Notes under the pieces: model-generated
Seen by the model: the letters and a program-made list of their open reading frames with translations, nothing else
Told to the model about the DNA's origin: nothing
Database searches by the model: none
Shown here: positions 1 through 64,000 of the stretch, one piece after another
Layout of the letters: each line of letters starts with the position of its first letter
How positions within the stretch are numbered: the stretch's first letter is position 1
Position numbers and translations under genes: made by a program
Virus genome (UHGV): UHGV-1484817
Length of the DNA: 64,000 nucleotides
DNA from: a virus
Strand: one strand, 5' to 3'

Positions 1-982
1 TCACCGTGAAATACCCCGCGTTGATGTACTGCTGGAACGGCACATTTTTACGTCCACCGGACGCTATCAGGATGCCGTTCTCCCGTAACCAGGCAAACAG
101 CGCGTTTTGCTTAAGTCCAACAACCTTTGCAAAATTCCCAATCAGGATCCCTTTAGCTACTGATACCCGGTCGGCAAAATCGACCTTAGGAGCGGCGGCT
201 ACCAGCTGCTGATTTAGCTGGTGGGCTTTCTGTTCCAGAAGCTGCTTTTGTTCAGCCAGTTCGGCAGCCAGGCGTAGGGCTTCTGGTAATGTTTGGGGGA
301 TTGCAACCGGTTGCTGTTCTTTTTGCCGGAAGTAGCTGTCTTCCAGTTTTTCAAAGAATGCCCATGCTTCATTTGTGTCCACGATCTTAGACATGCGTGC
401 AGCGCCGCGCTCTGTCCAGAGTGTAAGGCTTCTGGCGTTCTTACCAACAGAGTAACTTCCGGTTACTCTGTTCTTAAATTCTCTTAATTTTAAACCAGTT
501 AGAAGAAAGTAATGCTTACCTTCTTCAAAGCGGTCAAGGTTGCGAGACAAATTGTTGCGAATATTGGCTTCATCGACCCCATACCCTCTAGCAAGAGTTT
601 CGGTTGTCACGACACGTACTCCCTGCCATTCCAGAACGGGAATTTCATCCGGCTGATTCTGAACAACCACCAGTTCCGATTCCTGAACTGAAGGTGCATA
701 AATTTTTTCTGATTTAACGTTAGTTGCTTTCATTCTGTGTGCCTCCTTGCGTGCTTCGGCTGCGACGGTTGCGTAATTCAGATGACCCTGTTCGAGCAGG
801 TATTCACGGATATCGGTTAGCAGAATGCGGTGAACCGCGTGTTTGTCCTTTCTCCGGTAAAGTTGTTTGGTGATCATGAAGTAGTTGGCAATAACGCCCG
901 GTATATCCCTGGTACTGATACAGGCAGTGTGCTGTTCAATTGCCTCGATCATCTCTTCACGGGTGACTAATGACGTTCTCAT
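1..982 (-). CDS. ant: Antirepressor (Ant-like, KilAC-type C-terminus) paralogue; 3-prime end cut by the window edge
   Basis: Minus-strand frame opens with ATG at 982-980 behind a GGAGG RBS and stays open to the window edge; the first residues (MRTSLVTR...) parallel the 345-aa Ant at 50130-51167. The listed plus-strand ORF 6..212 is its antisense shadow. Confidence 0.7.
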   Translation of the reverse strand, partial: MRTSLVTREEMIEAIEQHTACISTRDIPGVIANYFMITKQLYRRKDKHAVHRILLTDIREYLLEQGHLNYATVAAEARKEAHRMKATNVKSEKIYAPSVQESELVVVQNQPDEIPVLEWQGVRVVTTETLARGYGVDEANIRNNLSRNLDRFEEGKHYFLLTGLKLREFKNRVTGSYSVGKNARSLTLWTERGAARMSKIVDTNEAWAFFEKLEDSYFRQKEQQPVAIPQTLPEALRLAAELAEQKQLLEQKAHQLNQQLVAAAPKVDFADRVSVAKGILIGNFAKVVGLKQNALFAWLRENGILIASGGRKNVPFQQYINAGYFTV

Positions 983-1200
983 AGTCCCTCCTGAGCAGAA
1001 GCGTTAACAGGGAGGCACCAGTAACTGAGAGAATTGCGCGAATCGATAGAAAAGCGGGCAGAGAAAATACAGGGAGCATCCGGAAGCTGAGAACGTGCCT
1101 CATCTTCTGTCGGTGCAATAACGAAGTGATAGTGACGTTTTTGGCAGGAGTAAAAGCGCCAGATAAATTCAGAATGAGCAGGGGTAGGGATAGTAGCCAC
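979..1200 (-). CDS. icd: Icd-like small protein (73 aa) overlapping the ant start
   Basis: 73-aa ORF MATIPTPAHSEF...; its stop overlaps the ant ATG (ATGA); a near-identical paralogue lies at 51164-51385; arrangement matches the P1 immI module. Confidence 0.65.
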   Translation of the reverse strand: MATIPTPAHSEFIWRFYSCQKRHYHFVIAPTEDEARSQLPDAPCIFSARFSIDSRNSLSYWCLPVNASAQEGL

Positions 1201-1204
1201 AATG

Positions 1205-1345
1205 GCAGCCTCCTTTTGCTAATTTAAGGAGCTACCGCGTGAGGTTCCAATCTCAATGGCGGTAGCACTGACTGGGTTGGAACTACCGGCGCAAAAGGGA
1301 ACCGGCCTGCCTTTCGGCAGCCCAGCCAGCACTACCATTGATCTC
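1205..1345 (-). ncRNA. c4: c4-like antisense RNA / structured leader of the immI module (boundaries approximate)
   Basis: Non-coding stretch immediately upstream of icd, almost identical to 51390-51530, with short hairpins (CTGCC-GAAA-GGCAG) and internal repeats; position corresponds to c4 in P1 immI. Confidence 0.4.
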
Positions 1346-1385
1346 TGAGCTAAACGCTACGTATGGCTGTGCGATGGCATGACAC

Positions 1386-1408
1386 AAAAAAAGACGCTTT
1401 TGGCGTCT
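1386..1408 (-). terminator. Rho-independent terminator-like hairpin (minus strand)
   Basis: Minus-strand reading AGACGCCAAAAGCGTCT followed by seven T; lies between the pacB stop and the c4 region. Confidence 0.5.
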
Positions 1409-1540
1409 GTGTCGCCTTTTGCATTATCCGGGGTCTCAATCCCGGCACCCGTTTTAATGAGGTGCCTGATAAGCATAAACCGAAAATGCCTCAAGGCGCA
1501 AGAGGTCAGGTTCAATGTAACATCGGTAGTTAAAAAACAC

Positions 1541-1557
1541 AATTTATTAGAGCAAAT
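1541..1557. promoter_or_regulatory. C1-type operator (Op51-like)
   Basis: AATTTATTAGAGCAAAT, near-perfect reverse complement of the P1 C1 operator consensus ATTGCTCTAATAAATTT; abuts the pacB stop. Confidence 0.6.
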
Positions 1558-1559
1558 AT

Positions 1560-3044
1560 TCATTCGTTAAGCCATGCCAGAGCTTCATCAACCTGCGCTT
1601 CGTCTTCGACGCTAAGCACTTCATCCTGGGGAACATAATCCGCCAGCATAGCGAAACAATATGTATCCCAATGGTCTGGTGAGTGCAGGTTGAGTTTTTT
1701 CTTCATATCCTCCTTACTCATCACCTTCCATTGACCTGCGGAGTTAATCCCTACAGGGATTTTCGACGCTTCCTCAATAGTTTCATTACCCTTATCCAGT
1801 CTCATACGACCAGATTTTACGGCCTCTGCGGCTTGAACGTTGGCATAAGCACGTTTATCAAAGTACAGGCTCTTATCTTCACGGCTATGCATCTTTTTAC
1901 CCCAGCGTATACGCTGTACGGTAATACCATAATACTCGTACATCAGATCCGCCGTTGCTTTACCCAGGCCATCGCCGTCTATCGCTATGGTGATATTTGG
2001 GAATCGCTCAGGATTACATTCTGCGAAAATTTTGGCGGCAAGCTGCGTTTCTGTAACGTCTGTGTATTCCAGCATTCGATAGTTGATTACACGGCGTTTA
2101 TTTCGCTGGCCGGACACCATCATGATATTGATAACGGACTTATCCCGTCCCGTACCACCAGCAACGTCCACACATGCAAGCCAGCCCCATCCTTTTGCAA
2201 TCTTGACTTTCCGCCGCGTTGCACGTTCAACCTCATCACGTCCAAGAAGGAAGCCATCCTGTGATTTAGGGAATAGGCCGCGTACCTTAATCATGTACAT
2301 AGGGTTATCACGCCCGCCGTACTCCGCCAGCTTCATTTTGATAAATGCTGGCGTTACCAACGGTGATTCCTCACTGTTAAGCGTGATCGCCGTATAAACG
2401 CCATCAGGGTTACCAGGACGCTTGGCCAGTTTATGGTGTGTATCGTAGAAATAGCCGCTTGGGCGTGTAGGCTGTGACAGCAATAAGATGCGGTTATCCT
2501 GTCCGGTAAGAGCACCGGTGATGATACCGAAAGCTCTATCACTGACACCGGAGGCTTCATCGATAATATACAGAAGATGATCTGCGTGTTCACCGGCGAG
2601 AGCTTCTTCACTTCCCAGACGAAAGCCCTTCGGTACTACAGTCCATACACCTTTACCAGTAATCTCATAGAAAGCGGTTTCTGTCAGAACAAAATAATCA
2701 GCAAGCCATGGGAAACGGCTGGTGGCAGTAGCCCAGTTTATCTTGATGTACTTGAATATACCGGTCATTACCTGCTGAATTTTGTTCGCAACGATAATGG
2801 CACGGGCACCTGGATACATGATTATGAACAACATGATCATGATAGAAGTCATGTCTGATTTCCCGGTACCGTGACCAGACGAAACAGATGTCTTGCTACC
2901 CTGTTCCTGCACAGACTCAATAATCAGATCCTGCTGCCAGGTAGGTGTTTTGCCGAACAAAACATCAGCGGCAGCAATCCAGTCATAACGATATAGCGCC
3001 ACCAGCTCGCGCCAACGTGGATCCGTTACGCAACTTCTGGCCAT
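1560..3044 (-). CDS. pacB: Terminase large subunit PacB
   Basis: 494-aa ORF translationally coupled to the upstream pacA-like gene; length and gene order pacA-pacB as in P1. Confidence 0.85.
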
Positions 3045-4237
3045 TAATCATCATCCCCGTATAGCTTGCGGGTAACTTCTTCGTCTTCCTCCTCGTCTTC
3101 GTCCAGGTCTTGTTCCAGCCATGGGTCGTTTGATACACCTTCAGTATCAACATCTCCATAACCGCCTGTATCAACGATATCGGCGATTTCTTCCCTACGC
3201 TGCTCAATCCACAATGCGGCATCGGCGCGGCGGTTGGCGGCCCGTTCTCGCGCAACTTTGTCCAGATCTTCAAGAGAAGGGCCACCGACGGCTGTTTGCC
3301 TTTCCTCATCATCGGTATTGGTCTTAGGAGCACGCAGATCGGCTTTGATTTGCTCCAGCATCAGGGGCGGCACTTTTCCGCCATGCGCCTCGATGAATTC
3401 AGCTGCTTCCAGCACTGACCAGTTATTTTCACGCTTTCGTTCGTATGCCAGCTTAACAATGCCAGCTTGCCCCATAGATAAAGCGTGCTTTTCCGCCTCC
3501 CGGCTTTCTTTTCGATAGTTATTCCGGATGCTGTAAATGGTGTTGATCAGGCTGCTTATCTGCGCGGAACAGCTGTTTAGCATGCTCGCGATACGATATT
3601 CAGGCGGAGTCCCTTCATCATCGTCTTTTTGCTGATCGCGCATTTCCTGCACCAGACGAATACACGTATCCCTGGCATTCTCCAGCATAAGGAGATGAGA
3701 AAGAGACTTTTCCAGAAGAGTGGTTTCCAGAACATCGGCCCCGGACCGACGCAACATAGCGCGCGCAGCCTTCCGCGCTTCAACGTTATCTATCAGGTAA
3801 TCGCCAGCTTCGAATTCAAAGCGTTCACCATCATCATCCAGGGTGTCGCGTTCCAGGCGATCACGTAAGGTCCGGTGGGCGCGGGTGATCACGTCATGAT
3901 CATCAGAACGATCATTTATGCGCTTATTTTGGCGCTTCGCATTCTCGACTGCGGCACTGACAACGGCATTAACCCTTTGTTTTTCCGCTATTTCAGCCGC
4001 AATGTGATCACCTGCATGTTGATCATTAGAGTGATCAATGATCATGCTTTTTAGTGGCTTCCTGACTGGCTTATTTGGCTTGCGGCTGTCCGCTGTCCTG
4101 GTGTCTTCTTTGAAGGCACGGAGATAACGACGTGCAGTATTAGGGTTAAGATTAAACTCGGCGGCATACTGTGCGATGGTGTAACCACCATCTCGCGCCA
4201 GGCGAGCAAAATTCTTCTTGTGATCGTCCCAGGTCAC
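3044..4237 (-). CDS. pacA: Terminase small subunit / pac-recognition protein PacA
   Basis: 397-aa ORF, acidic C-terminus; contains the TGATCA hexamer clusters typical of a P1 pac site within its coding sequence. Confidence 0.85.
3886..4044. other. pac packaging site (two clusters of TGATCA hexamers)
   Basis: TGATCA at 3886, 3897 and at 4005, 4020, 4032, 4039, with a CGATCA at 3909; two clusters about 100 bp apart, the architecture described for P1 pac (Dam-methylatable hexamers). Confidence 0.6.
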
Positions 4238-4322
4238 TTATGCTTCCTTTCGTAAAAACTCTTTTTGACGCGAGGGTAACGAAAGTCACATGTCAAAAGG
4301 CCCGGAACGGGCAAGCAATCAA

Positions 4323-4775
4323 TCAGATACGTGCGGATGTGGCATTACCGTAATGACGGTGCTGACGGGCCACCTTATTGAAAAGTTGACGCGCCATTAC
4401 CCAAGGCTGGTGCTCCCGGCGTTCCTTTTCGTCCTGCGTCATATAGAGTTCGTTCTGGAGTTTTTCATCAAACCGGCGCGGAGCGCGGCTACGGCGAAAG
4501 AATTCAGGATTCAGAGAGTGGATCTGAAATCTACGTGGGCGTGTACTGTCATCAATCAAAACAGACGAATACTTAGACACAGCGATAGCCTTTAAGCGCA
4601 GATAAACATCGCGCTTATCGACATCCAGATGCGGGTATTCCTTTTCAAGAATTGCTGCGAGTTCTTTCGCTGATAGAAGAGATTTAGTGCGGATCATGTA
4701 ATCCGCAATCTCGTACGATGTTATTCGTGAGTGATTTATTTCCATGAAGTGGCGTCCCTGCCAGTTAAGTAACAT
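4323..4775 (-). CDS. lpa: Late promoter activator (Lpa-like)
   Basis: 150-aa ORF directly upstream of pacA with a C1 operator in front, the position of lpa in P1. Confidence 0.65.
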   Translation of the reverse strand: MLLNWQGRHFMEINHSRITSYEIADYMIRTKSLLSAKELAAILEKEYPHLDVDKRDVYLRLKAIAVSKYSSVLIDDSTRPRRFQIHSLNPEFFRRSRAPRRFDEKLQNELYMTQDEKERREHQPWVMARQLFNKVARQHRHYGNATSARI

Positions 4776-4845
4776 CCTGTCACCTACTGATTAGCCCATG
4801 TCAACTAATCAACGTGGAATATAATACCCTCGATTAAAGAAATAG

Positions 4846-4862
4846 CAATACATTAGAGCAAT
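4846..4862. promoter_or_regulatory. C1-type operator (Op88-like, partial match)
   Basis: ...ACATTAGAGCAAT...; right half TTAGAGCAAT matches the operator consensus exactly, left half is degenerate; sits upstream of lpa. Confidence 0.45.
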
Positions 4863-4863
4863 T

Positions 4864-5907
4864 TTATCTAACGCTCGACGAGTGACTTGTGATAGCGCCG
4901 ACTCCAAGCGCGTAATCAAAGAACAATCGTTGATGCATCGCCAGCCTACCGTGCGTCTTCTCCCAATTATCGCGGTCACGCTCAATATCACGCTGGCATG
5001 ACTGGCACAGAGGAATTGCGTAAATGTCATGCGCGCATAATCGACTATGACGAACGATATAAGGCGTAATGTGAGCGCCAGCTCCCGCCGCTCCACACCC
5101 ACAGCATGGACGGGAAGCAACAAAGTCCATGTACTCAGGTAATTTTAGCGATTGCAGTTTTGGTATTTTGAAATGCGCCATGCCAGGGTCGGAGTCAACA
5201 TCCACAGGGCATACTTTTGCACGCATCGGCGCGGCGCGTTCTTCCATCATCTGAACATATGCTGTAGCGCGATCGTCATACGGGCGAATATCCGCCTCTT
5301 TCAGAGGTCCGCTATCCTGCGTTGCGGCTTTCATCTTATTTATTGATATACGGCAAACTTCTTCCGGCATCAGGTGCATCATGTTGCGCATGAAAGCCCA
5401 CCAGCACAGTTCCTGAATACTTAAATCATGGCCATCTGAAAGCCCCATTTCCTGACGGGCGACATCCAGTATCCAGTTAACGCGATTATTATGCAGCGTT
5501 TCTTTCAGCTCATTAAAACCACGCATCCGGTAATGGTTATCGTGATGCCAGCACAACAACACCGCGCTATTGTCTCGTTCTGCGTGGACAATATGGTTGT
5601 CACACCAGCTACGATCTGCGGCCTGGCATTGCCCCTCTTTCCTGCGCAACCACGCCACCAGCGCGTCAATTCCACCAATACGGCGAAACAGTTCATCGCT
5701 GTTAAAAAACGGCTGCAACGCCTCATTTGTTGCCATAGTTTGCTCGGAAACAACGAGGCCGTCGTCCATGTGCTCGATTAACTCACGCGGCACCGGCTCC
5801 ATAATAAATTTACGGCCAGCCTCCACCAGCTTTCTGACTTCCTGATCCACTTTGAATGTGGCGACGCCAAGCTCTTTTTGTACAAAGGGAGTAATTATGG
5901 CTTTCAC
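4864..5907 (-). CDS. Hypothetical protein (position of P1 pdcB), Cys-rich C-terminus
   Basis: 347-aa ORF between doc and lpa; C-terminal CxxC...CxxC cluster. Confidence 0.55.
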
Positions 5908-5934
5908 ATCACACCTTTAATCACTGATTGGGCT

Positions 5935-6135
5935 TTATCTGCTGCCCGGCATTCTCTGTTTAAGCACAACCATTTCCTGACGGCATAACACAGCAATAGC
6001 GGTCCTGACTCCAATTTGCTTACCAACCAGGTATTGCTTTACCTTGCGGCGGCTCACGCCATCAAGAAGCATCTTTAACGCTTCACGGGACAACTTGTTG
6101 TATTTACGTGCCATTAATCTACTCCGCAGAACCAT
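5935..6135 (-). CDS. Small basic hypothetical protein (position of P1 pdcA)
   Basis: 66-aa ORF just downstream of doc; short and basic, true start uncertain. Confidence 0.3.
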
Positions 6136-6499
6136 ACAATCTACGTAACGTGTCGGCGACAGAAGATACAGATATCTCGCCAGTCGCAGCGCCTACGGTA
6201 AGGTCTGCCAGTTCAGGTGAATCAAATACCTGCACCCCGTTACGGCGTAGAAATAGCAGCGCACTGTTTAGCGCGGTACGCTTATTGGCATCATTGAATA
6301 TATGCCCTCTCGCTGTAGCCACCAGGTAGGTGGCGGAGACTTCGAAAAGGTCGGTGATCTCTTCGTAGGCAACTCTGGCCTGAACTCTCCCGATAATGGC
6401 CTCTGCCCTACCCGGATCAGACATTCCCGGCAGGCCGCCGTAGCGGCTTATATTCGCATCATGAAGCGCAACAAGTTCTTCCGGTGATATATGTCTCAT
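6119..6499 (-). CDS. doc: Doc toxin (Fic-family kinase)
   Basis: 126-aa [25 protein letters not shown]...; recognisable as P1 Doc; start overlaps the phd stop. Confidence 0.9.
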
Positions 6500-6720
6500 T
6501 ATCGGTTAACCAGTTCCTTGTTGGTGGAGTCCAGGGTGTCAAACAGGGATGCAAATTCAGCATCCAGCGCCGCTTTTTTGTAGGCTTCGAAAGTAGCCTT
6601 GCTGACAATTACTGCTGGCTCACGGCCTCTGCGGGTGATTTCAACCTCTTCCCCGGCTTCAACATTGTTGAGCACTTCAGAAAGGTTGCCGCGCGCGGTA
6701 CGGAAGTTAATGGATTGCAT
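6499..6720 (-). CDS. phd: Phd antitoxin
   Basis: 73 aa from [32 protein letters not shown]...; recognisable as P1 Phd (the ORF track adds two codons upstream). Confidence 0.9.
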
Positions 6721-6792
6721 AAACACCTCGTGTACTCGTTATGTGTACACAATTATAAACTTCACAGGCATAAAGCACCAGCACTTTGCAGC

Positions 6793-7182
6793 TTAAATAA
6801 CCGGACAATCATCAAATTCCCCACTTCGGGCATCATTGATGACATGAGTGATCACACCAAAAACAGCATTACTGCCCGTGTATCCATCGTCATCTACTGG
6901 TAACGCCTCTTTCTTCCCGGTGCTTAAGTCCTCCAGGTGCTGGCGCGGATACTTCCTGTATCTCTTTATGCGATATTCACCCTCCATAGCGCACACAAGC
7001 AGAGAACCATCAACCGGAGTAAGCGAGGAATCAACCACCAGCAAAGCTCCCTGCAATATTCCCTCACGGTGATGGCTATCAGCTGCCCGCATGAAGTAGG
7101 TCGCTGAAGGATGTCTAATTATCTGCTGATCAAGAGAAATTCGGCTTTCAACATAATCCGCCGCAGGAGAAGGGAAGCCCAT
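6793..7182 (-). CDS. humD: UmuD-like S24 peptidase (HumD)
   Basis: 129-aa ORF with LexA/UmuD-type peptidase fold features; LexA box immediately upstream. Confidence 0.8.
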   Translation of the reverse strand: MGFPSPAADYVESRISLDQQIIRHPSATYFMRAADSHHREGILQGALLVVDSSLTPVDGSLLVCAMEGEYRIKRYRKYPRQHLEDLSTGKKEALPVDDDGYTGSNAVFGVITHVINDARSGEFDDCPVI

Positions 7183-7200
7183 AGCGTTTTACCTCAATGA

Positions 7201-7220
7201 TACTGTTTATTCATACAGTA
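7201..7220. promoter_or_regulatory. LexA (SOS) box
   Basis: TACTGTTTATTCATACAGTA = CTGT-N8-ACAG palindrome, 19 bp upstream of the humD start. Confidence 0.6.
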
Positions 7221-7305
7221 TACATTGAAAAGGCATAGTTTGTGAAAGCGGGGTTTGTAGGCGCGCCACGCTGGGGGCTAATCACATTTCTCCCCCATCT
7301 TGCCG

Positions 7306-7557
7306 TTATTTTTTTGGTGCATCCTCGTTCTGATACACCGGATCGCTCCCTTTTGGCAACTGGAGGCTTAACTGCCGGTAGTGCCGTAGCCGTTCCATGA
7401 AATAGGCGCGCAGGTTTTCCGGTTGCTCACGGGCCACCTGCTCTGCAATCACAGGTATATTCAGCCGTTCTTTGTAAGCAACGCCGCTGGCGGCAAGGTC
7501 TACGTTCACCTTGTCTCGCTCTTCCTGGCTTTTAGCTGCTATATTTCGATCTGACAC
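7306..7557 (-). CDS. hot: DNA polymerase III theta-subunit homologue (Hot)
   Basis: 83-aa ORF with [21 protein letters not shown]...REQPE motif characteristic of HolE/theta. Confidence 0.8.
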
Positions 7558-7589
7558 AAGAAACCTCCAGGAGTTAGTGGATCAGGCAC

Positions 7590-7940
7590 ATGCACAATAA
7601 CGTTCTCAATGTTAGCCGTTCAATTCAGACAATCAGAGACTGCACCAGTGTGGTGGCATCAATCCCATTGCGAAACAGCATAGACGAACTGCAAATTCGT
7701 GTATTGAATCCGAATCAGGCTAATAAGCAATTGCGCTTTATTTTGACGCTGAAAAGTGAAACAGAGGGGATAAAGCACAGCGTAAAAGTGTTTTCTGAGG
7801 CCATTCTGCTTAATGGGAAGCTCCGGCATCTGGTAAGGCCAGAACGTCAATATCCTGACGTCCTGGCGCGTGAAAAAGACCTTCTTTCTGAAGTTCAGGA
7901 TAGGGTGATCGATTTCGTCAAATGCTATCCCCTGCATTGA
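7590..7940 (+). CDS. Hypothetical protein
   Basis: 116-aa plus-strand ORF in the gap between minus-strand genes; no recognisable motif. Confidence 0.3.
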   Translation: MHNNVLNVSRSIQTIRDCTSVVASIPLRNSIDELQIRVLNPNQANKQLRFILTLKSETEGIKHSVKVFSEAILLNGKLRHLVRPERQYPDVLAREKDLLSEVQDRVIDFVKCYPLH

Positions 7941-8209
7941 GGGCAGGTGTTCCCTTCCGCAAAGTAGGGAAAATTGCTATCAAGTTCATCACACCATCTG
8001 CGATGGTCGTAGCACCAAAACGCCTCCCACGGTGCACGGAAATACTTCATCCACCAGGACACTCGATCAGGTATATCTGCTGGTGGCAGTTCTTCTGGCA
8101 ATAATTTGCCTGATAATTCCCTTTCCGCCCGCGACAGCATTTTTTTGAGGCTCGCGTTCTCTTTTTCAAGCTCATCTACGCGCACCTGTAATTCAGCTTT
8201 CGTTGGCAT
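7925..8209 (-). CDS. Hypothetical protein with C-terminal CxxC
   Basis: ORF 7925-8290; start moved to the internal Met (MPTKAELQ...) to limit overlap with the upstream gene; coiled-coil segment. Confidence 0.4.
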   Translation of the reverse strand: MPTKAELQVRVDELEKENASLKKMLSRAERELSGKLLPEELPPADIPDRVSWWMKYFRAPWEAFWCYDHRRWCDELDSNFPYFAEGNTCPQCRG

Positions 8210-9275
8210 GGTCCACCTCATGCTTTTCAGCCACCAGCGGCAATAAAGCCCTGGCCATCTTATGAACCAATAGTGCATCAATAATGCCAAGCGTATGCCC
8301 CGGCTTAATGTTTAATGCCGCCTCAAGGCGACACCTTTCCAGGCCACTTTTCTCGGCTTGTTTATGATGATCTGGTGTAATAACGTCGCCCAAAACACGG
8401 CTAATTCTTTCTCGTAATTGCTGGGTGCCAGCACACTTGATCGCTGTATCGTGGAGACGGTTAACCAGTTCGCGATAAACATGCGGCTTAATTCGGATAC
8501 GTTCACCGGTGACGCCCTTTCCTGGTGCTGGCACCGAACTATCCGGAATATCCGGATAGTTGCCAGCCAGTCTACGCAAAACAGCCTTAACAGCCTCAAT
8601 ACGGTCATCATCGCAACTTTCCAGCGTATCTATGCGATCGAGCATGATGATGGCGTTATCAATATCAGGATTGCCGGTCCACTCATTACCGCGATTGGAT
8701 TCGGCAGTCTGGTTGCCGCGTACTGGTTGATTCTCGGCTTTACCCTGTCTGTCGTTGCTGCATGAATGCCCTTCCAGCCAGACCAGTGCTTGTCGCATGA
8801 AATACGCAATATGCTTGCCGTGGTAATCGTCTTCATCGATGTGAAAAGCGATACTGCGGATATATTCAATTGCGTTTTCAATGGCCTCTAACGCTATCGG
8901 TGCTGGCGGAGTGGTATATAGTTTTCGACATTTGTTTATCCAACCGGCATGGTCAGGCGTGTCTGTAAAGCGCAAATCGTCTTCGTAGCACTCACGACTT
9001 CGTTCTTTCCATTCCGTCCACGGAACACCGCTATTCCAGGTGGGACGAGTGCAGGACTGATACAGAACAGGCTCTGCTTCCAGTGATGCCAGTGCAATCC
9101 GTGCCAGCTCACGCACAACTTCCGGCGGCGCGTAACGGTCATTCAGGTCATCCCACAGGCGTAGCATGTTATCGCTACCAGGGTGAACATCCTCGTTAGT
9201 TCCGGCCAGCGCACTAATAACCTCATCGGCTGCTTCAATAATTTTCTGTGCCTGTTCTCTGGTAATAGTGGTCAT
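8193..9275 (-). CDS. Hypothetical protein, MTTIT paralogue family (360 aa)
   Basis: N-terminus MTTITREQAQKI... and motifs ELARIALA.LE, YxxPPAP shared with the ORFs at 9708-10103 and 10311-10775. Confidence 0.6.
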   Translation of the reverse strand: MTTITREQAQKIIEAADEVISALAGTNEDVHPGSDNMLRLWDDLNDRYAPPEVVRELARIALASLEAEPVLYQSCTRPTWNSGVPWTEWKERSRECYEDDLRFTDTPDHAGWINKCRKLYTTPPAPIALEAIENAIEYIRSIAFHIDEDDYHGKHIAYFMRQALVWLEGHSCSNDRQGKAENQPVRGNQTAESNRGNEWTGNPDIDNAIIMLDRIDTLESCDDDRIEAVKAVLRRLAGNYPDIPDSSVPAPGKGVTGERIRIKPHVYRELVNRLHDTAIKCAGTQQLRERISRVLGDVITPDHHKQAEKSGLERCRLEAALNIKPGHTLGIIDALLVHKMARALLPLVAEKHEVDHANES

Positions 9276-9285
9276 TTGTTATGCC

Positions 9286-9483
9286 TCAATACACGAAATC
9301 TGTTTTAAATTCATGGTTACATTCTGGACAGCATGTTTCGTAACCTTTTATTTCTTCACATGCCTGTTTAGCTCCAGAAAACTCCCAGAAATCAGCATCA
9401 CAAAGCAGATCGAAATTGTGACCGCATTTTGGGCATTCGGTATCAAGTGACAGATTCCAGTAAGCAGTGGTGTTTTTATCCAT
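9286..9483 (-). CDS. Small zinc-ribbon protein
   Basis: CPKCGH ... CCPECNH motifs; start set at internal MDKNTTAYW. Confidence 0.45.
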   Translation of the reverse strand: MDKNTTAYWNLSLDTECPKCGHNFDLLCDADFWEFSGAKQACEEIKGYETCCPECNHEFKTDFVY

Positions 9484-9484
9484 A

Positions 9485-9706
9485 TCAGTCTCCTTTACCC
9501 GCTGCTTTCTCCTGCTCTTTAGCAAGCCGCTCCGCTTCTCTGAAATCCCAGTCAACTCGACGTGCTATATCAATTGCAGAACGCACGGTACGTTCAATTA
9601 GCGTATCCAGATTATCGATTGTCATTGCCATATCTGGATTGCGAGATAAAATCTCCGCCCTCTGAATCTGCCAGTTGTTGCAGGTTTCAAGTAATGAGTT
9701 AGCCAT
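9485..9706 (-). CDS. Small hypothetical protein
   Basis: ORF 9485-9748 trimmed to the MANSLLETC... start, adjacent to the next gene stop. Confidence 0.4.
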   Translation of the reverse strand: MANSLLETCNNWQIQRAEILSRNPDMAMTIDNLDTLIERTVRSAIDIARRVDWDFREAERLAKEQEKAAGKGD

Positions 9707-9707
9707 A

Positions 9708-10103
9708 TCACTTTCCTTTCCCATGAAGCATAGCCGCGCGGCAGGCATTCCAGCCTCTCACCTCTGCAATAGCGGCAACAGCATCAACCGCGTACATGCT
9801 AAGAGGATTAGGCATTGGTTTTTCTTCCGGTACTACTGGCGCTGGAGGGGCGGCGTAAATACCCTCTATCACTAAATGTTTGCGCTCAAAATCATCTGGC
9901 TCTCGATGATATACGTAACTCCAATCACCAAGGTTATCATTGCGCCTGCAACGGAAACCTATCGGCTCGACTTCCAGCGCTGCCAGAGCAATTCGTGCCA
10001 GTTCTTCCGCTTCTTCTGCTGGCAGTACAACGTTGCTACCAGGTCCGTATGTTTCGCGCCACTGCTTGATTGTCAGCAGTCGCTCTTTGGTTATAGTGGT
10101 CAT
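9708..10103 (-). CDS. Hypothetical protein, MTTIT paralogue family (131 aa)
   Basis: MTTITKERLLTI..., EEAEELARIALAALEVEP, YAAPPAPVVPEE; paralogue of 8193-9275. Confidence 0.55.
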   Translation of the reverse strand: MTTITKERLLTIKQWRETYGPGSNVVLPAEEAEELARIALAALEVEPIGFRCRRNDNLGDWSYVYHREPDDFERKHLVIEGIYAAPPAPVVPEEKPMPNPLSMYAVDAVAAIAEVRGWNACRAAMLHGKGK

Positions 10104-10309
10104 TTGTTAATCCTCAAAACTTTATGCCCGGGCGCAAAAGCACGCGTTTTGTCTTTGCTTATTCGCCAGCCATCCTTGCGCGCCTCTTTTGCACAGCCAG
10201 CCCATGACGTACCGATATACTCACCGAAGTCTGGCACTGGATATACACCTTCCGTACACTGGCGGCAGTCACAATAGAGATGCATTGTGTAACTTGCGGC
10301 AATAGCCAT
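10100..10309 (-). CDS. Small Cys-rich hypothetical protein
   Basis: 69-aa ORF tightly packed between neighbours (4-nt overlap). Confidence 0.4.
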   Translation of the reverse strand: MAIAASYTMHLYCDCRQCTEGVYPVPDFGEYIGTSWAGCAKEARKDGWRISKDKTRAFAPGHKVLRINK

Positions 10310-10310
10310 A

Positions 10311-10775
10311 TCACCCTCCTTTACCCTGAAGCATGGCGTCGCTCCGCTCTATACTATCCAGCGCGATTCGCAGTGCCTGAATTGTGGTAGTGCTATCGTT
10401 TGGGGCTATTCCATATCGCTCGAATACAGCTAAATGGTTGCGCATAATCTCAGGCGTAAGCTCTTTGTAAGCATAAGCAAGAGGCTCTGATGCATTATCC
10501 GGCACAACCGACGCAGGCGCGGCAGCATAAACAGGAATAACGTCCGCTTGCTCTTTATTGCTTTCATCCGTTAAAGCCCAGAATAATTTCCCGGCCGGAT
10601 GTTTGAAAATATAAGCAACTGGTTCTGCACTATCAGCTTCGCGCCGCTTCTGTAGCTCTGCTGCCATTGCTCTCACGACTTCAACTGGTGCCCTTGCAGC
10701 AAACTCTATGTTGGTGATCAGCTCATTAAGATATTGCTCGCTGGGATACTGTTTCTTATTGGTAATAGTGATCAT
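10311..10775 (-). CDS. Hypothetical protein, MTTIT paralogue family (154 aa)
   Basis: MITITNKK..., YAAAPASVVPD, C-terminal AMLQGKGG resembling AMLHGKGK of 9708-10103. Confidence 0.55.
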   Translation of the reverse strand: MITITNKKQYPSEQYLNELITNIEFAARAPVEVVRAMAAELQKRREADSAEPVAYIFKHPAGKLFWALTDESNKEQADVIPVYAAAPASVVPDNASEPLAYAYKELTPEIMRNHLAVFERYGIAPNDSTTTIQALRIALDSIERSDAMLQGKGG

Positions 10776-11287
10776 GCCGCGTTTCCTTCTTTCTTATTAA
10801 CAATTACACCGTCATATATTTCATTAAGGTGCCCTCTCAACTCCATGCGCCTTAATGCAGATAACATGTAATCGCATTCAACCTGCTTATTTCCAGTAAA
10901 TGGCTTATCGTCAGGATTACCCCAACAGCAATTACCCTTGGGCCACCCATGTACTTTCCGTACTCTTCCGTTAACAACGTGAAGTAATCCCCAGCCAGGT
11001 GGTAAATCCTCAATTGAAATAATTCCCGGCTCACTAATAAAGAATCGCCAGTCGCCCATTCCAAGAGACGGATTTTTACGGAAACGCTTTTTTCTATCTG
11101 CCAACAAGTCAGCACGAGAACACTTCGCCTCTATCAAGCATGATGCTGAACTTCTGAATCCCATAGCATCTGGCTGTTCTCCGGTGCTGGTTACAGCTAT
11201 AAAGCGGTCATGAAAGCAAACCTTGAACCCGTTGCGCTTAAGGAACTTGTACGCAATCTGACAGAGTTCGCGGTGTGTTAACGCCAT
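10772..11287 (-). CDS. Putative PD-(D/E)xK-type nuclease-like protein
   Basis: ORF trimmed to MALTHREL...; contains D...IEAK-like motif; assignment tentative. Confidence 0.45.
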   Translation of the reverse strand: MALTHRELCQIAYKFLKRNGFKVCFHDRFIAVTSTGEQPDAMGFRSSASCLIEAKCSRADLLADRKKRFRKNPSLGMGDWRFFISEPGIISIEDLPPGWGLLHVVNGRVRKVHGWPKGNCCWGNPDDKPFTGNKQVECDYMLSALRRMELRGHLNEIYDGVIVNKKEGNAA

Positions 11288-11655
11288 CTCACTCTCCTTT
11301 AGTGCGCAGATAACAGTGGTTTTTCCAGCGGTTTTGCGCCGCGCTGGGCTTTTTGCAAAAACCACAATCCATCATCCCGTAATATTTCATCAACCCCATC
11401 CGTCGGTTGCTGAGTCTCACCCACTGCCAGACGCCAGGAGCGTTTCTACGAACTAACAGAATCTTTGCTTTACGGTTTTTCATCGCTTTGCTCTCCTGCG
11501 TCTCTTTGCTGCTCGTCGTGCCGCTGCAATACCGGTATGGCGGCGCTTTGGTGCCGGGATGATGTTGTCAGCCATCAGGACATGTGGCTTTGCAATTAGC
11601 GCAGAAGCCCAAAAACGAGTCGGGTACGGTAACAAGCCGATACATGCCACACGCA

Positions 11656-12408
11656 TTACTCACCTCCTTTGATGCGAATGCCTGCGGCGCGGATTGCAGC
11701 GATGACTTCAGAAACTTTGTATGCCATTACCGTTTGGTAATCATCGTGAAAATCTGTTCGATGAAGCATGCTGCTACGTTCCGGGAGCGATATTTCCCGA
11801 GCATCCAGTTCCTTAACGCGTTCCTCCAGTTCGTAGACCCTGCATTGTTCTCTATCATCAATCAGATATAACCCAAGACATTCGCTTTCTACCCAACCGC
11901 CAAAATCATGATCGTAACGCTCACATGAAAACTCACCGTCACCGTCCTTTGTTGGAATGGTGTAACTATCTAATGGGCCACCATATGTCGGCACATTTCC
12001 CAATGTTGGATGCTCAATCCACATGAAAAATGCACGTCCGGTTATTGGGCAAATATCTGGCCGCCATTGGTTACGAACAGCCTTGGTTTCGGATAATTCT
12101 TCAGCGTGTTGTTTTACTTCCTCAAGCTCAACTCTCAGCTTCCCTACCGTTAGCGCAATATCCTCGTTCTCCTGATCGCGGCGTTTTATGTATTGCTGGT
12201 TTCTTTCCCGTTCATCCAGCAGCGCCAGCACGGTTTCTGGTCCGGTCAGAAATTTGAAGGCGTTGAGCGCATCAATATCCACACCGTAATCTTTAAGTTC
12301 CTGTTCACTTAACAAATCATCATCAGCTGGCAACATTAACAGGCGTTCCATTGCTGGAATTGCACGTTCCGCCGCCTCACGCAGTGCCTGGTAATTAATT
12401 TCGCTCAC
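11656..12408 (-). CDS. Ead/Ea22-like family protein (250 aa)
   Basis: N-terminal INYQALREAAERA motif typical of Ead/Ea22-like prophage proteins; paralogue of the next gene. Confidence 0.6.
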   Translation of the reverse strand: MSEINYQALREAAERAIPAMERLLMLPADDDLLSEQELKDYGVDIDALNAFKFLTGPETVLALLDERERNQQYIKRRDQENEDIALTVGKLRVELEEVKQHAEELSETKAVRNQWRPDICPITGRAFFMWIEHPTLGNVPTYGGPLDSYTIPTKDGDGEFSCERYDHDFGGWVESECLGLYLIDDREQCRVYELEERVKELDAREISLPERSSMLHRTDFHDDYQTVMAYKVSEVIAAIRAAGIRIKGGE

Positions 12409-13070
12409 TGGTTGCCTCCTTTGCGAAGCTGGGCAGCAAAGTCAACTAACCACTCAGTCATTTCAACCTTCCCTACCAGGTCTGAACCAGGGTGCATACA
12501 GCAATCACTCTGCGCCGCTTTGAAATCCTTATACTCATATTCTTGGGCCACCAGATTTTTTGCAGCTTCTATAGCAGCATCCACCCCCTGCGCCCGCACT
12601 TCAGACAGGAAAGCATCGGTAGCTGGAGTTTCGCTGTGGTGCAGGGCATCGTTGATAATCATTGCAGCAACTCCGGCCTGCCCTGCATCCGTGACCGACA
12701 CATGCTCAAGAGTTACGGCCATTGCGTGTTTCAGCCCAGCGTTCTCCGCCACCAGCGCCGCGAGATTAGTCTCAAGCTCTGCAATTCGACACATAGCATC
12801 AATATTTGTGTCCTCCAGGCGCTTAATTTCATCCAGTAGAGCCAGCACAACTTTGGGTGGGATAGCCGCGATATAACGGGCATTGGCACCAGCGTTTCTC
12901 TGTCCATCAATGCCAGGCCAGTCAATAAAGTATCCGCAATGCCTACCCTCAGACGTATGCGCAGGATAAGTGCCGTTTTGCCCCGGCAAAATATATGCTA
13001 CCCATTCATCTTGCGTTGCCTGTTCCGCCGCCTCGCGCAGTACCTGATAGTCAATTGTCATTCTCGCCAT
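12405..13070 (-). CDS. Ead/Ea22-like family protein (221 aa)
   Basis: N-terminal IDYQVLREAAEQA motif; 4-nt overlap with its paralogue. Confidence 0.6.
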   Translation of the reverse strand: MARMTIDYQVLREAAEQATQDEWVAYILPGQNGTYPAHTSEGRHCGYFIDWPGIDGQRNAGANARYIAAIPPKVVLALLDEIKRLEDTNIDAMCRIAELETNLAALVAENAGLKHAMAVTLEHVSVTDAGQAGVAAMIINDALHHSETPATDAFLSEVRAQGVDAAIEAAKNLVAQEYEYKDFKAAQSDCCMHPGSDLVGKVEMTEWLVDFAAQLRKGGNQ

Positions 13071-13702
13071 CCTTCACAGTTGTAATCACTACAGCCTTCA
13101 AAATCATATGGGCTGTACTGCCAGGTGATTTTTCCGCAATGCGGACAATTCCAACGCACCTTCCCGCTTCGCGACTTCTTTCTTCTGTTCTGCTCTTTCA
13201 ACCAGTCAGGCATGACCAAACCTGCGCCCTGAACCATTGTTCTGCGGTTAAAGTTATTGATATTGAACGTCCGGCGCTTTGCTGCATCAGCAATGGAAAA
13301 TGGCAACCAAACTATTCCTGGTTCGTTTTTGTTGGCGACGCTAAAGATGGTCGCTTTACTGAAGTCATCTGTTGGCAATCCACCGTGTTGAAGCCAGTAA
13401 ACATCGTTGCCGTTCCAGCTACCTTTTTTGTAGGCCACATACGCAGTGCAATCTGACTCAATCAGGCTTTCTGTAGGGATGTACTGGCAATCAACGTGCC
13501 ACACAGCCATTGCATCCACACTATCGGCACAAACAGGCTGATCGATATCTCGCCCACAACTCCAGGCTTTTTGGGCTTCTTCCAGCGTGTAAACATGAGC
13601 GCGATCGATATCAGAACTGTAACCATTGCCGTTATGGCAATGGAATGAGGCGTTATTACCCACAGTTTCACGCAAGCACATCATGTAAAAGCGGTTATTC
13701 AC
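13058..13702 (-). CDS. Cys-rich hypothetical protein
   Basis: 214-aa ORF with many Cys/His and a C-terminal CPHCG ... CEGW cluster. Confidence 0.5.
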   Translation of the reverse strand: MNNRFYMMCLRETVGNNASFHCHNGNGYSSDIDRAHVYTLEEAQKAWSCGRDIDQPVCADSVDAMAVWHVDCQYIPTESLIESDCTAYVAYKKGSWNGNDVYWLQHGGLPTDDFSKATIFSVANKNEPGIVWLPFSIADAAKRRTFNINNFNRRTMVQGAGLVMPDWLKEQNRRKKSRSGKVRWNCPHCGKITWQYSPYDFEGCSDYNCEGWRE

Positions 13703-13979
13703 TGGTTGCCTCCGCTTCCCACGTTTTCAGACTTTCACCACAGAACGGGCAAAATGAAACTCGAATAGGCGATTTAGAAAATTCACCAGACCGCAGCATG
13801 ATCAGGTCTTGTGAATGAATTAATTCATGGTTATAGATTTTGTATTTCAGCAGACCTTTTCGCGTCGTGTATTCAGCGTCATGCTCCAGGGATTGTGCCA
13901 ACGCCGCGCACGGTTCTATCTTGTTGCCATTAATTTGGCATTTTGACTCACTCACTGGTTGCCCCCTGAATACGCTCAA
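13695..13979 (-). CDS. Small zinc-ribbon-like hypothetical protein
   Basis: 94-aa ORF with C-terminal CPFCG motif. Confidence 0.4.
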   Translation of the reverse strand: MSVFRGQPVSESKCQINGNKIEPCAALAQSLEHDAEYTTRKGLLKYKIYNHELIHSQDLIMLRSGEFSKSPIRVSFCPFCGESLKTWEAEATSE

Positions 13980-14688
13980 ACTCGATTACCCACACCCAGG
14001 GATTAGCGTTCCAGCTTTCTTCACCATAGATGGATTCCCACAGGCGCTGGAACGCAACCTTGGCCATTGCGAAATCTCCCTTGGGAGTTAGGAATGTTCC
14101 CGGGTGATCAGGAAGCAAACTTCCAGCAGGCTGAACGCCCTCATCCCTTGCATCGCATTCGCTGATATCGTTCAACCGCTCAACGCGCACGTTGGTAATT
14201 TCCAACAGAATGCGTGATGCCCATCGCGGCATGTGAATTGATGGACGCCACCCACCATCAAACTTTTCATTCACAGTGTGAGGTTTCCAGTCGGCATCAT
14301 CGGGTATCGACCATAAACCGTAATCACCAGGCTTTTGCTCACAACTGGCCCGATAAATCCTTGCTGCGTTCTTCTCATCGCCACGACAAAGGTTGTCGTT
14401 CCAGTCCACACTGCAACCATCTTCATTGCCTAATATCGCCCATGTTTCACGAACCCAAATTCGATCGCCGACGATACCAAAGGGGCAATTGAAAACACTG
14501 CTTACACCATCAGCCCCGTACCACTGAAAACCTGCACCAATTTTTCTAACCATCACTGGTGCTTCTGGACCAACTTCCGCAGGCTGATTTTTCATTATCC
14601 GCCGCGTCTGCGTTTTCCTTCCTTCGAGGATGGCCCGGACCATCTCATCGTTGAAAATCATGCCGCGCTCTTTCACTTCGCCTTTCAT
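13948..14688 (-). CDS. ASCH-domain-like prophage protein
   Basis: MIFNDEMVRAILEGRKTQTRR motif common to a widespread prophage protein family; start may be the internal MIFND. Confidence 0.6.
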   Translation of the reverse strand: MKGEVKERGMIFNDEMVRAILEGRKTQTRRIMKNQPAEVGPEAPVMVRKIGAGFQWYGADGVSSVFNCPFGIVGDRIWVRETWAILGNEDGCSVDWNDNLCRGDEKNAARIYRASCEQKPGDYGLWSIPDDADWKPHTVNEKFDGGWRPSIHMPRWASRILLEITNVRVERLNDISECDARDEGVQPAGSLLPDHPGTFLTPKGDFAMAKVAFQRLWESIYGEESWNANPWVWVIEFERIQGATSE

Positions 14689-14866
14689 GCATCCCCCTTA
14701 CCCATGCGCGACGATGCCGCCAAAAGTGATAGAGAACAGCCAGAAATAGATCGCGGCCATAATGATTTTGAATGCCGTGTTCATATTTTCAGCTCCTGTG
14801 ATTGATTGGATACATGCCGCGCCTTGCGGCATGTTTTTATTTTCACTTTCTCTGTTTTAAAAATCA

Positions 14867-14882
14867 AGATTTATTAGAGCAA
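14867..14882. promoter_or_regulatory. C1-type operator
   Basis: GATTTATTAGAGCAAT, reverse-orientation match to the operator consensus, upstream of the minus-strand block starting at 14688. Confidence 0.55.
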
Positions 14883-15389
14883 TTATTGTTGATGAAGAAG
14901 CGCATTTTCATATTCCCTGACCATTAACGTAAGTACGCCGTGACTCCTGAAAACACGCGCCACTTCAATCTTATCTTCCAGCGCGAACGCAATTTTACTT
15001 AGACCAATTTTCTTCAGGAGATCAATCTTTGCAGGGCCGTCATTTCTGTCATCGGTGGCAGGACGCATAGATAGCAAAGGCTCAGCCCCATTTGTTACGT
15101 GCTTACGCAACCAAGCTCGTGTTTTATCCCTGGCTATCTCACAGCGCCCGGTTACAAACCAGAGCGTGTAAATGCTGGACAACTGGCGCACCATATCAAT
15201 AACTGGAGTGATGGGAGCATCAGTGTCACAGGCAAGGTTAAACTCGTTCCAGTGCTCTGTTAATGCACCTTTGCCAGGTGGTGGAAGTAAATGCAGCCTG
15301 TCTTCCGTTGCCTCTGATATCGTCCCATCAATATCTACTATGACGATGTACGGACGTTCCTGGTGTGCGTGTTTATTGAAAATACTCAA
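14883..15389 (-). CDS. HAD-superfamily phosphatase-like protein
   Basis: 168-aa ORF with IVDIDGTI (DxDGT) motif near the N-terminus. Confidence 0.6.
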   Translation of the reverse strand: MSIFNKHAHQERPYIVIVDIDGTISEATEDRLHLLPPPGKGALTEHWNEFNLACDTDAPITPVIDMVRQLSSIYTLWFVTGRCEIARDKTRAWLRKHVTNGAEPLLSMRPATDDRNDGPAKIDLLKKIGLSKIAFALEDKIEVARVFRSHGVLTLMVREYENALLHQQ

Positions 15390-15461
15390 ATGCCCTCCTC
15401 ATTGGACGAAAAAAATGCTGGTGGGCGCACTCCACCAGCATTAAAAGTGACACTGTAACTA

Positions 15462-16724
15462 TCAGCGAACGTAAATAGTGCCGCCGTTCTCTTTTTCCCA
15501 TGCATCGCTACGTGCATAGCAAACATCGAGAAGTCTTCTTGCCGCAGTTTCCTCTAAACCCAATTCGACAACCAACTGCTCATGACGGCGGGTAACCACA
15601 TCAAACAGGGTATGCAGCCCTTTAGTTGCCAGATCATCAATGAATTCCGGTTCGAACGGCAGCTCTGCCTCTGCCAACATAACCTCTTGCGCCCACTCAA
15701 CTCGACGGACCAGTTCCGGGCGGCGGCTTTCCATCTCTTTACAGATCAATTCATGGAAGAACTCTACCCAACCTTCCGGCTGGAACTCGCGGAAAATGGC
15801 CAACGGCTGGAAGTTTGGCATCAACCATTCGTTGATCCGGATATCAATGGCATAGCCCATGTCGCAGCAGAACTGATAAGCAAAGTCCAGCTTAGAAACG
15901 ATATAAGGACGCTCGTTATTGAACTCTTTAGGCGATGAGATCCCATAAGCCAGGAGGCGCGGGAAGAAGGAGATTTGCCCTAACGTCGGATGAAGTTTTC
16001 TTGCAGGGAAACGGCGCTCAGTAATGCCATACATTTCCTTCTTGAGCGTCGCAAATTTGGCATTCTCATTAACCAGCGCGGTAACCTCTGCTTTTTTATT
16101 AGCAAATGCCACGCGCGCTTCGCTTGCATCTTTAATAGTTTTTTTGAGCTGTTGGTTAAGGTCGGCGACCTGCTTACGCAGTTCCTGTCGCTCGCTTTTA
16201 GCTTTGTTATAGCGTTTCTCAAGGTTAAAAGGATCAAGTTTCATGATCTCTTTATATTGAGATTTTAGCGTTGAAATCTGTGAGTTCCGCAGTTCAACCA
16301 TCGCGGTCATTTCATTGAGCTTTGTTTCCAGCTCAATGCTTATACGTTCGGCATTATCAGCACGCTGGTTGGCGTCATGCGTCGCATCGTCGATCGCGTC
16401 CTGTTGCTGGCGTTTCAAATGTTCAATTTGCAGCTGAAGCTCTTCAATTTCTTTACCCTTCAGACCGAGATCCAACTGCATATTTTCAGCTGCATCTACC
16501 AGGGAGTTATGGCTATCAGCTTCTGCGTTATAAACATCAATAAGCTGTGCGTGAAGCATCTCCGCTGACTGAACCGCATTATCAAAAAAACGCGCTGTGA
16601 GGTCATCACAAATAACGCGGCGTTGCGCGGCCCGGATGTTCTGGATAATGGCCGGGATACCGGCATTCAGGACGTCAGGGATAGATACATTTTCGATTGA
16701 TTGGTTTTGTGCTGAAGTGCTCAT
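15462..16724 (-). CDS. Coiled-coil hypothetical protein (420 aa)
   Basis: Long heptad-rich central region (residues about 90-220), globular C-terminus; no recognisable catalytic motif. Confidence 0.55.
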   Translation of the reverse strand: MSTSAQNQSIENVSIPDVLNAGIPAIIQNIRAAQRRVICDDLTARFFDNAVQSAEMLHAQLIDVYNAEADSHNSLVDAAENMQLDLGLKGKEIEELQLQIEHLKRQQQDAIDDATHDANQRADNAERISIELETKLNEMTAMVELRNSQISTLKSQYKEIMKLDPFNLEKRYNKAKSERQELRKQVADLNQQLKKTIKDASEARVAFANKKAEVTALVNENAKFATLKKEMYGITERRFPARKLHPTLGQISFFPRLLAYGISSPKEFNNERPYIVSKLDFAYQFCCDMGYAIDIRINEWLMPNFQPLAIFREFQPEGWVEFFHELICKEMESRRPELVRRVEWAQEVMLAEAELPFEPEFIDDLATKGLHTLFDVVTRRHEQLVVELGLEETAARRLLDVCYARSDAWEKENGGTIYVR

Positions 16725-16725
16725 T

Positions 16726-16944
16726 TCAAAGTTCCGTATTAGCTTGTGCTTCGGTCATTTTTCCTAAGTATGAAGGAGGAAGGACTACGCAATTTGTATC
16801 CAGTCCCTCACCTATGGCAGCCTGTAAAATTCTGGCTAAGGTGAGTCTCTTGTTGCGATACCTGGTGATGACATGCCTGATACCGCCGGTCGGCGTAACA
16901 AAGGCGATCAGCCAGTAGTGATATTTCCGTCGGAATGGCCACAT
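16726..16944 (-). CDS. Small basic hypothetical protein downstream of a double C1 operator
   Basis: ORF 16726-16995 trimmed to MWPFRRKYHY... because the longer form would contain the operator at 16958-16974. Confidence 0.4.
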   Translation of the reverse strand: MWPFRRKYHYWLIAFVTPTGGIRHVITRYRNKRLTLARILQAAIGEGLDTNCVVLPPSYLGKMTEAQANTEL

Positions 16945-16957
16945 AGTGCACCTTGTA

Positions 16958-16974
16958 GATTGCTCTAATAAAAA
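16958..16974. promoter_or_regulatory. C1-type operator (forward orientation)
   Basis: ATTGCTCTAATAAAAAA, 14/17 match to consensus. Confidence 0.5.
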
Positions 16975-17010
16975 AACGTGATGAGTGTACATCACGTTTT
17001 AAAAATATGG

Positions 17011-17027
17011 AATTATTAGAGCAATAT
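17011..17027. promoter_or_regulatory. C1-type operator (reverse orientation)
   Basis: AATTATTAGAGCAATAT; forms an inverted pair with the site at 16958-16974, about 53 bp apart. Confidence 0.5.
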
Positions 17028-17728
17028 TATTCTGATTCTTGCTCAAAAAATGAGCTGATAAGGGGAAGCCAATCCTCTGACACTTCGCGAGGTCGCGGTT
17101 TGCCGTGGAAAAAGATTATTCGGCAGTCTTTTGGTAATGCCCCATTCCCCCTGGAGTAACGCGCGCTCGCATATTTTGAACCAGGTTCCACAACATCGGC
17201 CTTGTAACTTACAAACCATCCTGGATACAGATCCTGAAATGCTGGTGTATCATCGCCCATAACCTTTCGTAAGAACCCCTGGTCACCCCAGCACTCAGTA
17301 GTGACACAACGAGAAATCCAACCTTCCGGATCTTGCCAGAATGAACTCCAGATATGCGCTTTAACACTATTTGGTATCCACAGGGCACCGCTGCCACGAT
17401 ATTGTGGATGGTAAAAATCCCTAAGCATGGTGAAGCTGGTTGGTGGATGCTCTAGGATTGGGCGTATATCACCGGCAATAACCGTGTCCAAATCCAGATA
17501 GAACAGATCATCGGTTATATCCGGTCGGAACAACTCTATTTTCGCCCACCAGCCACGGCACTTTTGCCACTGGTTGATCAATGGGACAACTTTGACGCCA
17601 GGTACATGTAAACGCTTCAGGTCTGTCAGGCAAATAATTTCATAGCCTTTTGGCAGTTGATTAACCAGCCACTGCACATCGGAAGCGTTATAGTCACCAC
17701 CAGAGCGAAAAACTAAAGCAATCTTCAT
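17027..17728 (-). CDS. Putative nucleotide-sugar glycosyltransferase-like protein
   Basis: 233-aa ORF with a DxD-like motif (YLDLDTVI); assignment tentative. Confidence 0.45.
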
Positions 17729-18417
17729 GCTGCACCATCACCTTTCACTTTCATCAATGTCAGGTTTCCGCAAAATACGGCACCAGTGTCGATATACTGC
17801 TGATTCCAGAATGTCTTCGGGCTTTTCACCGGAGTGTGACCAAAGATAAAACGATCTGCGCCCGAAATTTCGCCACCAATATCATCCATCGAATCACTGA
17901 TACGCTCGCGCGCCCAGACAACGTTGAAAAGCGGCACCTCCTTACCGAATTGGTATTCATTATCCGGATAGTCGGCATGGGCTATAACGATAGTTTCTTG
18001 CCCGGTGTTCAACTCAATGATATAGGGCAGACGCTTTACCAGCTCCACCAGCGCCCAGGCTAATATTTCCTGATCAGTGTCCAGCATGAAGAACCATTGT
18101 CCGCCATTCATTAGCCAGTTATTCACGTTGCCATCTGGACTTAACGCATCAATCATCAGCCGCTCATGGTTCCCCATCACTGCCCTGAACCAGGGCATCT
18201 GCAATAGTTCAAGACATTCGACATTTTCAGTACCGCGATCGATAAGGTCGCCGACCGATATCAGTAAATCCTGCGCCGGGTCAAAATCCACACGATGGAG
18301 TTCGGACATCACTCTGGTGTAGCAACCATGCAGATCACCAACAACCCAGACATTCCTGTATTTGGTACCGTCGATACGGTGATAAATTGTGGGTGCCATC
18401 ATGTATTCTTCAGCCAT
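17725..18417 (-). CDS. ppp: Ser/Thr protein phosphatase (lambda-phosphatase-like metallophosphoesterase)
   Basis: GDLHG and GNHE metallophosphatase motifs; 230 aa. Confidence 0.75.
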
Positions 18418-19025
18418 TCTTTAAGAGTCATCTGCGGAATACCTCCCATTTTCCCGCATGAAACAACGTCAATCCGTTCACGCGCAGACTGGAATAACAA
18501 AGGCAGGTGACTTAGATTTTTTGGCGTGCCGCCGGAGTGAACGCGTGGTTCTTGTGTAGCGTCAACGCCCACCAGGGCGACATGTTTGAATCCGATATGG
18601 AAAGCCAGGTTCAGAGCGCCATATGCACTATTGCCGCTGGCAATTTCATTCTCATCTTCGCAAAGTCCGAAATGTGCGGACCAGCGCCACGCCCACCACT
18701 CGGGAGAATTCGTATTTTTTGGCTCCATGCCACGTTCAGCCACACGACGGAAGCACAGAACGCCGTCTCTGACTTCACGTTCTTTAACATCGGGTAGTGC
18801 CATGCAATAACAAACACCACGGCGACGGCGGCCACGACCAACGCGCCGCATATTGTCTGGCGATGGATCAAGTGTGAAAAAATAAGAAGCGCGGTTCAGC
18901 CAGTCGATGGCCCCATTGACCGCTATAATCGGCACTCCGCGCGGCGCAACAAAGTTTGCGGCGCTTGGGCCACTGCCGACGATAATAACGCGATCACTGC
19001 CTCTAAATTTATTCTTGGGAAACAT
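18399..19025 (-). CDS. MptE/DUF115-like Rossmann-fold protein
   Basis: IVGSGPS...IIAVN...VGVD motifs; paralogue of the upstream gene. Confidence 0.5.
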
Positions 19026-19585
19026 TGAATTGCACTGCTCCTACTTGCATTCAAAATATGTAAATCTGCGTGTTTTTTGCGGGTATCCAGGAACTGCTGT
19101 TGCCATTTTGAAATAGAAACCTGCGTTGGATTCCGTAGGGCTTGAGGGTGCGCGCCATGCCAATGAAGGCCGTTTTGCAGAGAACAGTCATAGCCGACTA
19201 ATACCACTACTTCAGCCCCTGATTCAGCAGCCAGACTGATAGCCTGCGCGCCGCTATTTACCCCTTCCGCCGGTCCACAATATCGCCTGTACTCCAACGA
19301 AAATGATTTCGCCGCCGCCAGGTTGGCTGTCACTTTGCGGAATCTCCCTCCCGGTATGGTGGATCCGTATTGCTTCCACCATGACAAATCACCGGCGTAT
19401 AAGGCATAAATGTCATCGAACATCTGCCAGGAATTGTTAACCGCTATGATTGAACAGCCAGTTTTTTCTATAGCAGCACAGTCCTCACGAGTGAGTGACG
19501 GACCGCTACCGACACAAAAAACAGTCCTAGTCGCCCTGGGTGGTATGTTCATTCTCAGCTGCAAATTCAGCCTCCAGGCGAGCAT
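18923..19585 (-). CDS. MptE/DUF115-like Rossmann-fold protein (paralogue)
   Basis: CVGSGPS...IIAVN...VGYD motifs; its 3-prime end overlaps the downstream paralogue by about 100 nt. Confidence 0.5.
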   Translation of the reverse strand: MLAWRLNLQLRMNIPPRATRTVFCVGSGPSLTREDCAAIEKTGCSIIAVNNSWQMFDDIYALYAGDLSWWKQYGSTIPGGRFRKVTANLAAAKSFSLEYRRYCGPAEGVNSGAQAISLAAESGAEVVVLVGYDCSLQNGLHWHGAHPQALRNPTQVSISKWQQQFLDTRKKHADLHILNASRSSAIQCFPRINLEAVIALLSSAVAQAPQTLLRRAECRL

Positions 19586-19748
19586 TCATTTCAGCGATTA
19601 CAGGGTCCACTACAGCATCTGTTTCCTGTTCATTACGCGGCATGACCGATGCCAGCGACTCATAATTAACCTTGGATGACACGATTATTCTCCCGATGTT
19701 AAAGTGCGCTACCACAAAGAGCGTAAATGCACTAATTAATTTATTATT

Positions 19749-20327
19749 TTAAGCAGCATGCAACCACTTATCGCCGTTCAATACATGCTCAATAGCCTCA
19801 CCCTTTTTAAGACTTATGTATTCCAGGATGGCGGTAATCGCTTGTTCTGCACCATACGCAAGAACAACGTAGTAGCCTTCCTCTCTAAGCCTGCGCATCC
19901 AGGCGATCTGCTCTTTCGTCGGGGCTTTACCATTTGGTTCTTTAAGCTCAATTCGCATGCCGTGATAAATACCGCATGCTTTATCGAGACTCATGTCCGG
20001 ATAACCTTTTTTCTGCCCTTCAGCCTTCATTTTCCCGGCGGTTGCTTTTGAACGCTTCCCTCCGTTAGGCGTTGCATGCAACAGCTCATAGATGTCAGGG
20101 TGCTTGCGTTCGAAGTAATCAAAAATGAAAACCTGCTCGAAGTGCTCGCAATTTCCGTCGCGCAGGTCTGGGTTCTTTGCCAGTGCTGCAAGTGCCTTCG
20201 CATGTGGAGAAACTTCTTTTACCGGCGCAAGCGATAAGAATGGATCCTTTTTGGTTTTTGGCCTGGACCGCCCCTTATTTCGACGCTCACTAAAAGCCTG
20301 AAACTCTTCCTCAGTAAAGCGCAACAT
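19749..20327 (-). CDS. VRR-NUC domain nuclease-like protein
   Basis: 192-aa ORF with GYPDMSL ... IELKEPNG motifs (PD-(D/E)xK core). Confidence 0.55.
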   Translation of the reverse strand: MLRFTEEEFQAFSERRNKGRSRPKTKKDPFLSLAPVKEVSPHAKALAALAKNPDLRDGNCEHFEQVFIFDYFERKHPDIYELLHATPNGGKRSKATAGKMKAEGQKKGYPDMSLDKACGIYHGMRIELKEPNGKAPTKEQIAWMRRLREEGYYVVLAYGAEQAITAILEYISLKKGEAIEHVLNGDKWLHAA

Positions 20328-20329
20328 AA

Positions 20330-20575
20330 TCAGTCAAATCCTGCCGGTCGCATGCCATATTTACGCTGTTTTGCGGCCTGCTCTTCCCTGTGCCATTGCG
20401 CACACTCAGCGTCACAATAGATGCCTGATTCGATCGGTTCATTGCAGTAACGACACTTCCCTGTAAATACCTGGCTCACGACCTGTGCCTGCTTTCTGAT
20501 GTTATCGATGGCCATGTCTTTGAGAGCTTCTAATTGATTCATGCTCAGCTCTGCATCATCAACACGTTCTGCCAA
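20330..20575 (-). CDS. TraR/DksA-family C4 zinc-finger protein
   Basis: 81-aa ORF with CRYCNEPIE ... YCDAEC. Confidence 0.6.
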   Translation of the reverse strand: MAERVDDAELSMNQLEALKDMAIDNIRKQAQVVSQVFTGKCRYCNEPIESGIYCDAECAQWHREEQAAKQRKYGMRPAGFD

Positions 20576-20631
20576 TTTTGTTTCCTCGTGAAGAACCTAC
20601 TTAAGGGCAGAATGATACATTTCACAATCTA

Positions 20632-20648
20632 AATTGCACTAATAATTT
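20632..20648. promoter_or_regulatory. C1-type operator-like site in a divergent promoter region
   Basis: ATTGCACTAATAATTTT, 14/17 match to consensus, in the AT-rich gap between minus- and plus-strand gene blocks. Confidence 0.35.
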
Positions 20649-20721
20649 TCTTTTATTGAGTTAAATATTCAACAAATGACTAGCGATAGAATCACCATCA
20701 TCTATTTCTGGCAGGCTGACT

Positions 20722-21099
20722 ATGGCTACATCAATCACTACAACCCAAAGCACCCGGCAATATCCTCTGTCGCGGTATGACGACCGCAACATAGCCGATC
20801 CAATACTCAGGGCAGAGCTGCGCAAAGAGGTGATGCTTATGTGTGAATCGAACGACAAGAATCTGACGATTTATTACGTTCTTCCCGATGAGCAATATCG
20901 CCCGGATTTGCTGGCTTACCGTATGTGGGGCATAGCAGAGCTACGCTGGGTTGTGACGCTCGCCGCCGGGCTTGAGGATGAGTCTCAGGGTATGACTGTT
21001 GGCAAAAAATTAAAACCCCCCCCTGCCACATGGATCCGCGAAATGATTCGCCATTTCCAATATGACGGCCAGGTGATAGGGACATTATCCATTGCGTAA
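20722..21099 (+). CDS. Hypothetical (probable morphogenetic) protein
   Basis: 125-aa ORF, first gene of a plus-strand block ending in a baseplate-spike gene and a terminator. Confidence 0.45.
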   Translation: MATSITTTQSTRQYPLSRYDDRNIADPILRAELRKEVMLMCESNDKNLTIYYVLPDEQYRPDLLAYRMWGIAELRWVVTLAAGLEDESQGMTVGKKLKPPPATWIREMIRHFQYDGQVIGTLSIA

Positions 21100-21108
21100 G
21101 GGAAATGA

Positions 21109-22326
21109 ATGCCAACTGAATATGCTCGCGACAACCTTGGTCGCTATCAGACTGATGGATTAAGTGCAAAAGACTTTAACAAGGTCTTCGATCTTATCCG
21201 TAAACAGCAGCGTCAGAATCGGCGAAACGCGCGACGTACACTCACCCCAAGGATTATGGGGATGCGTAACCGCGAACTTGAGGCATTCCTCAGCCTTGGG
21301 AAAAAGAAAGATGGCACCTACTTTACGCCCGAAGATATACGCAGTTTCAACACCTCAAGGCAGGCTCATAAAACCAAATTCAAGAGCACGGTACCCGGCA
21401 TTACCTATGCTCAGCTGGTGGCGCAGTCCACCAGCATTGATATAAAACGCGCTAACAACAAGGTTTCTGATGGCACAGGGATCAAAGCCGCGACATTTCT
21501 CGGGCTAAAACACAACCTTGCATTGATATCTGTTAATGCCTCGGATGAGTCGGTCCACCAGCATCACCGTGTCAGAATTCGATTTGAGGAATGGGATAAA
21601 GCCGTTGAGGATATTGCTGAAGACGGTGCGAAAAAAGCTCGAATCGCTGCCGATCTCTGCAAGGGCCGGGTATCTTTCGACTGTGATTGTGGACGCCATC
21701 AATACTGGTATCGTTATATGGCCACGGCTGGTAACTATGCTGTCGCGCCGCCAAAAGAGTATGCATTCCCCAAAATCCGCAACCCTGATCTGACTGGTGT
21801 GGCTTGCAAACATGTTTTGCACGCTATGACGCGTTTTCAGTCTCCCACATGGCACAAGGCCATCATTATTGCCCTGGAAAAAGCAGCTGAACAGGTGGCC
21901 TTCGGCGATGACAAGCGGAAGACAACAACCTATTTCAAAGGCGAACTGGCTAAATCGCTCGCGCGCAACCGGACAACAACGACGGATCAGGCTAAAGCGG
22001 CGCGTGAGTATGAGTTATATCTGAAATCTCAGGATGCATTAGGCAAAAAACTACGCGCCAAAGATAGCGCCACGGACAACGTTCGCCGGTTGTTAAAAAA
22101 AGCTCGCACCACGGCAAACAGGAAGAATGCCGAACTAAAAGCCTCGCGGGTGAGGGAGGCCCAGGCTCGCGCTGAAGCCGACGCTCTCAAAAAAGCCCTG
22201 CAAACGCAGGCGAACAACCTCATAAAGTTTTTCATGAGTCAGGGAATGGACAAGGCCGCTGCCACCGCGCAGGCGCGAAGCATTCTTGAGACACAAATTA
22301 ACGAAGCCCGTAAACGGAAAGGATAA
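21109..22326 (+). CDS. SWIM-zinc-finger-containing protein with basic Ala/Lys-rich C-terminus
   Basis: DCDCGRHQYW...CKHVLH (CxC...CxH) motif; 405 aa. Confidence 0.5.
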   Translation: MPTEYARDNLGRYQTDGLSAKDFNKVFDLIRKQQRQNRRNARRTLTPRIMGMRNRELEAFLSLGKKKDGTYFTPEDIRSFNTSRQAHKTKFKSTVPGITYAQLVAQSTSIDIKRANNKVSDGTGIKAATFLGLKHNLALISVNASDESVHQHHRVRIRFEEWDKAVEDIAEDGAKKARIAADLCKGRVSFDCDCGRHQYWYRYMATAGNYAVAPPKEYAFPKIRNPDLTGVACKHVLHAMTRFQSPTWHKAIIIALEKAAEQVAFGDDKRKTTTYFKGELAKSLARNRTTTTDQAKAAREYELYLKSQDALGKKLRAKDSATDNVRRLLKKARTTANRKNAELKASRVREAQARAEADALKKALQTQANNLIKFFMSQGMDKAAATAQARSILETQINEARKRKG

Positions 22327-25473
<3,147 letters not shown>

Positions 25474-25474
25474 G

Positions 25475-25500
25475 AAAAGCCCGGCGTTCGGGCTTTTCTG
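25475..25500 (+). terminator. Rho-independent terminator (bidirectional hairpin)
   Basis: AAAAGCCCGGCGTTCGGGCTTTTCTG between convergent genes. Confidence 0.65.
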
Positions 25501-25519
25501 TTATGACGGGTTCAATTTT

Positions 25520-26518
25520 TTATCCGTTACCGCGCGACGGTTTCTGCGTGACAAACGTCTCAAGCATCTTTTCCGCAATTGCCGACCAGGTGTGACACTG
25601 GACCTTTTCAGCATTTTTCACGCGATCAACGCGAGCAATAACCTCATCCCAATCAATCCGCGACTTGATAACCATATGGTTCACCAAAGCCAGGCGATCT
25701 GGCGGAAGGCAATCGGGAGGCGTTAATACCAACGCCCCGCACATTGCCGCCTCAAGTACAGTTAATCCAAGGCTTTCGGGATGCGTAACGATAAACACGT
25801 CACTCTTACGCAATTCAGCTGCAAATTCGGTTGCTGGCACCGGCGTCCGTCTGTATGGAGTTACCGAAATATTCCCCGGATCAATGGTAACCAATCCGTC
25901 ATCAGTCAACGTTCTGGCCTCATACGGAACGGTCAGACGCTGAAGGTTCATAAGGATACTTAAGGAGTGATCAAAACCACTAACATCAAATGCAGCGTGG
26001 TCTACAAAAATACGCAGAACATCGTCTGTTTTGGTTTCCAGATGGAACAGATCCTGATTCGCTGCCCATCCAACATGTTTGTTAAAACGATTATGACGCT
26101 CTAACCTGCCTGGATTATCCAGGTACCGCCAGGTATCATCGCGGACAGTAAAAGTAATATCGACTGGTGCCGAATCCAGCATAGAACCGTCGTATACCTG
26201 GGCTACCCATCCAGTGAATCGACGACGCAGTTGCACGCCTATTTCCCTGGGCACCGTAGTAAAATACCGCAATCCTGGCGCTAAAATGGCTTTCGCAGAA
26301 CACGAGGTCGCAGCGGTCAACACAGCTTCAACATAATCCTCCGGGCTTTCGACGCCGGGGGAATATGGACGATGGTATTGCAATGTTACCCCTGCCTCAC
26401 TAAAGGCGCAGGCCAGGTTGTAAGCCCACATTTCCGTATATGTTTTCACATCACTGATAGCTTCAAATTTTCGCCCAATGATCAGGATGTTCATCGGCTT
26501 TTCCTCATTCCATTGCAT
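25520..26518 (-). CDS. Glycosyltransferase family-1-like protein
   Basis: C-terminal ESLGLTVLEAAMCGALVLTP motif (GT-B E-x7-E); start ATG overlaps the ban stop by 1 nt (TAATG). Confidence 0.55.
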   Translation of the reverse strand: MQWNEEKPMNILIIGRKFEAISDVKTYTEMWAYNLACAFSEAGVTLQYHRPYSPGVESPEDYVEAVLTAATSCSAKAILAPGLRYFTTVPREIGVQLRRRFTGWVAQVYDGSMLDSAPVDITFTVRDDTWRYLDNPGRLERHNRFNKHVGWAANQDLFHLETKTDDVLRIFVDHAAFDVSGFDHSLSILMNLQRLTVPYEARTLTDDGLVTIDPGNISVTPYRRTPVPATEFAAELRKSDVFIVTHPESLGLTVLEAAMCGALVLTPPDCLPPDRLALVNHMVIKSRIDWDEVIARVDRVKNAEKVQCHTWSAIAEKMLETFVTQKPSRGNG

Positions 26519-27888
26519 TAATAATCCTCTTGCCAGTCAGCACCAGCATAGTTATCAAACCGTGAGTATTGGCCGTTAAAAGCCAATCTCACCGTGCCAA
26601 TTGGGCCATTTCGTTGCTTTCCGATAATTACCTCGGCAATGCCCTTCATTTCGCTATCCGGGTGATAAACTTCGTCGCGATACAGAAACATGATCAGGTC
26701 TGCGTCCTGCTCAATTGCTCCTGATTCACGTAAATCTGAATTTACCGGTCGTTTGTCCGCACGCTGTTCAAGCGATCGATTAAGTTGTGACAATGCCACC
26801 ACCGGTACTTGTAATTCCTTCGCCAAAGCCTTCAGTGAGCGAGAAATCTCGGCAATTTCCAGCGTTCGGTTATCTTGCAGCTCGGGGACGCGCATAAGTT
26901 GCAGGTAGTCGATCATAATCATGCTCAAACCACCATTTTCTTTATAAACACGACGAGCGCGGGAACGAAGCTCTGTAGGTGTCAGGGCGCTTGAGTCATC
27001 AATAAAAATATTCTGCTTGTCCAACAGAATCCCCATTGCGCCAGAAACCCGCGCCCAATCCTCGTCGTTAAGTTGCCCTGTTCGAATACGAGTCTGATCA
27101 ACGCGTGCAAGAGAAGCCAGTGAGCGCATCATCAGCTGGTGGCTCGGCATCTCAAGGCTAAAAACCAATACGGGCTTATCGTTACGGACTGCGGCATTTT
27201 CGACGAGATTCATCGCAAACGTAGTCTTCCCCATCGATGGGCGGGCGGCGACAATAATGAGATCGGACGCCTGAAGTCCTGCCGTCTTCTTATTGAGATC
27301 GGTAAATCCGGTATCAAGCCCCGTTACACCATCATGCGGTCGCTGAAACAACTCTTCTATGCGAGATACCGTTGCATCGAGAATGCTGGCGATATCTTTT
27401 GGACCACTACCGCTCTTTTGTCGTTTTTCAGCTATTTCAAAAACGCGGCGCTCGGCCATATCCAGCAATTCATTGCTGCCCCTGCCATCCTGCGCATATC
27501 CAGCTTCAGCTATTTCATTTGCGACGGAAATCATTTCACGAACAACCGCGCGTTCACGAACGATATCCGCATAAGCACAAATATTTGCCGCGCTGGGCGT
27601 GTTCTTTGACATCTCCGCAAGGTACGCAAAACCACCGGCGCGTTCTAATTTACCGTTCTGTTCAAGTGCTTCAGCAAGTGTTATCAAATCAATCGGTTTG
27701 CCATGACTTAATAACCTCTCCATCTCACTGAAAATTTCACGATGAGCACTGGTATAAAAATCATCAGCAACTATACGATCTGCAACTTCATCCCAGCGGC
27801 AGTTATCAAGCATTAAGCCACCAAGTACAGCTTGTTCTGCACTAAGGGAATTTGGCATGGATTCAAGAGGGGATGCAGACATTAGCAC
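26518..27888 (-). CDS. ban: DnaB-family replicative helicase (Ban)
   Basis: 456-aa ORF with Walker A ARPSMGKTTFAMN and DnaB C-terminal motifs. Confidence 0.9.
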   Translation of the reverse strand: MLMSASPLESMPNSLSAEQAVLGGLMLDNCRWDEVADRIVADDFYTSAHREIFSEMERLLSHGKPIDLITLAEALEQNGKLERAGGFAYLAEMSKNTPSAANICAYADIVRERAVVREMISVANEIAEAGYAQDGRGSNELLDMAERRVFEIAEKRQKSGSGPKDIASILDATVSRIEELFQRPHDGVTGLDTGFTDLNKKTAGLQASDLIIVAARPSMGKTTFAMNLVENAAVRNDKPVLVFSLEMPSHQLMMRSLASLARVDQTRIRTGQLNDEDWARVSGAMGILLDKQNIFIDDSSALTPTELRSRARRVYKENGGLSMIMIDYLQLMRVPELQDNRTLEIAEISRSLKALAKELQVPVVALSQLNRSLEQRADKRPVNSDLRESGAIEQDADLIMFLYRDEVYHPDSEMKGIAEVIIGKQRNGPIGTVRLAFNGQYSRFDNYAGADWQEDY

Positions 27889-28167
27889 TCCACCCAGGCG
27901 TGCTGAATGTCAGATATAATCGGCATACTCAAATCACTCCTAACGATATGAGTCATCACCAGAAAATCAGGATTAATGCGCCGGACTCTTCCCGGCTGTC
28001 ACACCGAATCGCCAGGATGGTGAGTCCCTGTATCCGCTATCCCTCCAACGGTGACTTGCACATTTCGGCTACCTGGTTTGTTGCCTGAGCTAGGGGAAAA
28101 GGTAACCCCTTTAACGTCACCAGACCGCTAACGACGCATGTGCCAGACGCCGTGTTACAACCAAATA

Positions 28168-28243
28168 TGGTGGCCCCTACCGGACTTGAACCGGTGACCG
28201 TGCGATTATGAGTCGCCAGCTCTAACCACTGAGCTAAAGGGCC
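28168..28243 (-). tRNA. tRNA-Ile (anticodon CAU, lysidine type)
   Basis: 76 nt with cloverleaf, anticodon loop CTCATAA, T-loop GGTTCAAGTCC, encoded CCA; close to E. coli ileX-type tRNA as I recall it. Confidence 0.8.
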
Positions 28244-28270
28244 GGATTACTGCCAATTTTGCTTACGCTT

Positions 28271-29098
28271 TTATTTCACCGGAACAAACGGAACAGCGGT
28301 ATTACTGGTCATATACTGCGGTAATGTACCGTTCCATTTGTTGATCGCTTCCAACTCCATAACACCGGGGTTCTGGCGCAGAGCTTCACCACGTAAACGA
28401 ATGGCATCAGCTTCGGCCTGGGCTTTTGTGCGAATAGCATCAGCCTGTCCGGCAGCTTCCGCGCGCAGCATGTTGGCCTCTGCTTCACGTTGTTTGACCT
28501 CTTGCTCGCGTTGCAGGGTTTTTTGGTTTGCCGTGACTTTGGCGTTAATACTGTCAATAACTGTTGGCGGGTATTCTGGCTTACCTACATAAGAGAGGCT
28601 CATCACCTGAATGCCGATTGGCGTCATTTCTTCCTGAATGTCTTTAAGGGCTGCATCAAGCAATTCGGATTTGCCACCGTCGATAAATTTGTCGGTTGTC
28701 ATTTTGCTGGCTAACCGGTTCAGAGCATCTGCAACCTTCTGGCGTAGATCGGTATCAGTAATATCATCTACACCTTTGCGATAGGTCTGAAATACCGTTG
28801 TGACTTTTGCTGGATCAACCTTGTAGGCTACGCCGATGTGGTAACCAATGGTTGTTCCGTCGCTCATCTGGAAGCTGAACGGCTCATCGTATGTCTTCAT
28901 TTGCTTAAAGGTCGGGAAGATATAAACTTCAGTATTCAAGCCTGTCCAGTAGCGACCAACGCCAACTACTTCACCGATACCTTTATCATCCCCCAGCTTA
29001 TTTACTTTGATCCCTACGTTACCTGGCTCTACCCGATCGCATCCGGTCAGACATAAAGAACCCAAAATAATCGCTGCACTAATCAACGTTTTTTTCAT
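28271..29098 (-). CDS. SPFH/band-7-like lipoprotein
   Basis: Signal peptide with lipobox LTGC; prohibitin-like core and Ala/Glu-rich coiled coil. Confidence 0.65.
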   Translation of the reverse strand: MKKTLISAAIILGSLCLTGCDRVEPGNVGIKVNKLGDDKGIGEVVGVGRYWTGLNTEVYIFPTFKQMKTYDEPFSFQMSDGTTIGYHIGVAYKVDPAKVTTVFQTYRKGVDDITDTDLRQKVADALNRLASKMTTDKFIDGGKSELLDAALKDIQEEMTPIGIQVMSLSYVGKPEYPPTVIDSINAKVTANQKTLQREQEVKQREAEANMLRAEAAGQADAIRTKAQAEADAIRLRGEALRQNPGVMELEAINKWNGTLPQYMTSNTAVPFVPVK

Positions 29099-29315
29099 TA
29101 ATTAATTTCCTGGTTTTTTCACGAAAAAAGACTACTGCGAAAGCTGGGTAAATGAGCGCGAGAAGGACTCCCAACAATACAAGTATTGTGCTGTTAGATG
29201 AGATCATATTTGGCAAAAGCCAAACATACAGAACCAGTGACACAATCAAACAGAGGACGGCATAAATATATAACCGCACCCATAGCGTTCGACATTTGTT
29301 CGGATTGTTCTGCAT
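29079..29315 (-). CDS. Small two-TM membrane protein
   Basis: 78-aa hydrophobic ORF directly upstream of the lipoprotein gene. Confidence 0.45.
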   Translation of the reverse strand: MQNNPNKCRTLWVRLYIYAVLCLIVSLVLYVWLLPNMISSNSTILVLLGVLLALIYPAFAVVFFREKTRKLINEKNVD

Positions 29316-29477
29316 CCTCTCACTCCATTATTTAACGAATAAAAAAGCTGCGGTGCCGGGTGCCTCCCAGTGTCCTTTGGCTGGTTATCCACCGTGGACG
29401 GGGAAACAAGGAGAAATGAATGGACTGATATAACCATTTCCCCGCGTGCGCTTAGCCGCATTCACCGCAACGGAAAG

Positions 29478-30240
29478 AGCATTCTTGGTGGACCTGTAGA
29501 TTGGGATATGAACCCGTTACAGGAGAATGCTCTTACCTGTTACGTGCTCCGTTTCGTGGAGCTAACGGCGGGTGATCAGACCGCACCAGACTGGACTTAT
29601 TTCAGCGTTATGCTCATGCCAGAGAATCAAACTGTGATGGTCGGTGCTGAACTCCGACACAGGGTTGTAGCAAGCCCCGCAAAGCGCGCACTACTGTAGT
29701 TGCGGCACATCAGCCTGTGCATTCACCACAATGTTGAGAACACTGGTTGTCACGCTGCAACGCAACATTTATTCGTAGATTGGGATATGACCCCGTTACG
29801 CCAGTGTTCTCAACGTTATAGTGCCGGTTACGGTTCCGGCCAGGCCTCTTCCTCAACGGGGTGTTCTCCATACGGACTACCGTTTATTGGTCGTTCCTGC
29901 GGTTTATGTTGTGAAGCCAGATGCTTATCTTCTGGTTGCTTCAAAGAGCTGCACTTCATCACAACGGTAAGAGCACTCGATGCATTTAAGCCAAGCCCCA
30001 TAAGGGAGAATGCCCTTACCTGTTGTGTTGTGATGACCGGTGCTGATCTCCGGCTTGCGGTTATTTCAGACTCTCACGGGCGTTTAATTGCCCCGCCGAA
30101 CAGCTCTTTTCCGCAATAGCTGCAATGTCTTTCGCGCATCAGCCTGCGCATTCATCACAACGGTAAGGGTACTTCGTAGGGATTCGAACCCTCTGCCAAG
30201 CACGGCGATCTCCGACGTCGCAAAATACCCTTACCTGTTG
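29478..30240. repeat. Mosaic of tRNA-like stem-loop repeats
   Basis: Recurrent segments CATTCAYCACAAYGG, GTAGATTGGGATATGAMCCCGTTAC and CCCTTACCTGTTGTG in several copies; the listed ORFs 29370-29699 and 29700-30119 lie in this region and are probably not coding. Confidence 0.5.
30162..30235 (-). ncRNA. tRNA-like element (non-canonical): 10-bp closing stem plus T-arm
   Basis: Minus-strand reading GGTAAGGGTA...AGGG-TTCGAAT-CCCT...TACCCTTACC, 74 nt; canonical T-loop but no convincing D or anticodon arm. Confidence 0.3.
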
Positions 30241-30242
30241 TG

Positions 30243-30318
30243 TTGGTGCCGGTTAACGGACTCGAACCGCTGACATCCTGCTTACAAGGCAGGCGCTCTA
30301 CCAACTGAGCTAAACCGG
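30243..30318 (-). tRNA. tRNA-Thr (anticodon UGU)
   Basis: GCCGGTTTAGCTCAGTTGGTAGAGC...CTTGTAA...GGTTCGAGTCC...CACCA cloverleaf. Confidence 0.85.
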
Positions 30319-30320
30319 CA

Positions 30321-30395
30321 TTGGCGATGGTGGATGGATTCGAACCACCGACCAGTTGGTTAACAGCCAACTGCTCTACCGCTGAGCTACACCAT
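30321..30395 (-). tRNA. tRNA-Asn (anticodon GUU)
   Basis: GATGGTG/CACCATC acceptor stem, anticodon loop CTGTTAA, T-loop TTCGAAT, encoded CCA. Confidence 0.8.
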
Positions 30396-31050
30396 CACTT
30401 GCCGGGTACGTCTCCGGCGAGGGCTTCCACCTCCGTATGCTTTTCGGCGCACCGCGCCCTGGCTGCAATTCGGTAACAGGGGATGCACAACCCTGGCTTC
30501 CAGCGTGATTAGCGCCTTCAGCATGACGGGATATACCCGTAAATTCGTGGAACTGTACCCAAAGTGCTGTTAAGCACCGCTGTTACGCTGAAAAGAAAAC
30601 GCAACAGGAAAGGACGCTGACCAACAGATGGCCCCTTCTCGTTCATCTGGTTAATCACACCAGCGCCCTTACCTGTTGTGCCTCCCCGTTCCCTAATACA
30701 CAGACGGGGACACTCTGCGGTCGATTTTTTGACGGGGGACGACTCATACCCCGTGGCATCTGGCTTCTTAGGCCGCTACCATCATCAGATCATCGTTTGC
30801 ATTTACTTTAATGGTCAGTTTCTAAACCGCCGCAAAGTCGCTAACCATGACGAAAACCCTGAAAAAAACGCCCACCCGAAGATGGGCAAACTGGAAGCTC
30901 GTAACGCACTTCGGCGTTGCCACTTAGGCGCATGGTCAACCTGGCAACTCGGTGGTTTGTCTGGGAGGGCTAGGCCCAGCCATGCTTACCGCCGCGCCTG
31001 TCGCGGCTAACAGCTAAATCGCTCTATAAATCACGATTCATTGAGGCGAT

Positions 31051-31078
31051 ATTACACTAATAAATTTATTAGAGCAAT
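31051..31078. promoter_or_regulatory. Overlapping bipartite C1 operator around a perfect palindrome
   Basis: ATTACACTAATAAATTTATTAGAGCAAT: 15/17 forward match overlapping a 17/17 reverse match, centred on CTAATAAATTTATTAG; overlaps the dmt stop codon and precedes the tRNA leader. Confidence 0.65.
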
Positions 31079-33333
31079 ATACCTAAAACGTCATGAGCTA
31101 CACCTCGAGTGTCCCCCTTACAAGACACAGAACGTCTGGCAAAAAGAGGTTCCACTCTGAAGCCACTGTCATGATAAAGCTCTCTGATATTTGGCGCGCC
31201 ACTGTTAGTAATGAGAACCTTTGCACCTCGACGATGAGCATCCGTCAACAGAGACACCAGGCGTTTTTGCTCTTCAAACTTAAAGTCATGACCGGAATAG
31301 TTCGTGAATCCCTCTGTATTTGGAAGCGGTTCATACGGCGGATCGCAAAAGATGACATCTCCTTCTCCGGCAGCTTCAATCACCGCTGCAAAATCACCGC
31401 ATACAAACTCAGACCGCCCTTCCGCACCGAGGAAGGCTTCCATCTCCTGTAATGGGAAATACGGAGTTTTATACTTCCCATAACCGACATTGAACTCACC
31501 GGCCTGGTTGTAACGCGTCAATCCGTTAAAACAATGTCGGTTCAGGAACAAAAACGCCGCTGCGCGATGTAAATCATCATAGACTTGTTTGTTAAACGCA
31601 TTCCGTACTGCCAGGTATCCTTCCTGTGTGTTATAGTCCTGGAAGAAACGATGTGCCAGAGTGATAAGTGAATGCGCCTCGCGTTGCAGAGTCTTGTAAA
31701 AGTTAATCAGGTCAGCATTCACATCATTTAGCAGATTTTCCTGGTATCCGGCATTCATGAAGACAGCTCCGCCACCAACGAAAGGTTCAATCAGGCGCTT
31801 CCCTTCTGGCAAATAGCGAAAGATTTGTTCCAGAACACCAAATTTTCCACCAGCCCATTTGAATATGGACCGTTCGAATTCTGCCGCTGGTTTAACTTTT
31901 CGCTCTTTTGTTTCACTTCCTTCTTTCTGCCGACATACGGCCTTAGTAATCCGATCGCCAATCCAGCGCATTACTGGTATTGCCATACTATTGCCGATCG
32001 CTTTGTAACGCGGTCCGTCAGCTGCAAGCATCGCGGCCTCTTCTTCGCTTAAATCTGGATAGTGATTGCGAAGATATGCCAGTTCATCTGAATTAACTTT
32101 TTTACGCTTTTCCGTCGGGATCAACGTATGCCCATCAGGAAAACCTTGCAGCCTTTCACATTCGACAGGGGTAAGACGGCGGACAGCTACTTCTGCGTTT
32201 CTTACTTCATAGCAAACAGCTGTTGGATTTTTAGCCATTAGAGATGGTGAAGTATTCTTAGTTGCAGCATGTTGTGTACCGCTCATACGCTCAGGAAAAG
32301 CCAATGTAACAAGATGCTCATGGCTTTCTTGCTCACGTGCCCGCAATGTACCATGCCCTTCTGACCAAAAACCTGCTCCTGTGCTGCTAAAAACGGCAAG
32401 GTCAGTGGCATCTTTAAAATCTCTTGCCTTTACTGTCGATGCGGTTTCATCGTCAATATATTCCCCAAATGCTGCCATCCTGAAAGCGTTTACGGCTTTC
32501 GTCGATTTCATACCGGGTGGAATGTCAGCGTGTAGGCATGGATTTAGGCTTTCGCCACTGATTGCAGCGCCATTTGCAATAATGGCGGAAGCGATTTCCT
32601 TCTTTTTTCGGCTCGGCGCAATATCCCGGCGCACGCCTTCGAACTCAAAAAGTACCGTTGCGGGATCGAGGTCTGTTCGAGCACTTGCGACAACAAACAC
32701 GCGTCGGCGTCGTTGTGCCACTCCGAAGTATTGGGCATCAAGGATTCTCCAGGCCACTTTTCGCTGCGGTCCATAAATACAACCACACTGCGGCCACTTT
32801 GGAGCATGGCAACCGGTTTTGCCATCCCACCGCCAGAACGCGTTACTTTTTCCTGATTCAGGTCGATCACCTGGTTCAAATGGCGCATCTTCTCCAGCCA
32901 ATCCGGCAAGGAAACATCCGAAGGCGTTATCTGCCGATGACAGGACTCCTGGGACATTTTCCCAGACGATAACTGTCGGTTTGAGGAAGGACTCAGACCG
33001 TTTGTCGTCAATTGCATTTGCAAGCTCCACATACTTCAAAGTTAGCGCGCCGCGTTCATCATCAAGCCCACCACGTAAGCCCGCGATACTGAATGCCTGA
33101 CAAGGCGTACCCCCGACGAGCACATCAGGGGATTCGATTTCCCCAGCCAGGACTTTTTTGGCAAGTTTTGTCATGTCGCCAAGGTTGGCGACATGGGGCC
33201 AGCGGTGCGCAAGAACGGCAGATGGAAAAGGCTCGATTTCAGCAAACCACGCCGGACGCATACCCAACGGTTCCCAGGCAATACTCGCGGCTTCAATTCC
33301 ACTGCAAACAGATCCATAGCACAGCTCTTTCAC
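31069..33333 (-). CDS. dmt: Bifunctional DNA methyltransferase (C5-cytosine domain fused to N6-adenine domain)
   Basis: N-terminal [11 protein letters not shown] (PCQ) and ENVPG motifs; C-terminal DPPY motif; 754 aa. Confidence 0.85.
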
Positions 33334-43431: not shown

Positions 43432-43491
43432 TCAGGGGAAGTTCTCCGTTTAACATAGCGCCCCCGTGCGGGGCGCATAACAGGGAAAGTT

Positions 43492-45081
43492 ATGTCTCAA
43501 TATTCAATTCAACAGTCATTAGGTAATGCATCCGGCGTCGCTGTTAGCCCGATCAATGCCGATGCGACGTTATCTACCGGTGTTGCATTAAATAGCAGCT
43601 TGTGGGCTGGTATTGGCGTATTTGCGCGTGGCAAGCCGTTTACTGTTCTTGCGGTTACTGAGTCCAATTACGAAGATGTTCTCGGCGAACCGCTGAAGCC
43701 GTCTTCCGGCTCACAGTTCGAACCAATTCGTCATGTGTACGAAGCTATTCAGCAAACGTCTGGTTATGTTGTTCGTGCTGTTCCGGATGATGCGAAGTTC
43801 CCGATTATTATGTTCGATGAATCAGGCGAACCAGCTTACAGTGCGTTGCCATACGGTTCTGAAATTGAACTTGATAGCGGCGAAGCCTTTGCTATCTACG
43901 TTGATGATGGTGATCCGTGTATTTCACCTACCCGTGAGTTAACCATCGAAACGGCAACAGCGGACAGCGCGGGTAATGAACGCTTCCTCTTAAAACTGAC
44001 CCAGACGACTTCGCTCGGCGTGGTAACGACCCTGGAGACACACACTGTGTCTTTGGCGGAAGAAGCAAAAGATGACATGGGCCGCTTGTGTTATCTGCCT
44101 ACGGCTCTGGAAGTCCGTTCTAAATATCTGCGCGCGGTTGTTAATGAAGAGCTGATTTCGACGGCGAAAGTAACAAATAAAAAATCGCTGGCGTTCACTG
44201 GCGGTACCAACGGCGATCAGTCGAACATTTCCACTGCTGCTTACCTGCGTGCGGTGAAAGTGCTGAACAATGCGCCGTACATGTACACCGCTGTTCTCGG
44301 CCTGGGTTGCTATGACAATGCGGCGATCACTGCGTTAGGTAATATCTGTTCTGATCGCTTGATTGATGGCTTCTTTGATGTCAAACCGACATTGACGTAC
44401 ACGGAAGCGATCTCTGCTGTTGAAGATACCGGTTTACTTGGTACCGATTATGTAAGCTGTGCTGTCTATCATTTCCCGTTCTCCTGCAAAGACAAATGGA
44501 CCCAATCCCGCGTGGTCTTCGGTCTGTCTGGCGCGGCGTATGCGGCGAAAGCTCGTGGCGTCAAGAAAAACTCCGATGTCGGCGGTTGGCATTACTCACC
44601 GGCTGGTGAAGAACGTGCCGTCATTGCTCGTGCATCACTTCAACCGCTGTATCCGGAAGACACCCCGGACGAAGAAGCTATGGTCAAGGGCCGACTCAAT
44701 AAAGTATCTGTAGGTACTTCGGGCCAGATGATCATCGATGATGCTTTAACTTGCTGCACGCAGGACAACTATCTGCATTTCCAGCACGTCCCATCCCTGA
44801 TGAACGCAATCAGCCGTTTCTTTGTCCAGTTAGCCCGACAGATGAAGCATAACCCGGACGGCATTACTGAGTCTGGCCTGACTAAAGGGATGACCAAACT
44901 TTTGGATCGCTTTGTCGCCTCCGGCGCTCTGGTGGCTCCTCGTGATCCTGATGCTGACGGTACAGAACCGTATGTGCTGAAAGTTACGCAGGCGGAATTC
45001 GATAAATGGGAAGTAGTCTGGGCCTGCTGCCCGACTGGCGTAGCCCGTCGTATCCAGGGCGTACCGCTGCTTATTAAGTAA
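43492..45081 (+). CDS. Probable contractile tail sheath protein
   Basis: 529-aa ORF of sheath-like size and composition followed by tube-like genes; assignment from size and position. Confidence 0.5.
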   Translation: MSQYSIQQSLGNASGVAVSPINADATLSTGVALNSSLWAGIGVFARGKPFTVLAVTESNYEDVLGEPLKPSSGSQFEPIRHVYEAIQQTSGYVVRAVPDDAKFPIIMFDESGEPAYSALPYGSEIELDSGEAFAIYVDDGDPCISPTRELTIETATADSAGNERFLLKLTQTTSLGVVTTLETHTVSLAEEAKDDMGRLCYLPTALEVRSKYLRAVVNEELISTAKVTNKKSLAFTGGTNGDQSNISTAAYLRAVKVLNNAPYMYTAVLGLGCYDNAAITALGNICSDRLIDGFFDVKPTLTYTEAISAVEDTGLLGTDYVSCAVYHFPFSCKDKWTQSRVVFGLSGAAYAAKARGVKKNSDVGGWHYSPAGEERAVIARASLQPLYPEDTPDEEAMVKGRLNKVSVGTSGQMIIDDALTCCTQDNYLHFQHVPSLMNAISRFFVQLARQMKHNPDGITESGLTKGMTKLLDRFVASGALVAPRDPDADGTEPYVLKVTQAEFDKWEVVWACCPTGVARRIQGVPLLIK

Positions 45082-45090
45082 GGAAATACA

Positions 45091-45906
45091 ATGAGCAAAA
45101 ACTTTTTTCAATCCGGGGCATTTTTGGGGAATGGACTGTCCCGTTTCGCTTTGAACTCTGATCCTGTGCAGCTGATGGAGTCTGCCCGAGCAAGCGCTGA
45201 ACCGCCAACAGATCCGGTTATTAATAATAATCCGGAACCGGCGGCACAGACTAACGATAACGTTCCATCTGCCCCGGCTCCTGAGCAAATCCTGGAAGGG
45301 AAAGACGGTAAAGAATGGACCGTCGAACAGGCGCACCAGATGATTCTGGAAGCTGCAAATCGAAGTGCTATGCAGAATGCGTTGAGTGATGCGGCCGACG
45401 CCGTTTTCGCCTGGGCTGATAGCGGTGATCTGACTTTCGACTCCCTTGATGGTTTCGTTCAGGCTATCGCTGGTATCTCTGATGACGACGACTCCGAAGT
45501 TACAGAAGAACAGGACGATGCCTATAACGAAGCATGGGCAAATGTTGCTGACTTCCTCGCAGCATGCGGTGTAGATGATGACCTGATCGAAGCACTGGCT
45601 GACGATGAAGACGACGACGCAGCTGCTGATGTTGGTGCCTCTATCGCTGGTTTAGATAGCGACGACCGCGACGAACTGGAAGCGGCGTTTGTTGTTGCTG
45701 GCACTTCTGATGAAATGCTGACTGAAGCATTTAAGAAGGTTGTTCGTAATGGTGAGATCAAACTCATCCGTAAACGCCTGCGTAAAAAACGTCTGACTGC
45801 GGCTCAAAAATCGGCGCTGAAAAAAGCGCGTCGAAAAGCCCAGACCGGCGCGGCAAAACTTGCCCGCAAAAAGTCAATGAAACTGCGCCGTAAGCGCCTT
45901 GGCTAA
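45091..45906 (+). CDS. Acidic protein with strongly basic C-terminal tail
   Basis: About 200 acidic residues (Asp/Glu/Ala-rich) then a Lys/Arg-rich 50-aa C-terminus. Confidence 0.5.
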   Translation: MSKNFFQSGAFLGNGLSRFALNSDPVQLMESARASAEPPTDPVINNNPEPAAQTNDNVPSAPAPEQILEGKDGKEWTVEQAHQMILEAANRSAMQNALSDAADAVFAWADSGDLTFDSLDGFVQAIAGISDDDDSEVTEEQDDAYNEAWANVADFLAACGVDDDLIEALADDEDDDAAADVGASIAGLDSDDRDELEAAFVVAGTSDEMLTEAFKKVVRNGEIKLIRKRLRKKRLTAAQKSALKKARRKAQTGAAKLARKKSMKLRRKRLG

Positions 45907-45941
45907 AGGAGGAGGCCGGAGAACTCCGGCCTTTAACTTGA

Positions 45942-46523
45942 ATGGCACCTATACCTTATGGGGTTTACAGCCAGGCTGACGGTGTATCGCCATTTCTGAA
46001 AGTTACTTTAACGAACTCTCAGTATCAGGTTACCGGATATATCAGCCAGGGGGCGGCAATGAACATGGCCCAGAATTGGGAAGCACCGTTTACTGGTATG
46101 TCCATGGGGTCTGTTTCTGGCGCTCTGGGGGGGTTTGTGCAAGTAGGTACTGAAACAACGTCGGTTGCCCGTTGGAACAGCTTAATGGTTTGGGAAGGGG
46201 GGACACCGCCGACGTTCACGCTGCCCGTAACTTTCATTGCTTTGAACAATCCATTCATTGAAGTTTCAGGCGCTATCGCCGCGTTGACAGCCATGATTAG
46301 CCCGGAACTAAAAGCGGCCAATGTTGGTGGTCGAATCCCGGAACGTGTGACGCTAAACATTGGTCGCCGGATCAACATCACCGATGTCGCTATCCAGGAC
46401 TTAAGTTTTGATCTCGATGCGCCAAGGGACAGTAATGGATATTTCCTGAAAAACACCGTCAACCTCCAGTTGACCGGTTCTTCGATATATAACAGCTCCG
46501 ATATTGTTCGGGCGTTCCAGTAA
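45942..46523 (+). CDS. Tail structural protein (tube-like)
   Basis: 193-aa ORF in the tail block; assignment by position and size. Confidence 0.45.
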   Translation: MAPIPYGVYSQADGVSPFLKVTLTNSQYQVTGYISQGAAMNMAQNWEAPFTGMSMGSVSGALGGFVQVGTETTSVARWNSLMVWEGGTPPTFTLPVTFIALNNPFIEVSGAIAALTAMISPELKAANVGGRIPERVTLNIGRRINITDVAIQDLSFDLDAPRDSNGYFLKNTVNLQLTGSSIYNSSDIVRAFQ

Positions 46524-46534
46524 AAGGATTTTAT

Positions 46535-47044
46535 ATGGGGCACAATAACACTAAGGGAAACCGTAAATTTATTAAGGGCCGCTATACTGCCAACGCGGCC
46601 AAAGGCGAACGACTGGTATCTTCTGAATTCCAGCTCACTTTTGCAGGCCATGAAGATATCAGCGTACTGGTTCGCACGTCGCAAATTCCTGAAATGACCC
46701 GCGAGGATGTGGAGGACTATGGTCCGAATGGTGTGAAGTTCAACCAGCACGGACCAATTCGAAACTCTGGGGAAATCCAGGTCCAGTGCGTGGAGACTAT
46801 CGAAGGCGATATTCTTCAGTTCATCAAGGATCGCATTGCGGCGAAGGACTATGTTGATATCACGATGGCTGCTACCCCTGAATCCAAATCTTCCGGGGTT
46901 AACGCTGTAACAAAAGCTGCTACAACAATTGAAATGTTGGACTGCAAAATCTACAGTGATGCAATCGACTTTAGTACCGAAGATGTGACTGCCGCTGTGC
47001 GCCCGTCACTTCGTATCGTCTACAACTGGATTGAGTGGGATTAA
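46535..47044 (+). CDS. Tail structural protein (tube-like)
   Basis: 169-aa ORF, last gene before a strong terminator. Confidence 0.45.
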   Translation: MGHNNTKGNRKFIKGRYTANAAKGERLVSSEFQLTFAGHEDISVLVRTSQIPEMTREDVEDYGPNGVKFNQHGPIRNSGEIQVQCVETIEGDILQFIKDRIAAKDYVDITMAATPESKSSGVNAVTKAATTIEMLDCKIYSDAIDFSTEDVTAAVRPSLRIVYNWIEWD

Positions 47045-47063
47045 GAGTCATCCCTTGTATTTT

Positions 47064-47090
47064 AAAGCTCCTTCGGGAGCTTTTTTTATA
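47064..47090 (+). terminator. Rho-independent terminator
   Basis: AAAGCTCC-TTCG-GGAGCTTT followed by TTTTTT. Confidence 0.7.
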
Positions 47091-47215
47091 ACTATTTTAT
47101 ATAAACATGCATCGATAACATTGTCTGGAGTTTTATGTTAGATTATTAATGTTCTAATAAACTACAATTATTGAGGTAGATGTTTGTGCCTGTACTGTTA
47201 AAGGGGGACTCTAAA

Positions 47216-47812
47216 ATGGCTGTGATTCCAATGTCGTACTCCCCGGGTACTGTCGCTCGTCGATTTTCGATCCTGGACGGAGTTACCATCCAGGGTGTGC
47301 TTTACCAGGTTATATGGGATTCCAAAACCCCATTTGCAGCTGTAATAGAGGCTGCGCCTTCTGTTATCGATGGTGATATGCGGCATAAGGTTGTCGCTAC
47401 TCTTGAACTTCAACGTCGCCCGCAGCTTGAAGGCGTACTGGTAAGGAAGTTCTGGGAGGATAGCGATGTTGCCCAGATTGAAGGTATCGTGGTTGATGGA
47501 ACTGTCCGGGATGTCGGTTTAGCTACTTTTGTTTACGAAACCGTAGCCTCAAAAGCTGGTGTTGTTTTGCTCAGTGATAATGAGCAATACGAAGGTGGAA
47601 AAGCTCTTTGGCAACATATCGCCCGTCGCTCTTCCGAGCTAAAAGTGTTTATCCTCGACACCGATGCCGCTCAGTATTACCCGTTTGACGGCGAACGTGT
47701 TTGCTATGACGGGGTAAGTATTCCTGAATCCGAGATATGGAGTGAACACCCAGATCGAAGTAAGCATGGGGTTGTTCTGGTCGCTGAATCCATAATTGGA
47801 AATGCGGCATAG
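47216..47812 (+). CDS. Hypothetical protein
   Basis: Start at ATG 47216 behind AGGGGGA; ORF track gives the longer 47180 start. Confidence 0.45.
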   Translation: MAVIPMSYSPGTVARRFSILDGVTIQGVLYQVIWDSKTPFAAVIEAAPSVIDGDMRHKVVATLELQRRPQLEGVLVRKFWEDSDVAQIEGIVVDGTVRDVGLATFVYETVASKAGVVLLSDNEQYEGGKALWQHIARRSSELKVFILDTDAAQYYPFDGERVCYDGVSIPESEIWSEHPDRSKHGVVLVAESIIGNAA

Positions 47813-47994
47813 CAGTAAAAAATTCCTTGCTCCTTAAAATGGGAGAGGGTTAATCTACGTATGCTAAGCATAGATATGGCCTCAGATTAATGTTAAGCGT
47901 CTTGCAGGACGCGTAATGTTATCTGGGGCTTTCTTCTATCTGCTTTTCGGGTAATGCCTGAAGCAGATAGCCTCAAGCACCCGCAACGATTGTA

Positions 47995-48321
47995 TCAATG
48001 TCTGGCTTTTTTTCTATAGAAATCACCTGGAAGGGTGAATATCCACATCAGAAGAAATGTAGCAGCAAACATGATCCCTAATGGCCAGACCGCGCCAAAG
48101 AAAATCCATACTAAGATCTCCTCTGCTCGTTCTTTGCGGTCGATATCGACAAGCATTTTTCGGCTGATCATGTATACACAGAAGCCAATACAAACATATC
48201 CTGCAAAAGCGATCGCTAACTGTAAAAAATCAGATTGCATCTCCGACCTCAAACTGAAAACGCCAGGTGACTCCAGATTAGAGCAATCTATCACCCTCTG
48301 AATCCTGCCGGTATACCCCAT
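47995..48321 (-). CDS. Small membrane protein
   Basis: 108-aa ORF with 2-3 hydrophobic helices, downstream of repL. Confidence 0.4.
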   Translation of the reverse strand: MGYTGRIQRVIDCSNLESPGVFSLRSEMQSDFLQLAIAFAGYVCIGFCVYMISRKMLVDIDRKERAEEILVWIFFGAVWPLGIMFAATFLLMWIFTLPGDFYRKKARH

Positions 48322-49136
48322 TGTTCGTTATCTTTATTTTTGGCTAAAACCGCATTAAGAGCTTCGTTTACCGTCATGCAATGCGGCAGATTATCGAAGT
48401 TTGATACCCCGCCAATATCAGGAGAACGCTTGTTCTTCAGGTAAGCATATTTCCGCGCTGCCGCCTCTACTTTCTGCTTGAACTCATGTTTTTGAGCGCG
48501 TTTTTTGGATAACCGCAGATTGTCAGCCTTTGCTTTTGCCTCAGCGATCCATGAAGTCAATTTTTTGAGTCTGGTCGTTCCGGCACCGCCGGAAACTGAT
48601 CTTTTTGTTTTTTTAACTTGTGACTTCTTATTCTTTATTGCCACGTCATCCTGACAGGGGGAGGGGGTATCATTTTGACATGGGGGTGTGGATAAAAAAT
48701 TAAATAAAGCCAATGTCTTAGCGAGAACAGCTTTAACCTTGGTTGCCGCTGAAGAGATCTTTAATTTGCTTTCAATCAGCGCATTTTTGGCTTGTTGTGC
48801 GAAGGCCAAAAAGGATGGTGTAAACCGGTACAGGTTAGCACGACGTTCATGGTGATCGCCGATAACAATCTCTACAGACAGAATTCCTTTGTTTACAGCT
48901 TCACGGAATGCACGAACGACGGTTGATTGGCTATAACCAGTTTCTGCCGCGATCAGGCGGTGAGGCTTGTGAATGAAGTATTCACTGGTTGTTGCCGCTA
49001 GATTTGCACATTGCGACAGGATATGCCCGGCGCTACGAGATAGACCGGAGTGTGTTACAAAGCAGGCCAATTCATAGCCAGAAAAAGTAAAATCGCTCAT
49101 CGTTATACAGCTCAGGAAAGTGACTTTAGCCAGCAT
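48291..49136 (-). CDS. repL: Lytic replication initiator RepL
   Basis: Downstream of kilA in a C1-controlled operon as in P1; N-terminal helix-turn-helix-like region, basic C-terminus. Real start may be the internal MSDFTFSG. Confidence 0.7.
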   Translation of the reverse strand: MLAKVTFLSCITMSDFTFSGYELACFVTHSGLSRSAGHILSQCANLAATTSEYFIHKPHRLIAAETGYSQSTVVRAFREAVNKGILSVEIVIGDHHERRANLYRFTPSFLAFAQQAKNALIESKLKISSAATKVKAVLAKTLALFNFLSTPPCQNDTPSPCQDDVAIKNKKSQVKKTKRSVSGGAGTTRLKKLTSWIAEAKAKADNLRLSKKRAQKHEFKQKVEAAARKYAYLKNKRSPDIGGVSNFDNLPHCMTVNEALNAVLAKNKDNEQWGIPAGFRG

Positions 49137-49165
49137 TACAATGCTGGTGGTTCTTACTACGTCTG

Positions 49166-49966
49166 TTAGCGCGTTGCCGCGACAGGTACCAGCACACCAG
49201 CATCAAGCAATCGCTTCATCAGCCACTGCTGACCTTTGCCGGTTATACGAGTCGTGAAAGAAATCCTGCTTCCATTGCTTGTATCGATCACGGTTTCTTT
49301 AAGGGTGAAATACCCACGGGATATGTATTCTTGTTTGGGGACGTTCCTGCGTTCACCGGTTGCGATCAGAATTCCGTTATCACGCAACCAGGTGAAGAGA
49401 TAGTTTTGGCCCAGGCCGAGCACTTTGGCATAGTTGCCGATTAGAACCCCGCTGGCGGTAGCAACGCGTTCGGCGAATTCGACTTTAGGCGCATCCATAA
49501 GCATTTTTTGCTCCAGCCGTTGCTTTTGCTCTGCCAGGTCGGCAGCCAAACGGAGAGCTTCAGGGAGACTCTGCGGAATAGCAGGTTGTAATCTTCCGGC
49601 TCGATAGTCGATAAATGTCTGGTTTACCTTCAGCCGAAACGCGGGAGAAATCCAGCCTGCGTACTCCACAGCGAGCAATTCATGGGCAAACGTACCGCCG
49701 CCACGGCCTTCGAACGAAACTATGCAATTCTGCATAGTTTCTTTTTCAAGCTCTTCGATAAGCTGTTTGGCTGACAGCGTTCTTAGCCATTGAGCTGGCG
49801 CTTTATGGGCACCGAGTCCGCTCGCTCTGTGTAGAGCATTAAGGTTGTAACGGCCAGCGCGGTCGGTCGTAATTTCAACACCACAAATAACAGGCAGAGT
49901 GGTTGAAGGATCGACATTTTGATGAAGGTTTGATATATTCATATCCGCATTGAATGTTTGTTGCAT
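49166..49966 (-). CDS. kilA: KilA protein (KilAC-type C-terminus)
   Basis: 266-aa ORF; C-terminal block ...PEALRLAADLAEQKQRLEQK...PKVEFAERV... shared with the Ant proteins; C1 operator upstream. Confidence 0.75.
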   Translation of the reverse strand: MQQTFNADMNISNLHQNVDPSTTLPVICGVEITTDRAGRYNLNALHRASGLGAHKAPAQWLRTLSAKQLIEELEKETMQNCIVSFEGRGGGTFAHELLAVEYAGWISPAFRLKVNQTFIDYRAGRLQPAIPQSLPEALRLAADLAEQKQRLEQKMLMDAPKVEFAERVATASGVLIGNYAKVLGLGQNYLFTWLRDNGILIATGERRNVPKQEYISRGYFTLKETVIDTSNGSRISFTTRITGKGQQWLMKRLLDAGVLVPVAATR

Positions 49967-50034
49967 TTTTTCTCCAAATTTGCATCAACCTTCAATCACC
50001 AGCTCGAAAAGGTGATTCTTTGCACTTAGAAAAC

Positions 50035-50051
50035 GAAATTTATTAGAGCAA
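50035..50051. promoter_or_regulatory. C1-type operator (Op53-like) for the kilA-repL operon
   Basis: AAATTTATTAGAGCAAA, 16/17 reverse-orientation match. Confidence 0.6.
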
Positions 50052-50129
50052 ATTTTTCTGACCCGATCCAGATCGGGTTGGACGATCTGCTCAGAAACCT
50101 GCCAGTTTGCTGGCAGGTTTTTTCTTTTG

Positions 50130-51167
50130 TTAACCTATTGCTACTGGTTTTAACAAACCAGCATCAAGTAGCTTGCGAGTTAACCACTGCTGGCCTTTAC
50201 CCGTTAATTGGGGCGTCAGCCGTATCTGGTAGCCATTTTCATCATCCAGCACCACTTCTTTCACCGTGAAATACCCGGCGTTAATGTACTGCTGGCGCGG
50301 TACGTTTTTGCGCGCACCAAAAGCCATGAGAATGCCGTTCTGGCGCAACCATGAGAAAAGGGCGTTTTGCTTAAGTCCAACGACCTTTGCAAAGTTCCCG
50401 ATCAGGATTCCATTGGCCACTGATACCCGGTCGGCAAAATCGACTTTAGGGGCTGCGGCCACCAGCTGTTGTTCCAACTGCATTTTCTGTTCTGCTAACT
50501 CGGCAGCCAGGCGTAGGGCTTCTGGTAATGTCTGGGGGATCGATGGGGTAGGGGAGTTTGCCTGCTGTAATTCTTCCAGTTTGTCGATCAGCGAACGGCG
50601 GACCGCTTTTGACTCGCGCGCGGCGACTCGCAGGGCTTGTTTGAAAGTCATGGTTATGACAAGCATTGATGTTTTGTTCATTTTTTCCACTACACTTTTT
50701 GTGTAGTGCTCACCATCAAGCTCATCGAGTATTTTTTCGATGAATTTGTTGTTCCGAACCTCTGGTTCCCCACATAACTTACGCGCTTCATTGACCATCT
50801 TTAACAGTGTCTGGCTGTCGATTGTGTCTCCAGTGTTGGAGATAACATTCACAGCTGGTGATGGCGTAGCTGAAGCAACAGGTGCTGTTTTTTCAACATT
50901 TAAATTATTACCGGTCATTCTATGTGCCTCCTTTCTCATTTCTGCTGCCACTGTTGCGTAACGTAGACGTCCTTGTTCAATCAAATAATCCCTGATCTCG
51001 GCTATCAGTAGCCTGTTGATCACAGCCTTATCTGTTCGGGTATAAAAACGTCTGGTTATCATGAAATAGTTAGCAATTGCGCCGGGGATCTCCCGTGTCG
51101 GCATACAGGCAGTATGCAAGGCGATCGCTTCGGCTATTTCATTACGGGTGACGAGAGGTGTTTTCAT
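50130..51167 (-). CDS. ant: Antirepressor Ant
   Basis: 345-aa ORF with KilAC-type C-terminus; start overlaps the icd stop; c4-like leader upstream. Confidence 0.8.
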   Translation of the reverse strand: MKTPLVTRNEIAEAIALHTACMPTREIPGAIANYFMITRRFYTRTDKAVINRLLIAEIRDYLIEQGRLRYATVAAEMRKEAHRMTGNNLNVEKTAPVASATPSPAVNVISNTGDTIDSQTLLKMVNEARKLCGEPEVRNNKFIEKILDELDGEHYTKSVVEKMNKTSMLVITMTFKQALRVAARESKAVRRSLIDKLEELQQANSPTPSIPQTLPEALRLAAELAEQKMQLEQQLVAAAPKVDFADRVSVANGILIGNFAKVVGLKQNALFSWLRQNGILMAFGARKNVPRQQYINAGYFTVKEVVLDDENGYQIRLTPQLTGKGQQWLTRKLLDAGLLKPVAIG

Positions 51168-51385
51168 AAACCCCCCTGAACGTCGGCAGAGAAGGGGAGG
51201 CTCCAGTAACTAAGTGAATTGCGCGAGTTAGTTGAAAAACGGGCAGTAAAAATGCAGGGGCCATCAGGCAATTGAGAGCGTGCTTCGTCTTCTGTTGCTG
51301 CGATAACGAAGTGATAGTGGTGTTTTTGGCAGGAGTAAAAGCGCCAGATAAATTCAGGATGAGTAGGGGTAGGGATAGTAGCCAC
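51164..51385 (-). CDS. icd: Icd-like small protein (73 aa)
   Basis: MATIPTPTHPEFIWRFYSCQK...; overlaps the ant start. Confidence 0.65.
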   Translation of the reverse strand: MATIPTPTHPEFIWRFYSCQKHHYHFVIAATEDEARSQLPDGPCIFTARFSTNSRNSLSYWSLPFSADVQGGL

Positions 51386-51389
51386 AATG

Positions 51390-51530
51390 GCAGCCTCCTT
51401 TTGCTAATTTAAGGAGCTACCGCGTGAGGTTCCAATCTCAATGGCGGTAGCACTGACTGGGTTGGAACTACCGGCGCAAAAGGGAACCGGCCTGCCTTTC
51501 GGCAGCCCAGCCAGCACTACCATTGATCTC
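51390..51530 (-). ncRNA. c4: c4-like antisense RNA / structured leader (boundaries approximate)
   Basis: Near-identical to 1205-1345; same hairpins. Confidence 0.4.
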
Positions 51531-51568
51531 GGAGCTATGTGCTACGTATGGTTGTGCGATGGCATGAC

Positions 51569-51593
51569 ACAAAAAAAGACGCTTTTGGCGTCT
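51569..51593 (-). terminator. Rho-independent terminator-like hairpin (minus strand)
   Basis: Same AGACGCCAAAAGCGTCT plus T-run as at 1386-1408. Confidence 0.45.
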
Positions 51594-51882
51594 ATGTCGC
51601 CTTTTGCATTATCCGGGGTTCCAATCCCGGCATCCGTTTTACTAAGATGCCTGTTTAGGATAAACCGAAAATGCATTAGCACGCAAGCAAGTTAATGTAG
51701 CATATGAAGCTAAAAAAATAAAATAATTAGAGCAACTTGCAACCATGTAAATTATTTCTCTGGTAACTAAAATGTATGAGTTTAATTGATATGGGTCAAA
51801 GATTTTGACCATTGCATGGTGAAACTTTATGCTACAAAATGTTATTTTAAGGCGTTTTATCTGTGGCAGGAGATAGTTAATC

Positions 51883-52233
51883 ATGTCATCTGAACATGTT
51901 CGTAAAGGTGTAACAAATGCGAAATTCAATGAAGAGCAATCTAATATTCTCTTTATTGAAATAGGAATTCTGTCAATACTGATAGGTTTAATGTCTAAAT
52001 CATGGTGGGCCTTTGGCGGTTCTTTTCTTGGACTGATTTTTAGTTTAAGAATAAAATTTCTAGCAATACCATTGATGATTGTATTTAGCTTAGTATGGGG
52101 AGCTATTGGCTATAGTATTGGTACTTTGTTTGAATCAACAGCAGCAAGTATTGTTTTGGGGGTAATTGCTTTCCTGAGTGGTTTGGGTACTCATTTTGCT
52201 GCCGTGCAATGGGCAAATGATATTGCAGAATAA
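51883..52233 (+). CDS. Small polytopic membrane protein (AT-rich cassette gene 1)
   Basis: 116-aa ORF with 3-4 predicted TM helices; low GC; preceded by the palindrome GGTCAAAGATTTTGACC at 51794-51810. Confidence 0.5.
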   Translation: MSSEHVRKGVTNAKFNEEQSNILFIEIGILSILIGLMSKSWWAFGGSFLGLIFSLRIKFLAIPLMIVFSLVWGAIGYSIGTLFESTAASIVLGVIAFLSGLGTHFAAVQWANDIAE

Positions 52234-52255
52234 TTACAGATAAGAAGCGAAAAGA

Positions 52256-52732
52256 ATGAATATGAGATGGTTTTTATTATTTGTATCGTTAGTTTCAGCA
52301 GGAACATTTGCAAAAATTGATCCTCTACAATGGAATGTAATTGAAGAGAGAGGGGGGAGAGAATATACAATCCATAATCATAATGGTGATAAGATAAGTT
52401 TTTTATGTGATATGGGATTCATGTATGGTTCACCAGATAGTGCAGGTAGTTTAGGCTTGTTGCTAAGTTCGTCGAATAATAAAAAAGAGTATAATGCTGA
52501 CAAGAATAAAATAGTATTAACTATAGATGGTGATCAATATCCTTTTAGCAATCTTGGATCAATGGTTGGAGATTCTTGGTGGTATGCCTTTTGGCAAGAT
52601 GCAGCAGATTCAAATGCTAATATGATTGATGCTTATGTTGATAATGAAAAAATTGCTACATTCCCTCTTTCTGGGCTAAGTAAGTTGTATCAACAAGCCA
52701 AAATGGATGGATGTATTAAACGAGGCAAATGA
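52256..52732 (+). CDS. Secreted/periplasmic protein (AT-rich cassette gene 2)
   Basis: N-terminal signal peptide MNMRWFLLFVSLVSAGTFA; two Cys; low GC. Confidence 0.5.
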   Translation: MNMRWFLLFVSLVSAGTFAKIDPLQWNVIEERGGREYTIHNHNGDKISFLCDMGFMYGSPDSAGSLGLLLSSSNNKKEYNADKNKIVLTIDGDQYPFSNLGSMVGDSWWYAFWQDAADSNANMIDAYVDNEKIATFPLSGLSKLYQQAKMDGCIKRGK

Positions 52733-52806
52733 TCTTTCTGTGTTAAAGATTAACGCAATCAATAAAACATTGGTTGCGTAATATTCTATTATAGAAATGG
52801 AATAAT

Positions 52807-53841
52807 ATGACAAAAATTACTAATTCTAATGAGTTGAAGTTGCTGTATAAACAGTCAGTGCTCATTCCATCATACAAAGATCACGTAGCGATCTTGCAAA
52901 AACAATTAGGAATAGAAAAACATTCTTTTCAAAATATGCCAAGATTGAATAGACAAGCTGTAATTAGTAACTCTCTTCGAAAACAATTGGCTAGTATACC
53001 GAACTTGGCTGGAATAGGCAGCAAGTATCGTGAACATATCGCGATTTTACAGAAACAGACTCAGGCTCTTTTCCCTCATGATGCAAATAGATATATTCAA
53101 ATGCTAAGGAAACAGGCCGAAATAGCTATGCCATTACGAAAACAGCTTGAGGTGCTTAATAAGCAAGCTGGTTTAAATAACATGCAAGCGATACTTAAAG
53201 AATTACAACAAAGTGCAAGTTATAAAATAGATGTAAGCCAAGACATAAAGAAAGTACTAGATCACTATGCTAGAACAAGAAATGCTTCATTACATCAAAT
53301 AATAGAGCAGGGGATTTCATCTATTGCGCAGGCTTATGCTGAAGGTGCTACTGAAACATCACACACCAAAAGTAATGTTCAAAATAAAGGATTAAATAAA
53401 CCTAGCTCAAAGTTTGTTGATTCATTTAAAGAGCTTCCTTATCCACTGCAATGGTTACTAATGGTTATATTTTCTCAAGTTGTGTTTGGTGCTTTTATTG
53501 ATTACGGAAAAGAGAAAACCTTGCTGGGAATACACAAGGCAGAATCATATTTTATATCTCTGTTTGAGGATAAACCAATATCAAAACAACAATTAATTAA
53601 AGAAAACAAAGAAATTAGTTGGGAAGATCTCAATGGTTTTCGTTTTATAACTGGTGAGAACGTAAGATTACACGTCAGTCCTTCTATAAATAGTGAGGTG
53701 ATTGAATGCATTGGCAAAAATACTATAGTGGCTGTTTTAGATAAAAAAGATCGCCAATGGCTTTTCGTGCAGGTTAAATCAGGGGACGAGTTTATTACTG
53801 GATGGATTACACGAACATACACAAAGCCTCTTAAGGCTTGA
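52807..53841 (+). CDS. Membrane-anchored protein with C-terminal SH3b-like domain (AT-rich cassette gene 3)
   Basis: Repeated (H/A)ILQKQ and LRKQ motifs N-terminally, one TM helix (LQWLLMVIFSQVVFGAFI), C-terminal SH3b-like segment. Confidence 0.5.
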   Translation: MTKITNSNELKLLYKQSVLIPSYKDHVAILQKQLGIEKHSFQNMPRLNRQAVISNSLRKQLASIPNLAGIGSKYREHIAILQKQTQALFPHDANRYIQMLRKQAEIAMPLRKQLEVLNKQAGLNNMQAILKELQQSASYKIDVSQDIKKVLDHYARTRNASLHQIIEQGISSIAQAYAEGATETSHTKSNVQNKGLNKPSSKFVDSFKELPYPLQWLLMVIFSQVVFGAFIDYGKEKTLLGIHKAESYFISLFEDKPISKQQLIKENKEISWEDLNGFRFITGENVRLHVSPSINSEVIECIGKNTIVAVLDKKDRQWLFVQVKSGDEFITGWITRTYTKPLKA

Positions 53842-53970
53842 ATTTTATCACCGTATCTTGGGGCTGGGTGTTGATGACGATGTGCTACTTGAAGTACTTG
53901 GGTTTTTTAACGCAGCATCTGAAATGTGTAGACTGACCGGTAACAAATGACAACTCGTAGAATCGGGTAA

Positions 53971-54561
<591 letters not shown>

Positions 54562-54571
54562 GGGGGCTGAT

Positions 54572-55183
54572 ATGGGGCTTAATGTTGCTTCAGTAAAGTC
54601 TTATGTATCTTCGGCATTAACGACGACATTATTTGGCTCCGGCGTTGGTGAGCGGGAAGTTGGTAAGCTGACGTCAATCATCATGAACAAAATGCTGTTC
54701 GCGCAAGGATGGCAGTTCTCTGTCGAAGTTGATGGTCTGGAGGGGGCAGACTTCTTTGCTAAAGACATTACCTACCACGATTACAGCATCGAATATGAAA
54801 CGATTAAAATCGGCGGAGGGAATATCCTTCAGCCAACGGAGCGTTCGCCTGGGCAGATAACAATGATGGTCAGGGATACCGTTGATGGCCTCGTTTTGGA
54901 CTGGTTTAAGACGGCAAAAAGTCGGGTGATCAATCCGGACGGTACCGGGAATATACCGTCTAAATATTTGCTCAATGTGCGTATTTATCGGTTGCTGTCC
55001 TCCGGTTTAACCAAACTGGAAAATGAGATGACGGTATTCCCGGTCACTACCGGCGATGTCACCTATGCGCGGGATCAGGTTACGGAATTTAAGTCATTCC
55101 CAATGACCTTCGCATTGCACAGCACGTTTAACCAATCCTCAAGTTCTTTAGCTTCCCTTCTGGGCTTTAGTTTTTCGCTTTAA
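54572..55183 (+). CDS. Hypothetical tail-module protein
   Basis: 203-aa ORF tightly following the previous gene. Confidence 0.45.
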   Translation: MGLNVASVKSYVSSALTTTLFGSGVGEREVGKLTSIIMNKMLFAQGWQFSVEVDGLEGADFFAKDITYHDYSIEYETIKIGGGNILQPTERSPGQITMMVRDTVDGLVLDWFKTAKSRVINPDGTGNIPSKYLLNVRIYRLLSSGLTKLENEMTVFPVTTGDVTYARDQVTEFKSFPMTFALHSTFNQSSSSLASLLGFSFSL

Positions 55184-55197
55184 ATTAAGGAGCAAGG

Positions 55198-56079
55198 ATG
55201 CTTTTACCTCTTTTCCCGCTACCATCGCGGCCAACTGAATTGATCCAGTTCCGTCAGCCAAATATTGCTGATGCGATGCGTTTCAACTCGATAACACCGG
55301 AGGAACAAGAACAACAGACAACGGCGTATTTAAAAGCCTTGCTGGCTGAACCCGCGAAATATGATCCCCTGACATGGACGGCGCAGGACCGGATTACCGC
55401 GTTATGGTGGATATTTACTGGCTCCCGTGAAACACCGGTCGAGACATTCACCTACACCTGTAAACATTGCGGTAAAGAGCATTATTACGATTGCGATATG
55501 AATGCTCTGGCTGAAGATATCCAGGTCCTGGAAGTGGAACCGTTCATTGACGATATTGAGGTGTCTGTAGAGGGCGTGCCTTATCAATGGCGTATCGTGC
55601 CGCTTGATGGTTGGGCAATGGAAATGCTGGAGATGCGCCGTGCAGCATTGCCACCTGAAGACGACGCGGAATTCAAAGAAGCGATCGTTGATTTGCGTTT
55701 TTGGGAATTCGCTTATCAGTGTGAACTTTATAACGATGTTAGCGGTACTCGTGAAGAGCAGGCTGAGCGTCGTTATGAAACGATCAAACGGATGGCCATT
55801 GATACTGAATTTATGAAGCTGGCGGCACACATCCGGGTGGCTCATGAAAAGCTCGAACATGGTTTACCGTGCTACATCGATAAAGGCGAAATGCGTCTTC
55901 GTCTCCCGCCGCACAAATGCCCAAACCAGGATACAAAGGAGTCCACAGAGGGTGCGTATACCCGTCTGTGGGTGCCCTTTCGGGCTACCGACTTCATTCC
56001 ACAGGTGGGGATTGAAAAGCTATCAGACCTTAGTGTCCAACCTGGTTTTGTATGGGGGTATACCGATTCAGGACGCTGA
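55198..56079 (+). CDS. Hypothetical tail-module protein
   Basis: 293-aa ORF with a CxxC...CxxC cluster. Confidence 0.45.
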   Translation: MLLPLFPLPSRPTELIQFRQPNIADAMRFNSITPEEQEQQTTAYLKALLAEPAKYDPLTWTAQDRITALWWIFTGSRETPVETFTYTCKHCGKEHYYDCDMNALAEDIQVLEVEPFIDDIEVSVEGVPYQWRIVPLDGWAMEMLEMRRAALPPEDDAEFKEAIVDLRFWEFAYQCELYNDVSGTREEQAERRYETIKRMAIDTEFMKLAAHIRVAHEKLEHGLPCYIDKGEMRLRLPPHKCPNQDTKESTEGAYTRLWVPFRATDFIPQVGIEKLSDLSVQPGFVWGYTDSGR

Positions 56080-56160
56080 AAGGCTCACTGAATCCTATGC
56101 GTTTTTCCTGTTGGAGAAACTGGAAGAAAAACTTAAACCGAAGCGGTAGGCGATAAGATC

Positions 56161-59100
56161 ATGGAAAGAAAAAACGCCAACATTGACGATGTGATAAGGA
56201 CGGTTGAAACCGCCAGCGCAAAAGAGCTGGAAGAGCTTGCAGGTATCCGGGAAGCTGTTGAAGATTTGAAAGGGGGACGCGTTGCAACTGTTGATCCTGT
56301 CTCTCGCAGTGTGTCGGCATTAAATCGCACAATCGAAAATTCCCGGCCAGACTTTGTGGCCAATGCGCCATCAGTGGACCCTATTGTTGAGGCAATGAAA
56401 CGGCTTAATTTAGGGGACGTTTCTCGTGTAGTTCAGGAGGATGTTGCTCTACAGGAACCGCAGGCCAAATCAACTACGCGAAAGGGTAAAAAACGACGCA
56501 AGAAGGCTATAACAGAAGATGTAAAGGCGCAACGGACCGAAGCAGCCGAACACGCTCGCGAAATGTTCGGTCAAAAAGGCGGTGCGCAAAAAAGCCAAAA
56601 CCAACGCGATGCGCGTGGTCGTTTTATTGGAAAGCCAGGGAGTAAGGCCGCAGCGGAAGATGCCCGTGCTGAACGTGCTGAAAAGGCCAGGCGCAAAGAG
56701 GATGATGAGCGTCTAAATGCTGAATCAGGTTTATTAAAAAAACTGTCAAAAGTAGCTGAAGGCATAGGTAACCCTTCAGAGACTCGTGCCGTCGATGCGT
56801 TAGGTTATGCTGTTGCTGGTCCATTGTGGGCAGCAGGGAAGGAGCTTGGCGGGATATCAAAAGAAGTTGGTGGATCGCTTAATGGTGCCAGAAAGTCTAT
56901 TGCCGATGTGATTCGTGGCAATGACGATAACAGCCGTAGAAAAGGTTTTTTTAGGCGTAAATCGCAAAATAGTGCCGATGTCGTTCAGGTTAACACCCAA
57001 AAACGGACGGTTCAGGAACTTCAGGAGCAGACCAGCGAAATTAAAGAGGGCAATGACAAGATTCTCAGCGCCCTTGATCAGATAGCCAAAAACACCGGGA
57101 AAAAGAAGGGCGGCTTGCTGTCTAAACTATTTAGCCTGTTAGGGAAGGGGGCCGGTGGCGTCGCGTCGTTGTTAATGGGGCGTGGCATGCTGAAAAAAGC
57201 TGGAGCACTCGCTTTTGGCGCTCTGGGGGCAAAGAGACTCGTAGGAATGCTACGCGGTGGGGGCAAGAAGACTCTCGCCCATGAAGGCGGAGATTTGGCT
57301 GCCCGGGCAGCAGGTAAACTTGGATTAAAGGCAGTTGGTAAAGGGGCGTTACGCGCAATTCCCCTAGTCGGCACAGTGGCTGGAGGTATTTATGATGCGG
57401 TAACCGGTTGGAATGATACAGAAGCGCAACGTCGAGCGTTTGGGCTTAAATCAGGACAAGATCCATCATTCCAGCAAAAAGCCGCTTATACGTTAGCCAA
57501 TGTTCTTGATTTGGGGGGACTGGTATCTGGTATTAGCAGTGCTATTGGTGATGTTCTCAAATCACTTGGATTTGAGGATATCGGCAATATGTTGCAATCA
57601 TTTTCGACGGAAAGTATTGCCCAGGCCATTGATAGCGGGGTTACCAACTTAGAAACATATATTTCTAACCTTGGCGACACCATTTCTACCAAGTTCGATG
57701 ATTACACAGCAAAGATTGGTGATGCTGTTTCAGCATGGTTTAGCGATACATCTAATAAGTTGCTTGAAAAGCTGGATGCCATCAAAGACTTCTTTACTGT
57801 CGATAACCTGAAACAGGTTTTCAGTGATGCAATTGATAGTGCAATTGACTTCATTAAGAACCCAGGGAAACACATTAAAGAGGCGGCTGGTAATATTTGG
57901 GATGGGGTTAAAAATTTACCCGGTAAAGCATTAGATGCAGCGGTTGATGCCGTTAAAAATACCCCTGCGGCAATGATTGTATCAAAAATACCCAATCCGA
58001 TCGGCGAGGCTAATGCAAAAGAAATCACTCCAGAGTTAAAAGCTCCGGTTAATAGCCACCAGGAGACATCTGATTCTAAAACTGAATCCGATGCTAAACA
58101 GACTAATATTGCTACCCGCGTGATAAATGCGGCACTGGACACGGCGAAAGATAGCAATAAAACAGTTAAAGAAACTGCCAATCAGATTATCAATGCAAAT
58201 GCCGTAGAAATGGGCAATAGCGCGGTGCGGAAAATTGATTCAGCTATTGGACAAAATAGCTCGTCATCATCGTCGCGTAATACCACCGGCACTGGGAATG
58301 ACATTCAGAAAGCTGCTGATACCTACAATAATGGCAACTTAGATGTAAAAGTCGGAAGCCTTGGCGCTGAAGGTAAGGCAAATCTCGATAAGTTAGCTCC
58401 GTATTTTGCTGAACTAGAGAATAAATATGGTCTTCCTGAAGGCACTCTTTACGCGATTGCTGCAACTGAATCAGGAGGGGATCCTAACGCAAAGTCTCCG
58501 CTTACAAGATCACCAGATGGAAAGTTAAGTGGTGGCGCACTCGGGATGTTCCAGTTTACGCGCGTTGCTCGTGAGGAAACTGGATTATCCCGGGAAGATT
58601 CTTTTAATCCGGAAAAATCGGCAGAAGCTGCGGCTCTTCTCATGAGCAAGTATCTGAAGCAAGCCAATGGAGACTTAAACGAGGCCATCACTGCATATAA
58701 CGCTGGGTTTGGCACTATTAATAAGTGGAAAAAAGGCACCGGTGACTTATCGAAGGAAAACCGTGAGTACGCGATCAAGGTCAATACTCATCGTGCTCGC
58801 TATTTAGGTGGTGAAATCTATACACCTGGGGCAGGAGCACAGGGTGGGGCGCAATATGGAGTGAGGGAACCACTACCTGATAACGCCGTTATCGATCAGT
58901 CTACTGGTCTGGCGTTTACCCCTGGTGATAGCCCGTTTGAGAAAGGCGGTTTGGTAGACAAAATCGGCAATGCTGTTGGCGTTAACGATCTGGTCAACAA
59001 ATTCATGAATGGCCGGGGTATGCGTCGGGAAGTCGTTCAGGGAACGCTCGAAGAACGTGCACGAGGGAAGGGGACCGCAACAGCAGCTGGCAATGTGTAT

Positions 59101-59583
59101 GTTAATACTCCGATGCCAGTTGAAGAGGCGCGTCCGGTGGCCAGCAACTCAAGTTACTTTGACCAACTCGGCGCACAAATGGGGATTGATGGACTATTCG
59201 ATAAACTCCGCAACTCGCCGGGGATGCGGAAAAATAATGCGCCTGAACCAGCCTCCACGTCCCAGGTGACGACTGCCGCCAACGATTTGCAGCAACCAAC
59301 CGGTCGTATGCAGATAGACGGGCAGGTTATTAGTGACCTTGGCGGTTCCGGTGCCAAGCCGACAATGCAGTTGGCTGATAATACCGTTTCACTTGATGGT
59401 GAAACGAAGCGGCTGTTTGCGCAGATGACCTCATTGCTTGCCAGGATTGAAGAGCACACCAAAGACTCGGCGAAAGGCCAGGGAACTGTCGTAAAGGTCA
59501 GCACGCCTCAGCCGGGCGTTATGCGCACGGTACCACTGTCAATTGATGATCCGTTGATGAATGACTACGCGAGAGTTGATTGA
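56161..59583 (+). CDS. sit: Tail tape-measure-like protein with lytic transglycosylase domain (Sit)
   Basis: 1140-aa ORF, Gly/Ala/Lys-rich, with SLT-domain block GALGMFQFTRVAREETGL ... AYNAGFGTINKWKKG. Confidence 0.85.
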   Translation: MERKNANIDDVIRTVETASAKELEELAGIREAVEDLKGGRVATVDPVSRSVSALNRTIENSRPDFVANAPSVDPIVEAMKRLNLGDVSRVVQEDVALQEPQAKSTTRKGKKRRKKAITEDVKAQRTEAAEHAREMFGQKGGAQKSQNQRDARGRFIGKPGSKAAAEDARAERAEKARRKEDDERLNAESGLLKKLSKVAEGIGNPSETRAVDALGYAVAGPLWAAGKELGGISKEVGGSLNGARKSIADVIRGNDDNSRRKGFFRRKSQNSADVVQVNTQKRTVQELQEQTSEIKEGNDKILSALDQIAKNTGKKKGGLLSKLFSLLGKGAGGVASLLMGRGMLKKAGALAFGALGAKRLVGMLRGGGKKTLAHEGGDLAARAAGKLGLKAVGKGALRAIPLVGTVAGGIYDAVTGWNDTEAQRRAFGLKSGQDPSFQQKAAYTLANVLDLGGLVSGISSAIGDVLKSLGFEDIGNMLQSFSTESIAQAIDSGVTNLETYISNLGDTISTKFDDYTAKIGDAVSAWFSDTSNKLLEKLDAIKDFFTVDNLKQVFSDAIDSAIDFIKNPGKHIKEAAGNIWDGVKNLPGKALDAAVDAVKNTPAAMIVSKIPNPIGEANAKEITPELKAPVNSHQETSDSKTESDAKQTNIATRVINAALDTAKDSNKTVKETANQIINANAVEMGNSAVRKIDSAIGQNSSSSSSRNTTGTGNDIQKAADTYNNGNLDVKVGSLGAEGKANLDKLAPYFAELENKYGLPEGTLYAIAATESGGDPNAKSPLTRSPDGKLSGGALGMFQFTRVAREETGLSREDSFNPEKSAEAAALLMSKYLKQANGDLNEAITAYNAGFGTINKWKKGTGDLSKENREYAIKVNTHRARYLGGEIYTPGAGAQGGAQYGVREPLPDNAVIDQSTGLAFTPGDSPFEKGGLVDKIGNAVGVNDLVNKFMNGRGMRREVVQGTLEERARGKGTATAAGNVYVNTPMPVEEARPVASNSSYFDQLGAQMGIDGLFDKLRNSPGMRKNNAPEPASTSQVTTAANDLQQPTGRMQIDGQVISDLGGSGAKPTMQLADNTVSLDGETKRLFAQMTSLLARIEEHTKDSAKGQGTVVKVSTPQPGVMRTVPLSIDDPLMNDYARVD

Positions 59584-59939
59584 TGGCCAACAATAATGAA
59601 ATTGATCCTTTGCTGACGCTGGAGTTATCCGGCGTAAAAACGTATGAGTCCCAGGAGGAGGCCTGGGGCGCTCGTTTATATGAGTGGCTAAACACTTATC
59701 AGGGTGAGGTATACGGAGATCCGTCATGGGGCAATGTTTTACCGCAGTTTAAACACGAACCGACCAACTTGTCGCATGTTCAAATTGCGGTTGAGGCAAT
59801 GCTGTTGCAAAAACTGACGGTAGATTTACCTGACATACCGATTTCTGGCTTGTCAGTAGCCGAGGGAGATGCTTTTGATAAGTTGAAAATATCCATTCGT
59901 ATCAGGGATATAACTATCACACAGGACGTGGTGCTATGA
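59580..59939 (+). CDS. Hypothetical baseplate-module protein
   Basis: 119-aa ORF overlapping the sit stop by 4 nt. Confidence 0.5.
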   Translation: MMANNNEIDPLLTLELSGVKTYESQEEAWGARLYEWLNTYQGEVYGDPSWGNVLPQFKHEPTNLSHVQIAVEAMLLQKLTVDLPDIPISGLSVAEGDAFDKLKISIRIRDITITQDVVL

Positions 59940-61369
59940 GTAAAACAACACCGACTAAAGACAGTATTCGTGCAGAGTTTGAAGAGCTTGTCGAGAAAGA
60001 TTCATTCTGGTCGAAGTTTGTCGGCTCTCAATTTGTCTCGATGCTGACATTGTTTATTACCCAGATTGTCTACAGGTGCTTTCAGTATGCCGATGCGGCG
60101 CTGGCTGAAGGCTTTATATCGACCGCGACGCGGCGTTCCTCTATCCTGGCAGCGGCAGAAACGAATAGTTACGTTGGTACCAAGCCAACACCGTCATCCG
60201 GGATGGTTGAGATCACAGCCACAAGTGAAGATGCTCCAGCGGTAATCCCCAAAAACACGCCTTTAATATCTGACGACCAGTACCCTTACATGACTATGGA
60301 TGTATGCAGGTTGGTTGACGGCACCGGTACGGTAGAAGTGGCACAGTTGGAAATCCAGGAGGTGACATATACCGTTACGGCAGCCAAAGAATTTCTGGAA
60401 GTCGTGTTATCAAAGGCTCTCACTGCTGTCTGCTATAAGCTGGAAGTATTCGTGACGACCGATGGTAAGACCACGCAGTGGTCTTCCAGCACTATGTTCC
60501 GGTTAGCCGGTAGTAAAAGCCAGGTCTACGTTGAGTTTTATAAGCCATCCGAGCAGTTGGGGGTTCGATTCGGTGATGGGCTAATTGGGCAAATACCGCC
60601 AGAAGGCTCGACCATTACACTTAAGGTATGGTGCACCAACGGAGATATAACCCTGGTTGCTGGCCAAAACCTGACTCCTGTCGATTCTGCGGCTAATTTA
60701 GCTAATTTGATTTCAGTTAAGACAACGACACCCATAACCGCAGGTACCGATGCCGAAACAACGGAGATCACACGTAATCGTGCACAATATTACCTTGCCT
60801 ATGATGATCAGGTCGTATGGGGCGGGGACTATACGTATTTTCTGGTGCGTAACATCCCGGGACTGTCCTGGGTAAAGGCATGGGGCGAAGGCCAGCAAGA
60901 GAAATTAGATGGTGCTTATAATGTTCGGAATATCAATAAGATATTTATTTCAGGATGGCATCCAAACAAAAGCCAGTCAGAGCTTGAAGAAATGATCCTG
61001 GCTGCCTTTAAGAAGGTGCCGAATGAGTTGAACAAGAAATTCTCGTATAAAGAGGTCAGAAAACTACCCTTTAAGATCACCATCACTGGGCGGATATCGG
61101 CAAGCCTGACCATTGAGAACGTGACTGATGAGCTGAAGTCGGCACTGGAAACAAAATTTGGGCGTGACTCAACTTTCTTTGATCCGAACCGTGTCGGCAA
61201 GTACATCCTAATCAAGAAAAAAGACGTTTGGGCATTTATCGAAACGCTGGGTTATTTCCGCGACTTTTATCTGGAATTTGTCGAGTGGAATGAGTCCAAC
61301 GGCTTTTACGATTTCGTTTATCTGGATACAGAAAACTCCACCTTTAATATTTCGTATGAGGAGGAGTGA
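59936..61369 (+). CDS. Probable baseplate protein
   Basis: 477-aa ORF in the coupled tail gene chain. Confidence 0.5.
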   Translation: MSKTTPTKDSIRAEFEELVEKDSFWSKFVGSQFVSMLTLFITQIVYRCFQYADAALAEGFISTATRRSSILAAAETNSYVGTKPTPSSGMVEITATSEDAPAVIPKNTPLISDDQYPYMTMDVCRLVDGTGTVEVAQLEIQEVTYTVTAAKEFLEVVLSKALTAVCYKLEVFVTTDGKTTQWSSSTMFRLAGSKSQVYVEFYKPSEQLGVRFGDGLIGQIPPEGSTITLKVWCTNGDITLVAGQNLTPVDSAANLANLISVKTTTPITAGTDAETTEITRNRAQYYLAYDDQVVWGGDYTYFLVRNIPGLSWVKAWGEGQQEKLDGAYNVRNINKIFISGWHPNKSQSELEEMILAAFKKVPNELNKKFSYKEVRKLPFKITITGRISASLTIENVTDELKSALETKFGRDSTFFDPNRVGKYILIKKKDVWAFIETLGYFRDFYLEFVEWNESNGFYDFVYLDTENSTFNISYEEE

Positions 61370-62205
61370 TGCAGCGTTCCTGGTTTAATAACCGGCTTAC
61401 ATCAGCTAAGCAAAAGTCATTACTTTATAAATCATTGGCTGATTTGGTTCAGTCAATGATGGACACCTTTGTTGACCCATGGTTGGAGCGAATTACCAAC
61501 CGGAAGTCTATTTTCTCCATGAGCAAGGAGGATCTGGAGACTAGGACAAATGAACTTGGCCAGTTTTTTACTATCAGGACGTCGAATTCATCTTCCGTTC
61601 CGATGTTGTTACAACAGCGGTTTGATGAGATCCATTTTAAGGGTACTGAACGCCCTATAAACCAGACAATTTATCGCGAATTTAACGGTATATCGGTTTT
61701 ATGGGATCCCATATATGCTCCGGTGGACTTTGAACGTCATCCCTATGGCACGGTCCTGATTCCAGAAAGCACACTGGAAACCACCGGCGGCACATTCGGC
61801 GAGATGTTTCTGACTTCCAGAGGAATGATCAGTATTCCCATAAACGACCTGGCCCGGACAATGGGTATTACTGGAACGATAGATCAGTCCGCAATTACAG
61901 AAGAAATTCTCAGAAAGTTTAATCAGTTCGTAAAGCCTCTACTGCCACTGCATATAGTGTTTGATGGGCTTACGCTCTATTTGTCGGTTGTTGTAAATGA
62001 ACAGGCCGACATGATCACTTTGAATGAGATTTCTGATACCGAAAAAGCATTCTGCTGGTTTGAAACTTCGGATACAACTTCGCTTACTGAAGTTACGTCG
62101 ATTAACGCCCCGATCACTGCAACGCCGGGCGGCACTATTGTGAAAGCAACGCCTACGTTTGATCGCACCCGCGCAGATGATTTGCTGTTGGATAGCGATG
62201 CGTGA
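61366..62205 (+). CDS. Hypothetical tail protein
   Basis: 279-aa ORF with 4-nt overlap with the upstream gene. Confidence 0.5.
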   Translation: MMQRSWFNNRLTSAKQKSLLYKSLADLVQSMMDTFVDPWLERITNRKSIFSMSKEDLETRTNELGQFFTIRTSNSSSVPMLLQQRFDEIHFKGTERPINQTIYREFNGISVLWDPIYAPVDFERHPYGTVLIPESTLETTGGTFGEMFLTSRGMISIPINDLARTMGITGTIDQSAITEEILRKFNQFVKPLLPLHIVFDGLTLYLSVVVNEQADMITLNEISDTEKAFCWFETSDTTSLTEVTSINAPITATPGGTIVKATPTFDRTRADDLLLDSDA

Positions 62206-62283
62206 CAATCACCCCGTCCGCAGGGCGGGGTGACAAGTTACTTATCTTACAATGAGGCTTCACAACATTGATTAGGGAAAATC

Positions 62284-62718
62284 ATGTCTGACGTCTCAAC
62301 AAACCTCTATAAGAGTCAGTTGTTGGACTATTACTATCAGCGGCGCGCTGAATCGTCCATTAACAAAGGCTCTCGATTTTTAATCAGCAAGGCCGTTTTC
62401 GGTACCAGTTCACTGGTTACTAAGAAAGGAGATGGCACTTATGAGATTGGAGAACTGCCAAAGGCTTTCGATCTGGCAGAACTGACCAGTCAATTTTGCA
62501 CCATCAACCTCGTCCCAACCTACTCAGGCGGGATAATTACTGTCCGAATGGACCTTGATCAAAGTCAGTTGCAGGAAGGGAAAAACTACCCATTCAACAC
62601 TCTGGTTGTTCTGGATAACGAGAATAAGCCAATCGCCATTATTTGTGTCCAAGAAGACTCGCTGTATGTGGGCAAAACATATACCGCAGTTATGGCCATA
62701 AACTCGACTACAGCATAA
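62284..62718 (+). CDS. Hypothetical tail protein preceding the tail fibre gene
   Basis: 144-aa ORF directly upstream of the fibre gene. Confidence 0.5.
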   Translation: MSDVSTNLYKSQLLDYYYQRRAESSINKGSRFLISKAVFGTSSLVTKKGDGTYEIGELPKAFDLAELTSQFCTINLVPTYSGGIITVRMDLDQSQLQEGKNYPFNTLVVLDNENKPIAIICVQEDSLYVGKTYTAVMAINSTTA

Positions 62719-62729
62719 GGATATGCTTG

Positions 62730-64000
62730 ATGAATGACGTTACAGTTGTTACATCGGTTACTTACCCATCACCCGAGTCGTTGGCTCTGGTGGCTGATGT
62801 GCAATACCACGAACCATATCTGTCAGCCGCTCTAAACCGAAAATTCAGGGGAATTGTTGACCCGGGATTTTATGCTGGTTTCTTGCCTAAGCCTGGCGGT
62901 GGAATGAACCTGTTAATCACCTCAGTGGATGGAGATAAAACCGCTGGCGCGGCGTCAGTGGATATTGGTGAATTCTACCAGGTAACTATTCAGCATCGTA
63001 AGGATATCTCTCTTGCACTTAACGCAGGCAAGAAATATGCAATTGTGCTGAAGGGAAGATACCTTCTTGGAGAAGATACCTATCAGGTGAATACCGCGTC
63101 ACATATTCATGCAGCTGAATTTGTTGCCAGAACCTATACCGATTCATATCAGTTAGGTGATGGGGAACTGCTGGTTTGTACGGTGAATATCCCTGCTGGC
63201 GTATCTACCATTACTCAAGAGATGATTGATACATCCGAGCGTATCAACCGCACGATCGGCATTGATATTTCAGACTCTGTAACCAGTACCAGAAGTGATG
63301 TTGCTGCGAGTTCGCTGGCAGTTAAAAAAGCCTACGATCTGGCGAAAAGCAAGTATACGGCGCAGGATGCAAGCACAACGCAAAAGGGATTAGTTCAGCT
63401 CAGTAGTGCCACTAACAGCACGTCCGAAGTGCTGGCCGCCACACCGAAAGCTGTCAAGGCTGCATATGACCTGGCTAACGGGAAGTATACAGCCCAGGAT
63501 GCAACCACGACACAAAAAGGGATAGTTCAGCTCAGTAGCGACACCAACAGCACTTCTGAAACATTAGCTGCAACTCCAAAAGCGGTTAAAGCTGCATACG
63601 ATCTAGCAGCCGGAAAGGCACCATCCAGTCATACACATCCCTGGAATCAGATCACTGGTGTGCCAACAGCTTCATTGACAGCGAAAGGCATCACTCAGCT
63701 CAGTAGTGCCACTAACAGCACGTCCGAAGTGCTGGCCGCCACACCGAAAGCTGTCAAGGCTGCATATGATTTGGCTAATGGAAAGCAAGCGGCAGACGCT
63801 ACGCTCACTGCTCTAGCGGCACTAGCTACAGCAGCAGATAAACTCCCTTATTTCACAGGTGTTGATCGTGCCGCGTTAACTGCATTGACAAGTGTTGGAC
63901 GCGCCATTCTTGGTAAGACCAGTATTCAGAGCGTTCTTGATTACCTTGGTTTGGGAGAAGGCTCGGCGCTGCCCGTTGGTGTACCTGTTCCATGGCCCTC
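62730..64000 (+). CDS. Tail fibre protein (5-prime part; continues beyond the window)
   Basis: Frame open from ATG 62730 (MNDVTVVTSV...) to the window end; three tandem repeats TQKG.VQLSS.TNSTSE.LAATPKAVKAAYDLA typical of enterobacterial phage tail fibres. Confidence 0.75.
   Translation, partial: MNDVTVVTSVTYPSPESLALVADVQYHEPYLSAALNRKFRGIVDPGFYAGFLPKPGGGMNLLITSVDGDKTAGAASVDIGEFYQVTIQHRKDISLALNAGKKYAIVLKGRYLLGEDTYQVNTASHIHAAEFVARTYTDSYQLGDGELLVCTVNIPAGVSTITQEMIDTSERINRTIGIDISDSVTSTRSDVAASSLAVKKAYDLAKSKYTAQDASTTQKGLVQLSSATNSTSEVLAATPKAVKAAYDLANGKYTAQDATTTQKGIVQLSSDTNSTSETLAATPKAVKAAYDLAAGKAPSSHTHPWNQITGVPTASLTAKGITQLSSATNSTSEVLAATPKAVKAAYDLANGKQAADATLTALAALATAADKLPYFTGVDRAALTALTSVGRAILGKTSIQSVLDYLGLGEGSALPVGVPVPWP

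Follow-up and report, generated by a model that had tools for sequence, protein, structure and literature searches.

The 28-bp element at 31051-31078 of the window (the whole 64,000-nucleotide stretch of viral DNA analyzed here) is, by its identity to curated phage sequence, the bivalent P1 C1 operator Obanab (Op72ab), with C1/Bof binding taken from annotation, from the literature (PMC8546580) and from established knowledge. It lies on top of the annotated promoter P1ban in a P1-like prophage-plasmid, where bound C1 would very probably occlude RNA polymerase and derepression would lead to transcription of the ban operon. The operator pair has long been known from P1 and P7 and is a rediscovery, not a new site; its confirmation in a P1-like plasmid adds only its invariance across hundreds of P1-like plasmids. 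The leader that it heads encloses a conserved, putatively tmRNA-like RNA that is unannotated in the P1, JL22 and D6 records.

A P1-like phage-plasmid

The 2-kb stretch around the site shares 99% identity with JL22 and RCS47, 98.5% with P1 and 96% with P7. Judged by homology, the window is a P1-like phage-plasmid in the orientation opposite to that of the P1 GenBank record; in this region a window position equals the coordinate in reverse-complemented AF234172 63945-73749 plus 25995. The operator region is also contained in 469 PLSDB plasmids.

No match to C1 was found within the 64-kb window, which places c1 outside it. In JL22, c1 lies ~170 bp past the stretch that matches the left end of the window and is 98.9% identical to P1 C1, and across the nearest relatives C1 shares 98.9-99.3% identity with P1 C1 (tblastn). 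The left end of the window (1-3266) is itself unlike P1: its pacB is 82% identical to P1 pacB, and after pacB an immI-like segment (icd/ant/roi annotated in JL22, RCS47 and D6) stands in place of c1, which lies just outside the window.

Two overlapping C1 operators at the end of dmt

We scanned the whole window on both strands with the 17-bp asymmetric C1 consensus ATTGCTCTAATAAATTT, allowing at most three mismatches. The scan returned 12 matches versus 0.29 expected, and 0 of 100 shuffles reached 12; chance is therefore excluded. The sequence of 31051-31078 (+) is ATTACACTAATAAATTTATTAGAGCAAT, and its parts are as follows.

31062..31078, minus strand: Oban-a (former Op72a), ATTGCTCTAATAAATTT, 17/17 to the consensus; P1 annotation 5067-5083 (AF234172 63945-73749 reverse-complemented)
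31051..31067, plus strand: Oban-b (former Op72b), ATTACACTAATAAATTT, 15/17; P1 annotation 5056-5072 (same reverse-complemented AF234172 segment); Op(ban[b]) in P7
31057..31072, no strand: perfect 16-bp palindrome, CTAATAAATTTATTAG, made by the overlapping Oban-a and Oban-b
31049..31077, minus strand: sigma-70 promoter P1ban from the P1 annotation, with -35 TTGCTC (31077-31072), a 17-nt spacer and -10 TAATAT (31054-31049)

The two sites are inverted and overlap by 6 bp to form the 28-bp unit. The first-pass annotation had described a 17/17 reverse and a 15/17 forward C1 operator at this place, and the consensus scan recovered both, with 0 and 2 mismatches, respectively. Its description of the element as perfectly palindromic applies to the 16-bp core at 31057-31072 and fails for the 28-bp unit, which is only partly palindromic (ATTACAC versus ATTGCTC). 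The overlap that it saw with the end of the methyltransferase gene is borne out, as the TAA stop codon of dmt (31071-31069) lies inside the reverse site Oban-a.

In P1, the identical sequence (AF234172 68667-68696) is annotated as 'divalent C1-controlled operator Obanab; corresponds to former Op72ab; controls expression of ban', with the components Obana and Obanb. In P7 the two sites are named Op(ban[a]) and Op(ban[b]), and the record says of them 'regulates/controls expression of trnRNA, ...'. The 28 bp, together with ~60 nt that follow, are invariant in P1, P7, SJ46 and JL22, and Oban-a is also identical in two IncY plasmids. In these plasmids, which share 95-96% identity over the stretch, the operator and the next ~60 nt are unchanged while the preceding 50 nt of dmt hold 7 variable positions. 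A single base 8 nt upstream of the operator differs from P1 and P7 (A versus G). Identity to the curated P1/P7 operator-promoter, this strict conservation and the order of the downstream genes are the observations behind our reading of the element.

D6 has a different sequence at the Oban position and no Oban there; the P1 operator consensus was unmatched in the stretch of D6 examined, and D6 was absent from the C1 tblastn hits. Homology between D6 and P1 begins exactly at a hairpin at 30888-30862. Elsewhere in the window we noted about ten further C1-operator-like sites with 1-3 mismatches (1540, 4846, 14867, 16959/17009, 19726, 20633, 50036 and 51720), including a facing pair at 16959-16975 (+) and 17009-17025 (-).

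C1 operators number 22, are dispersed and follow a 17-bp asymmetric consensus, and Lxc, C1 and the operator form a ternary complex (PMC8546580).

The operator covers the annotated promoter of the ban operon

Oban-a contains the P1ban -35 hexamer, and Oban-b overlaps the -10. Both hexamers being under the two C1 sites, the mechanism would therefore be promoter occlusion. The first-pass annotation had expected a promoter downstream of the site; P1ban overlaps the site instead. The P1 record lists 'sigma 70 promoter P1ban' without the label 'predicted', which it gives to a second promoter, P2ban, that the operator overlaps as well. In a loose promoter scan of 31130-30380 (-), P1ban was the sole promoter-like match at the operator, and the scan returned elsewhere only weak overlapping matches with one common -10, GATGAT (30818/30817-30789), inside the tmRNA-like element. 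A stricter scan missed P1ban because its -35 matches at only 3 of 6 positions.

C1 occupies each operator site as a monomer. In a lysogen, two C1 molecules would occupy the two inverted, overlapping 17-bp sites, one over the -35 and the other over the -10, and exclude RNA polymerase. Mutations in bof partly derepress ban. When C1 is inactivated, minus-strand transcription would begin near 31042, ~7 nt past the -10, and run through a dicF-like region. Transcripts that pass a hairpin followed by seven T (hairpin-T7, 30888-30862) would then include the tmRNA-like RNA, tRNA-Asn, tRNA-Thr, a cargo gene, tRNA-Met(CAT), ban and dbn. C1/Bof binding and promoter activity are taken here from annotation and established knowledge; we infer the transcription start and the read-through to the tRNAs. 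The ban gene is under C1 control and is induced on lytic induction, as measured by RT-qPCR (PMC4713147).

The genes around the site, all on one strand, are the following.

34584..34600, minus strand: Odmt (former Op68), C1 operator with promoter Pdmt, 16/17; P1 8589-8605 (reverse-complemented AF234172 63945-73749); heads the uhr-hrdC-dmt operon
31069..33333, minus strand: dmt, bifunctional DNA methyltransferase, 754-codon ORF with D12 N6-adenine and C5-cytosine methylase domains
30322..30396, minus strand: tRNA-Asn (GTT), 654 nt downstream of the operator
30244..30319, minus strand: tRNA-Thr (TGT), same strand as tRNA-Asn
28274..29098, minus strand: gene of the SPFH/Band-7 family (275 aa, E=1e-30), downstream of the tRNA-Asn/Thr pair and upstream of tRNA(CAT)
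28168..28243, minus strand: tRNA with anticodon CAT, called Met by ARAGORN; the P1 homologue is annotated trnI (Ile2)
26521..27888, minus strand: ban, DnaB-type replicative helicase, DnaB_C E=1e-107; names the operon
25523..26518, minus strand: dbn, final gene of the unit, from ORF, domain search and P1 annotation

Read along the minus strand, the unit thus runs from the leader through tRNA-Asn, tRNA-Thr, the SPFH/Band-7 gene, tRNA(CAT) and ban to dbn, all co-oriented. By gene order and P1 annotation, the site is the operator-promoter of the whole ban operon and not a device specific to the tRNAs. By the same comparison, the ban operon carries variable cargo, since the SPFH/Band-7 gene occupies the interval in which P1 has tciA/tciB/tciC.

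Several earlier proposals can be read against this gene map. The operator at 34584-34600 had been set apart as a separate upstream site heading the operon, and with 16 of 17 positions matched it is P1 Odmt (Op68). The suggestion that the tRNAs are under direct repressor control, apart from the 34.6-kb promoter, agrees with the curated P1/P7 annotation of the identical sequence. The untranslated leader of roughly 650 bp is there as described, with 654 nt to the tRNAs on the same strand, but it is not empty, as it holds the tmRNA-like RNA with its tag frame. The first-pass annotation had named C1 operators, not the operator-promoter of a ban operon that continues past the tRNAs to ban and dbn.

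A terminator-like hairpin and alternative readings of the site

Between P1ban and the tRNAs lies a further element.

30862..30888, minus strand: intrinsic-terminator-like hairpin with T7, TGCCCATCTTCGGGTGGGCG, inside the P1-annotated 'dicF-like region' (window ~30853-30954)

Of the 8 pairs in the hairpin, 5 are G-C, and the MFE and centroid folds both contain it. Hairpin and T7 are kept in P1, P7, SJ46, JL22 and D6 and lie ~155-180 nt past the putative start near 31042. An alternative pairing partner for the T-run and the 3' half of the hairpin is GGUAAGGGCGC at 30673-30663. The reading of the leader as a DicF sRNA, suggested by the term 'dicF-like region' in the P1 record, was rejected: the Rfam DicF covariance model was unmatched at E<=1 over 27500-31500 and at E<=10 over 30850-31060. 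Within the early P1ban transcript, 30912-31006 (-) is ~75% similar to lambdoid early-left regions, such as that of HannyBb, between the repressor and exonuclease genes.

P1ban might mainly yield an RNA of ~175-180 nt that ends at the hairpin-T7, with the tRNAs and the tmRNA-like RNA made mostly from another, unrecognised promoter or processed from late or read-through transcripts, and hence not C1-gated. We regard this as unlikely, even though the stability of the hairpin and its T7 speak for it, as does its conservation in D6, where the upstream sequence is unrelated and the RNA array stands behind a different region without a match to the P1 operator consensus. Against it, the only candidates besides P1ban in 31130-30380 (-) are the weak GATGAT matches inside the tmRNA-like element. 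The P1/P7 curators moreover assign both the tRNAs and ban to this operator; because ban, 3 kb downstream, is put under Obanab, some read-through past the hairpin must occur. The induction of ban once C1 is inactivated (PMC4713147) also speaks against this reading.

Alternatively, the bound C1 pair could serve mainly as a roadblock where dmt ends, halting transcripts from Pdmt or from late promoters inside dmt before they enter the ban operon, in place of controlling a promoter of its own. In favor of this, the stop codon of dmt lies within the site, and the P7 record predicts a late promoter within dam. Still, the annotated sigma-70 -35 and -10 coincide with the two half-sites in the classic geometry of occlusion, as at Oc1ab/Pc1, and Pdmt is itself repressed by C1, which makes a mainly roadblocking role rather improbable. 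Finally, an AT-rich palindrome arisen by chance, without regulatory role, has AT-richness and nothing else in its favor and is practically negligible in view of the 17/17 and 15/17 consensus matches, an enrichment that none of the shuffles reached, the invariance of the element across diverged relatives and its curation as an operator in P1 and P7.

A conserved tmRNA-like RNA in the leader

We compared the leader with phage genomes in a sensitive BLAST search, in which 30858-30683 (-) matched ~260 unrelated phages at 70-88% identity. These include T1-like, Vi1-like (Ackermannviridae) and N4-like (ECBP1, Pylas) phages and Cronobacter phage ESP2949-1, and most of the matches fall in DNA without annotation. 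Overall, the element is present in about 280 phage records, P1-like ones included, and a pattern scan of IMG/VR located it at 120 loci or more. The same pattern occurs in only 4 of 185,579 species-representative bacterial genomes, and the element is therefore phage- or plasmid-borne. Comparative analysis delimited the following parts.

30660..30872, minus strand: conserved tmRNA-like structured RNA, ~200 nt
30800-30768, minus strand: tag frame ANDDLMMVAA*, resume codon GCA, with UAAAU before GCA
30781-30777 with 30758-30754, minus strand: stop-codon hairpin, stop codon in the loop
30754-30749 with 30737-30732, minus strand: pseudoknot stem S1 of the tmRNA-like RNA
30743-30740 with 30723-30720, minus strand: pseudoknot stem S2 of the tmRNA-like RNA
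30710-30683, minus strand: terminal hairpin of the tmRNA-like RNA

The copies share an invariant ...ACCA-N2-AA-N2-UAAAU directly 5' of GCA AAC GA. In 136 of 136 copies, the frame opened by this GCA runs for exactly 10 codons and then stops, across 31 distinct nucleotide versions that encode 17 peptides ending in AA or VA; the two other frames vary in length. P1-like elements encode ANDDLMMVAA; other copies have ANDDVVLMAA, ANEEMYLAVA, ANDEQFLAVA or further variants.

The structure was derived from anchored per-sequence helix searches and pair counts on hand-set alignment columns; these searches replaced an all-against-all covariation list that was dominated by clade structure. Flanks included in the MAFFT alignments misaligned, which left RNAalifold with almost no structure. 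A second helix encloses the stop-codon hairpin. The H-type pseudoknot that comes next keeps a constant distance: S1 begins 16 nt past the stop, and in S2 the S1 loop pairs with a segment whose end lies 49-50 nt past the stop. S1 has at least eight compensatory variants (ACGGGG/CCCCGU, GCAAGG/CCUUGU, GUGAGG/CCUCAU and UAGUCAGGG/CCCUGAUUA, among others), and S2 has four (GUCG/CGAC, CCGA/UCGG, CCAG/CUGG and CCAA/UUGG). In an alignment of 38 sequences, 87.7% of cells pair, versus 29-47% in controls with the partners slid; both partners change in 13 of the 18 pairs, and the observed covariation is reached by none of 500 shuffles. The stems of the terminal hairpin covary, and its loop is conserved as (G)UGUGAUUAAUAA or UGUGUAUUAGRA. 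T1-type copies have the whole element closed by a helix of 12-17 bp with covarying outer pairs, and the P1-type copy, folded by itself, takes up the comparative structure (z = -3.5). A search upstream of the tag frame found no pseudoknot.

Two further pairings were considered and rejected. A pseudoknot between the terminal-hairpin loop GUGUG and a downstream CACA is unconserved in N4-like and Vi1-like copies, and a P2-like pairing, UUUGCG/CGCA, holds in P1 and T1 types and is poorly supported in ECBP1 types.

Likeness to tmRNA (SsrA) lies in the message half. The frame opens at GCA without a start codon, and the peptide starts with AND or ANE and ends, degron-like, in AA or VA; the E. coli tmRNA tag is ANDENYALAA. 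U and A stand at -5/-4 before the resume codon, where E. coli has UAGUC|GCA, and the stop codon sits in a hairpin loop, with an H-type pseudoknot after the frame. In E. coli tmRNA, the conserved U85/A86, to which this U and A correspond, set the reading frame (PMC2481249). Unlike tmRNA, the element has a single pseudoknot and is only ~200 nt long, without a recognisable tRNA-like domain (T-loop, conserved G3:U70, terminal CCA). Its best Rfam match was tmRNA_permuted, whose gathering score is 47; the match reached 16-24 bits and covers the message part only, with precisely the upstream-plus-tag segment aligned at high posterior. ARAGORN called a tmRNA in 0 of the 132 sequences scanned.

Candidates for an acceptor end fared no better. 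A GUUUU/GAAAC helix followed by NN and the invariant ACCA was rejected because its outer pairs lack covariation, and the long closing helix taken as an acceptor stem with G3.U70 because its third pair is G.U, A-U, G-C or A/C depending on the copy. A separate acceptor piece nearby was rejected as well: T-loop motifs lie at inconsistent distances and are absent near many copies, and ARAGORN calls none. As no tRNA-like domain could be demonstrated, we do not file the leader RNA as a tmRNA; from its comparative structure, it is a tmRNA-like message-plus-pseudoknot module.

An exhaustive ssrA survey, RefSeq viruses included, reported tmRNAs for mycobacteriophages, phage G and DS6A and for no other phages (PMC4131195). 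ARAGORN and Rfam-type models, on which the tmRNA database relies in its 2025 update (PMC11915505), both miss the present element. In the literature searched, with incomplete coverage, we found neither the tag peptides nor the term 'tmRNA-like' tied to these phages.

Further elements of the stable-RNA array

A repeated box, CACAACAGGTAAGRGC, occurs in four minus-strand copies (30680-30661, 30243-30226, 30027-30011 and 29542-29529), with 6 matches across the window versus 0.57 expected; one copy lies directly 3' of the CCA end of tRNA-Thr. The first three boxes pair with downstream complements of the GTGCTCTTACCGTTGTG type at 30619-30602, 30176-30156 and 29977-29960, giving helices of ~17-21 bp, for instance between 30678-30661 and 30619-30602, where 17 of 18 positions pair. 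T1-like phages have these boxes on either side of the tmRNA-like element too. The boxes resemble stems for processing or borders of cassettes within a stable-RNA array.

Within one long box helix, 30156-30243 (-) holds a tRNA-like remnant, GGCAGAGGGTTCGAATCCCTACGAAGT (T-arm and 3' acceptor strand), uncalled by ARAGORN, and the motif GGCAGAGGGTTCGAATCC also lies 3' of the tmRNA-like element in some T1-like contigs (L017, L055, L071). Lambdoid and Stx-converting phages (mEp460, Stx2a/Stx2c phages, IME207) have unannotated DNA with 97-98.6% identity to the 137 bp at 30026-30162, a similarity that suggests a small shared module in the RNA array. The Rfam model of the sRNA STnc100 matches 29349-29469 (-) below threshold, at 32.7 bits and E=1.5e-4 (gathering score 47).

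Discussion

The operator pair described here illustrates that real operators are recoverable by reading the sequence only. Beyond the operator, P1ban would drive a conserved RNA array in a region, from the operator to the tRNA genes, that the P1, JL22 and D6 annotations leave largely blank. We tentatively raise the possibility, which we hold to be the less probable outcome, that the C1/Bof-gated ban promoter heads a stable-RNA array including an undescribed, widespread phage RNA of the tmRNA message-half type that acts on, or interferes with, trans-translation. For this proposal to hold, three things must be true together: P1ban read-through makes the RNA, the RNA acts on trans-translation, and it has no prior description. 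If it were true, the P1 immunity repressor would directly gate a ribosome-rescue or tagging function at the lytic switch, and the same module would be used by T1-like, Vi1-like, N4-like and other phages. If functional, the element would connect prophage immunity with the quality control of translation and constitute a new RNA family in about 280 sequenced phages.

Comparison with known repressor systems

The closest known systems are P1 Obanab/P1ban and P7 Op(ban), which share with the window the same 28 bp, their position across the dmt/dam stop codon, the overlap with the -35 and -10, and the order tRNA-Asn, tRNA-Thr ... tRNA(CAT), ban, dbn. While the operator is identical to P1 Obanab, the cargo between the tRNAs and ban differs, with the SPFH/Band-7 gene here and tciA/B/C in P1. 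P1 Oc1ab (Op99a/b) at Pc1 resembles Oban in having two overlapping inverted 17-bp C1 sites on a sigma-70 promoter, but it lies at another locus, outside the window, and controls c1 (autoregulation) and not lytic-phase genes. In lambda OR/OL, as at Oban, a repressor covers the -35 and -10 of an early promoter; there, however, tandem symmetric sites bind cooperative dimers, whereas P1 C1 recognizes asymmetric 17-mers at ~22 places in the genome (PMC8546580). The palindrome at Oban, unlike the lambda sites, arises only from the overlap of two asymmetric sites.

Follow-up and report, generated by a model that had tools for sequence, protein, structure and literature searches.

An AT-rich three-gene allele at the sim locus of a P1-type phage-plasmid and its possible role in superinfection exclusion

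Results

Genes and borders of the low-GC cassette

The window (the whole stretch of DNA that was analysed, 64,000 nucleotides from UHGV virus genome UHGV-1484817) carries a low-GC three-gene cassette at about 51.65-53.94 kb. The genes, here called p1, p2 and p3, are all located on the plus strand, antiparallel to icd/ant1/kilA and parallel to pmgC/tub/pmgB/sit, and they are flanked by the C1-controlled c4/icd/ant module on one side and by the late promoter of pmgC on the other. The features of the region are as follows.

51440-51527, minus strand: C4 antisense RNA of the immI module (Rfam RF01695, 76.7 bits, E 1.4e-14)
51572-51650, minus strand: isrK-like sRNA upstream of c4 (Rfam RF01394, 58.3 bits, E 3.2e-11)
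51720-51736, minus strand: C1 repressor operator (Op51/Oc4 equivalent), GTTGCTCTAATTATTTT, 3 mismatches to the P1 operator consensus
51794-51810, no strand: 7-3-7 inverted repeat GGTCAAA-GAT-TTTGACC (GGTCAAAGATTTTGACC) with back-to-back TTGACC -35-like hexamers
51805-51833, plus strand: candidate sigma-70 promoter TTGACC-17 nt-TATGCT, 50 nt upstream of p1 (consensus scan, 9/12 matches)
51883-52233, plus strand: p1, predicted 116-aa polytopic inner-membrane protein (ORF, hydropathy)
52256-52732, plus strand: p2, predicted 158-aa secreted periplasmic protein, assigned to the YfjT/YkfB family, PF27224 (Pfam, BLASTP, profile search)
52753-52779, plus strand: hairpin with an 11-bp stem and no T-run between p2 and p3 (terminator-like scan)
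52807-53841, plus strand: p3, predicted 344-aa bitopic membrane protein (ORF, SH3_3 match, PHROG 7086)
53824-53839, plus strand: short hairpin overlapping the p3 stop codon, weak terminator candidate (terminator-like scan)
53942-54561, plus strand: right border, with P1-type sequence from about 53942 and the late-promoter region (LPsit equivalent; megablast to P1 and P7)
53948-53994: 21-nt inverted repeat at the right border
53995-54561, plus strand: pmgC

A preliminary description of this DNA had noted a sharp fall in GC content and three parallel genes running opposite to the flanking immunity genes, and both observations hold. The GC content is 0.343 across 51700-53940 and 0.482 in the rest of the window; no 2.2-kb window has a lower value (5th percentile 0.439), and at the 1-kb scale a scan of the whole stretch gave nothing else under 0.39. 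Similarly, GC3 is 0.22-0.27 in p1, p2 and p3 (ORFs of 116, 158 and 344 aa) versus 0.46-0.53 in ant1, icd, kilA, pmgC, tub and pmgB.

On the left, phage D6 matches positions 51237-51651 at 87.7%, and alignment shows us that the c4 region differs from that of P1 and P7, being D6-like rather than P1/P7-like. The C4 RNA belongs to this left-hand context, outside the cassette, and the isrK-like sRNA marks the end of the immI-side sequence. On the right, the P1 annotation places LPsit 32 nt upstream of pmgC. Alignment to P1 and P7, together with the P1 annotation, confirms the earlier supposition that the cassette replaces simABC: its slot is that of simA-simB-simC in P1 and of upf50.5/upf50.0 in P7. 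The orientation and the borders (the Op51 C1 operator; LPsit/pmgC) are also those of the P1 sim genes, which lie between c4/Op51 and pmgC and are transcribed away from c4. A 95-aa ORF at 51642-51929 on the minus strand, which overlaps the promoter region, was judged spurious.

Control elements around the cassette

At 51720-51736, the C1 operator delimits the variable slot on the left. At a threshold of 3 mismatches the operator scan returned 12 sites in the window against 0.29 expected; the ATTAGAGCA core of this operator is invariant in 6/6 aligned elements, and Oc4 is annotated in P1 at the equivalent operator. The operator overlaps the -10 of a promoter-like site on the c4 side (51751-51723), and the same scan found no C1 operator nearer to the cassette promoter than 51736.

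The only plus-strand promoter-like site upstream of p1 takes its -35 from the right arm, TTGACC, of the inverted repeat at 51794-51810, and an AGGAG lies 11 nt ahead of the p1 ATG. The -10 of this candidate promoter is altered in L002, the closest variant allele, and the sigma-70 scan is not enriched overall (7 found against 10.2 expected), so the candidate is weak evidence for a cassette promoter. As for the repeat itself, what had been described as a perfect palindrome is really a pair of inverted 7-nt arms around a 3-nt spacer, and such repeats occur at chance frequency (10 of the 7-3-7 type in the window; 66 with spacers of 0-6). It was considered as an operator and rejected on this count and because it is imperfect in L002. 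The hairpin at 52753-52779 is unlikely to be an efficient terminator.

Predicted properties of p1, p2 and p3

The hydropathy profile of p1 contains 3-4 Gly-rich TM segments, and its conserved N-terminus, VRKGVTNAKFNEE, is predicted to be cytoplasmic. The protein falls in PHROG 15014, annotated as unknown function. Its family crosses phyla: at E<=1e-3 it comprises 297 representatives, and zinc ribbons are present at the N-terminus of some of them. Between a Pseudomonas MAG and one from Bacillota, p1 is almost unchanged. The p1 locus search used a 6-sequence subset, the 39-sequence alignment being too diverse. In nine distant genomes p1 occurs alone, and p1-family genes stand beside defence-type genes in 5/9 loci of unrelated bacteria (n=9, no control). 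These neighbours are NERD+UvrD, a NucC-like nuclease, Fic/SoFic, Cas3c+WYL and, at locus L089, two short ORFs forming a putative PIN-type toxin-antitoxin pair, read from N-terminal sequences alone. The neighbours vary from locus to locus in the nine genomes, and no conserved p1 partner was found there, outside P1-like elements. In another phage contig, a pair of divergent repressor genes is directly followed by a p1 homologue. The immunity proteins to pore-forming colicins are of about 115 aa with 3-4 TM segments; a colicin-immunity-like identity of p1, suggested by size and topology, found no sequence support and was rejected.

The N-terminus of p2, MNMRWFLLFVSLVSAGTFA followed by K, can be read directly as a signal peptide (residues 1-19), and residues 1-20 are disordered in the AF2 model (pLDDT 82). 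Sequence comparison assigns p2 to the YfjT/YkfB family, which is its PGAP family name: PF27224 is carried by the p2 cluster representative P0001 (98% identical to p2), BLASTP aligns p2 with K-12 YfjT at 26-28% identity over about 140 aa (E 1e-6; sister alleles to 1e-10), and the profile search returned 209 PF27224 proteins, named YkfB or YfjT. The Pfam and NCBIfam versions scanned, both lacking the PF27224 model, gave no match for p2. YfjT and YkfB of the K-12 elements CP4-57 and CP4-6 resemble p2 in length (about 155 aa) and in having a signal peptide, and they share with it invariant W, G, C...F and Y...C columns. In 35 sequences the pair Cys51 and Cys153 is invariant or nearly so, and a disulfide bond is probably formed. 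Members of the family occur widely in CP4-57/CP4-6-type islands on the chromosomes of Enterobacterales, beside a lipoprotein and a small membrane protein. On the other hand, the chromosomal genes follow a lipoprotein gene (YfjS/YafY) and YpjK, whereas the gene before p2 is p1, for which BLAST shows no relationship to YpjK. The p2 alleles, including that of a Cronobacter P1-like phage, are 29-38% identical to each other, and homologues in strictly lytic Serratia jumbo phages are labelled 'adhesin' by their depositors, a label that is unsupported. The nearest fold, a weak similarity, is that of Bartonella invasion-associated protein B. A periplasmic lysozyme or transglycosylase inhibitor (Ivy, MliC/PliC, PliG) was also considered for p2 and rejected, no fold similarity to an inhibitor structure being found. 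The protein falls in PHROG 3429, annotated as unknown function. Since the YfjT/YkfB family is itself without known function, membership does not explain the mechanism of p2.

The N-terminal region of p3 (residues 1-205) is basic, helical and repeat-rich, with a net charge of +14 and the motifs AILQKQ, LRKQ and LNKQ. Next come a single TM segment (213-234) and a linker, and the C-terminus is formed by an SH3b-like domain (285-338). SH3_3 (PF08239) matches residues 285-338 at E 1.1e-5 over 52/54 profile positions, with 26.0 bits lying under the cut-off of 27. Among the 48 p3 homologues, all but P0005 and P0012 carry a precomputed PF08239, those two having no precomputed domain. The AF2 model is unusable (pLDDT 39); five beta-strands appear at 286-335 with pLDDT <55, and the C-terminal 101 aa gave only noise against PDB sequences. 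Identity between homologues is 10-98% in the N-terminal region versus 51-100% in the C-terminal region: the N-terminus is hypervariable in both sequence and repeat number, and the TM-SH3b end is conserved. The local K+R count (1.7 on the N-side versus 2.4 on the C-side) leaves the positive-inside rule ambiguous; most likely, the repeat region is cytoplasmic and the SH3b-like domain faces the periplasm and peptidoglycan. The C-terminus resembles the SH3b domains of endolysins and NlpC/P60 hydrolases, but p3 has no catalytic domain and, unlike endolysin SH3b, its domain would be membrane-tethered by the TM helix behind roughly 200 aa of variable repeats. The protein belongs to PHROG 7086, likewise annotated as unknown function.

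The membrane, signal-peptide and TM/SH3b features first read from the sequence are thus borne out by hydropathy, by the p2 N-terminus and by the borderline SH3_3 match. The accompanying statement that none of the proteins could be tied to a known function stands insofar as no characterised function was matched; p2, however, belongs to a named family. HMM searches gave that family and the borderline SH3_3, and structure searches were uninformative. Beyond SH3_3, Pfam and NCBIfam scans of p1-p3 matched no functional family. PADLOC-DB 2.0 gave no match at E<=0.1 for p1, p2, p3, DUF4760, SimA-full, SimB or SimC. In the literature searched, no paper was found on the function of p1, YfjT/YkfB or p3, on the cassette, or on SH3b exclusion proteins.

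Alleles of the slot

The replacement hot spot suspected in the preliminary description is real: about six unrelated gene sets occupy the slot in 68 related loci, and a published list of eight P1-like phage-plasmid regions that are low in GC and highly variable includes simABC (PMC9603915). A P1-type phage-plasmid is present in 473 of 5,426 complete E. coli genomes (about 9%), and in these 473 the backbone genes are at least 95% identical. Around the diverging p2 alleles, the slot flanks are 97-100% identical. The full cassette is no conserved core of typical composition, being found at 6 of the 68 loci; among the roughly 473 complete E. coli genomes with a P1-type element, 37 have it. More than 30 plasmids, with sources that include humans, poultry, dogs, cattle, water and produce, carry the three ORFs intact and at 99-100% identity.

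Of the slot residents, the p2 family is found most often (36/68 loci) and is apparently the oldest; at 18 loci p2 occurs without p1 or p3. In three loci p1 and p2 (98% and 93% identical to those of the window) are accompanied by DUF4760, which replaces p3 and lies on the opposite strand, and in eight loci SimA-full replaces p1 beside p2 and p3. p3 always stands after p2 in E. coli P1-like loci (15/15), and p1 and p2 occur together again in a divergent Pseudocitrobacter element (58% and 31% identity). Solitary low-GC, opposite-strand p3 homologues, which have the typical look of prophage-expressed morons, are found in related Citrobacter and Salmonella elements, and p3 is alone in Yersinia elements as well. 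The cassette is therefore not an obligate three-gene operon or system, nor is the single module first proposed supported: p1, p2 and p3 recombine independently, p3 standing alone at other loci, and a loose association of modules, each of which can be exchanged separately, describes them better than an obligate machine does. The divergence of p2 and the N-terminal hypervariability of p3 fit an arms race or frequent allele replacement.

All slot alleles encode solely exported or membrane proteins (SimA-full, SimB, SimC, the Upf50.5 lipoprotein, Upf50.0, p1, p2, p3 and DUF4760). The cassette had been called foreign. It is indeed AT-rich and exchanged, but so is every E. coli slot allele AT-rich, P1 simB (0.32) and simC (0.34) included, against 0.34-0.35 here, and the p2 family is apparently long-resident. 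The P7 genes upf50.5/upf50.0 and the other alleles share slot, orientation, low GC3 and export; Upf50.5 and Upf50.0 (DUF5384) are nevertheless unrelated to p1-p3.

SimA-full, the alternative first slot gene that is absent from the window, encodes a 172-215-aa signal-peptide protein, of which P1 simA is the truncated first 50 aa. Over 99 aa it is 36% identical to the part of Sit just after the transglycosylase motif (E 1e-6). Sit is the P1-like phage's own injection and tape-measure protein. A search by tblastn across the whole window found no match that would indicate mimicry of phage proteins by p1, p2 or p3. A link between slot allele and Sit sequence was also considered and rejected, the Sit motif being the same in all allele classes.

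Discussion

Based on the results presented above, the region is one allele of the polymorphic sim locus, a set of horizontally exchanged low-GC accessory genes that are dispensable for phage growth. For P1, the sim genes are non-essential for plaque formation (PMC10695390), and the locus is labelled 'superimmunity' (PMC9603915, PMC10695390), as it is in the P1 sequence record. The P1 Sim products, like p1-p3, have signal peptides or TM segments. On the other hand, p1, p2 and p3 have no BLASTP match to SimB or SimC at E<=1, and the PHROGs differ (14355 and 14329 for Sim; 15014, 3429 and 7086 here). An exclusion phenotype is on record for Sim but not for the cassette. The exclusion by P1 Sim is known only with the genes cloned in multicopy, so that the 'exclusion' label of the slot is itself thin.

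An exclusion or abortive-infection role was proposed in the preliminary description, and from position and predicted localisation we infer that the former may apply. Our tentative reading, to which we give a little less than an even chance, is that the cassette is a prophage-expressed envelope superinfection-exclusion locus in the role of P1 Sim. A promoter of its own, divergent from the C1-controlled c4 promoter, would probably drive its transcription in the lysogen; the altered lysogen envelope would then stop superinfecting phages after adsorption, at cell-wall penetration or DNA entry. Known envelope exclusion proteins are non-essential, AT-rich morons adjoining immunity regions. Encoded by prophages or phages, they are small proteins of the inner membrane or periplasm, or lipoproteins, and they act by preventing cell-wall penetration or DNA entry (PMC10883804, PMC11436027), and the cassette resembles T4 Imm/Sp, P22 SieA, HK97 gp15 and T5 Llp/T1 Cor in architecture and context only, with no homology. 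Superinfection exclusion is supported by the sim-slot position, the hot spot, envelope targeting, the SimA-full hint and the divergence pattern, as well as by the solitary p3 genes elsewhere, the defence-type neighbours of p1 and the intact ORFs kept in plasmids. The hint from SimA-full is that its Sit-like segment has the appearance expected of a decoy that acts on the injection machinery in the periplasm. It is weakened by the lack of homology to SimB, SimC or known exclusion and defence proteins, by the weak promoter, the SH3_3 match below cut-off with no confident AF2 domain, the ambiguous p3 topology and the uncontrolled p1-neighbour count, and by the frequent presence of YfjT/YkfB homologues in CP4-type islands of the chromosome, which have no known phage phenotype.

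The same envelope proteins could instead be lysogenic-conversion morons that serve the host, changing cell-wall or membrane physiology and raising the fitness of the plasmid-bearing cell, for example by helping it to tolerate stress, to adhere, or to resist serum, colicins or antimicrobial peptides. We consider this rather unlikely. The spread of YfjT/YkfB in CP4-type islands with no known phage-resistance link speaks for it, as do the weak fold similarity of p2 to the Bartonella protein, the colicin-immunity-like size and layout of p1 and the presence of the cassette in clinical, animal and food isolates. The 'adhesin' labels of the Serratia homologues would point the same way, but they are depositor annotations; moreover, no Pfam or NCBIfam match to virulence, colicin-immunity or stress families was obtained, and the rapid turnover of the slot on a 95-100% identical backbone, together with the Sit-like segment of SimA-full, points to phage-phage conflict. 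A further alternative is an abortive-infection or membrane-effector module, in which p1 and/or p3 is a membrane-damaging effector restrained until infection, whereupon the cell dies or arrests, and the cytoplasmic repeats of p3 are the sensor of phage proteins. If p3 is N-in, its variable part could meet only intracellular phage products, and a hypervariable N-terminus of varying repeat number on a conserved anchor fits a sensor. The near-identity of p1 in Bacillota and in a Pseudomonas MAG is typical of mobile defence cargo, and its family neighbours (Cas3c+WYL, NERD+UvrD, NucC-like, Fic and the putative, sequence-read L089 pair) are suggestive. However, these neighbours differ at each locus, which means that p1 is not in a fixed system; no PADLOC match, recognisable effector domain or toxin-antitoxin-like gene pairing was found, and the three genes occur independently. 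This module is distinctly unlikely.

Very unlikely, in our view, is a part in the phage's own lytic cycle, with the SH3b protein and its periplasmic partners aiding lysis, tail assembly or injection. The genes run parallel to the late tail operon pmgC-tub-pmgB-sit, which follows them directly and is separated from them by no more than weak hairpins, SH3b is a classic cell-wall-binding module of endolysins, and p2 homologues occur in strictly lytic phages. The late promoter, however, lies downstream of the cassette rather than upstream; the slot contents are dispensable and swappable, P1, P7 and most relatives being viable without p1 and p3; and the cassette is outside the neighbourhood of the P1 lysis genes, which lie elsewhere on the P1 map. 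In favour of a lytic part, p3 also resembles a standalone SH3 protein that has been proposed as an auxiliary part of the lysis module of Drexlerviridae (T1-like) phages (PMC13164509).

P1-type phage-plasmids spread resistance genes, and exclusion functions partly decide which phages and plasmids enter such cells. The sim locus is a compact site at which at least six gene sets, all for envelope proteins, are cleanly swapped in nature between borders fixed within a few bases. It is convenient for finding new entry-blocking mechanisms and first functions for the p1, YfjT/YkfB and TM-SH3b families, which are widespread, one of them even having members in E. coli K-12. Public records already contain the sequences under the name 'hypothetical protein', and the variability of the region is published; the cassette is a good lead rather than a discovery.

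A more specific form of the exclusion reading, which we regard as unlikely, is that the sim slot is a dedicated locus for periplasmic or inner-membrane gatekeepers of DNA entry, evolving by module swapping. The SH3b-like domain of p3 would pin the protein to peptidoglycan at the entry site, and the repeat array would set which phages are blocked; p2 and SimA-full, the latter with its Sit-like segment, would act in the periplasm, either decoying or binding the tail tip of an incoming phage. If true, this would provide the first function for the YfjT/YkfB proteins of the K-12 cryptic prophages.

Borders and composition of the slot

The window derives from a phage-plasmid of the P1 type (Punavirus). 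In a Megablast comparison of 51000-54600, identity of 97-99% to P1, P7, SJ46, RCS47 and their relatives was restricted to icd/ant1 on the left and to the late-promoter region and pmgC, from about 53942, on the right; the 2.5 kb between these flanks found no match in 50,697 phage records, sensitive blastn and tblastn of p3 included. The AT-rich cassette of three plus-strand genes given in the preliminary description is real, and its ORFs and left context are as follows.

51164-51385, minus strand, icd
51440-51527, C4 antisense RNA
51572-51650, isrK-like sRNA, before the C4 RNA
51720-51736, C1 operator GTTGCTCTAATTATTTT, overlapping a minus-strand promoter-like site
51883-52233, plus strand, p1 (116 aa)
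52256-52732, plus strand, p2 (158 aa)
52807-53841, plus strand, p3 (344 aa)

The GC content falls to 0.32-0.36 across 51600-53800; the cassette stands at 0.343 against 0.482 for the rest of the window, no other 2.2-kb stretch being as low, and the GC3 of its genes is 0.22-0.27 compared to 0.46-0.53 in the flanking genes. The core of the C1 operator is identical in six aligned elements, and divergence starts directly past it, while P1-type sequence returns on the right just upstream of the position of LPsit, which in P1 is the late promoter 32 nt before pmgC. Consequently, the replaceable segment spans approximately 51740-53940, an interval that holds simA-simB-simC in P1 and upf50.5-upf50.0 in P7. 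A 21-nt inverted repeat (53948-53994; 86% complementary, 5-nt loop) lies directly upstream of the pmgC start codon, within the conserved late-promoter/leader region. On the other side of the slot, the immI leader (51385-51700) is not of the P1 or P7 type and matches phage D6 at 87.7%. The c4 type of the window is shared by L002, a comparison locus, which suggests that a third c4/ant immunity specificity travels with the p1-containing slot alleles.

Alleles of the slot and separability of the three genes

Eighty IMG/VR loci were retrieved via PmgC, and the 68 that also carry icd were used for the slot counts. SimA-full denotes the 172-215-aa product, with a signal peptide, of the gene found first in the slot of many P1-like elements.

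Slot contents in the 68 loci
SimA-full + p2: 17 loci, plus 1 with a split p2
Upf50.5 + Upf50.0: 16 loci
P1 type (truncated SimA + SimB + SimC): 15 loci
SimA-full + p2 + p3: 8 loci
Window cassette (p1 + p2 + p3): 6 loci
p1 + p2 + DUF4760 on the opposite strand: 3 loci
Other contents: 2 loci

The p2 family is the commonest resident (36 of 68 loci) and is deeply diverged, with 29-38% identity between slot alleles. P1 simA (52 aa) is a truncated form retaining the 5' end (the first ~50 aa) of the 172-215-aa gene; given this truncation and the standing of p2, simB and simC of P1 seem to have been inserted later, displacing SimA-full and p2. The slot alleles of E. coli are all AT-rich, sim included, so the earlier description of the cassette as foreign was overstated. 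A published list of eight variable, low-GC regions in P1-like phage-plasmids includes simABC (PMC9603915). A p2-family copy is also present in a Cronobacter P1-like phage, with a GC content near that of the host.

Within E. coli P1-like loci the genes appear linked: p2 precedes p3 in 15 of 15 loci with p3, and p1 occurs only together with window-type p2. Elsewhere this linkage breaks. The P1-related elements of Citrobacter and Salmonella (~84-100 kb) carry p3 homologues as solitary genes (L098 4001-5446, L099 4001-5350 and L101 4001-5053) with no p2 near them; their GC is 0.33-0.37 against 0.48, their strand is opposite to that of the neighbouring genes, and their insertion place differs from that in the window, adjoining counterparts of the pmgM-pmgS/pphA block (window 16.2-20.2 kb). 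Some p3 copies of this type have long tandem repeats, SVSLSERITKLAQGSTIAD, in the N-terminal region. A p3 homologue follows umuDC on a Yersinia plasmid contig, the slot of a Pseudocitrobacter P1-like element contains a SimA-like gene, p1 (58%) and an inverted p2 (31%), and neither p2 nor p3 lies beside the p1 homologues of nine distant genomes. Thus p1, p2 and p3 are separable modules that happen to be assembled in the window, and their earlier treatment as one module went too far.

Another allele, that of L074 (IMGVR_UViG_2913167280_000003), contains a p2 of the type in locus L003, p3, a 3' fragment of window-type p2 and DUF4760. It looks like a recombination scar, which suggests that alleles are exchanged via crossovers inside or adjoining p2. 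The DUF4760 membrane protein (297-320 aa, GC 0.32), which replaces or follows p3 in some alleles, is encoded on the minus strand (L002:5145-6038, L003:5340-6302); it had no PADLOC match and hit only PHROGs of unknown function.

Properties of p1, p2 and p3

No catalogued defence system in PADLOC-DB 2.0 includes p1, p2 or p3. The p1 protein has a conserved N-terminus, VRKGVTNAKFNEE, followed by three or four Gly-rich hydrophobic segments, and corresponds to PHROG 15014, a PHROG of unknown function. An exhaustive HMMER search gave a family of 297 representatives, 135 of them at E<=1e-10; some bear N-terminal zinc ribbons, which implies that the N-terminus is cytoplasmic. Family members in Deltaproteobacteria, Bacillota, Pseudomonas, Shewanella, Rhodanobacter and Ignavibacteria (L089-L097, L090 and L092 in particular) are 42-63% identical to p1 of the window. 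The p1 proteins of a Bacillota MAG and a Pseudomonas MAG are near-identical across the first 60 residues, which points either to a recent transfer between phyla or to contamination of the MAGs. Defence-type genes adjoin the p1-family gene in five of nine distant loci, a count made with no control set. Pfam/PADLOC scans confirmed four of them (NERD+UvrD, DUF6602/NucC-like nuclease, Fic/SoFic and Cas3c+WYL), and at the fifth, L089, a putative toxin-antitoxin pair of PIN type was recognised solely by its N-terminal sequences; the link of the family with defence genes is anecdotal. On one phage contig, a p1 homologue directly follows a divergent repressor pair.

The p2 protein is a genuine YfjT/YkfB family protein. 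In p3, the N-terminal part is basic (+14) and helical and contains the motifs AILQKQ, LRKQ and LNKQ; a single TM segment spans residues 213-234, and the C-terminus, a probable SH3b domain, matches SH3_3 just below the Pfam cut-off. For p3, 48 homologues were found in Escherichia, Citrobacter, Salmonella, Pseudocitrobacter and Yersinia, on contigs ~70-100 kb in length. Across the family, the C-terminal 139 residues are 51-100% identical, compared to 10-98% for the N-terminal 200, in which repeat type and number vary. The AF2 model of p3 was too poor for use. SH3b domains are known for peptidoglycan binding. This role, the lack of a signal peptide and the difficulty of exporting a 210-residue domain of charge +14 suggest an N-in, C-out topology, to which the local positive-inside count lends no support.

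Candidate promoter and relation to C1

The preliminary description placed a perfect palindrome at 51794-51810. An inverted repeat is indeed present there, but it is a 7-3-7 repeat (GGTCAAA-GAT-TTTGACC), one of 10 such repeats within the window. Its right arm forms the -35 hexamer of the sole plus-strand promoter-like site upstream of p1; beyond this overlap the repeat was given no weight, being so frequent and imperfect in the nearest variant allele. A C1-consensus scan of the window found no operator in or near the cassette other than 51720-51736. We infer that the cassette is free of direct C1 control and hence expressed in the lysogen, provided that the promoter at 51805-51833 is real. Across the window, 12 sites match the P1 C1-operator consensus (<=3 mismatches) against 0.29 expected by chance, among them 14867-14883, 31062-31078, 34584-34600 and 50036-50052; together they sketch a predicted C1 regulon for the element.

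Possible role of the cassette

In its position and its logic the cassette represents a variant form of the P1 sim locus, but in sequence it falls outside the Sim system. The replacement of the sim slot proposed earlier holds, the borders being those of P1 simABC; its reading as an exclusion locus is plausible but unproven. The sim position carries the sole P1 genes labelled superimmunity, and these are dispensable for plaque formation (PMC10695390). Every slot allele encodes solely exported or membrane proteins, and the alleles are extremely divergent on a backbone of 95-100% identity, with a hypervariable N-terminus in p3.

A further clue comes from SimA-full, although it is absent from the window. 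In a six-frame search of the window, a segment of SimA-full (L003:2645-3163, L006:2314-2961, L007:3401-3970) matched residues ~885-973 of Sit (36% identity over 99 aa, E 1e-6; core motif GMRxxxVQGTLEERARGxGT), with the counterpart at 58813-59079. Sit, encoded at 56161-59583, is the tail tape-measure/injection transglycosylase, and the matching segment directly follows the transglycosylase motif in its C-terminal part. The PHROG match of SimA-full (phrog_2533, positions 927-963/1130) fits this likeness if phrog_2533 is the Sit family. SimA-full could thus mimic the injection protein as a decoy in the periplasm; an exclusion factor working as a decoy would be expected to resemble a secreted partial copy of this kind, and the likeness supports a slot concerned with phage entry.

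Based on these features, our tentative preference is for prophage-expressed superinfection exclusion at the envelope. Periplasmic p2 would, together with p3 anchored in the inner membrane and bound to peptidoglycan through its SH3b domain, hinder cell-wall penetration or channel formation by incoming tails, and p1 might work in the inner membrane after the manner of T4 Imm, P22 SieA or HK97 gp15. Lysogenic conversion to the benefit of the host is a less probable account. That the cassette serves abortive infection or supplies a membrane effector, the p3 repeats acting as a sensor in the cytoplasm, is improbable, and we would rate slightly lower still a function as accessory to lysis or injection by the phage itself, for which the standalone SH3 protein of T1-like phages, proposed to act in this way (PMC13164509), offers a precedent. 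There is little chance that the cassette is in decay, as intact, near-identical copies occur in more than 30 plasmids. Both the sequences of the cassette and the variable nature of the region have been made public before; the cassette is a cheap, well-defined experimental lead.

Distribution

Among 5,426 complete E. coli genomes, the full cassette is present in 37 and some part of it in 113, and the P1 tail block in 473; 27 PLSDB plasmids have the full cassette. E. coli 06-00048 carries it (99.6% identity) in both its chromosome record (NZ_CP015229.1 1824318-1826558) and a 136-kb plasmid record (NZ_CP012497.1 100565-102805), which could reflect an integrated P1-like copy, a duplication or an assembly artefact.
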